A stretch of DNA of 62,128 nucleotides, the filler included, from an uncultured Planctomycetales bacterium (GTDB taxonomy: Bacteria > Omnitrophota > Gorgyraeia > Gygaellales > Profunditerraquicolaceae): the NCBI GenBank assembly GCA_964487475.1. It is 5 parts of 4 records of this genome, joined end to end, with 100 filler letters (N's around TTAATTAATTAA, not from the genome) between each part and the next. Parts side by side here need not be neighbours in the genome. Positions count along the whole stretch, not along the records: positions 37,324 to 59,024 come from CAZAPM010000006.1; 4 more parts are not named here. The stretch is one strand, 5' to 3'. This document shows positions 1-62,128 of this stretch, in pieces. The notes below the pieces were generated by a model, which saw nothing but the letters and a program-made list of their open reading frames with translations, was not told the origin of the DNA and searched no databases. Numbering within the stretch: the first letter of the stretch is position 1; each line of letters begins with the position of its first letter. The position numbers were made by a program, and so were the translations under genes.

Positions 1-1
1 C

Positions 2-709
2 CTTTCCGCCACCTGCGCCTTCGCCCAGCAGTCAACCCTGGCTTCAGAGATCTACTCCCGTCTTTCCAAGGGGGAGGTGGTCAAGGTCTCAGTCTCCGAG
101 ATCGGCTACCGGTATCATCCGGTCAGCGCGGTGACCTACTTCGAACGCGAACCCGCCCGTATTAAGGTAAAGGCGGACTTCTTCTACCGCGGCCAGTTCC
201 AGAAGTCATCCGAGGAGATCGTCAACCTTGAGGCAGGCCAGCGCGTCATTGACGGGATATTCTTCTGCGACGGCCACACCGACTCCCAGGAGCCCGGGTT
301 CCTTTTTTACGGCAGCGACAAGAGCTTAAGCGCCAAGTTCGAAACGATCCTTACCTCGGATGAGCAGCTGGATGCGCAGGGAAGGACGGTCAATATCGCC
401 ATCTCCGGGATCTGGAAGACGGACCCTTCGGTCAAGGCGACCCTCACCCGGGAGAGCTTTGCCTACAATTCCCTGGGCCAGGTGGCTTCCTACATGTCCC
501 GCTACTTCATCGCTACAGGGGTCAGCGGGTTCCCTGGCGGCACGATCGACGCCTTAAAGGTATCCCGCATCATCTATGACGCGGCAGGCCGGCCCCGCTA
601 CATCGTCTACGGCCATTTCTACGGCCCGGGCACCACGACATTGATGTACAACATCAAATATAACCCCGATAACGAGGTTATCGGGTATTCGATGTATATG
701 TACCGGTAA
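2..709 (+). CDS. Secreted hypothetical protein, 5'-truncated by window edge
   Basis: Frame is open from position 2 (LSATCAFA|QQSTLASEIY...), which reads as the end of a signal peptide, and continues into ORF 77..709. Confidence 0.7.
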   Translation, partial: LSATCAFAQQSTLASEIYSRLSKGEVVKVSVSEIGYRYHPVSAVTYFEREPARIKVKADFFYRGQFQKSSEEIVNLEAGQRVIDGIFFCDGHTDSQEPGFLFYGSDKSLSAKFETILTSDEQLDAQGRTVNIAISGIWKTDPSVKATLTRESFAYNSLGQVASYMSRYFIATGVSGFPGGTIDALKVSRIIYDAAGRPRYIVYGHFYGPGTTTLMYNIKYNPDNEVIGYSMYMYR

Positions 710-759
710 TAAGCCACGGGATTTTCTCGCACTATATTCATGTTACCGAGGAGGAGGGC

Positions 760-1692
760 ATGAAGAGGATCTGGTCAGCAGCGGTTGCGGTTTGTCTGTT
801 CGGTATTCCTTGTGTAGCGAACGCCCAGGGGACCCCTATCCCAACGGCAAAGGTTGAAGGGTATGAGATCACTCTTACATCCCTGGAGGTATCTGCCGTT
901 GATGAGGCGTATGAAGTGCCCAAGGGGATGGATCCCGTGACATATCTTATGTTCAAGGAGATATCTACCCCGGGCGGGGGCAAGGAGATCGTGGATCTCA
1001 CTCCCAGTGTTACTTTCTCGTACCGGATCGCATGCCGTGACGAGGACGCTTCCTTTAGGCTTTTCGGGATAGAAGGCATCAAATTGCGGGATGAAGAGGG
1101 TCACGTGCTTACCAGGAAGAAAGATTTTTCGCTCCGGCCGGATCTCTCCGAGGTCGGATATGCGCTGGTGCCGGAATATTCGAATCCTGGCGGTAATGCC
1201 TCTGTTTGTCCGTTATCGTACGATTCCCAGTCCAATACCCTGACATTCCCTTTGGGAGACCTGAAGCAAGCGGCTTCCTTCACGGGTACAGTGGTTCAGT
1301 ATGAACGCATGGAGAAGGAAGTTTTGTTGTTGAATGATCTTTCCGGGGCGGTGGTACGGAAAAAAGTCGGGGATTTTGAGGCGGCGGTTAAGGGGACCGT
1401 ACAAACAGCGGGCCAGGTGAAAGAGCTGGCGATAACGGTCGAAGCGTCGGATACGAGTCCGGGAGAGCGCTCGTCCTCTGACTTCATTTCCGGGGTCAGG
1501 GTGATGCAGGCGGGAAAAACAGTTCCGGTATTGAACGTCGGTGCTTCGAGGGCCGGAAAGAAGTTCAATCAGCATTTTGAGCTGGTCATCCCACCGGGGG
1601 TTGATCCGGGCGGCCTTTCTGTCCAGGTCACCCTGGTGCATCGTTCGAACCCTGTGAAGAAGACGCCTTTCGAGATCAAGATCGCGAAGTGA
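760..1692 (+). CDS. Secreted hypothetical protein (paralog of the C-terminal part of 1966..3363)
   Basis: GAGGAGG RBS; signal peptide MKRIWSAAVAVCLFGIPCVANA; colinear motif matches to 1966..3363. Confidence 0.8.
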   Translation: MKRIWSAAVAVCLFGIPCVANAQGTPIPTAKVEGYEITLTSLEVSAVDEAYEVPKGMDPVTYLMFKEISTPGGGKEIVDLTPSVTFSYRIACRDEDASFRLFGIEGIKLRDEEGHVLTRKKDFSLRPDLSEVGYALVPEYSNPGGNASVCPLSYDSQSNTLTFPLGDLKQAASFTGTVVQYERMEKEVLLLNDLSGAVVRKKVGDFEAAVKGTVQTAGQVKELAITVEASDTSPGERSSSDFISGVRVMQAGKTVPVLNVGASRAGKKFNQHFELVIPPGVDPGGLSVQVTLVHRSNPVKKTPFEIKIAK

Positions 1693-1693
1693 T

Positions 1694-1951
1694 ATGGCTA
1701 AACTCAAGCTCGACCTGCACGACATCTACAGCAACAGCCGCGCCATCGAATCCGAGCTTAACCGCGTCATCAACGAAGCGGTGGACAAGGGGATCACCCT
1801 GGTCGAGATCATCCCGGGCAAGGGGAGCGGCCAGCTGAAGAAGTCCGTGCTGCGCTTCCTGGCGCAGGGGCACATCAAGAGGCTTTACCATCGCCTGGAG
1901 AAGGATGACAAGAACTTCGGCAGGATCTTCGTGCACTTCAGGAAATCTTAA
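1694..1951 (+). CDS. Stand-alone Smr (small MutS-related) domain protein
   Basis: LDLH motif, IIPGKGSGQLK motif, C-terminal NFG-x-I-F-V. Confidence 0.9.
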   Translation: MAKLKLDLHDIYSNSRAIESELNRVINEAVDKGITLVEIIPGKGSGQLKKSVLRFLAQGHIKRLYHRLEKDDKNFGRIFVHFRKS

Positions 1952-1965
1952 CAGGAGGTCGTAAG

Positions 1966-3363
1966 ATGAGGAAATGGTTGTCCGCTGCGCTTCTCTTTTT
2001 CCTTATGGTCCTGTCTTCCGTTCCCGGTATTTGTAACAATGTTTCTTTCTCGCTGGTCTCCCTGGAAAAGGCGGTGACGCTGAGCTCCGGGGAAGTGATC
2101 CCTGCCGGGCAGGAAGTGGTAAAGATCCCTTTCGAAAATCCGGATGAGCAGAGCAAGGTTATTCCGGGCAAAGTGGTTTCGATGGCAAATGCGTATCTTG
2201 AGGGCGTGCTGGGTAAAAAAGAACATATGTGCGCTTGCTCTCCCGATTGGTTCGGCAATGTCGATCCGGCTTGTGACGCCATGTGTTTCCGCTGGAAAAT
2301 AAGTTCGAATGAGTTTTTACGAGGGAATGACGGCCAGGATTACTATATCGTATCGGTTGCAATATTAGAAAAAGCCGCTAAGGGCGAAGCCCGCAAATTC
2401 TATTTCCTGGCGACCAAGGATCCTGTTGTGCCCGGAGCAGCTCCTGATGCTTCCGGTAAGGTATTCCCCGCGCAGAAGGCAGAGCCCGGCGAATACCCCC
2501 GGGTGACCGTGGAAGGATATGACGTGATCCTCACGTCGCTGGATGTGAGGGATCAGCGTTCTTTACCTCCGGCAGAGGACTTTTCCGATGTGCGCAAACA
2601 TATGCGTTTCGGCATGCTCCCCATGGGCGCGGTCTCCACGTTCGTGGATATGACGCCGAACGTGGATATCGGTTTCCAGGTCGATTGCAAGGATGTTGCC
2701 CGGGCCGATCTTTTTTACGGGGTGACGGAGCTGGCGCTTAAGGATGAGGCGGGCGAAGCTTTGACGAAAAAGTCCGGGAAGGGGTTGCTCGAGGGAGTGC
2801 TTACGGTCCCTTTCGGGCTCTCGCCGCAGTACATGTCCCCATTGGGCGAGCATATCCATCCTCCGGTCCTGTACTCCTCGAGTTTTTCGACGCTTGCGTT
2901 CCCTTCCGGTGATCTGACGCGCGTGGCATCCTTTTCCGGGACCCTGCTTCTCTATCAGGACGTGCAGTCCCAGGAGATCGAAATAACGGATTTTTCCGGC
3001 GCCGCCATCCAGCGGAACATCGGGGATTTCGAAGTGACGATCAAACCCTCTGTTTCGGATATGGACGGGGCAAAATCCCTGGAGATCCTCTGTGAAGCGG
3101 TGGACAAAGCACAGCCGTTGCATGCGTTCTCCGATTTTGACGTCCGGGTGACCATGCAGGGGCCGGGGGAGAAGACGTCCGGGTGGGGAGTGGGAGGCGG
3201 CAGCAGCCAGTCAGGGCGGAATATTCGTAAAAATTTCAGTTTCACCGTCCCTGCGGCAGACGCCGGTAAAATGAAGGCGAAAGTGGTGCTGATCAACCGG
3301 CTGCAGCCTGATAAGAAAGTGCCGTTCGAGATCAAGCTTCCGGAAGCTTCCAGGGATCGCTGA
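1966..3363 (+). CDS. Secreted hypothetical protein with Cys-containing N-terminal domain plus paralogous C-terminal domain
   Basis: AGGAGG RBS; signal peptide; CACSPDW...CDAMC segment; C-terminal region similar to 760..1692. Confidence 0.8.
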   Translation: MRKWLSAALLFFLMVLSSVPGICNNVSFSLVSLEKAVTLSSGEVIPAGQEVVKIPFENPDEQSKVIPGKVVSMANAYLEGVLGKKEHMCACSPDWFGNVDPACDAMCFRWKISSNEFLRGNDGQDYYIVSVAILEKAAKGEARKFYFLATKDPVVPGAAPDASGKVFPAQKAEPGEYPRVTVEGYDVILTSLDVRDQRSLPPAEDFSDVRKHMRFGMLPMGAVSTFVDMTPNVDIGFQVDCKDVARADLFYGVTELALKDEAGEALTKKSGKGLLEGVLTVPFGLSPQYMSPLGEHIHPPVLYSSSFSTLAFPSGDLTRVASFSGTLLLYQDVQSQEIEITDFSGAAIQRNIGDFEVTIKPSVSDMDGAKSLEILCEAVDKAQPLHAFSDFDVRVTMQGPGEKTSGWGVGGGSSQSGRNIRKNFSFTVPAADAGKMKAKVVLINRLQPDKKVPFEIKLPEASRDR

Positions 3364-3907
3364 TACGTACTCGTCCGATACTATTGCTGTTCTGGAGTCT
3401 TTTCTGCTTTCCGGCTGCGCCATGCTTAATTACACCCCGCCGTCGCCCGTGCAGCGTTCTCGCGAGTACCAGCGGCCCCTGGAAGAGTTCTGGAGCTCGA
3501 CCGTCGAGGGGCTGATCAAGAAAGGGGATACGATTGTTTCGGCGGACAAGGCCGGCGGACTCAGCTCGGAAAGCGAAGTGCGTCATACCGGGGCGTGTAT
3601 GCCCTACGGGGATTATGAGTGGAAGTCCATGCGTAGAGAAGGGGCGATCTACATCAAATCCGTCTCACCAGAAGTAACGAGAAGAGAGACCGTCAATTTC
3701 AAGGTGATCGCCAGGGGCAGGGCTTATCAGGACCTCAACCATGACAGCGTGCCCGCTCACTTTAAGGATTACCGCAAGGGTAACGTCCACCTGATGTACG
3801 CGCGCCATCCGGAGGAAGTGGTGATGGAGACCGATGGCACGCTGGAGCAGGAGTATTTCGTCATGATCGCCGGGGAGCTGCTGCGTCTGCACGACTCGGG
3901 TATCTGA
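3360..3907 (+). CDS. Probable lipoprotein with apparent 1-nt frameshift in its signal peptide (ORF track start 3422)
   Basis: Lipobox LLSGC lies directly before ATG 3422 in frame; an n/h-region (IRTRPILLLFWSL) lies in another frame from 3360. Confidence 0.55.
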
Positions 3908-3926
3908 TCGAAAAAAGGAGGCTTGC

Positions 3927-4685
3927 ATGAAGAGATTGTTGTGCATGTGTATGCTGCTGGCGGCTTCTGTGTTCCCTGCATATGCGGGGCAAGCAGTGGA
4001 TGTGCCGGAGTTTTATTTGGATATTGCATTACCCGTGCATGTCGGAGTATTGGGGAATTATGTGCTTGAACCTGAGGCAAGCACGTATGGGCTTATGTTG
4101 CAAGATCTAACCGTTGACCAGCTTGATTTCAACCGCAAAGAGGCGGAGCGAAGCAAGGGGAGTATCTATCAGGTAAGGGTAACGCGTGCGGACGGCAGGC
4201 GCGAGGTGATCAATGCTTGGGTGTCGTGTTCTTTGCCCAATGACGATGTGATGTATGATGAATTTGGGGCAATCCCCCGGGAGATCAAGTCCGGGTTATT
4301 CATTACTCCGCTTATTAAGATCGACCCTTCCGTCCAGAAGATCGAATATATGATCAACGGAAAAGTCCTTTTTACCCAGGTGCGTCCGGCTAAGAAGGCT
4401 ACTATCGCCGCTTTTTCCGCAAAGCGTGCTTCCCAAGGGGGAGCGCAGGGTATCATGGTCTCCTGGAGGGTAGACTCTCCTGACGGGAGCAGGTGGAGCG
4501 GTGCCGTGAATACTCCGAATAAGGATACCGGCGGGCAGAGTGGGCTGATCGCGGGACTTAGCTCTACCAGAGGTGAGGAGAATGATCATTTCTTGGAGCT
4601 GGGTTCGTTTACGGACAAGATCGCGGAAATAACTTTCGAAGTGACCGATCTTTTTACCGCGCAGAAGTGGACGGAGGAGCTGTAA
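3927..4685 (+). CDS. Secreted hypothetical protein
   Basis: AGGAGG RBS; signal peptide ending PAYA. Confidence 0.8.
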   Translation: MKRLLCMCMLLAASVFPAYAGQAVDVPEFYLDIALPVHVGVLGNYVLEPEASTYGLMLQDLTVDQLDFNRKEAERSKGSIYQVRVTRADGRREVINAWVSCSLPNDDVMYDEFGAIPREIKSGLFITPLIKIDPSVQKIEYMINGKVLFTQVRPAKKATIAAFSAKRASQGGAQGIMVSWRVDSPDGSRWSGAVNTPNKDTGGQSGLIAGLSSTRGEENDHFLELGSFTDKIAEITFEVTDLFTAQKWTEEL

Positions 4686-4692
4686 GGGGATA

Positions 4693-4892
4693 GTGAATAA
4701 TACGCAGGTGCGAAATCTTTTCAGCTTGCTGCCAGTGTGCAGGGCCAGGGAGCATTTTCAGCCTTTGCTCAAGCGTCGGGGCGTCCTGCTCGAGCGTATC
4801 GTCTCCTTCGGCCAGCGCACGCCTCCCGGCACCTGGCTCAAAGAGAAGAAGGGGGAGTGGGTAGTCCTCCTCAGCGGCTCGGCGACACTTTC
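4693..4892 (+). CDS. Cupin-domain protein, 3'-truncated by gap
   Basis: ERIVSFGQRTPPGTW...EWVVLLSGSA is typical of this small cupin family. Confidence 0.75.
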
Positions 4893-4992
4893 NNNNNNNN
4901 NNNNNNNNNNNNNNNNNNNNNNNNNNNNNNNNNNNNNNNNNNNNNNNNNNNNNNNNNNNNNNNNNNNNNNNNNNNNNNNNNNNNNNNNNNNN
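4893..4992. other. Scaffold gap (100 N)
   Basis: Run of N without a stop linker. Confidence 0.99.
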
Positions 4993-5528
4993 TCCCGGTC
5001 GTAGGTGTACACGCGCGCAGGCTCCATCACCAGCTCCCCGATCTTCAAGGGGAACCCGTCGTCCTTGGCGCAGGTAAGCTGGATCCATTCCCCGAGTTTT
5101 TTCTGCCGTCCTTCCATCCACCCGGAAACGGTCCTGAATCCCACCACTCCGTCCACCGCCACCCAGGTGTGATACGTCCCGTGGCCTACCACCAGGATGC
5201 TCTGGCACGCCGGGTCCTTGACCGCCCTTTCCAGCTGGCCCTTTTTCCCGCGCAGGAACCAGTAGGTCTTCAATCCCCGGTTGTTGAAATAGGTGGTCAC
5301 GAAGGGGAAGGCGCAGAAGATCACCCCCGGAGAGACCCAGTAATCGTATTTGGTCATGGTGTAATCGGAGACCACCACCGCGGCGTAGGCGCCGGAGCGG
5401 GTGAAGTAGTTGCGTGCCGCCACCGGCAGGATCATCGCGGACTGGATCGCCAGCGTGTAGATGAAGGCCCGGATGATGACCTTCTGCACTTTTTTGTTCC
5501 TGATGACGGCGCGGACGCGTGTGAGCAT
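4993..5528 (-). CDS. Hypothetical membrane protein, 3' end lost in gap; probably leaderless
   Basis: MLTRVRAVIRNKKVQKVIIRAFIYTLAI...; TGGTATACT extended -10 at 5543-5535 lies 6 nt before the ATG. Confidence 0.65.
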
Positions 5529-5554
5529 GATATAAGTATACCACAACTGTGCCG

Positions 5555-5582
5555 TTGACATGACCGCGCGCTACGCTACAAT
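5555..5582 (+). promoter_or_regulatory. Sigma70-type promoter
   Basis: TTGACA-N16-TACAAT. Confidence 0.75.
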
Positions 5583-5613
5583 ATTGGTATTCGGGCAGAA
5601 GCGGAAAGCACGC

Positions 5614-5940
5614 ATGAATAAACGATTCTGGGATCTGTTGAAGCGTTTCGAGCGCTCCCTGGGCCCTGTCGGCGCGGGGATGGTCCTGGACCTGGTGGAT
5701 TTCGCCACGTTCGGGCCGATCGGCATCTTTCTCGGATATATTGCCGGTTCCGCGGTGAGCTGGTACCTTACCGGCGTGCTGGGGCTGCCGATGAAATGGC
5801 GCAAGATGATATCGATATTCGGAGGGATCTATTGCATGGTGCCCGGTACCGAGCTGATCCCGGTGGCGACTATCGTAGGCGCGTGTGCGCGGTTTTTTAT
5901 GGAGGGTGAACGCGATGAAAAAAAGAATACTGATCGTTGA
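5614..5940 (+). CDS. Small membrane hypothetical protein
   Basis: MNKRFWDLL... with Gly-rich hydrophobic segments, downstream of the promoter. Confidence 0.7.
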   Translation: MNKRFWDLLKRFERSLGPVGAGMVLDLVDFATFGPIGIFLGYIAGSAVSWYLTGVLGLPMKWRKMISIFGGIYCMVPGTELIPVATIVGACARFFMEGERDEKKNTDR

Positions 5941-6295
5941 CGACGAAAAGGACATACGGGAGATGCTCGCCAAGAAGCTGCAGGAGGAGGGGTATCTGGT
6001 CACGATGGCGGCTGATAGCGCGCAGGCGCTGGAAGAGTGCACCTATCGTCCCCCCGACGTGATGATCCTGGATATCATACTGCCGGATAAGGACGGATAT
6101 GCGTTGATCAAGGAGCTTTCGGAGAAGAATCTCCTGGGCAATACCGCGGTCATCTTCGTCACCGGGCAGGACCTGACCTTCCGCAGCCTCGAGGAGAGGG
6201 TGTCCCAATTGGGAGCGTTCGATTTCCTGATGAAACCCTGTTCGATGCAGGACCTGCTTGTCAAGGTGACCAACGCCTGTGCGCAAAAGGGGTGA
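5915..6295 (+). CDS. Single-domain response regulator (receiver)
   Basis: ILIVDDE, phospho-Asp in ILDIILPDKDG, VTG, FLMKP; GGAGG RBS. Confidence 0.93.
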   Translation: MKKRILIVDDEKDIREMLAKKLQEEGYLVTMAADSAQALEECTYRPPDVMILDIILPDKDGYALIKELSEKNLLGNTAVIFVTGQDLTFRSLEERVSQLGAFDFLMKPCSMQDLLVKVTNACAQKG

Positions 6296-6299
6296 GCGG

Positions 6300-6761
6300 A
6301 TGCCGTTAAGATGCGCTGCGCTGCGATTATGCGTACTCACCTGCGGGCTGCTGCCTGCCGTTGCCTGCGCCCAGAGCGTATTATTCGAGCGGGCGTCCGG
6401 GGATGAGTTCTTTTACTCCCTGCGTAAGGGGGACGATGCGCAGCTGTCGGTCGCTCCCGGGGACCGCCTGGTCTTTACCGGAGCGGGGGTGGTAAAGGGG
6501 CTGGTGCCTCCGTTCCGTCCCGCAGCGCAGGAGGAGAACGGCGCCTGGAGCGTCGCTCCGGAGAGCCGTCCCGGCCGCGTGGTGTTCGTCGCATCCGCGC
6601 AGGCATCCGTCGCGCAGGATGTGGAGGAGGGGTTCGTGCTTCTGGGGCGGATGGGGGTCTCTGCCCCCGGCAATGCCGTTCCCAAAGCCGTGGTGCGTTA
6701 CGAATATGTCGGAGACAATTTGAACCGCAGCGGCGAGGTCCCCGGCCCTGCGGAAAAATGA
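6300..6761 (+). CDS. Secreted hypothetical protein
   Basis: Signal peptide ending AVACA; operon spacing. Confidence 0.65.
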   Translation: MPLRCAALRLCVLTCGLLPAVACAQSVLFERASGDEFFYSLRKGDDAQLSVAPGDRLVFTGAGVVKGLVPPFRPAAQEENGAWSVAPESRPGRVVFVASAQASVAQDVEEGFVLLGRMGVSAPGNAVPKAVVRYEYVGDNLNRSGEVPGPAEK

Positions 6762-6776
6762 GAAGAGAGGGATACT

Positions 6777-7031
6777 ATGAGCGCAAATGCCTATAACCTG
6801 TACGATACCGTAGAGTATCCCGCGGGCTTCGAGTCGAAGTTCTCCAACACCCATTTGATCACGCACACCAACCGGGAGTTCTTCCTGACCTTCGGTATTG
6901 CCCATCCCCCGAAGCAGAAGATCACTCCCGTGGCGCAGCTCATTTTGACCCGGGACCATGCGGTGGAGCTGGTGCTCAACCTGCAGGCGCAGATCAAACA
7001 GTTCGACGAAAAGACAAAAGGGAGCGTGTAA
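6777..7031 (+). CDS. DUF3467-like small protein
   Basis: FSNTHLITHTNREFFLTF...AQLILTRDHAVELVLNL pattern. Confidence 0.75.
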   Translation: MSANAYNLYDTVEYPAGFESKFSNTHLITHTNREFFLTFGIAHPPKQKITPVAQLILTRDHAVELVLNLQAQIKQFDEKTKGSV

Positions 7032-7438
7032 TGTGCGAGAGGAATGATCGGATACGCCAGGTAATGAGGGTAGGAGTCGCGGTGCTGAGCGTGCTGCTGG
7101 CGGCGAATGCCGCACAGGCAGTGGACTCCTATGCCGGCGCGACAAAGAAGGCGGCACAGAAGCTCCCGGTTTCCCTGTCCGCGGTCTCCCGTAAGGCTGC
7201 GGCGCTGCTTGATGAGTACGAGGCGATGATCGGCAAATACGAGAAGAAGGCCGGCAGCCTGGGAGGGGATGGTTCCCGTTGGCGGGGAAAATTGGATGCG
7301 GAGATGGCTGCCTGGAACGCGCGATGGAAGAAGGTGGTCAAGGAGATATCCGCTCCGGAGCTGGCCAAGCTTCAGGGGCGTTTGGGTTCGCTTACGGCAA
7401 GGATGCAGAAGCTGCTTTTACGCGGGTCAGGGGAGTGA
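7031..7438 (+). CDS. Secreted helical hypothetical protein
   Basis: Hydrophobic segment ending AAQA; TAATG overlap with the upstream gene. Confidence 0.65.
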   Translation: MCERNDRIRQVMRVGVAVLSVLLAANAAQAVDSYAGATKKAAQKLPVSLSAVSRKAAALLDEYEAMIGKYEKKAGSLGGDGSRWRGKLDAEMAAWNARWKKVVKEISAPELAKLQGRLGSLTARMQKLLLRGSGE

Positions 7439-7463
7439 TCGTTCCCCGGGAGCATGATTTGCG

Positions 7464-7491
7464 TTGACAAAATGCCTGCCGATGGTAGACT
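7464..7491 (+). promoter_or_regulatory. Sigma70-type promoter for the PEP-CTERM gene
   Basis: TTGACA-N16-TAGACT with TG extension. Confidence 0.7.
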
Positions 7492-7514
7492 GCTTACCGG
7501 TGGGCATTTTTTTT
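7469..7514 (+). terminator. Intrinsic terminator overlapping the promoter
   Basis: AAAATGCCTGCCG / CGGTGGGCATTTT 13-bp stem (2 G.U) ending in a T8 run. Confidence 0.65.
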
Positions 7515-7561
7515 GCCCGGTTATTTAACCGTTTTACAAACTCATAATCAAGGAGAGGTAC

Positions 7562-8707
7562 ATGGTATCCAGGATGATCGTAGTGCTGTTGGCAATGTGC
7601 TGCCTGGCGGGCGGCAGGGCACAGGCGTATGAGTTCACGCTGCTCGACCTCGGGGTTGCCGAGGGGTTCTCTTCGAGCAAGGCATTCGGGATCAACGATT
7701 ACGGCGAAGTGGCGGGCAGCATGACCGATGCCGCAGGCGCGGTAAGCGGTTATTACTGGTCCGGCACCGGCGCGGCGCAGCAGCTCGCTTCGCTGGGCGG
7801 TGACTATACCAGGGGATGGGGGATCAACAATCAGGGGCAGATCGCGGGAGTGTCCAACGGCCATGCCGCACTGTGGCTGGGCGCACAGGGGTCCCCGGTA
7901 GACCTGCAGACCTTAGGCGGCCCGACCAGCACGGCGTTCCGCATCAATAACTCCGGCACGGTGATCGGCTGGTCCGATCTTGCCACGAGGCCTGATCCGT
8001 ATTACGGTGACTTTACCGCGTTCCACGGGTTTGTGTATCAGAACGGGCAGATGCAGGATACAGGGACCATGACCACGGACTGGCCGGAGTGGGACAACGG
8101 ATACAGCTTCGCGCACGGCATCAATGACCAGGGACAGGTGGTCGGGGAGGGCATGGATACCGATTGGGGGTACCGGGCTTTCATCCTGAATCCTGACGGC
8201 AGCAAGACCGATCTGGGCACGCATCCTACGATGAGCTGGCTGGCGGGAAGCGCTACGGTGATCAACGATGCCGGGTTAGTCGGCGGCCGGGCCGCGGATA
8301 ACTACGATCCGAACGTGGTCTATCCTCTGCTTTGGGAAAGCGGCCAGACGACTGCGACCCCGATCTCCATGCCCGCGGAGTTCCCTTTCGGGGAGATCTA
8401 CGGGATCAATGAAAAGGGGGAGATGGTCGGAGTGATGTGGAATGCGGAAGGGACCGAACGCGCGTTCCTGTACGATCAGCTCAACGGGGTGAGGGACCTG
8501 AACTCTTTACTGGACCCTTCCTTCGGGTGGGATCTGCAGTATGCCTCGGGGATCAACGAGCTCGGACAGATAGTCGGGTTCGGGTCCTTGAACGGGGCGA
8601 CACGCGGGTACGTGCTTAACGTGGTGCCCGAGCCGGTGAGCATGGCGCTTTTCGGGATCGGCGGTTTGGCGCTGGCGGCAGGCAGGAGGCTGCGCCGGAA
8701 AGCTTGA
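7562..8707 (+). CDS. PEP-CTERM sorting-signal protein with HAF-type extracellular repeats
   Basis: Signal peptide; repeated GINDxGQ(V/I)xG and DLGT motifs; C-terminal VPEPVSMALFGIGGLALAAGRRLRRKA. Confidence 0.92.
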   Translation: MVSRMIVVLLAMCCLAGGRAQAYEFTLLDLGVAEGFSSSKAFGINDYGEVAGSMTDAAGAVSGYYWSGTGAAQQLASLGGDYTRGWGINNQGQIAGVSNGHAALWLGAQGSPVDLQTLGGPTSTAFRINNSGTVIGWSDLATRPDPYYGDFTAFHGFVYQNGQMQDTGTMTTDWPEWDNGYSFAHGINDQGQVVGEGMDTDWGYRAFILNPDGSKTDLGTHPTMSWLAGSATVINDAGLVGGRAADNYDPNVVYPLLWESGQTTATPISMPAEFPFGEIYGINEKGEMVGVMWNAEGTERAFLYDQLNGVRDLNSLLDPSFGWDLQYASGINELGQIVGFGSLNGATRGYVLNVVPEPVSMALFGIGGLALAAGRRLRRKA

Positions 8708-8732
8708 CTCTCTTTCTTCGGTTTGTTATAAT
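8704..8732 (+). promoter_or_regulatory. Sigma70-type promoter
   Basis: TTGACT-N17-TATAAT with TG extension. Confidence 0.75.
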
Positions 8733-8763
8733 AACCCAATGCAGCTGAACGGGTTTAAAAAAT

Positions 8764-8802
8764 AACCAGGGTGACGGATCGACCGTCATCCTGGTTTTTT
8801 TT
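8764..8802 (+). terminator. Intrinsic terminator (downstream of the 8704 promoter)
   Basis: AACCAGGGTGACGG-ATCGA-CCGTCATCCTGGTT followed by a T run. Confidence 0.85.
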
Positions 8803-8830
8803 GCAGGGATCAATTTACAAAGGAGCGGTC

Positions 8831-9232
8831 ATGAAGAGAACGGCAGTATTGGTCTGTATGATGGTATTGTGTGCTTCCGCGGTCCAGGCCGGTCCTTTGG
8901 GGAAAGCGCACAAGGCCCGCGCCGACCGGAACAAAGACGGGTATGTCGATCAGAAGGAGCGGCAGCTTGACCGGAAACTCGAGAAAACGGTGCAGTGGGA
9001 GCATGGCAAGGCCAGGGTCAACAATGAAATAGAGAAGAAATACGATCTCAACGGCGACGGATGGCTGCAACCGGCTGAGATCAAGGAGCTGACCAAGGAT
9101 AAATATCAGCTGATCCAGACTCACGGAAAGGCAAAAGTGGATACTGCCGTCGAAAAGAAGTATGACGGCAACCAGGACGGCATTCTCGATGCGACGGAAG
9201 CGAAGAAGATGTTCGACGAAAGCCAGGAGTAA
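8831..9232 (+). CDS. Secreted EF-hand calcium-binding protein
   Basis: Signal peptide; three loops DRNKDGYVDQKE, DLNGDGWLQPAE, DGNQDGILDATE; internal repeat HGKAxVxxxxEKKYD. Confidence 0.88.
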   Translation: MKRTAVLVCMMVLCASAVQAGPLGKAHKARADRNKDGYVDQKERQLDRKLEKTVQWEHGKARVNNEIEKKYDLNGDGWLQPAEIKELTKDKYQLIQTHGKAKVDTAVEKKYDGNQDGILDATEAKKMFDESQE

Positions 9233-9235
9233 GCG

Positions 9236-10372
9236 ATGGGTATTTTTACCGAAAGTATGAATGCGGCGTACGCGCACACCGGGACCATGCTGTTCAAGCC
9301 GTTCAGGGTGAAGAAGTGGTTCATTCTGGCGTTCGTCGCCTGGCTCGCCGGCGCATTGACGGGGAGTTCCGGGAACATCAATCTGCCTTCTCCCCGGGAT
9401 ACGCAGGAATCGCGGCCGAGCGCGCAGACCGTCCAGGATGCGCAAGGGGCACAGTCCGGGGAAGAGGCAGTTTCCGGGGAAGAGGCAGTCTCCGGGGAAA
9501 AGGATGTGTTCACACGGGAGAGCTTGCTCAAGGCCAAGGAGCAGGTGTTTTCCGAGCTGCGCAAACCTTACGTCCTGGCCCTGGTTGTCGCCGCTGCGGT
9601 ATCCTTCGTGCTGCTGATGCTTTTGTTTATGTGGATTTACAGCCGGTTCATGTTCGTCTTTGTGCATGACGTCGCCTATAATGATGCTTCCATCAGGAAG
9701 CCTTTCGGGCAGTACCGTGTGCCGGCGCGGTCTTTTTTCCTGTTTACCTGCACTCTGACGCTCCTGAGCCTGACGGTGCTGGGAGGGATATTCCTGCTCG
9801 GGGCGTATTTTGCGTTGCGGGCGTTCCTGGCGGGTCCGCTTTCCTGGACCACGGTGCTCAATGCGGTGGTGGCCGGATTGCCGTTCCTGCTGTTGTTCAT
9901 GGTGCTGGCGTTGATCTGCGGGATCATCGGATTATTGGTGAAGGATTTTGCCGTACCGGTGATGCTGAAAGACGGTTCCACGCTGCGTAATGCCTGGGCC
10001 GCGGTAGGGCCTCTCCTGTCGCGGAACAAAAAGTACGTGGTGCTGTACGTGCTGCTTAAGGCGGGCCTGGGATTCGCGGTCGAGCTCATGTTCGGGCTGG
10101 TGTCCACCGCGGTGCTGATCATGCTTTTGATCCCGGTGCTGGGGTTGGGCGCGGGCGGGGCGGTGGCGCTGAAATTGATGCACGTGAACGTTTCCCCCTG
10201 GCTGGCGGTACCCCTGGTGATACTGCTGGTGCTTTGGATCCTCTGCGTGACGGCAGTGCTGTTGACCATCAAGGTGCCGGTCGCGGTGTTCATGCGCAGT
10301 TTGAGCCTGACGTTCCTGGGGGCTTTGGCGCCCGAGCATACACTTATCACGACACCGGTGAAGGAGGCATAA
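9236..10372 (+). CDS. Multi-pass membrane protein of unknown function
   Basis: Many transmembrane segments; N-terminal LFKPFRVKKWFILAFVAWLAG. Confidence 0.8.
   Translation: MGIFTESMNAAYAHTGTMLFKPFRVKKWFILAFVAWLAGALTGSSGNINLPSPRDTQESRPSAQTVQDAQGAQSGEEAVSGEEAVSGEKDVFTRESLLKAKEQVFSELRKPYVLALVVAAAVSFVLLMLLFMWIYSRFMFVFVHDVAYNDASIRKPFGQYRVPARSFFLFTCTLTLLSLTVLGGIFLLGAYFALRAFLAGPLSWTTVLNAVVAGLPFLLLFMVLALICGIIGLLVKDFAVPVMLKDGSTLRNAWAAVGPLLSRNKKYVVLYVLLKAGLGFAVELMFGLVSTAVLIMLLIPVLGLGAGGAVALKLMHVNVSPWLAVPLVILLVLWILCVTAVLLTIKVPVAVFMRSLSLTFLGALAPEHTLITTPVKEA
9455..9500 (+). repeat. 18-bp in-frame tandem repeat (SGEEAV x ~2.5)
   Basis: TCCGGGGAAGAGGCAGTY twice, then TCCGGGGAAA. Confidence 0.9.
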
Positions 10373-10690
10373 ATGGAAGAGTTGAAAAAAACGCCGTATT
10401 CGCCTTCCCTGGCCGCCAGCTTGAGTTTCCTGTGCGCGGGCTTGGGGCAGGTGTATAACGGGCAGATCTGGAAAGCGGTGCTGATATTTTTGACCTCGTG
10501 GCTTTTTTTCCCCTGGATATTGAGTATCGTGGACGCGTACAAGACCGCGCAGCGGCTCAATAACGGGGAGACCCCGAAAGGCCCAAACATGAAGGTGGTC
10601 GTCGGAGTGGGGATCGCGCTGGTCTCGCTTACGTTCCTGTGCGTGATCGGTCTGGTGGTACTTGTCATCTGGCTGGGAGCAAGACAATAG
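10373..10690 (+). CDS. Small membrane protein (TM2/DUF5683-like)
   Basis: AASLSFLCAGLGQVYNGQIWKA...WILSIVDAY motif. Confidence 0.8.
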   Translation: MEELKKTPYSPSLAASLSFLCAGLGQVYNGQIWKAVLIFLTSWLFFPWILSIVDAYKTAQRLNNGETPKGPNMKVVVGVGIALVSLTFLCVIGLVVLVIWLGARQ

Positions 10691-10698
10691 GAGGATCG

Positions 10699-11469
10699 AT
10701 GCTGAAGAAATTCTTCGGGGCGCTCTGTGCGGTGTTGGTGCTGTGCGCTCTGGCGCAGGCGGGAGAGGTCAGGCTTAAGAACGGGCAGGTGTTCAGCGGG
10801 AAAGTGCGCGGCAAGGACGGCCAGCGGATCACCATAGAATCGGAAGGGCTCTCAATGCCGTATTTCGTCGATGAGATCGAGTCCATAAACGGGCAGGACC
10901 CCTCCCTGGTCGTGGTGGAGGAGATCCCCATGGAGGAGGATGTTTCGGGCGGCGATCCCGCCGTTCGTGAGCCGGTGGCGGTTATCACGGAGGGTATCAG
11001 TGAGATGGAGGAGGCAGCGGATAAGACCTTTTCCCCGGTCGCGCGGCAGGAACGCAACCCCGCCGATCTTTTTTCCGGGATGAGCCCGCAGGAAAAGGAG
11101 AAGCTCCAGGGGATGATCGTGCCTATTATCGCGGTGATCCTGGTGCTGGTCGTGGCGTCCTATGTGTTTTCCTCGTACTGCATGATGCGTATCGCCGATA
11201 AGCTCTCGATAGGGCCGGGGTGGTGGGCATGGGTCCCTATCGCCAATTTGTTCCTGATGTTCAAGATGGCGGGAGTGAGTTACTGGTGGATGTTCATCTT
11301 CCTGGCTTCTTTCATCCCTGTCATCGGGCCGCTGGCGGTCTCCGGTTTTTCGATCTATCTCTGGTACAAGATCATCGTTGCCCGCAATAAGCCGGCGTGG
11401 ATGACGGTCTTGATGATCATCCCCCTGGCGAACATGGGAGTGATCGCGTATCTGGCGTTCAGCGAGTAG
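10699..11469 (+). CDS. Exported domain fused to a DUF5684-like membrane domain
   Basis: GGAGG RBS; signal peptide; LKNGQVFSGKV small beta domain; IADKL...WWAWVPIANLF membrane motif. Confidence 0.8.
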   Translation: MLKKFFGALCAVLVLCALAQAGEVRLKNGQVFSGKVRGKDGQRITIESEGLSMPYFVDEIESINGQDPSLVVVEEIPMEEDVSGGDPAVREPVAVITEGISEMEEAADKTFSPVARQERNPADLFSGMSPQEKEKLQGMIVPIIAVILVLVVASYVFSSYCMMRIADKLSIGPGWWAWVPIANLFLMFKMAGVSYWWMFIFLASFIPVIGPLAVSGFSIYLWYKIIVARNKPAWMTVLMIIPLANMGVIAYLAFSE

Positions 11470-11479
11470 CGCGCCGCGG

Positions 11480-12217
11480 GTGATGAAAAAGTACGTCTGG
11501 TGGGCGTTGGTGGGGATCGGCGCGGTCGCGTTCTTCGGCCGGCACGATATGCGCGGCGTCCGCACCGTCGATCCGCTGGCCTGGGAGCAGCCCCGGCAGA
11601 CCGCGGTATCCGATGCGCGTCCGATCAATTTTTCGCGTGACGGGTTCGAATATAAGGTCACCCCGCTTTACGAATATGATATCGCAGGGGTGGTGGCGGG
11701 GGTCACCGATTACCGCTGGTTCGCGCTGAACAAGACCGCGAACGCCTTTCCTCTGGACGTGTGCCTGGTGTGGGGGAGCAATGTCCGGACCGGGGTGTTC
11801 CGGGACCCCCGGGTGAGTTATTCGCAGGATTGCCGCTGGTGTTATGTGCGCTGGAGCGGATCCGGCATCAGTTTCGATCTGCACGAGATGGCGAACGTGC
11901 ACCTGGTGATCGACGATGCGCAGGTGTTCTCCCGCGCCAAGTCCCTGGCCAAAGGCGACCAGGTCAGGCTGCGTGGCAAATTGGTGTCCGTCAAGATCCG
12001 TCAGAAAAGCGACGGACGGGAGAGCATCTGGAATTCCAGCACTACCCGCACCGACAGCGGCAACGGCGCCTGCGAAGTGATGTATGTGGAATCCGTGGAC
12101 GTGCTGCGCCGGGCGAATCCTGCGGCACGGGCAGCGTTCAAGGCGGCGCTGGCGGGGTTGCTCGTGATGACCGTCTGGGCAGTGGTGAGTTTCTTCCTGC
12201 CCCGGCGGGAACAATAA
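11480..12217 (+). CDS. Membrane-anchored hypothetical protein
   Basis: N- and C-terminal hydrophobic segments; PLDVCLVWG, ANVHL and SSTTRTDSGNGACEVMYV conserved-looking motifs. Confidence 0.8.
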   Translation: MMKKYVWWALVGIGAVAFFGRHDMRGVRTVDPLAWEQPRQTAVSDARPINFSRDGFEYKVTPLYEYDIAGVVAGVTDYRWFALNKTANAFPLDVCLVWGSNVRTGVFRDPRVSYSQDCRWCYVRWSGSGISFDLHEMANVHLVIDDAQVFSRAKSLAKGDQVRLRGKLVSVKIRQKSDGRESIWNSSTTRTDSGNGACEVMYVESVDVLRRANPAARAAFKAALAGLLVMTVWAVVSFFLPRREQ

Positions 12218-12242
12218 AAAACCCCGATCGCTCGGGGTTTTT
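12216..12242 (+). terminator. Bidirectional intrinsic terminator
   Basis: AAAAAACCCCGA-TCGC-TCGGGGTTTTT. Confidence 0.85.
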
Positions 12243-12373
12243 GGATGGAAGAGTTGCTATGTCTTTACTTCGGCACCCTCCTTTTCTTTGAGTAATCGCT
12301 TGTAGAGTAAGTATTGCCGATAGAGGGTTTGATTTCAATGCCTTTTCACGGGTTTTTTGAAAGCGTTTTCGTG

Positions 12374-12473
12374 NNNNNNNNNNNNNNNNNNNNNNNNNNN
12401 NNNNNNNNNNNNNNNNNTTAATTAATTAANNNNNNNNNNNNNNNNNNNNNNNNNNNNNNNNNNNNNNNNNNNN
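12374..12473. other. Artificial contig-join spacer
   Basis: N run containing TTAATTAATTAA (stops in all six frames). Confidence 0.98.
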
Positions 12474-13051
12474 TCGTGCCGGGACGGACCGTGGTAGCGT
12501 TCGTCAATCCCGAGGATGCGGCGATCTCCTTATGCTGCCGGAAGGCTGCGGGGTCGGTGAGGGAAGTGGTGCTTTGCGGCAAGGACGAGGTGTTCTTGGC
12601 GCGCCTTAAGGATAAGCTCTTTGAAGAGTCCGGTTGTCAGGCACGCATCGAGGCGGACTTAAGCAAGGCCGTGCAGAGCGCCGATATCGTGCTGGTGGGT
12701 GAGGGTCGCATCGATTTCAAGCCGGTCTCCGGGTTGCGGCCGGGAACCGTGATCTGCCATCTGGCGAGCGCGGGAACCGGGCCCCTTAAAGCGGCGGAGT
12801 ACCCTTCTGCGGTCGTGGTGGAGGGCGGATTGATCCGGCTGCCTAAGGGAAGCACCCTTAGTGCAGGCAAGGGATTCGTACCCGGCGTGGTGCCGGCATC
12901 GCTTGCAGAGACCGCGCTGCTGGCATTGGAGCAAAGGTTGGGGGCGTATTCACTGGACTGGTCCACCAACCCCGATAAACTGGAAGAGATCGCGGATATG
13001 GCGGCAAGGCATGGGTTCGAAGTGTGGATCCCCCAGGCCCCGTTGACATAA
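12474..13051 (+). CDS. Acyl-ACP reductase-like/shikimate dehydrogenase-fold protein, C-terminal part
   Basis: ADIV...LRPGTVIC...VVEGGLIRLP...LAETALLALE...YS...EIADMAARHGF C-terminal signature; 5' end cut by contig edge. Confidence 0.7.
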
Positions 13052-13060
13052 GGAGAAGGA

Positions 13061-13318
13061 ATGGCGGACAAGCTGGATTTCGAGCAGGTGAAGCTGGAAG
13101 TCAGGAAGCTGATTTCGGAGATCACGGAAGTCTCGGAACAGGACCTCAAGGACGACGCAAAGTTCGTCGAAGACCTTGGTATCGACAGCATGATGGCGCT
13201 TGAGATCGTTGCCAGCCTGGAAAAGAAGTACAAGGTCACTATTCCCGAGGACCAGATCCCGACGGTTACCTCCCTCACCAGCGTATACGCGCTGCTCGCA
13301 AAACTGTTGCACAAATAG
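13061..13318 (+). CDS. Acyl carrier protein
   Basis: DLGIDSMMALEIV phosphopantetheine site; acidic 85 aa. Confidence 0.95.
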   Translation: MADKLDFEQVKLEVRKLISEITEVSEQDLKDDAKFVEDLGIDSMMALEIVASLEKKYKVTIPEDQIPTVTSLTSVYALLAKLLHK

Positions 13319-13340
13319 CCGGAGGCCTGGCGACTATCAC

Positions 13341-14417
13341 ATGGCTGAGAGATCGCGGGCGGTGCTTGTAACCGGAGCCACCGGTCTGGTCGGTTCCTAC
13401 CTTTTGAAAGTCCTTCTGGAACAGGGGCGGAGCGTCTACGCGCTAGCCCGTTCTGCCGCAGCAAAAAACGCTTCGCAGCGCATCTGCGATATGCTTCATT
13501 TCTGGGGAGTCGCTCCCGATCTTGCCCGTTCCTCGCTGCTGCAGGTAGTGGAAGGGGATGTGGGCGAGGAGTCCCTCGGCCTGTCCCGCAGTGCGGGCCG
13601 CGCGTTCCTGGACCTGGTCACCGAAGTGTTCCATTGTGCCGCGGTCACCGATCTCAATAAGCCTCTGGATTTCCTGCGCAATGTCAATGTCGAAGGGACC
13701 CGCCGGGTGCTGGAGCTGGCCTGGAAAGCGCAGGAGCGGGATCGCCGGATCCGGGTGCATCATGTGAGCACGGCGTACGTGTACGGCTCATTCGAGGGGA
13801 AATTCACCGAGCGAGATTTCGAAGCGGGGCAGACCTTCGACACCAATTACGAGCGCACTAAATTCGAGGCGGAAGCGCTCGCGCACGAGTATAGCCGCCG
13901 CGGCCTGTGGGTGGATGTGTACCGTCCGCCGATCGTGATCGGGGAGTCTTCGGGAGGCAAGACCTTCCAGCTGAAGCATATTTATCAGTTCGCGCACCTG
14001 GCGCGGCAGGAGATCTTCGACGAGCTGCCGGTCAAGGGCGCAGAGGTGGCGCTGGTCTCCGTGGATGCGCTGGCGTATGCGATCTACGCCCTATCGCAGG
14101 ATCCCGGAGCGGCGTGCGGCGCGGTGTACCATCCTTTTCCCGCGCGTCTGGTGGCGGTGGCGGAGGTGCTGGAGGCGGCGCGGAAGGTCTGGGGATTCAG
14201 GATGCCCCGGTTCGTGGCGCGGGAGGGGTTTGATGTGGGGCGCTACACCCCGGCGCAGCGCGCGCTGCTGCAGACGATCTTTCTTTCCGTGAATTTCAAA
14301 ACGGGGCTTGATTCCGCGGCCACCAATGCTATGCTAAGGAAGCTGGGAGTTCCCATGCCCCAGGCGGACGAGGCATTACTGGAGAGGTGTTTTCGCTATG
14401 CCGCACGAAGAGCTTAA
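13341..14417 (+). CDS. Extended SDR, thioester-reductase/male-sterility-like NAD-binding protein
   Basis: VLVTGATGLVG, FHCAA, NVEGT, HVSTAYV, YERTK, YRPPIVIG. Confidence 0.88.
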   Translation: MAERSRAVLVTGATGLVGSYLLKVLLEQGRSVYALARSAAAKNASQRICDMLHFWGVAPDLARSSLLQVVEGDVGEESLGLSRSAGRAFLDLVTEVFHCAAVTDLNKPLDFLRNVNVEGTRRVLELAWKAQERDRRIRVHHVSTAYVYGSFEGKFTERDFEAGQTFDTNYERTKFEAEALAHEYSRRGLWVDVYRPPIVIGESSGGKTFQLKHIYQFAHLARQEIFDELPVKGAEVALVSVDALAYAIYALSQDPGAACGAVYHPFPARLVAVAEVLEAARKVWGFRMPRFVAREGFDVGRYTPAQRALLQTIFLSVNFKTGLDSAATNAMLRKLGVPMPQADEALLERCFRYAARRA

Positions 14418-15015
14418 TATACAACTGCTGCGCGTGATCCGGGAGCGGGCGAGTGTCCGGAAATATTCGGATACTCCGGTGCCGGATGAGGCGCTTAACT
14501 CGGTGCTGGAGGCCGGTATCTGGGGGCCGTCCGTGCCGAGTTTTCTGCGCATACAGCCGTGGAAGTTCGTGGCGGTGCGGGAGAAGAAGGTGATCCGCGC
14601 CGTGGGGGACGTGCTGCTGGAGCGCTCCAAGGTGTCGCCCTCGGGGGTAAGCCTGCTGCTTAAGTCCGCGGCGGGGATCGTCTCGGGCGCGCCGTGCCTG
14701 GTAGCGGTATATAATTCCGACGATGTGATGCGGATGAAGGATAAATACAAGGAAGCGTTCGCGAATTTTGCCGAGATCCTGCCGAAGGCGGAGTTGTGCG
14801 CGATCGCGGCGGCGGTGCAGAACATGGTGCTGACCGCGGCGACGCGGGGGCTGGGATCGTGCTGGCTGGATATGCCGCTTTTCTGTGAGAAGGAAGTGAA
14901 TGCGGTGCTGGGGGAGGACCTCAAGCTGGTGGCGGTGCTGACCCTGGGATTCCCGGCGGAGTTGGGAAAGCGGGCGCCGCGCAAGGCGTTCGGGGAAAGC
15001 GTGAAATACATCTGA
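14398..15015 (+). CDS. Nitroreductase family flavoprotein
   Basis: RERASVRKY, QPWKFVAV, AAVQNMVLTAATRGLGSCW. Confidence 0.9.
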   Translation: MPHEELNIQLLRVIRERASVRKYSDTPVPDEALNSVLEAGIWGPSVPSFLRIQPWKFVAVREKKVIRAVGDVLLERSKVSPSGVSLLLKSAAGIVSGAPCLVAVYNSDDVMRMKDKYKEAFANFAEILPKAELCAIAAAVQNMVLTAATRGLGSCWLDMPLFCEKEVNAVLGEDLKLVAVLTLGFPAELGKRAPRKAFGESVKYI

Positions 15016-15033
15016 TGACGGGGACGGCGCGTA

Positions 15034-16479
15034 ATGAGTGAGAAATATGATGTCGTGATCATCGGGGCGGGGATCGGCGGCCTGGTATGCGGCTGTTACC
15101 TGGCGAAGGCGGGATTGAAGACGCTGATCGTGGAGCAGCACGACAAGCCGGGCGGCTACTGTACGTCTTTTACCCGGAAGGGGTACAGGTTTGATGTGGG
15201 CGTGCACTATTTGGGTTCATTAAATTCCGGTATTTTAAGAAGGGTTATGGATGAGCTCCAGGGTGAAATGCCTGTGGCGCAGATTGACCCCTCAGATAGG
15301 ATTATCCTTCCAGGGGCAGAAACCGTAATCAGGGCCAAAGTACAAGATACGAAGATTGAGTTAACAAAGAGCTTTCCTCAGGAGAGGGAAAATATTGATC
15401 GCTTTTTTTCGTTTATTCTTGCTGATGATTTTTTACAAGTTTATTTAAAAACAAAGAGAATGACATTTTTGCACGTATTGCGTGAGTTTTTCAAAGATAA
15501 AAACTTGATTGCTGTATTTAGTTTGTTGCTAGGAAATATTGGATTATCTGCCGGAAAAGCTGCTGCAGTGCCTGCGATTGTGCTTTTTAGGGAGTATATA
15601 TTGGATTGCGGGTATTATCCTGCAGGAGGGATGCAGACTTTTGCTAATTGCTTGAGTCGTAGGTTTGTATCTTTTGGTGGTGAGCTTAGATTGCTTACGA
15701 AGGCAACGGGAATAATAACTAAGAATCCCAAGAAAGTTTTACTTGCTTCTGGGGAGGAGGTGTCTACGAAAGTTGTTATTTCCAACGCTGATGCAACTTT
15801 GACTTTTAATAACTTGGTTGATTCTTCATGTAAAGAATCGGATAAGTTGAAGGAAATGGAGTATTCCCCTTCGATGTTTCTTGTGTATTTGGGTTTAAAA
15901 TATAATGTGGGTTCCGTTTTGAAGGACAAGGCGAATCTTTGGTATTTCTCAACTTCTGATATTGATACACTATATTCGAGAATGGCCACAGATATTCCGG
16001 AAAAGTTGCCTGACTGTGTTATGTGTTCTTTCCCATCATTGCACGATTCTGATATAAAACGATCAGATTCTTCGACGGCAATAATTTTTATTCACGCCCC
16101 TTATAAAAATCAGGAATTTTGGCGTGACAATAAGGTTTTTCTAGGCGATCGTCTTATTGAAAAAGCCTCTGAGGTTATTCCCGGGTTAAGAGAGAATATC
16201 GTTGTTAAGGAATACGCAACTCCGGTTTCATTTGAGAGATATACTTCGAATAAAGATGGAGCATTTGTTGGATGGTTATCAACTGTTAAGCAAATCAATG
16301 CGTCTTTGTTACCTCAGCGTTCCTCTATACATGGCTTGTATTTAGTTGGACACTGGACTTCGATGGGCTACCCGGGTTACGGTGGAATTCCAAATGTTGC
16401 TTTTTCGGGTAGAAGGGGTGCTATGGTTGTGTTGCAGGATTTAGGTGTCAATTGGCCGTATAAAGAGATTAAGCTGTAA
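15034..16479 (+). CDS. Phytoene desaturase (CrtI)-family FAD-dependent oxidoreductase
   Basis: YDVVIIGAGIGGL, PGGYCTSF.RKGYRFDVG, YPAGGMQ, ATPVSFERYT, LYLVGHWT...GG. Confidence 0.9.
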   Translation: MSEKYDVVIIGAGIGGLVCGCYLAKAGLKTLIVEQHDKPGGYCTSFTRKGYRFDVGVHYLGSLNSGILRRVMDELQGEMPVAQIDPSDRIILPGAETVIRAKVQDTKIELTKSFPQERENIDRFFSFILADDFLQVYLKTKRMTFLHVLREFFKDKNLIAVFSLLLGNIGLSAGKAAAVPAIVLFREYILDCGYYPAGGMQTFANCLSRRFVSFGGELRLLTKATGIITKNPKKVLLASGEEVSTKVVISNADATLTFNNLVDSSCKESDKLKEMEYSPSMFLVYLGLKYNVGSVLKDKANLWYFSTSDIDTLYSRMATDIPEKLPDCVMCSFPSLHDSDIKRSDSSTAIIFIHAPYKNQEFWRDNKVFLGDRLIEKASEVIPGLRENIVVKEYATPVSFERYTSNKDGAFVGWLSTVKQINASLLPQRSSIHGLYLVGHWTSMGYPGYGGIPNVAFSGRRGAMVVLQDLGVNWPYKEIKL

Positions 16480-16490
16480 ATGCGAATGCC

Positions 16491-17295
16491 ATGAATATTT
16501 ATTCAATCCCACAATTACTAACATCAATACTGCTACTTGTTTTAATTTTCCTGCTTTCAAAAAGCCAAAAATCTCAGGAAAGGGGTCCGCTTATCCTGAT
16601 GTGTCTTGGTGGGATTATTTGGATGTTTTCTTTTTTCCTCATGTTTAATTCTTCTGTAGGAGACGAAAAGACAGCTTTTATATTTGGTAGGGTGGGATGG
16701 CTAGGGGTGACTTTGATTCCCATGATGTATTATCATTTCGTTTTAAAGTTTTTAAAGATTAAAGAAAACAAATTATTGCCTTTCGTGCATTTGTTGGGTG
16801 TATTTTTTATTTTATTAATATTTTTCTCTAATTCCGTGATAAGGGGAGTTCATTATTTTTATTGGGGTTTTTATCCGTTAAAGGGGAATTTGCACCCCAT
16901 CTACTTAACTTACGTTTTTGCATTGTTCGTGATTTGTTTGATTAATCTTTATAAGAGCTATCAAAAAACATATATTCCCCTCGAAAGATTAAGAATTAAA
17001 TATGTTTTTTGGGCATTTCTATTGGGGAATCTTGGGTCGATAGATTTTATTCAAAACTATGGTTTTGAATTTTACCCTTTTGGATGTATTAATATTGGGA
17101 TTTTTGCAACACTAATGACGCATTCAATTATTAGATATCGTTTGATGGATATCAATATTGCAATCACGCGAACAGGCATATTTGTGGCTGTTTATACTTT
17201 GGTTCTTGGAATTCCCTTCGCAATTGCAGTTTACTCCCGTCAGCACCTGATCGATCTTTTCGGGGGGCATTGGTGGATCGTTCCCCTCGGCGTCA
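16491..17295 (+). CDS. HisKA_7TM-type membrane sensor (probable histidine kinase), 3'-truncated
   Basis: Seven-plus TM segments with YFYWGFYPLKG and DF..YG...YPFG, then IIRYRLMDI; catalytic domain not in contig. Confidence 0.8.
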
Positions 17296-17395
17296 NNNNN
17301 NNNNNNNNNNNNNNNNNNNNNNNNNNNNNNNNNNNNNNNTTAATTAATTAANNNNNNNNNNNNNNNNNNNNNNNNNNNNNNNNNNNNNNNNNNNN
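17296..17395. other. Artificial contig-join spacer
   Basis: N run containing TTAATTAATTAA. Confidence 0.98.
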
Positions 17396-18532
17396 CCCCT
17401 CTCCGGTCTTTCCCACATGCCGGAGAAGCTCTTTCCATTTCCCGGGGGCTTCGGGATCCGCCGCTGCCAGCAACGCTTTCCGGATCCATCCCGTATCCTC
17501 CAGGATCTGCACACATTCCCGGCACGCAAAGGGTTCCGCATCCAGCAGGGATTCCACCTGCGGCAGGGAAGCTTCCGGCAAAGCCACCATCACTTCCTTG
17601 ACCGCCTGCCGGACCATCCAATGCTCATCGCGCATATGGCCGATCACTTCGGGAAGGACTGCCTCCCCTCCCAGCGCGAATGCGGCGCGGATCGCGTGCA
17701 TGCGCACGAACCAGGCAACGTCATACATGCGCGGCCGAAGCGTCTCCATGACGGAAGGGTCCTTCAGCGCTGCCAGGCTCTCGCAGACCGCGGCCCGCAC
17801 GTCCGCGGAAACATCCCCGGAAAGCCGCAGCAGCGTATCGAGGCAGCGCGCGGAAGGGAAACGGCGCATCAGCCTGACCGCCCAGAAACGCACATAGGGA
17901 TCCGTACTCTCCGAAGCGCGCAGCACCTCGTCGAGCACCTGCTCGGGGAACCCTTCCAGGAAAGAAGCGATCTTGCCGCCTCCGGCCAGACGCAAATGCA
18001 GGCACTCCAGCAGCAATGCGGCAGCCTCCGGGGTCTTAAGCTGCGCTAAGGAGAACATCGCGTAATATGCCACTTCGGGATCGCGGTCATGCACCGCCAG
18101 GGAAAGCAGCTCCTGGGCCTTCGGGCTTTGCGAATATCCTAACGAGACCAGCGCCTCGATACGGCGCCACTTAGGGCGGCGGCGGGCGGCGTCTTTTTCC
18201 AGGGACCTGCCGGCCGAGACCTCGTTCAGGCACTCCCGGATCTGCTCCCCGTGCTCGGGGCCGGCGAGCGATTCCCGCTCCCGGGAAAGCATCAGGAATT
18301 CGGCGGCACTAACTCCCCGCACTACCGCAGGACAGGACTGACGCAAGGCCCCTTCCCCCTGCAAAGAGAGTATCGCCAGCCTGCGCATGACCCGGCGCAC
18401 CCGCGTCTCGTGCCGCCGGATGAGACTCTGGCGCCACCCCGCGAAAAAAAACACCGCCAGGGACAGCACTATGACCAGCCCGGCGATGCAGTAATTTACC
18501 GCCCAGATCAGAGACGCTATATCCTTAGGCAT
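17396..18532 (-). CDS. Membrane-anchored HEAT-repeat protein (3' end at contig edge)
   Basis: N-terminal TM; repeats D.DPEVAYYA, DPYVRFWA, DVSADVRAAVCESL, DVAWFVRMHA, DEHWMVRQA. Confidence 0.88.
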
Positions 18533-19392
18533 CAGAAAGAAAAGGTACAGGAAACATCCACTCCCCGCTTGATAAAACTCGGCCGCTCCTTAGCGTAAGA
18601 AAATCCCGCGCGCAGGAGCGATCCCGGGGAAAGTTGGTACTCGAGGCCCGCAAATCCGATGTATCCGTACTGCTTGGGGGCGGGAAGCTCGACGATATCG
18701 AACAGCCGCTGCCCCAGAGCATACCCTCCGGTTACCCGAAGGGACCGGGTAATCGACCGGCGTCCTTTGAGGGTAAGGGACGCCGCGCTGTCGCGGCTCT
18801 CCGTGAAGGAACCGTTAAGCACGGCCATGATATGATCGTCCCCGAAATACTTCACTATGCCCGGGGAGACCAGATAGGTATCGTTGTGCGGATATGCGCT
18901 GTAACGGAGTGATGCCAGCCAATGCCAGGAAGCGGCCAGCGGACGCTCATACCCAAGCAGGATCCGCCTGCGGTACACATAGTCCGCATCCGATCCGAAA
19001 CCAACCTCCCCCTGCCATACGGAAAGATCATCGAACACGGCGTAGGCGCCTGCGGAATAGGTGCGGTCATCCTCGCGGAAACGTTCCCACTCCTCCATGG
19101 CGAGATACGGAACGATGGACCGAGCCCCGTGATAGGAAACGGTGGCGCCATGCACGCGCCAGGACCCCTTGCGGCCGGCCTGCGTCACCCAGCCGTACTC
19201 ATACGACGGAGTGACCCGCACCGCGCGCCGGGGGACATCCCTCTCAGGCGATTGCACGGGCGCCGGAGAGGAAAAGGTATTGGGGACCACGATATCCGAA
19301 GGGAAAACGACAACGGGGAAAAAGAGGGGAAACAGCACTGCCCCCGAAAGGAGCGCGGATCCGTAAAAGCGGCGCCAGCCCTTAACGGGCAC
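18532..19392 (-). CDS. YaiO-family outer-membrane beta-barrel protein
   Basis: Alternating beta strands, ERFREDD motif, C-terminal Phe; GTG start with GAGG RBS, adjacent to the HEAT gene. Confidence 0.75.
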   Translation of the reverse strand: MPVKGWRRFYGSALLSGAVLFPLFFPVVVFPSDIVVPNTFSSPAPVQSPERDVPRRAVRVTPSYEYGWVTQAGRKGSWRVHGATVSYHGARSIVPYLAMEEWERFREDDRTYSAGAYAVFDDLSVWQGEVGFGSDADYVYRRRILLGYERPLAASWHWLASLRYSAYPHNDTYLVSPGIVKYFGDDHIMAVLNGSFTESRDSAASLTLKGRRSITRSLRVTGGYALGQRLFDIVELPAPKQYGYIGFAGLEYQLSPGSLLRAGFSYAKERPSFIKRGVDVSCTFSF

Positions 19393-20701
19393 GCCTCTTC
19401 TGCCTGTCATGAGGACGATTGCCTGAACGCGGCGATGCGCCGTGTGCGTGCCCATGGCTGCCTCCGCGGCTGTCTCCGCCGCGGGACCTGCCCTGCCGGC
19501 CGCGGTCGCGGCCGCGTCCGTGCTCCGGCTCGGAGACGGCGCTCTCGTCGAATTTCTCGACGGCGAACGCCGGATGACGGGAAACCGGCAGCTGAGAACG
19601 GATAAGGCTTTCGATATCCCGGACATCCCGGCTCTGGTCCGGAGTGGCGATGGAAATAGCGTGACCTTTGAGCCCGGCACGGCCGGTACGGCCGATCCGG
19701 TGCACGTAATTCTCCGCATCGTCGGGCAGGTCGAAATTGATCACCAGCTCGATGGAGGAGACATCGATGCCCCGGGCCGCGATATCGGTAGCCACGAGCA
19801 CCCTGTACTTGCCGGCCTTGAAACCTTCCAGCGCATCGAGCCTCTGCGGCAAGGAACGGTCGGAGTGCAGCTCACAGACGCTATGCCCCATCCCCCTGAC
19901 CGCGCGGGCCATCTTATGGGCATTGTTCTTGGTGCGGCAGAACATCAGCACCGTGCCGTGGTACTGGGACAGTATCTTCGAAAGCAGCTTCTGCTTATCG
20001 TCGCGCTTGACGATGAAAAGCTCCTGAGAGACCTTCTCCGCGGTAGTGCCCGAGGGTGCGATCTCCACCTGCACGGGAAGCTTCATATGGGTCTTCGCCA
20101 TCACCATGATCTCTTTAGGCATGGTGGCGGAGAAAAGCATGGTCTGCCTGTCCTTCGGCACGAAACGCAGGATCTTGTCCAGTTGGGGGGCGAATCCCAT
20201 ATCCAGCATGCGGTCCGCCTCGTCCAGCACGAGCATCACCACCTGCTCCGGGATGAAGGTCCACCCGCTCATATGATCAAGAAGACGGCCGGGAGTGGCG
20301 ATGACCACGCGGGGATTCCGCATCATCGCCTCCACCTGCGGGTCCATGGGAGCGCCTCCGATCAGGCAGGCGATATCCATATTGAAGGCTCCGGCCAAAG
20401 GCCGGAAGGATTCGTCTATCTGGATGGCCAGTTCACGGGTAGGGGCCAGCACCAGCCCTACCCCGTCCCGCTGGGTAAGCCGCTGCACCATGGGGATGGC
20501 GAAAGAATGGGTCTTGCCGGTTCCGGTCTGGGCGATCCCGATGACATCCAGGCCTTCAATGGCGTGCGGGATCGCCTTCTGCTGGATAGGCGTAGGGACC
20601 TTGAAATTGATCTGGTCGAGTATATCGAGTATCTTGGGAGCAATTCCCAGCCCGTAAAATCCGGGCTGTGCCGGCTCCTCCTTGGTCACATGAGTATGCA
20701 T
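19382..20701 (-). CDS. DEAD-box RNA helicase (RhlE-like)
   Basis: PTPIQ, AQTGTGKT, PTRELA, TPGRL, DEAD, SAT, HRIGRTGR; RG-rich tail. Confidence 0.96.
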   Translation of the reverse strand: MHTHVTKEEPAQPGFYGLGIAPKILDILDQINFKVPTPIQQKAIPHAIEGLDVIGIAQTGTGKTHSFAIPMVQRLTQRDGVGLVLAPTRELAIQIDESFRPLAGAFNMDIACLIGGAPMDPQVEAMMRNPRVVIATPGRLLDHMSGWTFIPEQVVMLVLDEADRMLDMGFAPQLDKILRFVPKDRQTMLFSATMPKEIMVMAKTHMKLPVQVEIAPSGTTAEKVSQELFIVKRDDKQKLLSKILSQYHGTVLMFCRTKNNAHKMARAVRGMGHSVCELHSDRSLPQRLDALEGFKAGKYRVLVATDIAARGIDVSSIELVINFDLPDDAENYVHRIGRTGRAGLKGHAISIATPDQSRDVRDIESLIRSQLPVSRHPAFAVEKFDESAVSEPEHGRGRDRGRQGRSRGGDSRGGSHGHAHGASPRSGNRPHDRQKRRAR

Positions 20702-20740
20702 ACCCTATAGTGTACACCAAAGCGCCTGCAAAGAGAAGGA

Positions 20741-23700
20741 TTATGTTACCTTCGCCTCCCGGTGAGAGGCCAGCAGCATGTGATACTCCTGCAGTGAGGA
20801 AGGCGCCCGCTGCTTAAACCGCACTGCCGCTTCTATACCGTCCACCGTAGCCTGCGCCGCCGCCATGGTAGTGACATACGGTATCTTGTACTGGATGGCC
20901 AGCATGCGGATATAGCTGTCGTCGTGCACGCTGGTGCGTCCGGCAGGGGTATTGATGACCAGCTGGATATCCCGGTTCCTGATGGCGTCGGATATGTTAG
21001 GCCTGCCCTCATGCAGTTTGCTCACCAGCTCGGCCTCGATCCCGCAAGCCTTCAGGGACTTATGGGTGTTTCCCGTAGCGTATAATTTGAAACCCAGCGC
21101 GGTAAGCTTCGCCGCCACGCCCGGAAGCAGCTTTTTATCCTTGTCCGCGACGGTCACCAGCACATTGCCCTTTTCCGGGAGCTTTGTGCCCACGGCCTCC
21201 TGCGCCTTGAAGAAGGCGTAGCCGAAATCACGGTCGATGCCCATGACCTCACCGGTAGCGCGCATTTCCGGCCCCAGCACCGGATCGACCTCCGGAAACA
21301 TGTTGAAGGGGAACACCGCCTCCTTGACCGTAACATAGGGAAGCGGCCGGTGCACCAACTCCGGGAAATCGGAAAGCTTCCTGCCCAGCATCAGCATGGT
21401 CGCGATCCTGGCTACGGAGATGCCTACGGTCTTGGCCACCAGGGGCACGGTCCGGGAAGCGCGGGGGTTCGCTTCCAGCACGTATACCTCGCCGGCACAG
21501 ATCGCGAACTGGATGTTGATCAACCCGACCACCTTAAGCTCCAGGGCGATCTTGCGGGTCACCTCGTGGATCGTCCTCAACTGCTCCGGCGTGATGGAAC
21601 GGGGCGGGATGGTACACGCGGAATCACCCGAATGGATCCCCGCATGTTCGATATGCTCCATCACCGCGGCAACGAACACCTCCTTGCCGTCGCAAAGCGC
21701 ATCCACTTCGCACTCCAGGGCATTGTCCAGGAAGCGGTCCAGGAGCATGGGATACTCCGGGCTTACCTGAATGGCCTCTTTCCCGTACTTGACGAGCATT
21801 TTCTCGTCGTAGATTACCTCCATGCCGCGGCCGCCCAGCACAAAAGACGGGCGTACCATGAGCGGATACCCGATCCGGCGGGCGATCTCTACCGCCTCAT
21901 CCAGGGAAAAAGCGGTCGCTCCCTCGGTCTGGCGGATACCCATCTCCTCCATCTTCCTGCGGAAAAGCTCCCGGTCCTCGGCAAAGGCGATGCTTTGCGT
22001 GCTGGTGCCCAGGATCTTCACTCCGTGCTTCTCCAGCTCCGAGGCGATGTTCAAAGGGGTCTGGCCGCCAAATTGCACGATGGCGCCCTCGGGCTTCTCC
22101 TTCTCCCATATCGCCAGCACATCCTCGACGGTCAGGGGCTCGAAATACAGCTTGTCGGAGGTATCGTAATCGGTCGAGACCGTTTCCGGGTTGCAATTGA
22201 TCATCACCGACTCGAAGCCCATCTCGCGCAAGGCAAACGCCGCATGCACGCAGGTATAGTCGAATTCGATCCCCTGTCCGATACGGTTCGGCCCCCCTCC
22301 CAATATCAGGATCTTCCTGCCGGAAGAGACCTCTACCAGGTCCTTGCCCGGAGTATAGGTCGAGTAATAATACGCCGCATCCTTCACCCCGCTTACCGGC
22401 ACCGGCTCGAAGCGCGAATTGCCTACCAGCGCTTTCCTGCGCCGGCGGACTTCCGTTTCCTCCACCCGGAAAAGCTTTGCCAGGTAGCGGTCGGCAAATC
22501 CCCACTCCTTTGCCTGGCGCAGATCGGCGTCGGATAACGATCCCCATCCCCCCTTGACAATCCTTTCCTCGAATTCCACCAGGTCCTTAAGCTGGGAGAT
22601 GAACCACTCCCCGATATGGGTCATCTTATGCAGCGCCTCGACCCCCATCCCTTTGCGCAACCCTTCGTACATCAGGAATATCCGCTCGCTGGAGGGAAAC
22701 GCCAGCCTGTGCGCCAGCTCCTCGACCGGCAGGGTATGGAAATCCCTGGCAAACCCCGCCCCGTAGCGGCCGATCTCCAGGGAGCGCAGGGATTTCTGGA
22801 ATGCTTCCTTGAAAGTTTTGCCGATGCTCATCACCTCGCCCACGGCTTTCATCTGCGTACCCAGGACATCTTTTGCCCCGGAGAACTTCTCGAACGCCCA
22901 GCGGGCGAATTTTATGACCACATACTCACCGTACGGCTCGTATTTTTCCAGGGTGCCTTTTCTCCAGTAAGGGATCTCGTCCAGCGAGATCCCGGCTGCC
23001 AATTTCGTGGATACCCGGGCAATGGGGAATCCCGTAGCCTTGGAAGCCAGCGCCGAGGAACGGGAGGTACGGGGATTGATCTCGATGGCCACCAGCCGGT
23101 CGTCCTTCGGATTATGGGCGAACTGGATGTTGGTCCCGCCCACCACGCCTATGGCATCCACGATCTTGTAGGAGAGCTCCTGCATGCGCTTTTGCAGCGG
23201 CTGCGGGACGGTCAGCATGGGCGCCACGCAAAAACTGTCCCCTGTATGCACCCCCATGGCGTCGATGTTCTCGATGAAACAGACCGTGATCTTCCGGTCC
23301 TTCTCGTCGCGCACCACCTCCAGCTCGAGCTCCTCCCAGCCGATCACCGCCTCTTCTATGAGGATCTGGTGGATGATGCTGGCGTTGATCCCGCGGGCGG
23401 CAACGGTACGCAGCTCTTCGTTGTTATACACGATCCCGCCTCCCGTGCCACCCATGGTATACGCCGGCCGCACCACCACAGGATATCCCAGTTCATCCGC
23501 GACCTTCTGAGCTTCTTCAATGGAGTGACAGATCTCGGATCTCGGCACGGGGATCCCCAGGCTTTTCATCGTAGCCTTGAACGCCTCCCGGTCCTCTCCC
23601 CGCTCGATGGCATCGGCTTTGACCCCGATGATCTTCACCCCGTACTTCTTCAGTATCCCCTCTTTGTGCAGGCTGGAAGCGAGGTTAAGCCCGGTCTGGC

Positions 23701-23974
23701 CGCCTAAGTTCGGCAGCAGCGCATCCGGCCGCTCCTTCTCGATGATCCGGGAGACGCTTTCCACGGTCAGAGGCTCGATATAGGTATGATCGGCCATCCC
23801 AGGATCGGTCATGATCGTGGCCGGGTTGGAATTGACCAGCACGATCTCATACCCCTCCTCCCGCAGGGCCTTGCACGCCTGCGTACCGGAGTAATCGAAC
23901 TCGCATGCCTGTCCGATGATGATGGGGCCGGAGCCGATGATCATGACCTTCTTGATATCAGTACGCCTGGGCAT
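20741..23974 (-). CDS. carB: Carbamoyl-phosphate synthase large subunit
   Basis: GSGPIIIGQACEFDYSG, two ATP-grasp halves, GGGPNRIGQGIEFDY, C-terminal MGS domain. Confidence 0.98.
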   Translation of the reverse strand: MPRRTDIKKVMIIGSGPIIIGQACEFDYSGTQACKALREEGYEIVLVNSNPATIMTDPGMADHTYIEPLTVESVSRIIEKERPDALLPNLGGQTGLNLASSLHKEGILKKYGVKIIGVKADAIERGEDREAFKATMKSLGIPVPRSEICHSIEEAQKVADELGYPVVVRPAYTMGGTGGGIVYNNEELRTVAARGINASIIHQILIEEAVIGWEELELEVVRDEKDRKITVCFIENIDAMGVHTGDSFCVAPMLTVPQPLQKRMQELSYKIVDAIGVVGGTNIQFAHNPKDDRLVAIEINPRTSRSSALASKATGFPIARVSTKLAAGISLDEIPYWRKGTLEKYEPYGEYVVIKFARWAFEKFSGAKDVLGTQMKAVGEVMSIGKTFKEAFQKSLRSLEIGRYGAGFARDFHTLPVEELAHRLAFPSSERIFLMYEGLRKGMGVEALHKMTHIGEWFISQLKDLVEFEERIVKGGWGSLSDADLRQAKEWGFADRYLAKLFRVEETEVRRRRKALVGNSRFEPVPVSGVKDAAYYYSTYTPGKDLVEVSSGRKILILGGGPNRIGQGIEFDYTCVHAAFALREMGFESVMINCNPETVSTDYDTSDKLYFEPLTVEDVLAIWEKEKPEGAIVQFGGQTPLNIASELEKHGVKILGTSTQSIAFAEDRELFRRKMEEMGIRQTEGATAFSLDEAVEIARRIGYPLMVRPSFVLGGRGMEVIYDEKMLVKYGKEAIQVSPEYPMLLDRFLDNALECEVDALCDGKEVFVAAVMEHIEHAGIHSGDSACTIPPRSITPEQLRTIHEVTRKIALELKVVGLINIQFAICAGEVYVLEANPRASRTVPLVAKTVGISVARIATMLMLGRKLSDFPELVHRPLPYVTVKEAVFPFNMFPEVDPVLGPEMRATGEVMGIDRDFGYAFFKAQEAVGTKLPEKGNVLVTVADKDKKLLPGVAAKLTALGFKLYATGNTHKSLKACGIEAELVSKLHEGRPNISDAIRNRDIQLVINTPAGRTSVHDDSYIRMLAIQYKIPYVTTMAAAQATVDGIEAAVRFKQRAPSSLQEYHMLLASHREAKVT

Positions 23975-24051
23975 ATGCGCTCTCCTTATGCAGATAGTGC
24001 CTTTAATTTAGGCAACGGCCAATAAAAAATACTCCGCGCAAGGCGGAATCC

Positions 24052-27000
24052 TTAAAAGATCGTAAAATCCGCATCCGAAGTATCGGTCACGGAAGCGTCC
24101 GCGGTGTCCGTGATACGGATACGGCAATCATTACAGGTGACCGGGGGGAGGTTCCAGGAATATACTCCCGAAGCGGCGGAAACCGAAGCTTCCACCTCAA
24201 ACCAGATGCCCCCCTCTTTCTGCTCGATCTTGATGTTCGAAACCCCGCTCGAAGTCCAGGTGATATCCTGCGTCGAGCTCTGCGCCCAGTTCTCCCCCCC
24301 GTTGGGGCTGGTGACCCGCAAAGACTTAGTCGTGGAAGTGGAGGAGCTTGAGCCGGAAGAAGTCCCTCCGGCATCCTCGGTCGTGCCGGCGCCCGGCTGC
24401 ACCGGATTGCGGTCCTCATTGGCGGTACGGATCTGGTCCACGGTCGACGAGGGCAGGCCGCTCGACTGCGCGATCTCGGGAGAAAGTGTGGCGTAGATCA
24501 GGTTTCCGCGCAGGTTCTTTATCCTCATCTTCCCCTCTTCCAGCGCAAAGACCATGGTGGTGCGCCCGCTGGTGCTCTGCTGCTGTCCGGTCTTCTTGAC
24601 CGACTGCTGCTTATCCCATTTGGTGTCCGCGACGAAATACCCTCCGCTCTTCTCGATACGGTTGATGTAGATCTTCAGGCGGATATCGCTGAAAAGGTCG
24701 AAATCCATCCGCACGCCGTCTTCCAGGAACGCCTTGTTGCCCAGGAAATCATCCGACACGAGTCGGCTGAACGCGGCGAAATTCTTCGCCTCATAGGAAT
24801 CCGCCAGGTTCTTGACGGACTCTGCCACCAGCTGGGTGAAATCCATATCCCTGAACACGAGCCACTGGACGGAATGGAACACCTTGATATCCACTTCGTT
24901 GCCGTCGTCGGTCTTGACGCGCAGGATCGGCTGATACTGCTTATTGGGCAAAGGCACGAAGGAATACCGGATCTCACTGCTGAGGGGCAATTCCTTCCAG
25001 GTGCGGCCGTTATCCTCGGAAAAGAGCATGGCCCGGGCCTTATCCATCGTCGCCATCCGCGCGGTGATCTCGATACCTCCCTGGAGCAGATCGTTGCGCA
25101 TCAACACCACCTCTCCGGCAGCCTGCGCAAGAGAAACGGTGTTAAGCCGCGGATTCACCAGGGCATATCCGTACATTCCGGCCAGCTGTCCCGAATCCTT
25201 AAGCCGGCGCAGATTGTCCTCTTCTTCCTTCTTGCGCGCGGCGGCTGCGGCGGCCTTCGATTCCGCCTCCTGCTGCCGCTGATACTCCTCGGTCCTGCGC
25301 TTCTGCTCGGCAAGCCAGCTCTCGATCCCCTCGTCGACTTCTTTCTCGAACGCAAGAATATCGTCTTTAAGGACCGCATACCCGGGCGCCGCCAGATTAT
25401 GTTTCACGATAAGCTTGACCATTTTTTGCACGTTCTGCATGTTCTTAAGGGTCATGCCGCCCGCACCGCTGCGCTCTTTCTTGAACTGGTCTTTAAGCTC
25501 GTCGAGCTGTTTCTTGGCCGCATCGTACGCCTGCGTACTCTCCTTGATCGCCTGAGCCATGGCATCTTCATACACCTTGATCTTCTGCGGGATACCCTGC
25601 CAGGCCGGAAGCTTGTTGATAAAACGCTTGGGGTCGGAATCCTGCGGGTATTTATGCCCCTGGCCATAACCCCGCGCGAGATTAGCGAATTGCTCGACGC
25701 GGTACCCGTGCTTCTCCCAGGCCGCCTTCATCTCCTTCAGATAGGCGTAACCGGCCGTATCGAGCACGGTGCGCTCGTCAATACGCACTCCCGCCCCCCC
25801 CTTGTCTTCGGGCAGCGCCCGGAACTTATAGATCACCCCGGGTACCCCTTCCCCGTAATACGCGTACGGACCGAGGAACCTCTCGAGTTTCGGCCCGAGC
25901 TGATTGATGATCCCGGCAAGCTCGTCGATCTGCGCCCAGCCCTGCAAAGAGGTAATGTCTTTCTGCACCTGCTCCAGGGCTTTTTGATAAGGCTCGGAGG
26001 CATTCCCCAGATACTGATCGATCTTGTTCAGGAATTCAAGGGGCACGAGCACGCCCTGGATGCCCACATGCCCTCCCGGATATGACACATACGGGAAATC
26101 CCCCATCGCCCACACTTCTTCTCCCATGGCCGTAGGATTCCCGGAACGCGCTGCCCAGGTCAGGGAATTATTCCGGTTCTGCTCCTGGTTCCCGGAGAAA
26201 ATGGGAGGCTTATGCACCACCTGGAGTTTCGACGGAGTGATATTCAGGTATTCATTAAAACAATTCGCGACCACCTGACGGTAGCTGGAGTACAACTTGC
26301 GCTCGAACGCATCCAGCTCGTTCAGATGCGTCATATCCTCTCTTAGCTTGCGCGCCTCTTCCTCGGCCGCCGCAAGCGCGCCTGCCAAATGTCCGGGACC
26401 GGTAAAAAACTCGTACTCTCCGTCCCTAAGCTGCCGCGCCGGACCGCTGTACCCGCCGCCCAGCGAACCGCCGGTGCCGATCTGTACGCCTCCGCCGCGC
26501 CACAGGCTGGGATAATTGAGCTTGAGCAGATTCTGGCGCAATGTCTGCAAACCGATACCCAGCTCGGCGTTTGCCACCGCCAGCCTCTCGTTGATCTTTT
26601 TGTATGCCTCGGAGATGGCCCCGCCGAATTTCGCGCCTCGCTCCGCCGCTTCGATACTAAGGAGTTCCCACTCTTTTTGCAGGAGCTGCTGGTCGAGCGC
26701 CATCTTGGTGCGCGTCTCCCCCACCGCCTTGCCGAACGCCGCCTGCACCGGAGCAAAACGGTCGTTGAGCGCCTGCAGCTGCTGATTGATCGAACGGACC
26801 GCATCGTTATCCCCGCGCTTATATGCCGCATCCAGCTGGCTCTGGAGCGCCGCGAACTGCGGGCCCCAGGCATCCCACATCGTTTTACCCGCAGCCTGGA
26901 TCGCGTCCTCATTGGCCTTCACGAAACGCTCGAGCTCTTTTTTCACTGCCGGGCCGTAGTCATTGGACCATTGTTCATAGGTCGCTTTATCGAACCCGGT

Positions 27001-28206
27001 CTTGCTCGGGCCTTCCTTAACCTCGTCCAGGGCGGTCTTATATATGGTAAGCAATCCGGTGCGGTTGAGCGGCGAATACGCGATCCCGCCGCCACCCTGC
27101 ATCTGCGACTGGATGACCGACTCCTGCGTCTTCACCTCCTGCTTGCGGAGACCGTAATACTTCTGGCGGAACGCCTTGACCGGCGCGAGTATCCGCTCGG
27201 CCTCGTCGACCGCCTGCTTGGCGGCAGCCTGCAATGCCTGCGCTTTTTGCTCGGCCTCCTGCTTGTATTTTTCCATATATTGCTGGATCTCGCGCTCCTT
27301 CGCCTCCTCCTCCTTGATCTTCACCAGGAGCTCTCCGCGCAAAGACACCAGCGCCGACTGCAGGCGCGATTTCATCTCTTCATCGCCCTTATCCGTGCCC
27401 TGGCCCTGCCAGAGGTACCCGAACGCCATACCGTCATTCCACTTGCCGTCGATATCCGCCTTGATCGCCTGAGGTGACTGCTTGATCAGCCAATCGGCAA
27501 GGCCGGCGGGATTGGACTTAAGCCCGTACATGTTCTCGAGCATGCCCTGGATTGCGGTATCGGTCGCATAGGAGAGCACGTAATTGCCCAGCGCCTCGAC
27601 CATCTTCGCCCCGAACTTAACCCATCCCCAGCCGGGGATATACGCTTCGGCCAGCAGGTCGCAGACGCTGCCGCTGATCGATTTCGCGGCCGCCACGGCA
27701 TCCCCGCTGGAATAGGCCTCGTACGCTCCCCAGCCGATCTCCGCGGCCTTCCAGCCGGCGTCGAACATACGCATCTTGGTGTCGACGTTCGAGGCGATCG
27801 AGGTCTCGATCTTCCCCCAATCCGGCGCCGTTCCCATGACAATGGCATTGCGTAACTGCGGCACGCCGATCTCCTGGAACGCGCGCGCCCGCACGGCGGC
27901 CTGGGTATACTCCTTGACCTTATCCTTGATCTGGTCCTTGAACTTCTCCCCCACCTTCTCCTTGACCCGGCTGTCGACATTGCTCATGAGAAAATCGATC
28001 TTCTGCTGCGGGGTCATGTTCCGCATGGCCTGGACGTCCTTGACGAAATCCGGCAGGCTGTCCAGTACCTGGGAGGCGGCTTTCTGGGAAAGGGATTCAT
28101 CCTCGGCGGAACAGACGCGGACAAGACTGCTGAAGGGAGCGCACAGTACAAGATTAAGGAAACACGCGGCAAGGAAAGAACGCATCAGGCACCTCGGGTT
28201 TTTCAT
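24052..28206 (-). CDS. Large (1384 aa) secreted multidomain protein: helical/coiled-coil body, NTF2-like domain, Ser/Thr linker, C-terminal Ig-like 'VTSPNGGE' domain
   Basis: Signal peptide; long heptad-rich stretches; LRVTSPNGGENW...ITW...YSW...CRIRI...DTSDADFTI terminal domain. Confidence 0.85.
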   Translation of the reverse strand: MKNPRCLMRSFLAACFLNLVLCAPFSSLVRVCSAEDESLSQKAASQVLDSLPDFVKDVQAMRNMTPQQKIDFLMSNVDSRVKEKVGEKFKDQIKDKVKEYTQAAVRARAFQEIGVPQLRNAIVMGTAPDWGKIETSIASNVDTKMRMFDAGWKAAEIGWGAYEAYSSGDAVAAAKSISGSVCDLLAEAYIPGWGWVKFGAKMVEALGNYVLSYATDTAIQGMLENMYGLKSNPAGLADWLIKQSPQAIKADIDGKWNDGMAFGYLWQGQGTDKGDEEMKSRLQSALVSLRGELLVKIKEEEAKEREIQQYMEKYKQEAEQKAQALQAAAKQAVDEAERILAPVKAFRQKYYGLRKQEVKTQESVIQSQMQGGGGIAYSPLNRTGLLTIYKTALDEVKEGPSKTGFDKATYEQWSNDYGPAVKKELERFVKANEDAIQAAGKTMWDAWGPQFAALQSQLDAAYKRGDNDAVRSINQQLQALNDRFAPVQAAFGKAVGETRTKMALDQQLLQKEWELLSIEAAERGAKFGGAISEAYKKINERLAVANAELGIGLQTLRQNLLKLNYPSLWRGGGVQIGTGGSLGGGYSGPARQLRDGEYEFFTGPGHLAGALAAAEEEARKLREDMTHLNELDAFERKLYSSYRQVVANCFNEYLNITPSKLQVVHKPPIFSGNQEQNRNNSLTWAARSGNPTAMGEEVWAMGDFPYVSYPGGHVGIQGVLVPLEFLNKIDQYLGNASEPYQKALEQVQKDITSLQGWAQIDELAGIINQLGPKLERFLGPYAYYGEGVPGVIYKFRALPEDKGGAGVRIDERTVLDTAGYAYLKEMKAAWEKHGYRVEQFANLARGYGQGHKYPQDSDPKRFINKLPAWQGIPQKIKVYEDAMAQAIKESTQAYDAAKKQLDELKDQFKKERSGAGGMTLKNMQNVQKMVKLIVKHNLAAPGYAVLKDDILAFEKEVDEGIESWLAEQKRRTEEYQRQQEAESKAAAAAARKKEEEDNLRRLKDSGQLAGMYGYALVNPRLNTVSLAQAAGEVVLMRNDLLQGGIEITARMATMDKARAMLFSEDNGRTWKELPLSSEIRYSFVPLPNKQYQPILRVKTDDGNEVDIKVFHSVQWLVFRDMDFTQLVAESVKNLADSYEAKNFAAFSRLVSDDFLGNKAFLEDGVRMDFDLFSDIRLKIYINRIEKSGGYFVADTKWDKQQSVKKTGQQQSTSGRTTMVFALEEGKMRIKNLRGNLIYATLSPEIAQSSGLPSSTVDQIRTANEDRNPVQPGAGTTEDAGGTSSGSSSSTSTTKSLRVTSPNGGENWAQSSTQDITWTSSGVSNIKIEQKEGGIWFEVEASVSAASGVYSWNLPPVTCNDCRIRITDTADASVTDTSDADFTIF

Positions 28207-28239
28207 GGTTTAGATCGGTCCGGTCAGACGGGACGCCGG

Positions 28240-28689
28240 CTAGAAAGGGCTCTCGCCGGTCACACGCAATAAAAGCCACCTGTCATCCTGTTTCCTGAAC
28301 ACCAACGTCGCCGCGCCGCGGGAGTTGACCGGCGCGGTGTTGCCGAACGGCTGCACGGTCTTGTCCCACGCGATCCTGACCGTCAGCGTATTTTTCTTCA
28401 GCAGCGCCCGCTGTAAAGAATACTCCAGCCCCAGGATCACCCCGCTATAGGCGTTACGCTGCGCCCGGTCGAGGAATTCCTGACGCGAAGGAGAGAACTG
28501 GAAGGAAAGCTCCTGCTCGAACGCGCTGCGGGAAAAGCTCTTGTAACGGACGAAAAGGTCATCCACCAGCTGACGGCCGAGCACGACCGCGTCCGATCCC
28601 GCGCTCGTTCCCCGGGATGAGGCCGCATACGCCGGCGCGACCGACGAGACGCACACGCATAACGATACCAGCAACGCCTTAAAACGCAA
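28240..28689 (-). CDS. Secreted NTF2/SnoaL-like protein
   Basis: Signal peptide ending PAYA; alpha-alpha-beta pattern ending LVFRKQDDRWLL. Confidence 0.72.
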   Translation of the reverse strand: MRFKALLVSLCVCVSSVAPAYAASSRGTSAGSDAVVLGRQLVDDLFVRYKSFSRSAFEQELSFQFSPSRQEFLDRAQRNAYSGVILGLEYSLQRALLKKNTLTVRIAWDKTVQPFGNTAPVNSRGAATLVFRKQDDRWLLLRVTGESPF

Positions 28690-30325
28690 TCTGCACCTTC
28701 CCGATGACGCGCTGCTCCTTATAGCTTTGCGCGCCGTTCTCGCTCATATAATTGTTCCGCTCTCCGCGCACCACGAAATGCGAGCGCTGGTCCCCGGTCA
28801 GGGCGTAATCGAACTCCCAGAACGCCCGGTTGTTGAAATAATCCGTCGCCGGCTGGGAGCCGTCGACATCGGCCACGGTATTCCCGCAGCGCATCTTCAG
28901 CCGCGAGGCGAGATCGTACTGGGCATTGAACCCGACGGTAATGCTCGCGTCCTTGTCGTTATCCGTCTTGGTGCGGCGCAGCTCCAGGGAAGGCGAAAGA
29001 TCCACGTAGATACGCCGGTTAAAGAGCATATCCTCCCGCGCGCAGTTAAGCCCGATACGGTGGGAATACTCCGAAGAGGAACGGTTGGCACGGTCGCTGA
29101 ACTCCCGGAACTCATAGGAGATGCCCGCGGAGGTCGACTGGTCGAGGGAATCGTTCAGGGAAAATCCTGCGGTGCGGGTGATCCCGGCCGCGGAATTGCC
29201 CGCATCATCCGAGCGGCGCAGCTGGTAATTCGCATACGGCCGGAAGGTAAGGTCCGGACGGCCCGCGAACGGGCGCGCCTGCCAGACCAGGTACTTCTCG
29301 TCATTAAAGGTACGCTTGGTGCGGGAGCTTCCCTCCAGGTGGTCATAATGGTAATTTTCGGTGAAGGAAAGGGAATGCCGGTCGCTGAAACGGTAATCGA
29401 GGGTGGTCTGATACTGCTGCTTGTCCGCTGCGGCGGAGCCGACCTCGGTGTAGAATTCGGGGGCGGCCCGCTGGAAAAGATGCTTCACGTTGAACCTTCC
29501 CCAGCGCAGCGAAGGCATCAGCCTGACCGCGGTGCCGGATCGGGTATCGTTCGATGCGTCCTCGTCCTCGATATAGTCGCTGCGGGCGACCTCGTACAGG
29601 AACGCCAGATATTTGCGCAGGGCCATGTCCCCGTGCACGCTGACCACCGTATTACGCAGGTCCCGGGTGTTGCCGGAGCGGTTGACCGTCGCCGAATCGT
29701 CCTGCGAGGTCGCTGCCTGCACTCCGACCAGGAAATTGGAGAACACCGCGGATTCGGGAAAAAGCTTATACTCGGCCTGCGCGCCGAACACGTTGCGCTG
29801 GTACTTCTCCGTGGTCACATCCGGCCGGGCAGTGCGCCCGGCGATCATTTTGTACGCCTGGCCGGAGGAAGGCGCGACTTCCGCATTGAGCCCTTCCAGG
29901 CTGGCACCCAGCACGAACTGGCTGAAGTCACCGTAAAAATCTCCGAATTCCAGCAGATTGGCCTGGTTATAGGCTTTGACGTTCATCTGCTTGAGACGTA
30001 CGTCACGCCTCGGCTCGATGCGCCGGTTATCGGTCTTGCGGAGAAACCACTGGCCCTCGAACTGATACTGGCGGGGAAGGTTCTTTTGCAGGTTGAGGTT
30101 CAACTCGCTGTTGTAATCCGTGCCCCGCTCCAGGAAGGATTTCGAGGTGTTGCCCGCCACGTCATTCCAGGCGACCTCCTGGGTAAAAGTACCGCTCACC
30201 TTAGGGCCGGCATCCGCAGGAACCCCTGCGCCCGCGCCCCCCAAATAAAAAACCTCGGCTGCGAACGCCGAGGTCGTCATACTTACTGCCGCCACAAGTC
30301 CCGGGATGATAGTACGAAAGGTCAT
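28679..30325 (-). CDS. Outer-membrane beta-barrel protein of unknown family
   Basis: Signal peptide ending SAFA; amphipathic beta strands throughout; terminal QIAF. Confidence 0.8.
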   Translation of the reverse strand: MTFRTIIPGLVAAVSMTTSAFAAEVFYLGGAGAGVPADAGPKVSGTFTQEVAWNDVAGNTSKSFLERGTDYNSELNLNLQKNLPRQYQFEGQWFLRKTDNRRIEPRRDVRLKQMNVKAYNQANLLEFGDFYGDFSQFVLGASLEGLNAEVAPSSGQAYKMIAGRTARPDVTTEKYQRNVFGAQAEYKLFPESAVFSNFLVGVQAATSQDDSATVNRSGNTRDLRNTVVSVHGDMALRKYLAFLYEVARSDYIEDEDASNDTRSGTAVRLMPSLRWGRFNVKHLFQRAAPEFYTEVGSAAADKQQYQTTLDYRFSDRHSLSFTENYHYDHLEGSSRTKRTFNDEKYLVWQARPFAGRPDLTFRPYANYQLRRSDDAGNSAAGITRTAGFSLNDSLDQSTSAGISYEFREFSDRANRSSSEYSHRIGLNCAREDMLFNRRIYVDLSPSLELRRTKTDNDKDASITVGFNAQYDLASRLKMRCGNTVADVDGSQPATDYFNNRAFWEFDYALTGDQRSHFVVRGERNNYMSENGAQSYKEQRVIGKVQIAF

Positions 30326-30368
30326 CTTGTCTTTTGTTGGACCATCGTTATACCAAGGTAGTATGTCT

Positions 30369-30397
30369 ATTATGGCGAAAAGTCATTTCCTTGTCAA
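30369..30397 (-). promoter_or_regulatory. Sigma70-type promoter of the barrel/NTF2/giant operon
   Basis: TTGACA-N17-CATAAT on the minus strand. Confidence 0.7.
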
Positions 30398-30438
30398 GAA
30401 AGAGTTGCGGAGGATACGGGAAGGGGCATCTGCCCGTA

Positions 30439-32406
30439 CTACTCGTAACGCAGGGCTTCGATGGGATTGAGACGGGCAGCCTGCCGGGCAGGCCAGAGCC
30501 CGAAGACCACACCGATGATCACGGAGAATACGGTCGCCAGGGCCACGGAAGAAGTGGAGATCTTCACCGCCCATCCGGCGGATACGGTGATCAGGACCGC
30601 CACCCCGCACCCCAGAAGGATACCGCAGAGGCCGCCGATGAACGCCATCAGCACCGCTTCCACCAGGAACTGCATCAGGATATCCCGGGTGGTCGCGCCC
30701 AGCGCCTTGCGCAACCCTATCTCCCGGGTGCGCTCCGTGACCGAGACCAGCATGATGTTCATGATCCCGATCCCTCCTACCAGAAGGGAGATCGCGGCGA
30801 TGGAGCCTAAGAGCACGGACATGGTCTGCGTGGTCGCCTCCATCGTGGCGCGGATATCCGACATGTTGCGGATCTGGAAGGAATCCTCGTCCTCCGAAGG
30901 AAGCCGATGCTGCTTCCTGATCAGCGCCTCGATCGCCTGCGCTGCCGGCTCCATCAGACGCTCGTCTTTTATCTCCACGGACAGGGAATCGAGATATTCC
31001 TTGCCCAGCAGCCGGTACATCGCGGTGGTCACCGGGATCACCATCGTATCATCCTGGTCCCGGAAATGCGAAGCCCCCTTGGAAGGCAGCACGCCGATCA
31101 CCCGGAAATTCTGCAGGTTCACCTTGATGGTCTTCCCGACGGGATCATCCTCACCGAAAAGCTCTCTGGCCACGGTCGGCCCCAGAAGCACCACCTTCTC
31201 CCTGAGCTTTTCCTCCTCTTCGGTGAAGAACCTGCCCACCGGAGGCGTGGCGCTGCGCATCCGCTCGTACTCCGCGCCCACCCCTTCCACCTGGGTGTTC
31301 CAGTTCCTGTTCCCGTAAACCACCTGCGCCCTGCCCGCGACCGAAGGGCTTACCCCGGAAACGTATTCCCGCATCCGGGAGATCGCGGCGGCATCGGCAA
31401 AGGTGAAACGCGTGACGGAACCGGATTCCATCGCCACTCCGTGCATGCGCGAGGAACCGGGCCTTACCATCAGCAGGTTGGAACCCAAAGAAGCCAGCTG
31501 CTTACGGATCGACTCCTTGGCGCCTTCTCCCAAAGCGAGCATGGCGATCACCGCGGCGACGCCGATCAGGATCCCCAGGATGGAAAGGAAGGACCTCGCC
31601 TTATGCGACACCATCGCGGAGACCGCCTGCCGCACAAAATCGCCGAACTCCGCCTTGCCCACCTGATGGTGCGATTGCGCCACCGCGCTGCAGACCATCT
31701 GCCGGTGCGCCGAATCCTCAACCGGCACGGCCGCTTCCTTACGCCGGGTATCGGAAACGATCCTCCCGTCGCGCATGGTCACCACCCGCTGCGCATGCGC
31801 GGCCACCTCCTGCTCGTGGGTCACGACGATCACGGTCTTGCCTTTACGGTTGAGCTCCTTCAGTATACCGATGATCTCTTCCTTACTGCGGGAATCGAGG
31901 TTGCCGGTAGGCTCGTCCGCCAGGATAAGCAGCGGGTCGTTGACCAGAGCCCGGGCGATAGCCACGCGCTGCTGCTGTCCCCCGGAAAGCTCACTGGGCC
32001 GGTGCGTGCTGCGGTCAGCCAGGCCCACTTCACGGATCTTCTCCTGCGCAGAAGCCAGATGCGACCGTTTTCCCGCGTAGATGAGCGGCAAATGGGCGTT
32101 GGCCAGCGCGCTCATGCGCGGCAGAAGATGGAATTGCTGGAAGATGAAACCGATGAGCTGATTGCGCAGGGACGCAGCCTGGGTATCCTTCAGAGAGTGC
32201 ATCGCCGTGCCGCAGAGGAAATACTCTCCGGAGTCCGGAGCGTCCAGGAGCCCGAGCACGTGCATCAGCGTGGATTTTCCCGATCCGGAAGGGCCCATGA
32301 CCGCCACGAACTCTCCCGGCGCGATGGACAGGGTCACCCCCTGCAGGGCCTTGACCTCGATCTTGCCCATGAGATACGTCTTATGCAGGTCCTTTACTTC
32401 TATCAT
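30439..32406 (-). CDS. macB: MacB-type fused ABC ATPase/permease
   Basis: [56 protein letters not shown]. Confidence 0.95.
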
Positions 32407-33353
32407 CTTCTTCCGGGCGCAAAGGGATTGGTCCCGCCTTCGGTCTTAGGAAGCGCGTATTTCTTCGACCTGACCACCAGCACCTCTTTTTCGTGCAATC
32501 CGGAGAGGATCTCGACGTTCTTATCGTCGCTTATCCCTCTTTTCACGCTGCGCCTGGCCGGCTCCCGGGCACCCGGGTCCTTGACCAGCACCCAAGACCC
32601 GTCCTTGTCGGTCATGACCGCCTCCTGGGGCACCAGCAGCGCGCGTTCGCTGCGGGAGACCACGCATTCGATCGAAGCGTTCATCCCCGACCGGAAAAAA
32701 CCCGGCACCGTATCCGGGATGATATCCACCTCATATATCGTCACGTTGTTCACGGTCTTGGACTCGTAATAGATGTGCTCGACCCTGCCCGGGATCCTCT
32801 GGCCGGGGTACGCATCCAGGATGATCACCGCCTCCTGGCCCAGCTTGATCTTCCCGATATCCGTCTCATCCACCTGCGCCCGGGCGATCAGATGGTCGGA
32901 AAGCACGATGACGGCATCGGTCGCCGCGAGCGACTGTCCCGGCTGGGTCTTGGAAACGATCACTTCCCCCTTGATCGGCGAGATTAAAGGAATGGGCTTG
33001 TACGCCTCCTGCCAGTAGGCGAGGGTTTCCTCCCCCTTGGCCCTCGCCGCATCGATCAGCGCCGCCCGCTCCGTCGAGCTCATCCAGGCCAGGACCTGCC
33101 CGGCAGTGACCTGCGAACCTTCCTGCACCAGGATCTGCTCCGCCCGGCCGGCGACCGGAGGCTTGATCTCCAACCGGTTCATGGGCAGCACCGTCCCGGT
33201 GGTGGAGATGACGGATTGGATCGTTGCCCGCACCGGCGCCACCTCGCGCACCGTCTCCGCCGGAGCCTTTTTCCCGAAAAACCACCCTCCCGCCAGAAGA
33301 GCGGATATCGCCGCCGCAACCCCCAGGACCATCCACCATTTTTTAGCCCGCAT
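32403..33353 (-). CDS. MacA-like periplasmic adaptor (membrane fusion protein) with short hairpin
   Basis: N-terminal anchor; lipoyl/barrel halves; VDETDIGKI, GMNASIE. Confidence 0.9.
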   Translation of the reverse strand: MRAKKWWMVLGVAAAISALLAGGWFFGKKAPAETVREVAPVRATIQSVISTTGTVLPMNRLEIKPPVAGRAEQILVQEGSQVTAGQVLAWMSSTERAALIDAARAKGEETLAYWQEAYKPIPLISPIKGEVIVSKTQPGQSLAATDAVIVLSDHLIARAQVDETDIGKIKLGQEAVIILDAYPGQRIPGRVEHIYYESKTVNNVTIYEVDIIPDTVPGFFRSGMNASIECVVSRSERALLVPQEAVMTDKDGSWVLVKDPGAREPARRSVKRGISDDKNVEILSGLHEKEVLVVRSKKYALPKTEGGTNPFAPGRR

Positions 33354-34641
33354 ATTCCAGTGTCACTCCTTTCGCCTGCACCCAGGCCGCCTCGGCGGCC
33401 AGCGCCGCAGCCTGCGATTCCAGGGAAGCTTTTTTGGCATTCACCAGGTCATTCTCAATGATGATCCAGTTATCGAAATCGATGAATCCGGTGGCATACT
33501 GCGCCTGGGCGATCCGGGAGCGCTCCTGCGCCGCCTCGAGCAGCTTGCGCTGTACCTCCACGTTATCCAGCGCATCCTGCAGCTGCGCCCAGGAAATCTC
33601 CAGCGCGACCAGCGCGGTATCCCGGGCCGAATGCTCCTGGGCCTGAGACTGGCGCAGCGCGGCCTTCGCCTGCGAAAGCTGCGCCCCCTGCAATCCGCCC
33701 TCGAACACCGGCACGCTCACCCCCACCCCGAGGCTCCACTGGCTGTTATTGGGTGGCCAGTATCCGCTGGATTTCTCCGCGGAGGCGCGCGCCGAGACTT
33801 CCGGAGCGAACCCGGCGCGGGCAGCGCGCTCGGAGAACCCGGCCGCCTGCCTGCGTGCCGCTGCCTGCAGCAGGGACGGATTATCCTTCAGCAGCGCCGC
33901 AAAATCCGGCCTGATACGTGCCTGATCCCTGACGGTGAAGTCCCCGGAGACCAGATACAGCGCCCCCTCCGCCTGACCCATTTCCTTTGCCAGCTGCCGC
34001 TGCGCCCTGACCAGCCCGCGTTTTGCCTGCGCCAGTTCAGCCTCAGCCGCCGCGAGGTTCGCCTCCGAGGCCAAAAGGGCGCCGCGGTGCTCCAGCCCGG
34101 ACTCATACTGCAGGGTGATCAGCATCAGATTGTCCCGGCGGATCTTCACGATATCTTCCATCACCGAAATGAGCGTTTGATATTTCAGCGCCTCGATGAA
34201 CGCGGTGCGCAGCGCGAAACGTACTTCGCTGGAGGCGAACCGGTACGCCTGTTGCGCCGCCGCAACCTGCGCGGATGCCGCGTCCTTGCGGCGCGCGGTG
34301 TTCGCGCCGTCGAAGATCAATTGCGTGGCGGCAACCCCGTACGAATAAGTATCCTGCGTCGCGCGGGTGGTGGAGTCCGTCTGGCTGCTGGTGGTGCTGC
34401 TGTAGCGGGTGGACGCATCCGCGGTCGCGCTCACCTGGGGAAGGGCTCCGCTTTGTTCGATGGATACCTGCGCCTGCTGCTGCGCCACCGCCTCAAGGGA
34501 AGCGATGAGGCCGGGATGGCTGCGCTGCGACCGCTCCAGGCACTGCTGCCAGGTAAGCGCCTCCTGCGCCTGCGCCGATACCAGGGACGCGGCGACACAC
34601 ACTCCCGCCGCCAATACTCGCGCGAAGTTACGCCTGGTCAT
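33343..34641 (-). CDS. TolC-family outer-membrane efflux protein
   Basis: Signal peptide; LPQVSA, QLIFDG, VPVFEGG OEP motifs. Confidence 0.92.
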   Translation of the reverse strand: MTRRNFARVLAAGVCVAASLVSAQAQEALTWQQCLERSQRSHPGLIASLEAVAQQQAQVSIEQSGALPQVSATADASTRYSSTTSSQTDSTTRATQDTYSYGVAATQLIFDGANTARRKDAASAQVAAAQQAYRFASSEVRFALRTAFIEALKYQTLISVMEDIVKIRRDNLMLITLQYESGLEHRGALLASEANLAAAEAELAQAKRGLVRAQRQLAKEMGQAEGALYLVSGDFTVRDQARIRPDFAALLKDNPSLLQAAARRQAAGFSERAARAGFAPEVSARASAEKSSGYWPPNNSQWSLGVGVSVPVFEGGLQGAQLSQAKAALRQSQAQEHSARDTALVALEISWAQLQDALDNVEVQRKLLEAAQERSRIAQAQYATGFIDFDNWIIIENDLVNAKKASLESQAAALAAEAAWVQAKGVTLEYAG

Positions 34642-34861
34642 TCTTTTTGAGTTTGTGCAGGGCCTGCGAGGCCTGTTCGATGAAACGGCTGAACTCCTGC
34701 GCCGGGATAAGGCCGATCGGCCCTCCCTCCCTGGCGAAGACAATGAGCCTATCCCCCGCCTTGATGCCGAAGGCCTTGCGCACGTCGGCCGGCACCACGA
34801 TCTGGCCGCGCTCCCCCAGCGTGACCGACCCGAAGATCTTGGGCCCGGTTACCTTTTCCAT
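34628..34861 (-). CDS. AbrB/MazE/SpoVT-family transcription regulator
   Basis: GSVTLGERGQIVVPADVRKAFGIKAGDRL. Confidence 0.92.
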   Translation of the reverse strand: MEKVTGPKIFGSVTLGERGQIVVPADVRKAFGIKAGDRLIVFAREGGPIGLIPAQEFSRFIEQASQALHKLKKNDQA

Positions 34862-34919
34862 TATACCTCCTACTAATATGATTTACATGTTATGTACGAA
34901 AAGTATGCTTCTCAGAGGC

Positions 34920-34948
34920 AGTATATACCCGTACCCTTACTCTGTCAA
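34920..34948 (-). promoter_or_regulatory. Sigma70-type promoter of the abrB-tolC-macAB operon
   Basis: TTGACA-N17-TATACT. Confidence 0.75.
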
Positions 34949-34989
34949 CGGAAAAGCCCGGGATTGCGGTAGCGTAAAAAAGCGGGCGG

Positions 34990-36078
34990 TTAGTGTGCGA
35001 GAAGATGGCGGCGGGCGTCCCCGGCCAGCTCGGCGATGAGTTCCTTGACCGACACGATCTTGGTGATGCGGTGCGCGTTGCTTCCGCACATGGCGAACCC
35101 TTTATCCAGGTTGCCGCGGTAGGCGTTGATCAGCGCTTTGGCGATGCAGTAGTTGACCTTGCCCGGATCGCAGGTAGCCAGGCACTGGTAGGCGCAATCG
35201 AAATCGATGCGCTCTCCCGAGGTGATCTTTTTGACGAACTCGCTGTTGATCACCCGTCCGGGCATGCCCACGGGACTGTTGATGACCACGATATCCTTGT
35301 CCGTGCAGGAAAGATACAGTTCCTTGTATTTGGGGGACGCGTCGCATTCGGTGGTGCAGACGAAACGGGTGGCCATCTGCACGCCGCTGGCGCCCAGCCT
35401 GATCACCCGCGCGATATCCTTGCCGTCGTATATCCCTCCGGCGGCGATCACCGGTATTCCGGCGCCGCCGGCAGAGAACTCCTTGACCGCCTGCAGCACG
35501 TCCACCAGTATGCCGTCGAGATTGAAATGCTCGGGATCCGCCAGCTCGGCGCGGCTGTATCCTAGATGGCCTCCGGCCAAAGGACCTTCCACGATCACGG
35601 CATCCGGCAGCCGCTTATACCTTCTCTGCCAGGTGCTGCAGATGAGCCTGGCCGCCCGGCCGGAAGATACGATGGGAATAAGCTTGGTCACGGAGTTCTT
35701 GACCAGGGAAGGGAGCTTCAAAGGGAGGCCCGCGCCGGAGATGATCACGTCCACCGCTTCCTTCTGGGCGACATCCACCATGGCGTCGTAATCCGTCAGC
35801 GCGCACATAAGGTTCACGCCGAAAGGCTTCTTCGTCTTGGAGCGGGTTTCCCGGATGATATCCCCTAAGGCCGCGCAGGAGCGCGTGCCGAAATCGACGC
35901 CCTCCGTGCCCTCTTCTCCCAGGCCCACGGCCGCGATCACGCCAAGACCGCCTTCGTTGGACACGGCGGAGGCCAGCGAGGACGCGGACACCCGTACCCC
36001 CATGCCCCCCTGGATGATCGGGATTTCTATGTGCAGACCGCCGATGACCAGGTCCTTGAATTCTTTATTCACGCGCAA
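34990..36078 (-). CDS. Nitronate monooxygenase/FabK-like flavoenzyme
   Basis: PIIQGGMGV, EGPLAGGHLG, IAAGGI, GVQMATRF, SPVGMPGR, C..CL..C...YCI. Confidence 0.92.
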   Translation of the reverse strand: MRVNKEFKDLVIGGLHIEIPIIQGGMGVRVSASSLASAVSNEGGLGVIAAVGLGEEGTEGVDFGTRSCAALGDIIRETRSKTKKPFGVNLMCALTDYDAMVDVAQKEAVDVIISGAGLPLKLPSLVKNSVTKLIPIVSSGRAARLICSTWQRRYKRLPDAVIVEGPLAGGHLGYSRAELADPEHFNLDGILVDVLQAVKEFSAGGAGIPVIAAGGIYDGKDIARVIRLGASGVQMATRFVCTTECDASPKYKELYLSCTDKDIVVINSPVGMPGRVINSEFVKKITSGERIDFDCAYQCLATCDPGKVNYCIAKALINAYRGNLDKGFAMCGSNAHRITKIVSVKELIAELAGDARRHLLAH

Positions 36079-36094
36079 CCCCTTGGATTAATAG

Positions 36095-36134
36095 AAAAAA
36101 CGCCGTTCAAAGATTAGCAGCTCCCTGAACGGCG
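36095..36134 (-). terminator. Intrinsic terminator hairpin upstream of the FabK-like gene
   Basis: Minus strand CGCCGTTCAGGGA-N8-TCTTTGAACGGCG-TTTTTT. Confidence 0.8.
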
Positions 36135-36174
36135 CAGATCTTCTAAACTTTAAAGTGAACCCGTCTTTTTCTCT

Positions 36175-36202
36175 ATTGTAACACGGTTGGTCGGCATTAC
36201 AA
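36175..36202 (-). promoter_or_regulatory. Probable sigma70 promoter
   Basis: TTGTAA-N16-TACAAT with TG extension. Confidence 0.6.
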
Positions 36203-36205
36203 GCC

Positions 36206-37223
36206 TTATTTGTTTCCGTCAGGCTCATCGAACACCGTTAACGCCAGCTCCAGGGGCACGAACCCCATGGTGCTCTGCACGGTATGCGTTTCTCCGAGGC
36301 TCACCCGCTTCGCGTCAAAACCGGCAGCGATCACGAAATCGTGCACCGCTTTGGCGCGCTCAAGCGCCAGCGCCTCCAAGGCGGTCTTATCGGGTGCCGC
36401 CTCATCAATAAGGCGGCGTTTGATCTCCTCGTTGATCTTGGCATTATCATAGCTGCCGTCCTTCGACTGATACGAGCGGGTCAGCGCCCAAAGCGCGCGG
36501 ATGCCGAAACTGCGCTGATACAGCGTCTGGGACACCCAATCATCGGTGCGGTCCGACTCCTCGGAAAGCACCCGGTAATCCCGGTGGTACACCTCCGTTT
36601 TTATCGCCTTCCAGTCGACCGCGGGGTCATACGCACCGTTCACTTTCAGCAGGAGCTTCGGGCGGGTCTGCAGCCCCTTGACGATCAGGCTAAGTTTCGT
36701 CTTCTCCTCCTCCGAAAGCGAGGATGCGCCGGGAGAAAAACGCACATACCCCATCTCCTCGGTGCCGGCCTCTGCGCCAAGCATGGAGCCCAGGAAAGAG
36801 AAAGGTTTGGTGATGAGCTTGAAGAAAAAGTTCCTCGCCACCTGGCCGATGAGATGGAAATAATGGAACTCCGGACTGCTCATGTCCCCGGTGACCGGAA
36901 GGGCGATGCTGATACGGTCCTCGGAGTCCTCCAGCAGCGCCAAAGCCAGCCCGAAAGGCAGGTTCAGCGCATCCTTGCTTTCCACCTTCTGGCCAAATTC
37001 GAAGCGCTGCACCAGCACCTTATGGCTGGCGGTAAGGGTGTTCTCCGAGATACGGTAATCCATTTTGACGTCGAGGCTTCCCTCCTTGACCGCCCGGCCG
37101 GTATACTTGCCCACATAGGGGGTCAGCACCTGCAACGCGTATCCGCTGAGGGTAAAGGTCACCTCCGCCTGCAGCGGCTGGGACAGGGGGATCATCACCG
37201 CCTCCATCCCGATCCGGCCCTTC
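36206..37223 (-). CDS. DUF748-family protein, C-terminal part (OmpA-like tail)
   Basis: LTPYVGKYTG...G, LPFGLALALLED...ISIALPVTGD..SPEF, LQTRPKLLLKVNG, LALERAKAV; 5' end cut. Confidence 0.85.
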
Positions 37224-37323
37224 NNNNNNNNNNNNNNNNNNNNNNNNNNNNNNNNNNNNNNNNNNNNTTAATTAATTAANNNNNNNNNNNNNNNNNNNNN
37301 NNNNNNNNNNNNNNNNNNNNNNN
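37224..37323. other. Artificial contig-join spacer
   Basis: N run containing TTAATTAATTAA. Confidence 0.98.
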
Positions 37324-37390
37324 CCATCACCTCTGCGTTTAGAAGTACCTGATAAGTATCTTACTACTTTATGTGCCGAAGTCAACCCCC

Positions 37391-37900
37391 TTAAGAAGTA
37401 TGCAGGAATGAGAATTTCTCGATACGGGAGCGCGATTCCTCGCTGAACTTGACCAGCAAAAGATACTCTCCCCGCGCATCACCGGCATCCGAAATACGCT
37501 CCACAACCCCGTGATACTCCAGCGCCCGGGATGCCGATAAGCCCGCCAGCCAGCGGACCGAGACCTCTTCCCCGGGGGTGAAACGCGCCGGAATCCGGCA
37601 AAGCACGCCCCTGCTGCTGACGTCAACGGTCCTGGCCGGGAATATCTCTCCTGCGCGGATAAGCTGCACGCTGCTGTGCAGGTGAAAACGCCGGAACTTG
37701 CGCTGCTCCAGGAAGATAGTGCGATCCTGGCTCTCAATGGCATGCGCATCCCTCCAGGCCGGCCCGAACCGGCGCATCCAGTCCGTGGCAGCGCTGCCGA
37801 ACCCGATCTCCCTTCCGGCTTTCTGGCTCTCGATCCACTGATGCTTCCGTATCTCCGAAACCGCCCTGGGATCCCGCAAATAAGGATAGTTGTTTTTCAC
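37391..37900 (-). CDS. PilZ-domain protein with N-terminal DUF4032-like helical domain
   Basis: EIRKHQWIESQKAGREIGFGSAATDW; PilZ RKFRR and DVSSRG motifs. Confidence 0.8.
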   Translation of the reverse strand: MKNNYPYLRDPRAVSEIRKHQWIESQKAGREIGFGSAATDWMRRFGPAWRDAHAIESQDRTIFLEQRKFRRFHLHSSVQLIRAGEIFPARTVDVSSRGVLCRIPARFTPGEEVSVRWLAGLSASRALEYHGVVERISDAGDARGEYLLLVKFSEESRSRIEKFSFLHTS

Positions 37901-38023
37901 CGTGGCCTCTCTTTTAAATAGGAAAAGTTTTACCTATTTTAATGAGACCTTCCCAAAAAGCAAGAGAAAAGTGGATTTTCCGACGGGAAATTACTCCTCC
38001 GCGCCTCGCTGCGTCCGGCAGGA

Positions 38024-38236
38024 TCAGGCCATCCCCTGCAGAGGCTGTCCCAGGTAAGATACCACCGCGGTAATGGTGAGGACCAGCAGTACGAAGAAGT
38101 TGGATACGCATACCCGCGCCAGTATCCGGGTATTCCTGATAAGCGGGTGCAGGACAAACGAAAGCATGACGCTGAATGCCAGAGAAAACACGATGCAGGA
38201 AAACGCAAGTTCCAGGATGAACAGGATACGCTCCAT
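38024..38236 (-). CDS. Small two-TM membrane protein
   Basis: Two hydrophobic helices; G-rich RBS. Confidence 0.6.
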   Translation of the reverse strand: MERILFILELAFSCIVFSLAFSVMLSFVLHPLIRNTRILARVCVSNFFVLLVLTITAVVSYLGQPLQGMA

Positions 38237-38338
38237 AGCCCCCCCCTTTTTTTCTATGCGCTACTTATAATACGCGGAGGGCGCGGAAAAGTTTCAGGAA
38301 AATCGGAGGGCAGGACGGGGAGGCGAAACGGAGAGCCG

Positions 38339-38743
38339 TTAACTTCCCTTCAGGCGGGATTCGATCATGGAGACGAAATTCGAGATGTCCTTCCGGGTAT
38401 ACTCGTTCACGTTCAGGAACGCGATGCCCAGGCGATACAACCCGTCGGGCATCAGGTTATTGGAACCCACTTTTCCCAAAAGCTCGAGCGCGCCGAAAAA
38501 CTCTCCCTTAGGGCCGACGGAATCGAAGAGGGTGAACTTGACCGTAAGCTCCGTTCCCACCGTCACATTGACATCGGTGCGGATGGCCATGCCGCCTTCG
38601 CCGATATCCACCATCACCGCCTCGTTCTCCCCTTTTTCATCGCGGATCAGGACGTGCAAAGGGCCGTTCTTGCGGTAGACCACCGTCAGGCCGACTTTTA
38701 CGCGCTTGAACTTCCGCCTTTCCATCCCCGTGAAACCCGACAT
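38339..38743 (-). CDS. Stand-alone PilZ-domain protein
   Basis: ERRKFKR, DIGEGG, YRLGIAF; GAGG RBS. Confidence 0.88.
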   Translation of the reverse strand: MSGFTGMERRKFKRVKVGLTVVYRKNGPLHVLIRDEKGENEAVMVDIGEGGMAIRTDVNVTVGTELTVKFTLFDSVGPKGEFFGALELLGKVGSNNLMPDGLYRLGIAFLNVNEYTRKDISNFVSMIESRLKGS

Positions 38744-38831
38744 ACACACCTCGCGTTGAGCACACAGGGCTTGCGGACCTGCCCCTGCCCGCATCACCCT
38801 CCTTTTACCCCTGACCATTGCTTCTTACTGC

Positions 38832-38860
38832 ACTATACCCGCCTGTCCGCCTGTTGTCAA
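38832..38860 (-). promoter_or_regulatory. Sigma70-type promoter
   Basis: TTGACA-N17-TATAGT. Confidence 0.7.
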
Positions 38861-38907
38861 TGGGGCAGGAGGTCCGGTCCCGGGGAATCCCGGGGAGGGA
38901 TACACTC

Positions 38908-38941
38908 AAAGAAAAGGGCTGAACGTGTAGTCCAGCCCTTT
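38908..38941 (-). terminator. Intrinsic terminator after the TRL-like gene
   Basis: AAAGGGCTGGAC...GTTCAGCCCTTTTCTTT on the minus strand. Confidence 0.75.
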
Positions 38942-38969
38942 CCCTGCAGATCCTGCCTTTTACGGGATA

Positions 38970-39290
38970 CTAATCTCCGTACGCAGTGGTGGTGTATTTT
39001 CCATACACGCCCAGGATGTTATCTACGTGGAAATCGACGTATTTAACGGTCCTTAACCCGCCGTTCTTGATCGCCGCGTCGAGGCTCGCATCCCCTGTCG
39101 CGATCAGCGTAAAGAAGGTCGTGGCCTTTGCGGTCCCCACCCTCGTATAGGAGATATCTTTTCCGTCTCCCATATTATTCGGCAGCTTCACTCCCGTGTA
39201 TAACGTTCCCATGGGATACAGGCTCGCGCACCCGCTCATCCCCAGGGCTGCTGCAAAAAGTACTCCCAGAACCAAAACCCGACTCCTCAT
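38970..39290 (-). CDS. TRL-like family lipoprotein
   Basis: Lipobox MSGC; GTLYT, IATGDASLDAAIKNGG, YVD...NILGVY...TTAYGD. Confidence 0.88.
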   Translation of the reverse strand: MRSRVLVLGVLFAAALGMSGCASLYPMGTLYTGVKLPNNMGDGKDISYTRVGTAKATTFFTLIATGDASLDAAIKNGGLRTVKYVDFHVDNILGVYGKYTTTAYGD

Positions 39291-39573
39291 ATCGACCTCC
39301 CTTTCTCCTCCTGTGGTTAATAAAATATTCCTCCGCACTTCTTATATTGTACGGGCAGCGGCAACCGAATCAATTGTACCCGGGTATAATAATGCGGCGG
39401 GAGGGAGAAACGGAGGAGCGGAAATAAATGCATAAAACATCCTGTATATCACTAAAAACAACGTTTGGTTAAAAAGCACGGAAGCGCTTTCGTAATTACC
39501 CTGGCGCACCTAGCCCCATCTTTTATGCAATGCTATACTTATTTTGCTGATGTACAAATTAACTCGGGAGGGG

Positions 39574-39762
39574 ATGATGACCAAAAGGAAATGCGGACAA
39601 AGCACGCTTGAATACATCATTATTTTTACGGCTGTGGTAGGCGCGATCTGGTTCGCGACAAGCACCATTGTCAAGCCCAGAACCGTTAACATCATCGACA
39701 AAGCAATGAAAAGCGCGGAAAACAGTGTCGACCGGGCCTTTCCAATCGAACAGCCCAACTAA
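39574..39762 (+). CDS. Class III signal peptide (Flp/Tad-like) pilin
   Basis: KRKCG|QSTLEYIIIFTAVVGAI prepilin cleavage motif; GGAGG RBS. Confidence 0.82.
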   Translation: MMTKRKCGQSTLEYIIIFTAVVGAIWFATSTIVKPRTVNIIDKAMKSAENSVDRAFPIEQPN

Positions 39763-39771
39763 CGGACAGAA

Positions 39772-40419
39772 TCAAAACGTACGCAGGCGCAGCTTGCGGG
39801 ATATCCCCATTACAGCTCCGCCAAGCCCGAACAAGAGCATTGAAACAGGTTCGGGGGCTACGGCGTTGCCATAAGCTCTCATCCCAAAATTCAAATCATC
39901 GTTATTTGAATATGTGCCGTAATTCGTGATCAATGCCTCACTATACACTGCGTTAGGCGCAGGATAATCCATGGCGCCCCCGTAGGTATCCCCGTCACGG
40001 ACCTCGAAGGCAACCCAATACTCACCCGCAGGCAGCGTCCAGGCCACGCCGCTTACTCCATACCAGCCCGTTGCAGCATCTATATCAAATTGCTGACTGA
40101 AAAATTGCGTGCCGGTATCCGGTATCAGTCCATAACCCGCATAATCCCCGTAGATCGCCGCGGTAGCCGTGCCGCTCGCCTGCGGCCATCTCACATCATC
40201 ATAGTTCCATCGCTTCCCGGACATGTGCGCCTCGAGAGAGGTGAGGGAATACGGCTGAGAAAGGCTGAATTTTATAGCAAATCCCTTCCCTGCCTCCAAG
40301 TAACCATACGCCCCATCATTCAAAGGCGTGCCAGTATCAAAAATAACTTCGGCAAGAGCGTGGTTTACCAACAGTAACACCGCAACCGCGAGACAACTAC
40401 TGATCGCACATTTCTTCAT
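39772..40419 (-). CDS. PEP-CTERM sorting-signal protein
   Basis: Signal peptide ending HALA; C-terminal APEPVSMLLFGLGGAVMGISRKLRLR. Confidence 0.92.
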   Translation of the reverse strand: MKKCAISSCLAVAVLLLVNHALAEVIFDTGTPLNDGAYGYLEAGKGFAIKFSLSQPYSLTSLEAHMSGKRWNYDDVRWPQASGTATAAIYGDYAGYGLIPDTGTQFFSQQFDIDAATGWYGVSGVAWTLPAGEYWVAFEVRDGDTYGGAMDYPAPNAVYSEALITNYGTYSNNDDLNFGMRAYGNAVAPEPVSMLLFGLGGAVMGISRKLRLRTF

Positions 40420-40438
40420 CTTTTCCTCCTGCGCCCGC

Positions 40439-40471
40439 AAAAAAACCACGACCGACTAAAGTCAATCGTGG
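40439..40471 (-). terminator. Intrinsic terminator in the PEP-CTERM leader
   Basis: CCACGATTGAC-TTTA-GTCGGTCGTGG-T7 on the minus strand. Confidence 0.8.
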
Positions 40472-40494
40472 CTACCCGTGCTACTCTCCTCCAT
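40462..40494 (-). CDS. Possible 10-aa leader peptide MEESSTGSHD
   Basis: GGAGG RBS before the ATG; stop codon falls inside the 5' arm of the terminator. Confidence 0.35.
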   Translation of the reverse strand: MEESSTGSHD

Positions 40495-40641
40495 GGCTCC
40501 TCCGAACAGTATACTTTAATGTTACCGGGCAACCATATTCCAGTCAATAGGACAAAGTGGGACAGGAAAAAGATGGGGCACAACTAAATGCCATGCAAGA
40601 TGTTGCAAAACGATCGAGGCAAAAATAATCCTTCCGGAGCG

Positions 40642-40817
40642 CTCGCGGGACTGCCCTGAGAACTTCAAGCCGTGGTTGTCCCACCTCGGCTGGCGCCTCG
40701 GGGGACTGCAGCGCAATTTCATCGTTTGTCCCCCCTCGCCTTACGGCTCGGGGGACTGCACTGAGAATTTCAAGCCGTGGTTGTCCCGCTTCGCCTTACG
40801 GCTCACGGGACTGCCCT
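40642..40817. repeat. Array of REP-like imperfect hairpins (TTGTCCC...GGGACTGC; three full copies plus a right half)
   Basis: Units are separated by linkers; TGAGAAYTTCAAGCCGTGG occurs twice. Confidence 0.85.
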
Positions 40818-40821
40818 AGAT

Positions 40822-40857
40822 GCAAAAAGGCCGCCAAATTAATGGCGGCCTTTTTGC
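40822..40857 (-). terminator. Bidirectional terminator after tRNA-fMet
   Basis: GCAAAAAGGCCGCCA-AATTAA-TGGCGGCCTTTTTGC perfect stem. Confidence 0.9.
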
Positions 40858-40864
40858 TTGTAGG

Positions 40865-40937
<73 letters not shown>

Positions 40938-40941
<4 letters not shown>

Positions 40942-41133
40942 ATCATGCTTCGCGAAAGTGTCCCGAAGGACACTTTCCTGCGAGTCTATCTTCACGGTAG
41001 GTCTTGAAGGCCTCTGGCCTGAAAGACCACCCCGCGATCATTTACTTCGGCAAATGTCCTCTGGACATTTGCTGGCGTGCTATTCTTCACCGCAAGTCCC
41101 CGAAGGTGATGCACACCTGAGGGGACGCGATCA
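40938..41133. repeat. Two tandem ~94-nt double-hairpin units bounded by CGCGATCA
   Basis: CGCGATCA at 40938, 41033 and 41126; each unit carries two hairpins with compensatory changes. Confidence 0.85.
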
Positions 41134-41142
41134 CTTACACTA

Positions 41143-41415
41143 TCAATCCTTCGTCTCCAGGATCACCTTGATGGGGATCTCGCCCTTCCTAACCACCCCC
41201 ATCTTGTCCCGGGCGATCTTTTCCTGGTAGACCGGATCGTTCTCGATGCGACGCAGCTCTTGCTGTAATAACGTGTTGTCGATATTAAGCTGCTTGATCT
41301 TTGTTTCCAGATCGCTGTTCTTGACCTTCAGCTGCTGCAGCCGGGTATACCCGGGCAGGAACACCACCAGGAACAGGACCGTGATACCGAAAAGCCAGAA
41401 TGCCCTTTTGAGCAT
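41143..41415 (-). CDS. ftsB: Septum formation initiator FtsB/DivIC
   Basis: TM + coiled coil + EKIARDKMGVVRKGE; located downstream of eno. Confidence 0.88.
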   Translation of the reverse strand: MLKRAFWLFGITVLFLVVFLPGYTRLQQLKVKNSDLETKIKQLNIDNTLLQQELRRIENDPVYQEKIARDKMGVVRKGEIPIKVILETKD

Positions 41416-41427
41416 TGAGGACCTTTG

Positions 41428-42811
<1,384 letters not shown>

Positions 42812-42838
42812 ACAAAATAACAACCGAAAGGATTTCCC

Positions 42839-44542
42839 ATGAAAATGCCGAACAAGCGGAAGATCGCTTCATTCGTCCGGAACCACTGGGTTGCCCTCCT
42901 CATCATCGCGTTCTCCTTCGCGACCCTTGTCTCCCTCGTGTTTTTCCTGCGCAGCGCCATAGACGCCTGGGCCACCTCAGAATCGTATTTCAAGAAGTCC
43001 CTGCTGGCGCAGACCCTGCTTACCTTCTACATGTTCCTGGTCATCCAGATCATCACCTACCCCCTCTATATATTAGGGTGGATGTGGATGATGACCGGCG
43101 GAGCGGCCAAGTTCACCCAACTGGGCAAAAAAGCCATCGAAGGCAAGGATATCCGGATACACTGGAAGGATGTCATCGGCATGGAGGAAGCCAAGGAAGA
43201 GGCTTTGGAAGTGGTCCGGCTCATCACCGACCGCGCCCATGTGCAGAAGATCGGCGGCAAGATCCTCAAGGGGATCATCATGATGGGACCCCCCGGCTGC
43301 GGCAAGACCTACCTGGCCAAGGCGATCGCCACGGAAGCGAACCTCCCCTTCATCCCCATGTCGGGCGCCGAGTTCATCGAGATGTTCGTAGGCGTGGGCG
43401 CGAGCCGCATCCGTAAGCTCTTCAAGAAAGCCCGGCAGCTGGCGCACGACGAAGGCGGCTGCATCATCTTCATCGACGAGCTCGATGCCGTGGGCGCCAA
43501 GCGCTCCGTGGACCGCGGGTTCGGCGGCCAGACGGAAGCCAACACCACCGTCAACCAGCTCCTGATCGAGATGGACGGCCTCAAGGAGAAGGACGACAAC
43601 ATCGTGGTCATCGCCGCCACCAACGCTCCGGAGGAATTCCTGGACGCGGCACTGCTTCGCCCGGGCCGTTTCGACCGCAAGATATACGTGGAGCTTCCCA
43701 ATTTGGACGAGCGGGAGAAGCTTTTCGAATATTACCTTAAGACCGTCAAGTACGACCAGACCGTGGACATGAAACGCCTGGCGCGCCTTACCGTCGGCAA
43801 CAGCCCGGCGGACGTCTCCAACCTGGTGCGGGAGGCCGCATTGATCGCGGTGCGCAACCGTAAGGAAGCCATCTCCATGAAGGAGATCACGGAAGCCTAC
43901 GACCGGGTGGAGATGGGGATCAAGCACAAGGTGGTCTTCACCGAGACCGAGCGCCGCAAGATCGCCTTCCATGAGGCCGGCCACGCCATCGCCATGTACT
44001 TCTTCGCGCCCCACAACGACGTGTTCAAAGCCACCATCCTGGCGCGCGGAGGCGCACTGGGATTCGTCATGCCGCAGCCCCGGGAAGAGACCCACGTCAT
44101 CAGCAAGGAGCAGTACCTGGGCAACATCAAGGTCTCCCTGGGCTCATACGCCGCGGAAAAGCTCAAGCTCGGCACCACCACTTCGGGGGTGAGCCAGGAT
44201 TTCCGCACCGCTATGTGGTATGCGCAGCGCATGGTCTGGGACTGGGGCATGGGCTCGTCGGGATTCCTGGGCAGCTACAGCATGCTCGCCAATATGCACG
44301 AAGACCTCGGAGCGTTCCGGGGAAGCTCAAGCTCTCACCTTTCGGAGCAGATGAAGGACCAGCTCAACCGGGACGTGCAGAACATCCTCACGCAGTGCTT
44401 GAAGGATGTGGAGGAACTGCTCAAGAAGGAATCCGCGCTGCTCGACCGTTTCGCCGAGGAGCTGCTCAAAAAGGACGAGCTTGACTATGACGAGATCGAG
44501 GCCATCTTCAAGGAATTCAACAAGAGCCGTCCTCCTCTCTAG
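42839..44542 (+). CDS. FtsH-like AAA+ zinc metalloprotease (M41) with minimal periplasmic loop
   Basis: Two TMs; GPPGCGKT, FVGVG, IIFIDELD, ALLRPGRFD, HEAGH, GVSQD. Confidence 0.93.
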   Translation: MKMPNKRKIASFVRNHWVALLIIAFSFATLVSLVFFLRSAIDAWATSESYFKKSLLAQTLLTFYMFLVIQIITYPLYILGWMWMMTGGAAKFTQLGKKAIEGKDIRIHWKDVIGMEEAKEEALEVVRLITDRAHVQKIGGKILKGIIMMGPPGCGKTYLAKAIATEANLPFIPMSGAEFIEMFVGVGASRIRKLFKKARQLAHDEGGCIIFIDELDAVGAKRSVDRGFGGQTEANTTVNQLLIEMDGLKEKDDNIVVIAATNAPEEFLDAALLRPGRFDRKIYVELPNLDEREKLFEYYLKTVKYDQTVDMKRLARLTVGNSPADVSNLVREAALIAVRNRKEAISMKEITEAYDRVEMGIKHKVVFTETERRKIAFHEAGHAIAMYFFAPHNDVFKATILARGGALGFVMPQPREETHVISKEQYLGNIKVSLGSYAAEKLKLGTTTSGVSQDFRTAMWYAQRMVWDWGMGSSGFLGSYSMLANMHEDLGAFRGSSSSHLSEQMKDQLNRDVQNILTQCLKDVEELLKKESALLDRFAEELLKKDELDYDEIEAIFKEFNKSRPPL

Positions 44543-45350
44543 CCTGCTGGGCATATTCCTGCTGGCAGGGTGCGAAGTCGGCATTACCCCGACGTACAAG
44601 GAAGAGGATATCCCCTACCTCGTCAAGAACATCTGCAAGGACGAGTACGGGCTGGATGTCACTACCTACCGCACGGATACCACCCTTTGGATCTACGCCC
44701 CCCTCGCCGGGATCCTCCACAAGGAGTACGGGAAGAACCCGGAGAAGACCTTCAAGGACGAGGTGTTCGAGAAGTTCCGCAATATCTTGAGTTCCGTAGG
44801 AAGGGTGCTGATCAGCGCGGACCGCGCGCCGGATTTCTACGTGCTGGTCCTCTCCGACACCCTGATGGGCTTCGATTACGCCTTAACCGGCAGCACCCTG
44901 GACGTGAAGAAGAACTACGCCGGGGCCATCCCCTGGACCGAAGCCAACCGCAGGTATATCGACGATTTCCAGCTCAACGCCAAGGCCATCAACGACCGCA
45001 CCGGCGCGCATCTGATCGTCTACAGCATCACCATGCCGGAGTTCCTCTCCCGCCAGATCGCCCAGCGGCTTACCCGCTTGACCGGCGAGCCCGCGATACA
45101 GGGCAGGATCAAGACCATCAAAGCGCAGGGGAAATACGATCTGGGGGTGTTCTCCTTCGACTATCTCACGGAAAAAGGCGAGCCTCCTTTGGAGGAGGCG
45201 GTCCTGGAGAAAGCCATGGCAGATACCATCGCGTATACGCTGCGGACTTACGATTTCGAGGAGTATTCGGGGGTATTGCTGACGGACGCCGGGACGCAGC
45301 GGACCTTGGAGCTTACCAAAGAAGAGTTGAAGGTGCGCGTACTGCCCTGA
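44487..45350 (+). CDS. Lipoprotein of unknown function
   Basis: MTRSRPSSRNSTRAVLLSSLLGIFLLAGC lipobox; overlaps the end of the FtsH-like gene. Confidence 0.75.
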   Translation: MTRSRPSSRNSTRAVLLSSLLGIFLLAGCEVGITPTYKEEDIPYLVKNICKDEYGLDVTTYRTDTTLWIYAPLAGILHKEYGKNPEKTFKDEVFEKFRNILSSVGRVLISADRAPDFYVLVLSDTLMGFDYALTGSTLDVKKNYAGAIPWTEANRRYIDDFQLNAKAINDRTGAHLIVYSITMPEFLSRQIAQRLTRLTGEPAIQGRIKTIKAQGKYDLGVFSFDYLTEKGEPPLEEAVLEKAMADTIAYTLRTYDFEEYSGVLLTDAGTQRTLELTKEELKVRVLP

Positions 45351-45968
45351 TCAGGTGATCCTGACCTTCCTGCCTTCGCATCGCAGTTTCTTATCCACCC
45401 ACAACTGGATCGCCTGGGGATAGAGCACGTGCTCCAGCGCGTGGATCTTCGCTTCGAGTGAATCCAAAGTATCCGTTTCCTCGATCTGCACCGCACCCTG
45501 CGCGATGATCGGCCCGGCATCGAGCTCCTCGTCCACCAGGTGCACGGTCACTCCCGTCGCTTTGACCCCGTATTCGAACGCGTCACGGATGCTCTGCGTG
45601 CCTTTGAAGGCGGGCAGAAGCGACGGATGCACATTGAGGATCCTCCCCTTCCAGCTGCGCACGAACTCCGGGGAAAGCAACCGCATGAACCCGGCGAGCA
45701 CGATCAGGTCGATCTGCGAAGCCGCCAGGCGCGCGGAGACCGCCTTCTCGAACGCCTCGCGGGTGGGATATTCCCTGCGGGGGATAAGCGCCGCCTCGAC
45801 TCCCGCGGATCTGGCGCGCTCCAGCACCTTCGCTCCGGGAGTATCGCACACCATCAGCGCCACTGCGCAGCGCGTAAGCGTCCCCTGGCGCAGCGCCTCG
45901 ACGATCGCCGAGAAATTGCTGCCGTTTCCCGACGCAAAGACCGCGATCCTCACTGCCGTGCTATCCAT
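45351..45968 (-). CDS. purN: Phosphoribosylglycinamide formyltransferase
   Basis: FASGNGSNF, LAGFMRLL, NVHPSLLP, GVTVHLVDEELDAGPII. Confidence 0.97.
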   Translation of the reverse strand: MDSTAVRIAVFASGNGSNFSAIVEALRQGTLTRCAVALMVCDTPGAKVLERARSAGVEAALIPRREYPTREAFEKAVSARLAASQIDLIVLAGFMRLLSPEFVRSWKGRILNVHPSLLPAFKGTQSIRDAFEYGVKATGVTVHLVDEELDAGPIIAQGAVQIEETDTLDSLEAKIHALEHVLYPQAIQLWVDKKLRCEGRKVRIT

Positions 45969-46777
45969 CGTTTATGTTCCTTCTTGGCGATCGTCTTGCG
46001 GGGGCAGACCTTGAAGCACTCCCCGCGGTTATCGCACTTGTGGTAATTGAGCACTGCCAGGTTATCCACGACCAGCATGGTGCCGGTAGGACACGCCTTG
46101 GAGCATTTGCCGCATCCGATGCATCCGACCGGACAGACCTCCATCACTTTGCGTCCCGCATCCAGGGAACGGCAGCGCACCGCATACACCTTGGTGATGG
46201 GAATGAGCTCGTAAAGCTTCTTGGGGCACGCCGCCACACACGCGCCGCAGGCAGTGCATTTCTCCTCGTCTACCACCGGCAGCCCCTGCAGGCCCATGGA
46301 GAGCGCGCCGAACGCGCAGGAATTAACGCAGGTGCCGTATCCGATGCAGCCGAATACGCAGGCCTTTGGCCCGCCCTGCACCATTGAGGCGGCGGTGCAA
46401 TCACGCAATCCCTGATAGGAGAAACGCTCCTTGACGGTATTGCCTCCGTGGCAGTGCAGCACCGCCACGTTCCTGATCCTGGCCGAGGCCTCGATGCCGA
46501 GGATCCCCGCGATCGCCTTGCGCACCTCATCCGAAGCGACCACGCACCCTTCCGGCACCGCCTCCCCGCGCAAAAGCGCTTCGGCAAAGGCCGCGCACCC
46601 CGGCTTGCCGCACCCTCCGCAGTTGACCCCCGGGAGCGCCGCCGTCACTTTTTCCTGCCGGGGATCGGCCTGCACGGCAAAACGCTTTGAGGCGATCGCC
46701 AGGCCGATGCCAAACGCGATCCCCAGCCCTGCCAGGACCCCCACCGCGATCAATATTTCCTGCACCGGTATCGTCAT
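45950..46777 (-). CDS. rnfB: Rnf complex subunit B
   Basis: LPGVNCGGCGKPGC plus multiple CxxCxxCxxxCP ferredoxin motifs. Confidence 0.95.
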   Translation of the reverse strand: MTIPVQEILIAVGVLAGLGIAFGIGLAIASKRFAVQADPRQEKVTAALPGVNCGGCGKPGCAAFAEALLRGEAVPEGCVVASDEVRKAIAGILGIEASARIRNVAVLHCHGGNTVKERFSYQGLRDCTAASMVQGGPKACVFGCIGYGTCVNSCAFGALSMGLQGLPVVDEEKCTACGACVAACPKKLYELIPITKVYAVRCRSLDAGRKVMEVCPVGCIGCGKCSKACPTGTMLVVDNLAVLNYHKCDNRGECFKVCPRKTIAKKEHKRWIARQ

Positions 46778-47382
46778 ATCTTAAACCCGCTGAATCCCAT
46801 GAACGCCAGGCTCATCAATGAAGCCACCAGAAACGCGATCGCCATCCCCCGCATGCACTCCGGCACTCTGGAAAGCTCAAGCCGCTCGCGAATACCCGAC
46901 ATCAGCAGCAGCGCGAGCAGAAAACCCACTCCGGCAAAGAACGCCTGCAGCAGCGCCAGCAAGAAACTCCCGGGCACCGGCGCCCCGTTCTTGAAAAAAT
47001 CGTCGATGTTGAGGATGGTCACGCCCAGCACCGCGCAATTGGTGGTGATCAACGGCAGGTATATCCCCAGCGCGCGGTATAACGGAGGAGAATGCTTGCG
47101 GATCACCATCTCGATCAGCTGCACGAATGCCGCGATCACCAGGATGAAGGTGATGGTCTTAAGGTACGTCAGCTGAAAAGGGATCAGGAGGTAACGGTAG
47201 ATACACCAGGTGAACACCGCGGAACAGGCCATCACGAAGATCACCGCGATCCCCATGGAAACCGCCGGCTTCGTCTCCTTGGAGACCCCCAGAAAAGGAC
47301 AAAGCCCCAGGAATTTTGAAAGGATGAAATTGTTGATGAAGATCATCCCGATCGCGACCGAAAGAACCGCTCCCGCATCCAT
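46774..47382 (-). CDS. rnfA: Rnf complex subunit A
   Basis: NNFILSKFLGLCPFLGVS, LGIYLPLITTNCAVLG. Confidence 0.96.
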   Translation of the reverse strand: MDAGAVLSVAIGMIFINNFILSKFLGLCPFLGVSKETKPAVSMGIAVIFVMACSAVFTWCIYRYLLIPFQLTYLKTITFILVIAAFVQLIEMVIRKHSPPLYRALGIYLPLITTNCAVLGVTILNIDDFFKNGAPVPGSFLLALLQAFFAGVGFLLALLLMSGIRERLELSRVPECMRGMAIAFLVASLMSLAFMGFSGFKI

Positions 47383-48014
47383 CAGTTACCGCATCCTTCC
47401 CGGCATGAACCGCACTCCACCTTCTTGGGCGCGCGGCGCACCATATTGGTCAACGCGATCAGAAGCCCCATCGTAAGCAGCGCGCCGGGTGCCAGGATCA
47501 TCACCGCCGCAGGCTCGAACCCCGCTGCCACTTTGATCCCCGCCACCTTGCCTGCGCCGAAGAACTCCCGTATCACGGCGATAGTGCTCAAGCCTATGGT
47601 AAAACCGACCCCCATGCCCGCCCCGTCGCACACCGAGTCGGCCACCCCGCTGCGGGAAGCGAACGCCTCTGCCCTGGCCATAATGATGCAGTTGACCACG
47701 ATCAGGGGCACGAAGATCCCCAGGGAAGCGTTCAGTGCCGGCAGATACGCCTTCAACACCAGCTCGCAGATGGTCACGAAAGTCGCGATGATCACGATGA
47801 ACGCGGGCAATCGGACCTGGTCCGGGATCGCCTTGCGCAATGCGGAGACGATCGCATTCGAACCGATCAGCACGAACGTCGCCGCCGCACCCATCCCCAG
47901 GGCGTTGACCAGGGAGGTCGACACCGCCAACGTCGGGCAAAGCCCCAGCACCAGCCCGAAGGTCGGGTTCTCGATCACGATACCCTTGGTGAATTCCTTC
48001 CACAGTTTTTTCAT
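47382..48014 (-). CDS. rnfE: Rnf complex subunit E
   Basis: ENPTFGLVLGLCPTLAVS, LGIFVPLIVVNCIIMARAE. Confidence 0.96.
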   Translation of the reverse strand: MKKLWKEFTKGIVIENPTFGLVLGLCPTLAVSTSLVNALGMGAAATFVLIGSNAIVSALRKAIPDQVRLPAFIVIIATFVTICELVLKAYLPALNASLGIFVPLIVVNCIIMARAEAFASRSGVADSVCDGAGMGVGFTIGLSTIAVIREFFGAGKVAGIKVAAGFEPAAVMILAPGALLTMGLLIALTNMVRRAPKKVECGSCREGCGN

Positions 48015-48015
48015 C

Positions 48016-48966
48016 TTATGCCTTCCCGTAACGGCGCGGAGTGATGTGCCGGTCGATCAGGGGCGCCACCGCGTTCATAATCAGGATGGAGTAGGAGACG
48101 CCTTCGGGGTATCCCCCGAAACGCCTGATCACGAACGTGATCACCCCGCACCCGAGACCGAACACGAGTTGCCCTTTGCGGGTCAAAGGGGTGGAGACAT
48201 AATCCGTGGCCATGAAGAAAGCGCCCAGCACCAGGCCTCCGGAGAGCACCCCGAAAAGCCAGTCCCCCCGGGCAAACCCCTGCGGCGCGAAAGCCCACGT
48301 CAGCACGCCTACCGACACGATGAAGGATACGGGCGCCTGCCACCAGATATACCCGCGCCAGAGAAGGAACAATCCCCCGATAAGGAGCGCCGCAATGCAC
48401 ACCTCTCCGATACACCCCCCGCGGTTGCCCAGAAAAAGGTCGAGATATGAGGCGGCCTGGGACGGGACCAGAGAAGGATCCTCCTTCAGCGCCATAAGCG
48501 GGGTGGCGGAAGCCACGGCATCCACCCCGAAAGGCTTGGGGAACGACGTCATATGCTTCGGCCAGGAGGCCATGAGGAATGCCCTGCCTGCCAGCGCCGG
48601 ATTGAAGATGTTGTTGCCCAGCCCTCCGAACGCCTGCTTGACGATGGCGATGGCAAAGACCCCTCCTACCACCGGGATCCACCACGGCACGCTTGCCGAA
48701 AGGTTGCACCCCAGCAGCAATCCGGTCAATACAGCCGATCCGTCGGAAACGGTGACCGGACGCTTCATGAACTTCTGCAGCAGGGCTTCCGTCGCCACCG
48801 CCGCCAGCACTGCCGCCGCCATGGTCCTGACCGCGTCCATGCCGAAGATCACGCACCCCGCGATCACCGCAGGCATCAGCGCGGCGGAAACGGTCCACAT
48901 GGCCTTGCCGGCGGTTTCCCGGCTGTGCACATGCGGAGAGTTGCTGACGGCAAAAAGTCCGGCCAT
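48016..48966 (-). CDS. rnfD: Rnf complex subunit D
   Basis: SPHVH, FGGLGNNIFNPA, SATPL flavinylation site, FMATDYVSTP. Confidence 0.96.
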   Translation of the reverse strand: MAGLFAVSNSPHVHSRETAGKAMWTVSAALMPAVIAGCVIFGMDAVRTMAAAVLAAVATEALLQKFMKRPVTVSDGSAVLTGLLLGCNLSASVPWWIPVVGGVFAIAIVKQAFGGLGNNIFNPALAGRAFLMASWPKHMTSFPKPFGVDAVASATPLMALKEDPSLVPSQAASYLDLFLGNRGGCIGEVCIAALLIGGLFLLWRGYIWWQAPVSFIVSVGVLTWAFAPQGFARGDWLFGVLSGGLVLGAFFMATDYVSTPLTRKGQLVFGLGCGVITFVIRRFGGYPEGVSYSILIMNAVAPLIDRHITPRRYGKA

Positions 48967-49493
48967 TACATAAGCTCCTTTTCCATGCGCGGCTTCTTCT
49001 CCTGCAACGTCTTGATCACCGCGTCCTTGAGGGCCGAGGATGATACGGTCGCGCCGGCGATCGCCGGCACTGCCTCGAGCGTATCCGGTCTTTTCCCGGT
49101 GAACTGCGAAAGGAACGACGGCTCCGCGATCTGCGTGCCCAACCCGGGTGTCTCGTTCTGGGAAAGCACCTGCATCGCGGTCACCGCAAACCCCGTATCC
49201 ACGCCCACCATCACCTCGATCACGGAAGAATACCCTTTTCCCTGCGCCTTGAACACGAAACCGACGGGCTTTTTCCCGGCATCCACCGCGAGATAATAAT
49301 CCACTGCTCCCTCCGCCTCGCGCGCCAGGAACTCCTTCGCCTGCGGCAGGACCTGCGCCAACGCCGCATTCTCCTGCTGGAGTTTCTGCTGGGCTATCGC
49401 CGGCGCGGTCAGCGCGTTGACGAACGCGAGGATCCCGGCAGAGACACAGCAGATCACGCCCAGGATGGATCCGTAACGGAGCATCTCTTTCAT
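48966..49493 (-). CDS. rnfG: Rnf complex subunit G
   Basis: TM; KGYSS, ETPGLG, IAGATVSS flavinylation motif. Confidence 0.94.
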   Translation of the reverse strand: MKEMLRYGSILGVICCVSAGILAFVNALTAPAIAQQKLQQENAALAQVLPQAKEFLAREAEGAVDYYLAVDAGKKPVGFVFKAQGKGYSSVIEVMVGVDTGFAVTAMQVLSQNETPGLGTQIAEPSFLSQFTGKRPDTLEAVPAIAGATVSSSALKDAVIKTLQEKKPRMEKELM

Positions 49494-50785
49494 TTAGAAG
49501 CCCTCACCTTTGCCTGTTTGATCGATTGCACTATGGTACGGCGCTGCGGGCAGACGTAATTGCATATCCCGCACTCCATGCATTCGTAGCATCCGTAGGC
49601 TTTGGCCAGGTCCCAGCGGGCATGCTCGGAGGCCAGGCTGACCATGCAGGGCATGATCCCCACCGGGCACTCCGCCACGCAGCGGCCGCAGCGGAAACAA
49701 TCCTCGTTGGTAAGGGGGAAATCCAGCGCTTTCGAGAATGCCAGTATCCCGTTGGTGCTTTTGATCACCGGCGCGGAGAGGTCCCACTGCGCCACCCCCA
49801 TCATCGGCCCTCCGGTAAGCACCTTGAAGGGTTCCTGCGAAAGTCCCGCGAACGCCAGGATATCCTTGATCGGGGTCCCGATGCGCACCAGATAATTGCC
49901 GGGCTTCTTCACGCAGTCCCCGGAGACCGTGACCACCCTCTCCATCAGCGGCTTATGCAGCGTCGCCGCTTCAAAAAGCGCGAACAACGTGGCGACGTTC
50001 TGCACCAGCACCCCCACGTCAAAGGGGAGTTTTCCCGAAGGTATCTCCTTGCCCAGCACGGTTTTGACCAGCTGCTTCTCCCCTCCCTGCGGATAATGCG
50101 AAGGCAGCACCTTAAGCGTGAGCACCAAAGAGGGCGCGGCTTTTTCCATTGCCGCGATCGCCGCGCGCATGGCGCTGACCGCCTGCGGCTTGTTCTCCTC
50201 GATCGCCGCGATCACCGTGCGGGCGCCGACGCATCTCGCCGCCAGTACCGCGCCGGAGATGATCTCGCGGGCGTGCTCCTCCATCAAACGGCTGTCCGCG
50301 GTAAGATACGGTTCGCATTCGGCGCCGTTGATGATCAGGGACTCCAGGTCCTTCGGGGGCGAAAGCTTGATGTGGGTCGGGAAACTCGCCCCTCCCATGC
50401 CTACGAGCCCCGCGTCCTGCGCCAGGGCGCGGATCTGCTCCGGGGAAAGGCGGGACATTTCAGCTTCGGATACGCTGCCCGAGAACGCCGGATCATCCTT
50501 GCCGTCATTATCGATGAGCACGGCTTTGCACCGTCCGATGACGGGATGCGGCACGTCATCGATCCTGGCGACGGTACCCGATACGGACGCATGGATATAC
50601 GCGAACACCTTCCCGTCCGAACCCCCGATCCTTTGCCCGCGTTTGACGTACTCCCCGGGCTTGACCAGGGGGGCACAGAGCTTCCCGATGTGCTGGGAAA
50701 GGGGGATCGCCAGCTGGGATGGCGCAGGCAACGCCGTGACCGGCGAGTGTTCGGTAAGATGCTTATGTTCGCTTAATCTAACCAT
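49490..50785 (-). CDS. rnfC: Rnf complex subunit C
   Basis: QHIG, GLVGMGGASFPTHIK, NGAECEPYLTAD, YPQGGEK, two 4Fe-4S motifs. Confidence 0.96.
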   Translation of the reverse strand: MVRLSEHKHLTEHSPVTALPAPSQLAIPLSQHIGKLCAPLVKPGEYVKRGQRIGGSDGKVFAYIHASVSGTVARIDDVPHPVIGRCKAVLIDNDGKDDPAFSGSVSEAEMSRLSPEQIRALAQDAGLVGMGGASFPTHIKLSPPKDLESLIINGAECEPYLTADSRLMEEHAREIISGAVLAARCVGARTVIAAIEENKPQAVSAMRAAIAAMEKAAPSLVLTLKVLPSHYPQGGEKQLVKTVLGKEIPSGKLPFDVGVLVQNVATLFALFEAATLHKPLMERVVTVSGDCVKKPGNYLVRIGTPIKDILAFAGLSQEPFKVLTGGPMMGVAQWDLSAPVIKSTNGILAFSKALDFPLTNEDCFRCGRCVAECPVGIMPCMVSLASEHARWDLAKAYGCYECMECGICNYVCPQRRTIVQSIKQAKVRASK

Positions 50786-52035
50786 GGGATCTTTCTATGC
50801 GCCACCATATTGCCGGCGCCGAGCAGGAAGATCAGCCCGCCTACCGCCGTGATGATCGCTCCGGGGGGGAAATGCTCGGCGAGCATACTGCTGGCCAGCA
50901 TGAATATCAGGAACCCCAGATGCATCACGATCTCCAGGGAGCTGAAGATCTTGCCCATCATCGCATTGTCGCTTACCTTATGGATGATGGTGTTGGACGC
51001 GATCATGATCGGGGAAACGATGATCCCCAGGACTAAAGAGAGCGTCACTGCCACCCAGAAGCGCGGATAATGGGTCAATACCAGGGCGAATGCCACGAGT
51101 ATTATACCCGAAAGCGCCAGGCAGGAAAAGATGGTTTTATACAGGGACAGTTTTCCCCCGAACTTGCCGTAGATGACCGATCCGGCGAAAAGCCCTCCCC
51201 CCAGGCACATGGCCAGCAGCCCCAGGTCACGCACCACGGTGCCTAACGCCTGCTGCACGAACACGATCATCACCACATACCCCGAACCTAACGCCGCCCA
51301 CAGGGCGAAGATCATCCAGGAAGTGGCGCGGATATCCTTATTCTTGACGAAATACACGATCCCCTCCCGCACCTCCTGGAACACGGACTTGCGGAACGCC
51401 TGCACGAATTCCTTCCCCATCTCGGTAAGCGTGACCTTGGAGGCGTAGTTGCGGGCGATACAGAAGATCAGGACTCCCGAGATGAAATACCCCAGGCTGT
51501 CGAGGTAGAACCCGCTCTTGGCGCCCAGCCACTCCACGATGATGCCGCTGATGCCGAAGCCCAGCACCGAAGCGATCATCCCCGTGGTGTTGATCAGGGA
51601 ATTGGCCATCACCAGGTCCTTCTTCTCGACCAGGTCAGGCACGATCGCCAGCTTGGCCGGCACGAAAAACCGGCTGATGCTGAAGACAAGGAAGATAATA
51701 AGGTAAATGGGGATGATATTCTTCGAATAGAAAAGGAAAAGCGGGATCATCAGCACCAGCAGGGAGCGCACCAGGTCGCTGATGAACATGGTCTTGCGCC
51801 TGTCCCAGCGGTCCACGAACACTCCGGCAATGGGACCGATCAGGAATACCGGGATGATGGTAAAGGAAAGGATCTTGGCAATGCCCATGGCCGAGCCTGC
51901 CCCTCCCTGCGTACGGACATAGACAAAGCCGATCAGGGCCATCTGGCCGAGCCGGTCACCGAGTTGGGAGATGATCTGTCCGAGCCAGAGGAGGAAAAAA
52001 TTCCGGTTGCGCAGTACTTCCGTGAATTTTGGCAT
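50773..52035 (-). CDS. MFS transporter (DHA3/MFS_3-like)
   Basis: NRNFFLLWLGQIISQLGD, GVFVDRWDRRK motif A, about 12 TMs. Confidence 0.93.
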   Translation of the reverse strand: MPKFTEVLRNRNFFLLWLGQIISQLGDRLGQMALIGFVYVRTQGGAGSAMGIAKILSFTIIPVFLIGPIAGVFVDRWDRRKTMFISDLVRSLLVLMIPLFLFYSKNIIPIYLIIFLVFSISRFFVPAKLAIVPDLVEKKDLVMANSLINTTGMIASVLGFGISGIIVEWLGAKSGFYLDSLGYFISGVLIFCIARNYASKVTLTEMGKEFVQAFRKSVFQEVREGIVYFVKNKDIRATSWMIFALWAALGSGYVVMIVFVQQALGTVVRDLGLLAMCLGGGLFAGSVIYGKFGGKLSLYKTIFSCLALSGIILVAFALVLTHYPRFWVAVTLSLVLGIIVSPIMIASNTIIHKVSDNAMMGKIFSSLEIVMHLGFLIFMLASSMLAEHFPPGAIITAVGGLIFLLGAGNMVAHRKIPWLD

Positions 52036-52051
52036 GGAAACGCTAAAAAAA

Positions 52052-52127
52052 TGGAGCCGATGAGAGGGATCGAACCTCCGACCTTGACTTTACGAAAGTC
52101 CTGCTCTACCAGCTGAGCTACATCGGC
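52052..52127 (-). tRNA. tRNA-Thr (CGT), CCA encoded
   Basis: GCCGATGTAGCTCAGCTGGTAGAGCAGGACTTTCGTAAAGTCAAGGTCGGAGGTTCGATCCCTCTCATCGGCTCCA. Confidence 0.96.
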
Positions 52128-52139
52128 AATGGGAAATAA

Positions 52140-52167
52140 ATTATACCAATTCTGGGCCGTAAGTCAA
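52140..52167 (-). promoter_or_regulatory. tRNA-Thr promoter
   Basis: TTGACT-N16-TATAAT. Confidence 0.8.
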
Positions 52168-52184
52168 TGAGGAAAAGAAAAACG

Positions 52185-52212
52185 TTGACAAAGGGATGCC
52201 GGATGTTAAAAT
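52185..52212 (+). promoter_or_regulatory. csp promoter
   Basis: TTGACA-N16-TAAAAT with TG extension. Confidence 0.8.
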
Positions 52213-52269
52213 AATTGTGAAAAGCTTCGTATCTCGATGGGATATAACACTTTTAAAGAATTTTTTTGT

Positions 52270-52315
52270 AAGCCGTGACGCAAGAAACAGGGGTTTCGCG
52301 CGTTGCGGCTTTTTT
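52270..52315 (+). terminator. Terminator-like hairpin in the csp 5' leader
   Basis: AAGCCGTGACGC...GCGTTGCGGCTTTTTT lies between the promoter and the RBS. Confidence 0.65.
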
Positions 52316-52338
52316 GTTAAGGGAGGGGAGCACGACTC

Positions 52339-52539
52339 ATGGCAAAGGGTAAAGTCAAGTGGTTCAGCAATCAGAAGGGATACGGCTTTATCACCGGCGA
52401 AGATGGCAAGGACGTGTTCGTCCATTACAGCGCCGTTAAAGGGGACGGCTACAAGACCCTGGAAGAAGGACAGGAAGTCGAGTTCGAGGTATCCCAGGGC
52501 GCAAAAGGAGACCAGGCTACCAACGTCACCAAGGCGTAA
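52339..52539 (+). CDS. Cold-shock protein (CspA family)
   Basis: GKVKWF, KGYGFI (RNP1), DVFVHYS (RNP2). Confidence 0.98.
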
Positions 52540-52555
52540 CCCCGTAAAAACAGAC

Positions 52556-52596
52556 AATCCCGCAAGAGGGTTCCCTCTTGCGGGATTTTTATTTTT
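52556..52596 (+). terminator. Terminator between csp and tRNA-Phe
   Basis: AATCCCGCAAGAGG-GTTC-CCTCTTGCGGGATT-TTT. Confidence 0.9.
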
Positions 52597-52599
52597 AAA

Positions 52600-52671
52600 T
52601 GCCGAGCGAGAGAATCGAACTCCCCACGCCGGCCTTTTCAGGGCCGCGCTCTACCACTGAGCTAGCTCGGC
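52600..52671 (-). tRNA. tRNA-Phe (GAA), CCA not encoded
   Basis: GCCGAGCTAGCTCAGTGGTAGAGCGCGGCCCTGAAAAGGCCGGCGTGGGGAGTTCGATTCTCTCGCTCGGCA. Confidence 0.95.
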
Positions 52672-52699
52672 AAAAGCTTAGCCTGATCGTGGAATTCCT

Positions 52700-52727
52700 A
52701 TTATATGCGATTTACGGACCAGTGCAA
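52700..52727 (-). promoter_or_regulatory. tRNA-Phe promoter
   Basis: TTGCAC-N16-TATAAT. Confidence 0.7.
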
Positions 52728-52735
52728 GAGAAAAA

Positions 52736-53122
52736 TCAGGCGGCCTGTTCCATGATCTTGACGAAAAGCTCCTGCGCCAGGCTCAGATTCGGGAAATGAT
52801 ACTTCCGGGCGGAAACGTTGATCCGGGTAGTGGAATCCGTCAGACGCTGCAGCCTGATCCACACCTTGCCGGAATCCGTTTGCACGTTGATGACCCCCTC
52901 CCCCTCGCTCTCGCGGATGATCTTGCCCCGGATGCGGGCGATATTGCGGGCGCTGGTCCAGATGACGTCATAGGGCGTGTCCGTATCCCCGTAGACGGTA
53001 TCCTTGCTGGCGGCATACATGCTCACTCCGCCGACCGCTACCCCCAGAAGCAGTGGCGCGCAACCCGTCATAAGCATGCACAACACCCCCAGCAACCCCG
53101 CCCACGGCACACACCTTCTCAT
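52736..53122 (-). CDS. DUF3568-like lipoprotein
   Basis: Lipobox MTGC; Gly-rich segment; TRINVSARK..FPN. Confidence 0.78.
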   Translation of the reverse strand: MRRCVPWAGLLGVLCMLMTGCAPLLLGVAVGGVSMYAASKDTVYGDTDTPYDVIWTSARNIARIRGKIIRESEGEGVINVQTDSGKVWIRLQRLTDSTTRINVSARKYHFPNLSLAQELFVKIMEQAA

Positions 53123-53223
53123 TGCAGCTCCTTTTTAGAGAATATCTTCATGAAACAGAAAATAACCAGCCCCAGTATCCCGGCCCAGGAAAGCGCCAGG
53201 AATATCGCCCCGTATACGTTCAT
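53119..53223 (-). CDS. 34-aa single-TM protein, MetS-like small subunit of an NSS transporter
   Basis: MNVYGAIFLALSWAGILGLVIFCFMKIFSKKELQ; ATGA overlaps on both sides. Confidence 0.75.
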   Translation of the reverse strand: MNVYGAIFLALSWAGILGLVIFCFMKIFSKKELQ

Positions 53224-54788
53224 CGCATCCGCTCCAGCCGCGCCTTCTTCCGGTCCCAGGAGACCTTGACCAGCACTCCCAGCACCAGGAACACCAGCGC
53301 CAGGCCCGCGCGAGTCGCCAGGACGAAGGGCTTGTCCGCGACAGAGACGCGCTGCATGGTGATGATCGGCCACCACTCCTGCCACAACCACACCCCCAGG
53401 ATCACCAGCAGGAACAAAGGAGTGACGAACTTGATCACGAACTTATAGACGCCCGGCACGCGCATATCCGCGCCGTGGTGGATCTCGTCCCAGGCTTTAT
53501 CCATCCCGAAGACCCAGGCGAAAAGGATCACCTCGATGGTGGCAAAGACCACCAGGAAGAACGTCCCTCCCCAGAAATCCAGCTCGTCCACCACTCCGTT
53601 TCCCAGGAAGAATATCGCCGGCTGGCAAAGGATGAATGCCGCAGCCGCGAAGATGAACACCGCTTTCCGGCGGCTGATATCGAACTCATCCTCCAGGAAC
53701 GCCACTGCCGGCTGGGCCAGCGAAACCGACGAGGTCACCCCTGCCAGAAAGAGCAGCCCGAACCAGCAGAACCCCAGCAGCTGCGATAAGGGCAACTGGT
53801 TGAGCACCAGAGGCATGGTCACGAACCCCAGGTTAAAGACGCCGGATCGCGCGATCGCCGCGGTCTCCTGAGGCCCGAAAAAGACGAACGCGGCGGTAAT
53901 GATGATGCTGCCGCCCAGGATCACCTCCGCGAATTCGTTCATGGCAGAAGCGGTCAGGCCGGAGAGCACCACATCATCCCCTTTTTTCAGGTAACTGGCA
54001 TAGGTGAGGATGACCCCGATCCCGACGCTTAAGGTGAAGAATATCTGTCCCGCCGCCTCCAGCCAGACCTTCGCCGACTTAAGCGCGGAAAAATCCGGGT
54101 TCCACAGGAACCCTATGCCGTTGGCCACGTTCCAGTCCGGATGGATCGGATCGGGCGCGCCCAGGGTGAAGACGCGCGCCATCAGCACAAATCCGAAGAC
54201 AAAGAGCACTCCCAGCGCCCATTTGCACACCCGCTCTATCCCGCCCCTGATCCCGAAATAGATCACGGAGATATTCACCATAAAGGTGACCAGAAAAAAA
54301 GCGTACGCCGGGCCGATCCCGCTGAAATACCGGTTCTGCGCAAGGCCCTGATACCCCTGCAGGAAGCTCTTCATCCCTGCCTGGTCCGTGATCGCGGTGT
54401 ACTTGCCCGTCAGCGCGAAAAAACTGAACCCCAGCGTCCAGGACTCAATGAAGGTATAATAGATGAAGATCACCAGGGGCCCGAAGATACCGATGACCCC
54501 GAAATATTTGATGAACCGGTTCTTCTGCCAGAGACTATGGAATATCCCCGGCGCGGTGCCGTGTCCGAACCCGCCGCCGAAACGGCCCAGGGTCCACTCG
54601 ATCCACATCAGGGGGATGCCTAAAAGCAGGAAGGCGACGAAGTACGGGATTAAGAACGCGCCGCCGCCGTTCGAGGCGGCCTTTGCCGGGAAGCGGAGAA
54701 AATTCCCCAGTCCGATGGCCGAGCCGGCCACCGCCATGACGATCCCTAACCGGGACCCCCAGGAATCCCGCTGCTTACTGTTTTTCAT
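53220..54788 (-). CDS. Neurotransmitter:sodium symporter (NSS/LeuT family)
   Basis: RDSWGSRLG...GSAIGLGNFLRFP, NGGGAFLIPY, AAGQIFFTLSVG. Confidence 0.96.
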   Translation of the reverse strand: MKNSKQRDSWGSRLGIVMAVAGSAIGLGNFLRFPAKAASNGGGAFLIPYFVAFLLLGIPLMWIEWTLGRFGGGFGHGTAPGIFHSLWQKNRFIKYFGVIGIFGPLVIFIYYTFIESWTLGFSFFALTGKYTAITDQAGMKSFLQGYQGLAQNRYFSGIGPAYAFFLVTFMVNISVIYFGIRGGIERVCKWALGVLFVFGFVLMARVFTLGAPDPIHPDWNVANGIGFLWNPDFSALKSAKVWLEAAGQIFFTLSVGIGVILTYASYLKKGDDVVLSGLTASAMNEFAEVILGGSIIITAAFVFFGPQETAAIARSGVFNLGFVTMPLVLNQLPLSQLLGFCWFGLLFLAGVTSSVSLAQPAVAFLEDEFDISRRKAVFIFAAAAFILCQPAIFFLGNGVVDELDFWGGTFFLVVFATIEVILFAWVFGMDKAWDEIHHGADMRVPGVYKFVIKFVTPLFLLVILGVWLWQEWWPIITMQRVSVADKPFVLATRAGLALVFLVLGVLVKVSWDRKKARLERMR

Positions 54789-55230
54789 CCTCTTGTTTCT
54801 GCTTCTTCAACCGTTCCAGCTCGGGATCGGGCTTTCCGGAAAGCAGGGCGAAAAGCCGGCCGGAGAGGAACTCCCGCGCATAGGTGCTGGGCGAGGATAC
54901 TTCGACCTTCGAGCCGCCCTGCTCCGCGGCGGTCACGAACACGCCGACGGGAGTGGTATCATCCCCTCCCAGGTACACCGCCGTCAACCCCTGGGCATCG
55001 TTGCGGGCGTAGATATAACACCCCATCAGCTGCAAGTGCTCCCGCGTATTTTTAAGCACCTGCTCCGGGGGCTGCGGGAAGACCTGCGCCAGCGCCTTCG
55101 GACGGGATTCCTCCAGGGTCCTTGTGGAAAGGCCGGCGAACCCCTTCGCCCCCTCTTTTACCGTCGCGCATCCCGCCGCAGAGAAAACGACCGCCGCCAT
55201 GACCGCCGCACTGCCGTAACGTACCCGCAT
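54775..55230 (-). CDS. Lipoprotein of unknown function
   Basis: Lipobox AAGC; GGAGG RBS. Confidence 0.8.
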   Translation of the reverse strand: MRVRYGSAAVMAAVVFSAAGCATVKEGAKGFAGLSTRTLEESRPKALAQVFPQPPEQVLKNTREHLQLMGCYIYARNDAQGLTAVYLGGDDTTPVGVFVTAAEQGGSKVEVSSPSTYAREFLSGRLFALLSGKPDPELERLKKQKQEDEKQ

Positions 55231-55243
55231 CTATGCCTCCCGA

Positions 55244-57235
55244 TTATTCACGCACGATCTGATGGATCACTTCGAGGTTGCGCCGCGCCTCCTCTTCTCC
55301 CCGCCGGGCGAACTCCTCCGCGCGGTGCAGCTGGAGCCAATGCAGCCCCGAAGTATCCGGATGCAGCACGATGTCCGCCAGCTCGGATTCCCGCTGCACC
55401 AGCTCCGACTGCATGACCTCAATGCTGCTGAACACAATATCTATGATATTATTTTTTACCCCTTCTTGGAAGAAATTTTTTATGCCCATCCAGGTGCGGT
55501 TCTTGCGGGAATGCGCCAGCTGTTCCTTCATCACCTCGTACTGGCGCCGGATATCCTCCCGGGAGGGGGTGACGTTGACGGCGATGATGCGGCTTACCCC
55601 CATCTTGAAGAGCACTTCCGTAGGCAGCGGATTGGTCACCCCGCCGTCCATGAGCATCTGGCCGCTTAATTTGAAAGGATGGAACACCCCGGGCATTGCG
55701 CAGCTGGCCATGATGGCGTCCGAAAGCAGCCCCTTATCCAGGACGATAGGCTCTTTCTTCTTGATATCGCTGGCGATGATCTTCAAAGGCAGGCGGATAT
55801 CCTTGAAGGTCTTGTTGCCGATGTATTTCTTAAGGAACGCGTGCAGGCGGTTGCCCTTGATGAACCCTAAGGTCGGCAGCGTGAAATCCGCCAGCTTCCA
55901 GACGTACTGGTTGCCCTTGAACTCCTTGGTGATCTCCAGGATCTCGTCGGCGCTGCGGCCCGTCACCCAGAGCGCGGCGATGATCGAGCCGATACTGGCC
56001 CCCGAGATGACGTCGACGGGAATGCGCTCCCTTTCGATGACCTTGAGCACCCCGATGTGACAGAGCCCGTAGGCAAACCCCACTCCCAGCGCCAGGCCGA
56101 CCAGGCAATCCCCCACTTCCCGGGAGATGCGGCGCACCACTTTCGCATACTCGCTGTCGGGATCCTGCAGCACCAGCGTATGCGGCTCGTCCATCTCCAA
56201 TTTTGGCAGGGTGGCGAAGATCGGCTGGCCCACCAGCTGCGCCTGCGCGCCGAAATCCATCTTGGAAAGCTTATACTCATTGATCAGCACCTTGATCTTG
56301 GGCATCTGGAAATGCAGCTCGCCGGTAAGCCGCTCCACCAGGTTGCGGGTACGGCGCAGATCGACCTCGTCCGGGCTGGTGAGCAGATGGATCAGGTCCG
56401 CCTGGTTGAGGACCGCGAAGACGAACTCATCCATCACCGCGGGCATATCCAGGACGATATATTTGTAGTCGTTGACCAGGATGGTCAGGAGGCCGACGAG
56501 CTTGCGCACCGCGGACTCATCCCGGGAGTCGTACTTGAAGCAGAGGATATCCACCCCTCCCGGCCCCTTGGCAATGGCCTTGAGCATCAGTGCCGGGTCC
56601 ATCGCCTCTTTCAGGCAGCAGCCGTCCTCGAGCTTGCACATGTAGGGAAGACTGTGTTCCTTATCCTCGGAGGCGATATCCAGCACCACCACGGATTTGC
56701 CGGTCTCCTTGCGCAGGGAAAGGCTCACGTTGAGCGCGTACACGCTTTTTCCCGCCTGGGCGTAGGAGCTGAAGACCGCCAGCACCGTGGATTCGAAGAT
56801 CGTCTTCTGGTGGATATCCTTGTTCTTGAGGCGGCGGGAAAGCGTCTGGCTCAGATCGATCGCCAGCCGGGGAATGGTCTTGAGGAGGTCCGCGAAATCA
56901 TCCTTGGATATCGCCAGCAGCAGGCAGTCGTTGATCGCCTTGGCGGTCACGCTGTGCGGCTCGCCCGTGAGGAGGGAGATGATCCCGAAGTATTTTCCGC
57001 GATGCAGGTACTCCAGGACCTTCTCGCTGCCGAAACGGTCGGAGCTGTAGATCACCACCCGGCCCAGGACCACGCAGTAGAACGCGTCCACGGGCGCGCC
57101 CTCCTGATAGACCAGGGTGCCCTTGCGGTACTCCTTGAGCTGCGCGCGGGCGGTCACGAACGCGAGCTCCTCCTCGGTGAGGCCGAAAAAAAGCGGGGTC
57201 TCCTTGACGATGGTAGCCAGGTCCTTATACTCCAC
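55244..57235 (-). CDS. cNMP-binding / MinD-ParA-like P-loop / patatin phospholipase fusion
   Basis: cNMP domain YFGIISLLTGEPHSVTA; SSYAQAGKS; patatin GLALGVG, GASIG, DGG. Confidence 0.88.
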   Translation of the reverse strand: MEYKDLATIVKETPLFFGLTEEELAFVTARAQLKEYRKGTLVYQEGAPVDAFYCVVLGRVVIYSSDRFGSEKVLEYLHRGKYFGIISLLTGEPHSVTAKAINDCLLLAISKDDFADLLKTIPRLAIDLSQTLSRRLKNKDIHQKTIFESTVLAVFSSYAQAGKSVYALNVSLSLRKETGKSVVVLDIASEDKEHSLPYMCKLEDGCCLKEAMDPALMLKAIAKGPGGVDILCFKYDSRDESAVRKLVGLLTILVNDYKYIVLDMPAVMDEFVFAVLNQADLIHLLTSPDEVDLRRTRNLVERLTGELHFQMPKIKVLINEYKLSKMDFGAQAQLVGQPIFATLPKLEMDEPHTLVLQDPDSEYAKVVRRISREVGDCLVGLALGVGFAYGLCHIGVLKVIERERIPVDVISGASIGSIIAALWVTGRSADEILEITKEFKGNQYVWKLADFTLPTLGFIKGNRLHAFLKKYIGNKTFKDIRLPLKIIASDIKKKEPIVLDKGLLSDAIMASCAMPGVFHPFKLSGQMLMDGGVTNPLPTEVLFKMGVSRIIAVNVTPSREDIRRQYEVMKEQLAHSRKNRTWMGIKNFFQEGVKNNIIDIVFSSIEVMQSELVQRESELADIVLHPDTSGLHWLQLHRAEEFARRGEEEARRNLEVIHQIVRE

Positions 57236-58444
57236 TTACACGCTCCCCTGACTGCACACCTGGGCGAATTTACGCGCGCTCTCCCGCACCCTGCGCTCGC
57301 AGGTACGGTAATCGACTTCCACCAGCCCGAATCGGGGGCGAAACCCCTTATCCCACTCGTAGTTATCGATCAAAGACCAGTAAAGATACCCGATCACCGG
57401 CACTCCCGCGTCCATCGCATCCCGAAGCGCCGCAAGATGCGCGCGGATGAACTCCCAGCGCTGCGCATCGTCGTCGGTACAGATCCCGTTCTCCAGGATG
57501 AACACGGGGAGACGGTAGCGCTTGAGGGACATGAGTATGTCCTTGAGGCCCTGCGGATAGATATCCCACCCCAGGGAATTCTTGGGCATGGGGTCTTTCG
57601 GGGAAGAGCACGTCTGCTGAAGGAGCACGGAGGGTTTCCAGGCATCCGCCTGCACCACGTCCCGGGAGTAATAATTCACCCCCAGATAATCCACGGTACG
57701 CTCCGCGACCACCCACTCCAGGAACCAGCGGTTGAAGAGCAGGTCCCGCGCCCATGCCGCCGCCTTCGTGCGCAGGGACTGGTCGCACGGCACGAACGCG
57801 CGCATGTTATGGGCGAACCCGACCATGGAATGCGTTGCCCCGTAGATGCGCTTGATAGCCCGGTACGCGCCGATATGGGCGCGCAGCATCATGCGCGCGG
57901 AGCGCATCGCCAGGAAAAGGGAGCGCTCCTGCGGAGGCCAGGCCCCGATAAGAAATGCCTGATAGGCGTACACCATGGGCTCGTTGACCGTAACCCAGTA
58001 CGTGACCAGGTCGGAGAACTCCGGGACTATCCTTCTGACGAAACGCAGGAAACAATCCGGGGCATCGACGGAAATCCAACCGCCTTTTTTCGAGAACCAG
58101 AGAGGATTGGTGAAATGGTGCAGCGTCACTACCGGCTCGAGGCCGTGGTCGCGGAGGGACTGCAGCACCTTACGGTAGTGCGCGATCTCCCGCTCGTCGA
58201 ATTCCCCTTCGCGGGGCTCGAGGCGGCTCCATTCGATGGAAAGACGGTGGGCATTATGATTGAGGGATTTCGCCAGCGCGAAATCCTGCGCGAACATCTC
58301 GTACTGCCTGCAGGAATCCCCGCAGCGGTCGGGGACGGAAGCCCTTTGCTCCCACTCCCACCAGTCGCAGTTACGATTGTCCCCTTCCACCTGATAGGCG
58401 GCAGTCGCAGCGCCCCAGAAAAACCCAGAAGGAAATGCGCGCAT
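57236..58444 (-). CDS. Glycoside hydrolase family 1 (beta-glucosidase-like)
   Basis: FFWGAATAAYQVEG, TLHHF, TVNEP (acid/base), ILENG (nucleophile), WSLIDNYEW. Confidence 0.96.
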   Translation of the reverse strand: MRAFPSGFFWGAATAAYQVEGDNRNCDWWEWEQRASVPDRCGDSCRQYEMFAQDFALAKSLNHNAHRLSIEWSRLEPREGEFDEREIAHYRKVLQSLRDHGLEPVVTLHHFTNPLWFSKKGGWISVDAPDCFLRFVRRIVPEFSDLVTYWVTVNEPMVYAYQAFLIGAWPPQERSLFLAMRSARMMLRAHIGAYRAIKRIYGATHSMVGFAHNMRAFVPCDQSLRTKAAAWARDLLFNRWFLEWVVAERTVDYLGVNYYSRDVVQADAWKPSVLLQQTCSSPKDPMPKNSLGWDIYPQGLKDILMSLKRYRLPVFILENGICTDDDAQRWEFIRAHLAALRDAMDAGVPVIGYLYWSLIDNYEWDKGFRPRFGLVEVDYRTCERRVRESARKFAQVCSQGSV

Positions 58445-58451
58445 AGCCGCT

Positions 58452-58480
58452 ATTATAGCAGAAAAAAGAAAAAGGCCCAA
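58452..58480 (-). promoter_or_regulatory. Leaderless-type promoter of the GH1 gene
   Basis: TTGGGC-N17-TATAAT with TG extension; -10 lies 7 nt before the ATG; no SD. Confidence 0.65.
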
Positions 58481-58498
58481 CAATAACTCGTTGGGCCT
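58462..58498 (-). terminator. Intrinsic terminator between the c-di-GMP RNA and GH1
   Basis: AGGCCCAAC-GAGTTATT-GTTGGGCCT-TTTTCTTTTTT. Confidence 0.85.
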
Positions 58499-58509
58499 GT
58501 ATATGCAAT

Positions 58510-58738
58510 AAAAAAAGCCGATAAAGGACGGAGCCACCGGCGACACGACGCCGCACGCTCCTCCCGGCAACCCAGCCGCCATATTGCCCTATAAACCGGC
58601 TACCCCCAAACAACCCGCACGAGGAAGCCAACACCAGTGGCAACACAGGCCTGTGGTTTTGCGCCCCCGCCTTTCGGCGTCCGCGGGTATAGACGCGGAT
58701 CCGGGGCAAAGCGCCCCGAAGGTTTACCTTTATCGGCC
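58510..58738 (-). ncRNA. c-di-GMP-I (GEMM) riboswitch-type RNA with two insertions
   Basis: AAAGGTAAACC...CGCC-GAAA-GGCG-GGGGCGCAAAACCACAGGCCTGTG...TATGGCGGCTGGGTTGCCG, followed by a hairpin and T7. Confidence 0.85.
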
Positions 58739-58745
58739 AAAATTA

Positions 58746-58774
58746 AGTATACCCGACCGGAAGCCGGTTTTCAA
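58746..58774 (-). promoter_or_regulatory. Promoter of the c-di-GMP RNA
   Basis: TTGAAA-N17-TATACT; predicted start at G58738/58737. Confidence 0.75.
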
Positions 58775-58781
58775 GGCCCGG

Positions 58782-59024
58782 TCAGCGTTTTTTCTTCTGG
58801 GTCTCGCTGGCGACCTGTTCGGCCAGGTACGTTCCCAGGATCGCCCAGCTCTGCGGCCCGATCTTTCCGTCCGCTTTCAGGCCGTTCGCCTTCTGGAACT
58901 CCTCGATGGCTTTCTTGGTCATCGGGCCGATCTTCCCGTCAACGGTCCCGGTATAGAAACCGGCGTTCTTCAGTGCGGTCTGGATCTCGGTCCCGGAAGG
59001 CTTATACGGGCCCTGGGGAGGCAG
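58782..59024 (-). CDS. Peptidoglycan-binding domain protein (PG_binding_1), C-terminal part; absent from the ORF track
   Basis: Translates LPPQGPYKPSGTEIQTALKNAGFYTGTVDGKIGPMTKKAIEEFQKANGLKADGKIGPQSWAIL...KKKR*. Confidence 0.9.
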   Translation of the reverse strand: MPPQGPYKPSGTEIQTALKNAGFYTGTVDGKIGPMTKKAIEEFQKANGLKADGKIGPQSWAILGTYLAEQVASETQKKKR

Positions 59025-59124
59025 NNNNNNNNNNNNNNNNNNNNNNNNNNNNNNNNNNNNNNNNNNNNTTAATTAATTAANNNNNNNNNNNNNNNNNNNN
59101 NNNNNNNNNNNNNNNNNNNNNNNN
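59025..59124. other. Artificial contig-join spacer
   Basis: N run containing TTAATTAATTAA. Confidence 0.98.
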
Positions 59125-59127
59125 CGA

Positions 59128-59370
59128 ATGCTCCTGGACGTCGCAGTCTATACCCCTAAGGAGATCCTCTTTGAAGGCAAAGCCAGAAGCGTGCTCTTGC
59201 CGGGGGAAGAGGGGGTGTGCGAGATACTTCCATTCCACAAGCGGTTCATTACACGGCTTCTTTCCGGAATGGTGTTCGTTGACCAGCAGGGTTTTTACAT
59301 CAAGCGCGGCATAGTCAAGGTAAGCCAGAATACCGTGACGATCATCATGGAGGAGGCAAAGGCCGAATGA
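59128..59370 (+). CDS. atpC: F-type ATPase epsilon-like subunit (beta-sandwich only)
   Basis: VYTPKEILFEG...SVLLPGEEGVCEILPFH; no C-terminal helical hairpin. Confidence 0.85.
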   Translation: MLLDVAVYTPKEILFEGKARSVLLPGEEGVCEILPFHKRFITRLLSGMVFVDQQGFYIKRGIVKVSQNTVTIIMEEAKAE

Positions 59371-59585
59371 GCAGGAACCTGGCCATTATCATCGTGTTCT
59401 TCCTCTGCATCCTGGGGCCTTCCGCGGTCTTCGCGATCTCCAGTTTCGCCAGCATCAGTGCCCTCGGCAGGAATCCTTCCAGCGCTCCCAAGATCTTTAC
59501 CGCCATGATCATCTCATTGGTGTTTGCGCAAACCCTGGCGATCATCGCCATGCTGATCGTGTTCCAGCTTTTCACCAGCGGTTGA
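59367..59585 (+). CDS. atpE: F-type ATPase c-like subunit lacking the conserved carboxylate
   Basis: Helical hairpin with a GRNP loop; FAQTLAI where FAE(A/S/T)xAI is expected. Confidence 0.8.
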   Translation: MSRNLAIIIVFFLCILGPSAVFAISSFASISALGRNPSSAPKIFTAMIISLVFAQTLAIIAMLIVFQLFTSG

Positions 59586-59600
59586 AAACTCTTGTGCCCG

Positions 59601-59629
59601 TTGCAATTGCGGCGGATATCTGCTACAAT
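59601..59629 (+). promoter_or_regulatory. Internal promoter upstream of b/delta
   Basis: TTGCAA-N17-TACAAT with TG extension. Confidence 0.65.
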
Positions 59630-59657
59630 AAAAAAAACGAAATAATGAGGTGAACGT

Positions 59658-60368
59658 ATGCTGATCGTGTCACTGGTGATGTTGCTGTTGGTGTTCTTCG
59701 CGGCGATGTTCTTCCTTTTTAAGCGCCTGATGGACCAGAACGTGGTGCAGGCGACGCAGCATCTCGATGAGATGAACCAGGAGTTCGTAGAGAAGGAGAA
59801 AACCCTGGAAAAGGAGATGGAGGAGGCGCGCCTGAAAGCGGAGCAGATGATCACCTCCGCCAAGCAGGACGCGGAAAAACTCAAGTTTGAGATCGTCGCC
59901 CACGCCGAAAAGGAGGCCGAGGGGATAGTGGCTCAGGCCCGGCATCAGGGCGAGGAGATCGTGCAGCAGGCGGATAAATCGCGGTCCCAGCTTTTATCCG
60001 AGATCGACGAACGTATCGCCAAAGGCGCGGTGCTCAAGGCCTGCGAGCTCATCGAAAGCACCCTGCCGGAGGAGTTCAAGAAAGTGGTGCATGTGCACTG
60101 GCTCGACGATCTCATCGATAACGGGTTCGGCCGTCTTTCCGGGATGCATGTGCCCCAGGATACCGGGGAGATCAAGGTGACCAGCGCGTACCCCTTGACC
60201 GATGCGCAGCGCCAGAAGCTCACCCAGCGCCTGTGCGAGGTGCTGGGCAGGCAGGTGGAGGTCAAGGAGGAGCTTAACCCCCATACCATCGCCGGGGTGG
60301 TGATCACCGTCGGTAGTCTGGTACTCGACGGAAGCCTGAAGAACAAGATCCAGGAGAACGCACGTTGA
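59658..60368 (+). CDS. Fused b / delta(OSCP C-terminal)-like stator subunit
   Basis: N-terminal TM; long coiled coil; VTSAYPLTDAQ...IAGVVITVGSLVLDGSLKNKI. Confidence 0.85.
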   Translation: MLIVSLVMLLLVFFAAMFFLFKRLMDQNVVQATQHLDEMNQEFVEKEKTLEKEMEEARLKAEQMITSAKQDAEKLKFEIVAHAEKEAEGIVAQARHQGEEIVQQADKSRSQLLSEIDERIAKGAVLKACELIESTLPEEFKKVVHVHWLDDLIDNGFGRLSGMHVPQDTGEIKVTSAYPLTDAQRQKLTQRLCEVLGRQVEVKEELNPHTIAGVVITVGSLVLDGSLKNKIQENAR

Positions 60369-61840
60369 TGGGATCCTCCGCTCCTTCCGCCACGTTTGAG
60401 GTCCGCGAGGTCGGTGTCGTCCAGGCAGTGCGCAAGTTCATCGTGCTGGCCAAGGGTATGCCTTCGTGTTTCAACGGGCAGGTGGTGGAGTTCGCCAGCG
60501 GAGTGCCCGGCCTGGTCATGGGATTCACCGAAGAGCGGGTGCAGATCCTCGTGCTGGGGGATCCCACGGGGATCCGGGCGGGGGACGAAGTGTACAACAA
60601 GGGCAAGTCCCTGATGCTTCCCGTGGGAGACGGGTTCGTCGGCCGGGTGGTCAGCGGCATGTGCGAGCCGCAGGACGGATTGGGGCCGATCGAGGCGGCG
60701 GCGCAGTATCCGGTCTTTATCGTAGCCCCGGGCGTCATGGACCGCCAGCCGGTCAAAGAGACTCTGGAATCCGGAACCCTCATCATCGATGCGATCATAC
60801 CTCTGGCCAAGGGGCAGCGGCAGCTTCTGATAGGGGACAGGCTTACGGGTAAGTCCTCCGTGGCGCTGGATGCCATCATCAACCAGAGGGGCAAGAATGT
60901 GGTATGCATCTATTGCTGCATCGGCAAACCCTACTCCTCGCTGATGAAGGTCCTGGAGATACTCAAAGAGAAGGACGCGCTGGATTACACCATCATCGTC
61001 AGCGGTATCGCCTCGGTTTCCGTCGGGGAGCAGTACCTGGCGCCTTACACCGCCGCCATGCTGGGCGAATATTTCATGGCCCAGGGCCGGGACGTGCTGA
61101 TGGTGACCGACGATCTGACCAAACATGCCTGGGTCTACCGTCAGATCTCGCTTTTGCTGGAGCGCGCGCCCGGCCGCGAGGCCTACCCCGGGGATATCTT
61201 TTACGTGCACTCCCAGCTGATGGAGCGCGCCGGATACCTGCGGCCGGAACTGGGCGGAGGTTCCATGACCTTTCTGCCTATCGTCGAGATCCTGCAGGGC
61301 GATCTTACCGGCTATATCCCTACCAACCTGGTCTCCATGACCGACGGCCAGCTTTATTTTTCCACCAGCCTTTTCAATAAGGGGTTCAAGCCGGCGATCG
61401 ACTTCGGCCTTTCGGTATCCCGTATCGGCAACAAGGCCCAGTGGCCGGCGATGAAGTCCCTTTCCAAGTCCCTGCGCCTCGATTACCTGCAGTATAAGGA
61501 ACTTCTGCAGATGACGCAGCTGCGCACCACCGGGCTTTCCAAGGAAGCGGAGGCCAGGCTCAAGCGCGGGGAGGCGATCAACCAGCTTATCACGCAGGAT
61601 AAGAACCGGCCGGTGCCCCTGGAAGAACAGATCGTGTACCTTTACGCGCTTTCCAAGGGCGTGCTGGATTCCCTTTCCATCGCCCAGATCAAACAGTTCC
61701 GGCAGGAGATCCTGGCCTTCGTGACGCAGCGTTTCCCGGAGTATGTCGATTCGGTGCGTACGACCAGGGAATTGACCACGGAGCAGAAACAGCGGCTCGA
61801 GGAAACCTTGAAAGAGTACGTTTCCAAGCTCATCGCCTAA
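60368..61840 (+). CDS. atpA: F-type ATPase alpha subunit (divergent)
   Basis: GQRQLLIGDRLTGKS, DDLTKHA, RAPGREAYPGDIFYVHSQLMERA, YIPTNLVSMTDGQ. Confidence 0.95.
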   Translation: MGSSAPSATFEVREVGVVQAVRKFIVLAKGMPSCFNGQVVEFASGVPGLVMGFTEERVQILVLGDPTGIRAGDEVYNKGKSLMLPVGDGFVGRVVSGMCEPQDGLGPIEAAAQYPVFIVAPGVMDRQPVKETLESGTLIIDAIIPLAKGQRQLLIGDRLTGKSSVALDAIINQRGKNVVCIYCCIGKPYSSLMKVLEILKEKDALDYTIIVSGIASVSVGEQYLAPYTAAMLGEYFMAQGRDVLMVTDDLTKHAWVYRQISLLLERAPGREAYPGDIFYVHSQLMERAGYLRPELGGGSMTFLPIVEILQGDLTGYIPTNLVSMTDGQLYFSTSLFNKGFKPAIDFGLSVSRIGNKAQWPAMKSLSKSLRLDYLQYKELLQMTQLRTTGLSKEAEARLKRGEAINQLITQDKNRPVPLEEQIVYLYALSKGVLDSLSIAQIKQFRQEILAFVTQRFPEYVDSVRTTRELTTEQKQRLEETLKEYVSKLIA

Positions 61841-61846
61841 AAAAGG

Positions 61847-62128
61847 ATGAACAGCCTTTCCGGGATCAAGAAGGACCTGGAGTTCAATAAGGGGCTTTCT
61901 TCCCTGATCGAGGTGCTTAAGAACCTGGCGGTGGCCCAGTACCGGACCCTCGAGCATAAGATGAAGACCTTCGAGAAGCTCATTACCAGCATCGAGGGTT
62001 TCTTCGAGTATATCGATCTTTCCTACGTACAGAGCCCTTTTGTGGGGGATGTGAAAAAACCCATGGCGGTGGTGGCGGTGACCTCTGATTCCGGCCTCCT
62101 GGGAGGCCTCAACATGCAGGTGGTCACC
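61847..62128 (+). CDS. atpG: F-type ATPase gamma subunit, 3'-truncated
   Basis: MNSLSGIKKDLEFNKGLSSLIEVLKNLAV...VVAVTSDSGLLGGLN. Confidence 0.88.
   Translation, partial: MNSLSGIKKDLEFNKGLSSLIEVLKNLAVAQYRTLEHKMKTFEKLITSIEGFFEYIDLSYVQSPFVGDVKKPMAVVAVTSDSGLLGGLNMQVVT

Follow-up and report, generated by a model that had tools for sequence, protein, structure and literature searches.

The locus and its aptamer

The window, by which we mean the whole stretch of 62,128 nucleotides of DNA that was analysed, from an uncultured bacterium of the Omnitrophota, carries on its minus strand a c-di-GMP-I aptamer which lies between a gene for a peptidoglycan-binding domain protein and a gene for a glycoside hydrolase of family 1 (GH1), and which is predicted to form a transcription unit of its own. 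The features of the locus, in the order of transcription, are as follows.

58782..59024, minus strand: upstream gene, 3′ part, for a peptidoglycan-binding domain protein (Pfam PF01471, E 1e-18)
58769..58774, minus strand: -35 hexamer TTGAAA of the RNA's own promoter, with a 17-nt spacer to the -10
58746..58751, minus strand: -10 hexamer TATACT; predicted transcription start at 58738/58737
58510..58738, minus strand: predicted stand-alone RNA, ~229 nt to the first U-tract, ~273 nt if it ends at T2
58727..58738, minus strand: 5′ strand, comprising aptamer P1 and a pocket strand, and also the 5′ arm of the closing helix
58680..58720, minus strand: two hairpins (41 nt) inserted in the P2 5′ strand, from folding
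58668..58679, minus strand: P2 apex with GAAA tetraloop (58675-58672), from the Rfam match and folding
58655..58665, minus strand: J2/3 junction with G45, C46 and A47-A49
58579..58649, minus strand: upper part of P3, in which the tetraloop receptor is formed by 58649-58644 with 58583-58579, and a variable extension lies between
58564..58575, minus strand: P3 3′ strand, C92 and P1 3′ strand
58528..58563, minus strand: variable linker hairpin (family median 26 nt, minimum 1)
58516..58527, minus strand: strand Y (anti-aptamer), the 3′ arm of the closing helix
58510..58516, minus strand: U7 tract 3′ of the closing helix, predicted terminator T1
58462..58498, minus strand: second terminator T2, an 11-bp hairpin (58498-58473) and U-tract, starting 11 nt past U7
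58452..58480, minus strand: GH1 promoter, with a weak -35-like TTGGGC (58480-58475) inside T2 and an extended -10 TGCTATAAT (58460-58452)
57236..58444, minus strand: GH1, downstream gene (Pfam PF00232, E 8e-86)

The 5′ strand spans what we take to be G14 to G21 in Vc2 numbering. The start of the upstream gene falls in an N-padded joint between two contigs (window 59025-59124; C6 and C10 of G000, the window's genome), and the ATP synthase genes from 59128 onward, being across this joint, are not true neighbours of the RNA. Directly 3′ of GH1 lies a gene for a protein with cNMP-binding and patatin domains (55244-57235), which in relatives also has a ParA/MinD-like domain; in two of their loci (L165 and L167) GH1 is absent and the RNA stands directly ahead of this gene.

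A preliminary description of this DNA had claimed a promoter TTGAAA-N17-TATACT, which was found at 58774-58746 of the minus strand. A promoter match alone is at chance level in the window (three found against 1.7 expected), and the call is credible because it is conserved in relatives: among the 168 pattern-scored members of the RNA family described below, TTG stands at 16-18 nt spacing from the -10 in 158, and the best -10 match lies 6-9 nt ahead of the first G in 156. The second terminator 11 nt after the U7 tract and the leaderless-type GH1 promoter overlapping it, both part of that description, were also recovered. TGCTATAAT ends 7 nt ahead of the GH1 ATG (58444), and the GH1 mRNA is predicted to be leaderless.

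With the Rfam c-di-GMP-I model (RF01051), the search proposed in the preliminary description, the window passes narrowly, the match at 58695-58563 scoring 37.8 bits against a cut-off of 35; the score is low and the 5′ end of the match misplaced because of the two hairpins inserted in P2. The RNA has a folding z-score of -3.7, and all core GEMM elements previously named (among them P1, the G20-type position, the GAAA tetraloop, CGCAAA and the receptor) are in place. Both the P2 GNRA tetraloop and the P3 receptor strands are present, with a receptor 5′ strand (CCUGUG) that is unlike the usual CCUAA of the family. G20, A47 and C92 are present together with the 21-46 and 22-45 pairs, position numbers which we take to follow Vc2, and P1 has 3 bp, where 2 bp is usual across the family and a few members have lost it. 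The c-AMP-GMP (GEMM-Ib) riboswitch has A at position 20, and this identity was rejected for the window, where the G at position 20 that had been reported was confirmed at 58728. The c-di-GMP-I-GGC variant (RF03167), for which the best match in the clan has to exceed 59 bits, was rejected likewise, RF01051 being the window's best match. Judged by its sequence, the window RNA is a member of the c-di-GMP-I aptamer family.

Of 20 relatives' loci, 19 exceed an Rfam cut-off, with 40-82 bits; the best family is RF01051 in 16 (above its cut-off) and RF03167 in three. Across the parsed members the 22-45 pair is kept in 160 of 161 (U-G 58, C-G 59, U-A 43, C-A 1) and C92 in 156 of 159, G20 being invariant by construction as it was fixed in the member search pattern. 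Inserts 5′ of P3 occur in 44 of the 175 members, and inserts of the P2 type are also found in ordinary terminator-type riboswitches of relatives (L364, L365, L367-L369). Large structured inserts occupy a single junction position, presumably that between 44 and 45 in Vc2 numbering, in L017, L058, L351-L355, L358, L364 and L365, that is, both in this RNA family and in ordinary riboswitches, and aptamers of this build can score too low in standard scans or be overlooked by them; L017 has no Rfam match. A further internal-loop motif, GCCGU opposite a AGUGAGGC-like strand, recurs in the P3 extension of 33 of the 175 members from several families (e.g. L012, L025, L075 and L085) and is absent from the window copy; it is possibly a protein site or a tertiary contact.

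The closing helix and the RNA family

The preliminary description had also held that the first 11 nt of the RNA are complementary to the last 11 nt before U7, in a pairing incompatible with the ligand pocket, and both parts of this claim stand. All 11 bases of 58737-58727 find their complement in 58527-58517, and a terminal G-U brings the helix to 12 bp; when the downstream 240 nt were shuffled 3000 times with dinucleotides preserved, not one shuffle contained a perfect complement of 11 nt. The closing helix covers G14, G20, G21 and position 22, which we take to form the pocket in the established c-di-GMP-I structure, and the pocket fold and the closed fold therefore exclude each other.

BLAST matches were obtained in 22 of 61 genomes, and promoter, 5′ strand, aptamer and Y were all present in 18 of 20 loci examined, the window included. 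The 5′ motif occurs in 145 of the 401 genomes of the phylum, mostly once and with few control matches, and a relaxed pattern anchored on the promoter matched in 109 of 401 genomes in the class. At least nine of the 11 closing pairs are kept in 168 of 171 scored candidates, which had been chosen by a Y-like motif, the three dropped ones having eight (L197, L255 and L298); these 168, with seven more obtained via the relaxed pattern, make up a family of 175 members, which were found by patterns and not by a covariance model, such that more divergent ones may have escaped. By the family labels of their genomes the members are spread over at least 29 families of one class, mostly with one member per genome, and their length up to the end of Y lies between 118 and 376 nt. 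Among the matches listed (80 of 121 named records with the same 5′ motif), the helix score was reached in 38 of 42 Omnitrophota and nine of 11 Planctomycetes; one listed record labelled only 'bacterium' has a 12-bp complementary run, and no complement of more than 8 bp was seen in the 26 listed records labelled with other named phyla. The promoter pattern had no matches in several whole families (f12, 0/33; f19, 0/21; f20, 0/14).

The association between promoter and helix was also found where selection was independent of Y, the helix being present in 153 of 157 aptamers whose 5′ end directly adjoins a promoter as against 14 of 84 others, counts that include kin and are not independent; in several of these 14 the promoter narrowly missed the rule. 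Compensatory changes occur at four positions of the closing helix among the 175 members, tallied as sequences and not as evolutionary events. The pair A19-U is replaced by G-C in 16 members from at least three families (with 27 G-U and three mismatches besides), C12-G by U-A in four members of one family with one U-G intermediate, and G11-C by A-U in two members from two families, while position 22 is paired as C-G in 48, U-A in 42 and U-G in 34. Comparison of the members indicates that both folds, closing helix and pocket, are under selection. Hardly any variation is seen in the 5′ strand or in Y, including at positions that differ in ordinary aptamers of the same genome.

For 133 of 137 members folding predicts the closed form at p > 0.9. 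Adopting the pocket-competent fold costs a median of 16.9 kcal/mol once Y is present as against 8.4 before its synthesis (20.2 and 5.9 in the window), and the corresponding figure for ordinary aptamers is 4.1 kcal/mol (eight parsed of 22 tried); these energies are without ligand or tertiary contacts, and 31 of the 168 members were unparsed. As the closed fold is predicted to dominate, the loaded state may be short-lived or rare. Y is itself partly paired in the pocket-competent fold, with a median unpaired value of 0.4.

GH1 relatives are present in 166 of 170 family genomes, and the RNA precedes GH1 at 41 of the 86 loci examined. The GH1 -10 is kept in 39 of the 45 loci without the RNA, and T2 and -10 are both kept in 22 of 29 that are syntenic in that the upstream gene is kept. 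At one locus (L047) a -35 and a degenerate -10 stand directly before T2 upstream of GH1 and the whole RNA is missing, which looks like a clean deletion. With about half of the family's GH1 loci lacking the RNA although c-di-GMP signalling is intact, it is by this comparison dispensable; a loss that tracks loss of such signalling was rejected, as GGDEF genes and c-di-GMP-I aptamers were found in 60 of 60 family genomes searched. A miniature inverted-repeat element was also dismissed, G000 having one copy and genomes mostly one 5′ motif. As regards coding potential, a Shine-Dalgarno-led small ORF was found in 61 of the 175 members by a loose test for which no chance level was set, and a crude test saw no conserved small ORF across members. 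An encoded peptide was rejected in that a 448-aa ORF from 58582, in frame with GH1, is not conserved, L011 having a stop there.

Terminators, transcription and neighbouring genes

Where no T2 was detected, 55 of 63 members have a strong U-tract behind Y, which suggests that helix and U-tract likely end the transcript where nothing else does. The tract has decayed (at most 4 U in 8) in 27 of 102 members with T2 as compared to three of 63 without, the T2 detector having fired on one of 79 shuffles. As the closing helix persists where the U-tract has decayed, termination is not its sole job, and that it is kept where termination can scarcely occur suggests that the conserved product is the RNA itself and not read-through.

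Transcription is supported by a 210-nt metatranscriptome contig which covers 58519-58728 with one difference and at a depth of 5.1. As regards the discrete species of 230-270 nt that the preliminary description proposed to seek by RNA-seq, this contig lies inside the predicted RNA ends; it comes from one run represented by contigs, which show presence in an RNA library and do not give ends, strand or level. Contigs of the same run cover neither GH1 nor the promoter, which at this depth is uninformative, and a second RNA contig matches 47 nt of the upstream gene and then diverges.

The genes that follow the RNA on the same strand differ across relatives and include those for GH1, CorA, UvrB, an M48 peptidase, Fur, a methyltransferase, a pseudopilin, a pyridine-nucleotide oxidoreductase and MerR, among others; opposite-strand neighbours include LysE, HAD, radical SAM, PRAI and REC-GGDEF-MshEN genes. 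In seven members of f16 the upstream gene is divergent and the downstream REC-GGDEF-MshEN gene convergent, in f46 a pseudopilin-like gene follows the RNA, and in L017 and L043 an oppositely oriented LysE gene sits between the RNA and GH1. Only two families, that of the window and a close relative of it, have GH1 itself as the neighbour. As to whether homologues also lack a downstream ORF, a check proposed in the preliminary description, same-strand genes follow in many, yet no one gene is conserved, neighbours are unrelated between lineages and some are convergent.

GH1-followed members have no Shine-Dalgarno match in 56 of 59 cases and a -10 right before the ATG in 48 of 59. Where the same-strand neighbour is not GH1, no -10 was found in between in 11 of 49 members, among them L077 and L081 with an M48 peptidase gene 41-45 nt downstream; the gene calls used for this count are crude, with at least one miscall in each direction. 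Of the first 70 qualifying members, 68 have a T2 that is predicted at p > 0.9 whichever of the two folds the RNA adopts, and T2 is predicted in both folds of the window RNA as well; no antiterminator for it was found, its probability shifting by more than 0.3 in none of the 70. A role of T2 as a DNA operator is unlikely, its loop taking large inserts (L012 and L026) and its stem showing paired changes (L018 and L022). A comparative test for a cis-acting riboswitch failed in that T2 is predicted to be independent of the fold, GH1 has a separate promoter, and neighbours are varied and in part convergent; the RNA probably does not switch GH1. A switch by interference on the GH1 promoter, as had been suggested, is unlikely as a conserved role, with GH1 as the neighbour in two families only and the U-tract decayed in over a quarter of the members with a second terminator (27 of 102).

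Several further observations were made at these loci. An extended -10 placed 6-10 nt before an ATG that has no Shine-Dalgarno sequence is common at GH1 loci and at many of the downstream genes, which suggests that leaderless mRNAs are frequent in the Omnitrophota-type relatives examined. Two small proteins (~100 aa) that carry cysteine motifs are repeatedly encoded 3′ of the RNA, in several families (L024, L188, L197, L200 and L205; L202, L206-L209, L211, L213-L217 and L223), and those scanned are without a Pfam match. In f46, L363-L369 are separate, promoter-proximal c-di-GMP-I riboswitches with local terminators ahead of a ~390-aa ORF, whose start, as we take it, resembles REP-associated tyrosine transposases; their leader holds a AAAAGTGCCAGG motif that is repeated twice.

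Proposed function and known systems

We tentatively favour the reading that the locus is a c-di-GMP-I aptamer which has become a small RNA gene in its own right, closing upon itself and serving as a switchable store of c-di-GMP and not as a switch for its neighbour, an account that, taken whole, we hold with somewhat less than even confidence. From the comparison of relatives, the RNA is probably independent of the neighbouring gene; given such independence, it very likely binds c-di-GMP in cells, and given both, a store seems somewhat the better supposition than a regulator that base-pairs or binds protein. The preliminary proposal of a free-standing, c-di-GMP-switchable RNA of ~230 nt is in this respect upheld by family comparison and one RNA contig as to its being free-standing, and remains a prediction as to binding. 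The aptamer would be made first, and c-di-GMP could load before Y leaves the polymerase; since energies favour the closed form once Y exists, the ligand would most likely be caught during transcription. At low ligand Y would zip onto the 5′ strand, and the RNA, sealed and inert and usually ending at T1, would not drain a low c-di-GMP pool. At high ligand the pocket would lock and T1 would not form, the loaded RNA then ending at T2 or being trimmed at its 3′ end, until later the ligand would be released through invasion by Y, beginning at the free 5′ end. Most cells of Omnitrophota measure ~0.2 µm (PMC10066038), and by our own arithmetic 1 µM amounts to ~3-9 molecules in a sphere of 0.2-0.3 µm, so that a few dozen RNAs could hold the pool and a store is numerically plausible. 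Set against a store are the dominance of the closed fold, the window's P2 insertion and non-consensus receptor, the three relatives that match best as c-di-GMP-I-GGC, and the strong U-tract where T2 is absent (55 of 63), a feature required of a regulated terminator.

Other explanations have to be weighed against this. The same grounds for a neighbour-independent RNA apply to a free-standing two-state RNA that would act in trans on an mRNA or protein, the ligand freeing Y or altering RNA stability, and the near-invariance of the 5′ strand and Y, with Y's median unpaired value of 0.4 in the pocket-competent fold, would suit such a role. The window genome, which has seven c-di-GMP-I matches over the cut-off, seven GGDEF matches and five HD_5 matches, also encodes RNase E/G and RNase Y (RNase J was not found in it), and ligand-controlled stability of an sRNA has a precedent in Vc2 (10.1101/617340). 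Nevertheless, no convincing trans target of Y emerged: besides its own arms the genome holds one 11-nt complement, which is intragenic (0.9 expected), 9-10-nt matches show no clear clustering at start codons, any one linker 5-mer is common to at most 31 of 162 members, and the invariance of the arms can come from the double constraint of two folds. Neither Hfq nor CsrA was found in this genome, which is 94.6% complete, and an Hfq-type sRNA and a CsrA sponge were set aside on these grounds, as was a divergent 6S RNA, the genome having its 6S elsewhere (G000:C2:38251-38409, 64.7 bits with RF00013) and the window no 6S match. We regard regulation in trans as unlikely, though it merits consideration. 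Much the same holds, with a shade less credence, for an ON-type cis riboswitch with a long-range terminator, in which ligand would block T1 and read-through would act downstream by occluding the GH1 promoter at T2, by producing antisense RNA in f16 or by transcribing the next gene. Helix and U-tract have the geometry of a terminator, the U-tract being strong in most members that lack T2 (55 of 63), T2 overlaps the -35 of the GH1 promoter, the M48 peptidase gene of L077 and L081 lies 41-45 nt away without a -10, and the convergent REC-GGDEF-MshEN gene of f16 and the pseudopilin-like gene of f46 are plausible c-di-GMP targets; two terminators in Bc1 (PMC11218506) and antisense-acting riboswitches (PMC9943018) provide precedents. 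Opposed to it are neighbours that are unrelated and in both orientations, a T2 without antiterminator, the LysE gene intervening in L017 and L043, a GH1 with its own promoter and for the most part (56 of 59) no Shine-Dalgarno match, and the 27 members in which the U-tract has decayed and helix and pocket are retained.

It is rather improbable that c-di-GMP is no longer the signal and that the RNA is a stable closed molecule in which the aptamer parts form a scaffold or recognise a protein or a different ligand. The strong preference for the closed fold, the tolerance of large inserts and the three members best assigned to the GGC variant would agree with this, and a conserved aptamer need not respond (PMC11218506); however, the 22-45 pair and C92, relevant to the open pocket only, are conserved and covarying, and ordinary riboswitches of relatives hold similar inserts. 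The suggestion of a relic riboswitch whose gene was deleted, or else of a small mobile element bounded by inverted repeats, is very improbable: its patchy presence, 11-bp inverted ends and the clean absence of the RNA at L047 with -35 and T2 kept might be so explained, but covariation is seen in both folds over at least 29 families of a class, the promoter is conserved outside the inverted ends, the RNA is mostly single copy with synteny stable within families, and an RNA contig was found.

Returning to the store that we prefer, a broader form of it, somewhat more doubtful still, is that these class-wide, riboswitch-derived RNA genes are second-messenger capacitors, which would sample c-di-GMP during their synthesis, hold it and eject it with their own 3′ arm, and so, in ultra-small cells that depend on a host, would buffer or time a pool of few molecules. 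If true, an RNA that stores a ligand and itself carries the means of releasing it would be conserved over dozens of families. Riboswitch aptamers are generally assumed to act in cis on a gene, and the present family bears on the alternative of a reservoir. It offers 175 natural variants, the shortest of 118 nt, with two exclusive folds, allowing loading, release and termination to be tested in vitro without culture of the host, and it offers a way into lifestyle signalling in a phylum that is little understood, for many members of which host-dependent traits are reported (PMC10066038).

The present RNA shares with the c-di-GMP-I (GEMM-I) riboswitch RF01051 the aptamer sequence and fold, the G at position 20 and the tetraloop with its receptor; unlike it, no gene was found under its cis control, its predicted start is at the first base of the aptamer, and its competing helix takes the 5′ strand at long range. 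No description of an end-to-end self-closing aptamer was found in the literature searched, most subscription papers lying outside it. On our best reading by analogy, the RNA works most like merRNA, the Vc2 sRNAs and Bc1. The merRNA of Bdellovibrio bacteriovorus, to which it is likened by description and not by sequence, is a c-di-GMP riboswitch within a non-coding RNA of a predator, has no conserved downstream ORF and was proposed to be a c-di-GMP reservoir that is released by structural change, as outlined in PMC3627812; this role was not directly tested according to 10.1101/617340, and the promoter is described as strong (10.1101/2025.05.17.654431). Unlike the present RNA, merRNA has 445 nt; it is reported from the Bdellovibrio lineage only and was shown to be massively expressed, and the consulted passages of PMC3627812 describe no end-to-end anti-aptamer helix for it. 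In the Vc2 sRNAs of Vibrio cholerae a c-di-GMP-I aptamer also sets the fate of a small RNA; Vc2 is however at the 3′ end of an sRNA derived from a 5′ UTR and also controls tfoY, as reported in 10.1101/617340, whereas in the present RNA, a separate unit, the aptamer occupies the 5′ end. Bc1 of Bacillus thuringiensis similarly has two terminators, of which ligand unfolds the first and leaves the second, the downstream genes barely responding, but it belongs to a 5′ UTR, its terminators are local and the gene that follows does not vary, as portrayed in PMC11218506; here T1 is an end-to-end helix, T2 exists without the RNA too, and neighbours vary. The antisense-acting riboswitches (PMC9943018) bear a likeness to f16, where a gene of c-di-GMP signalling runs head-on towards the RNA, a layout absent from most members and from the window, in which the downstream gene is on the same strand.
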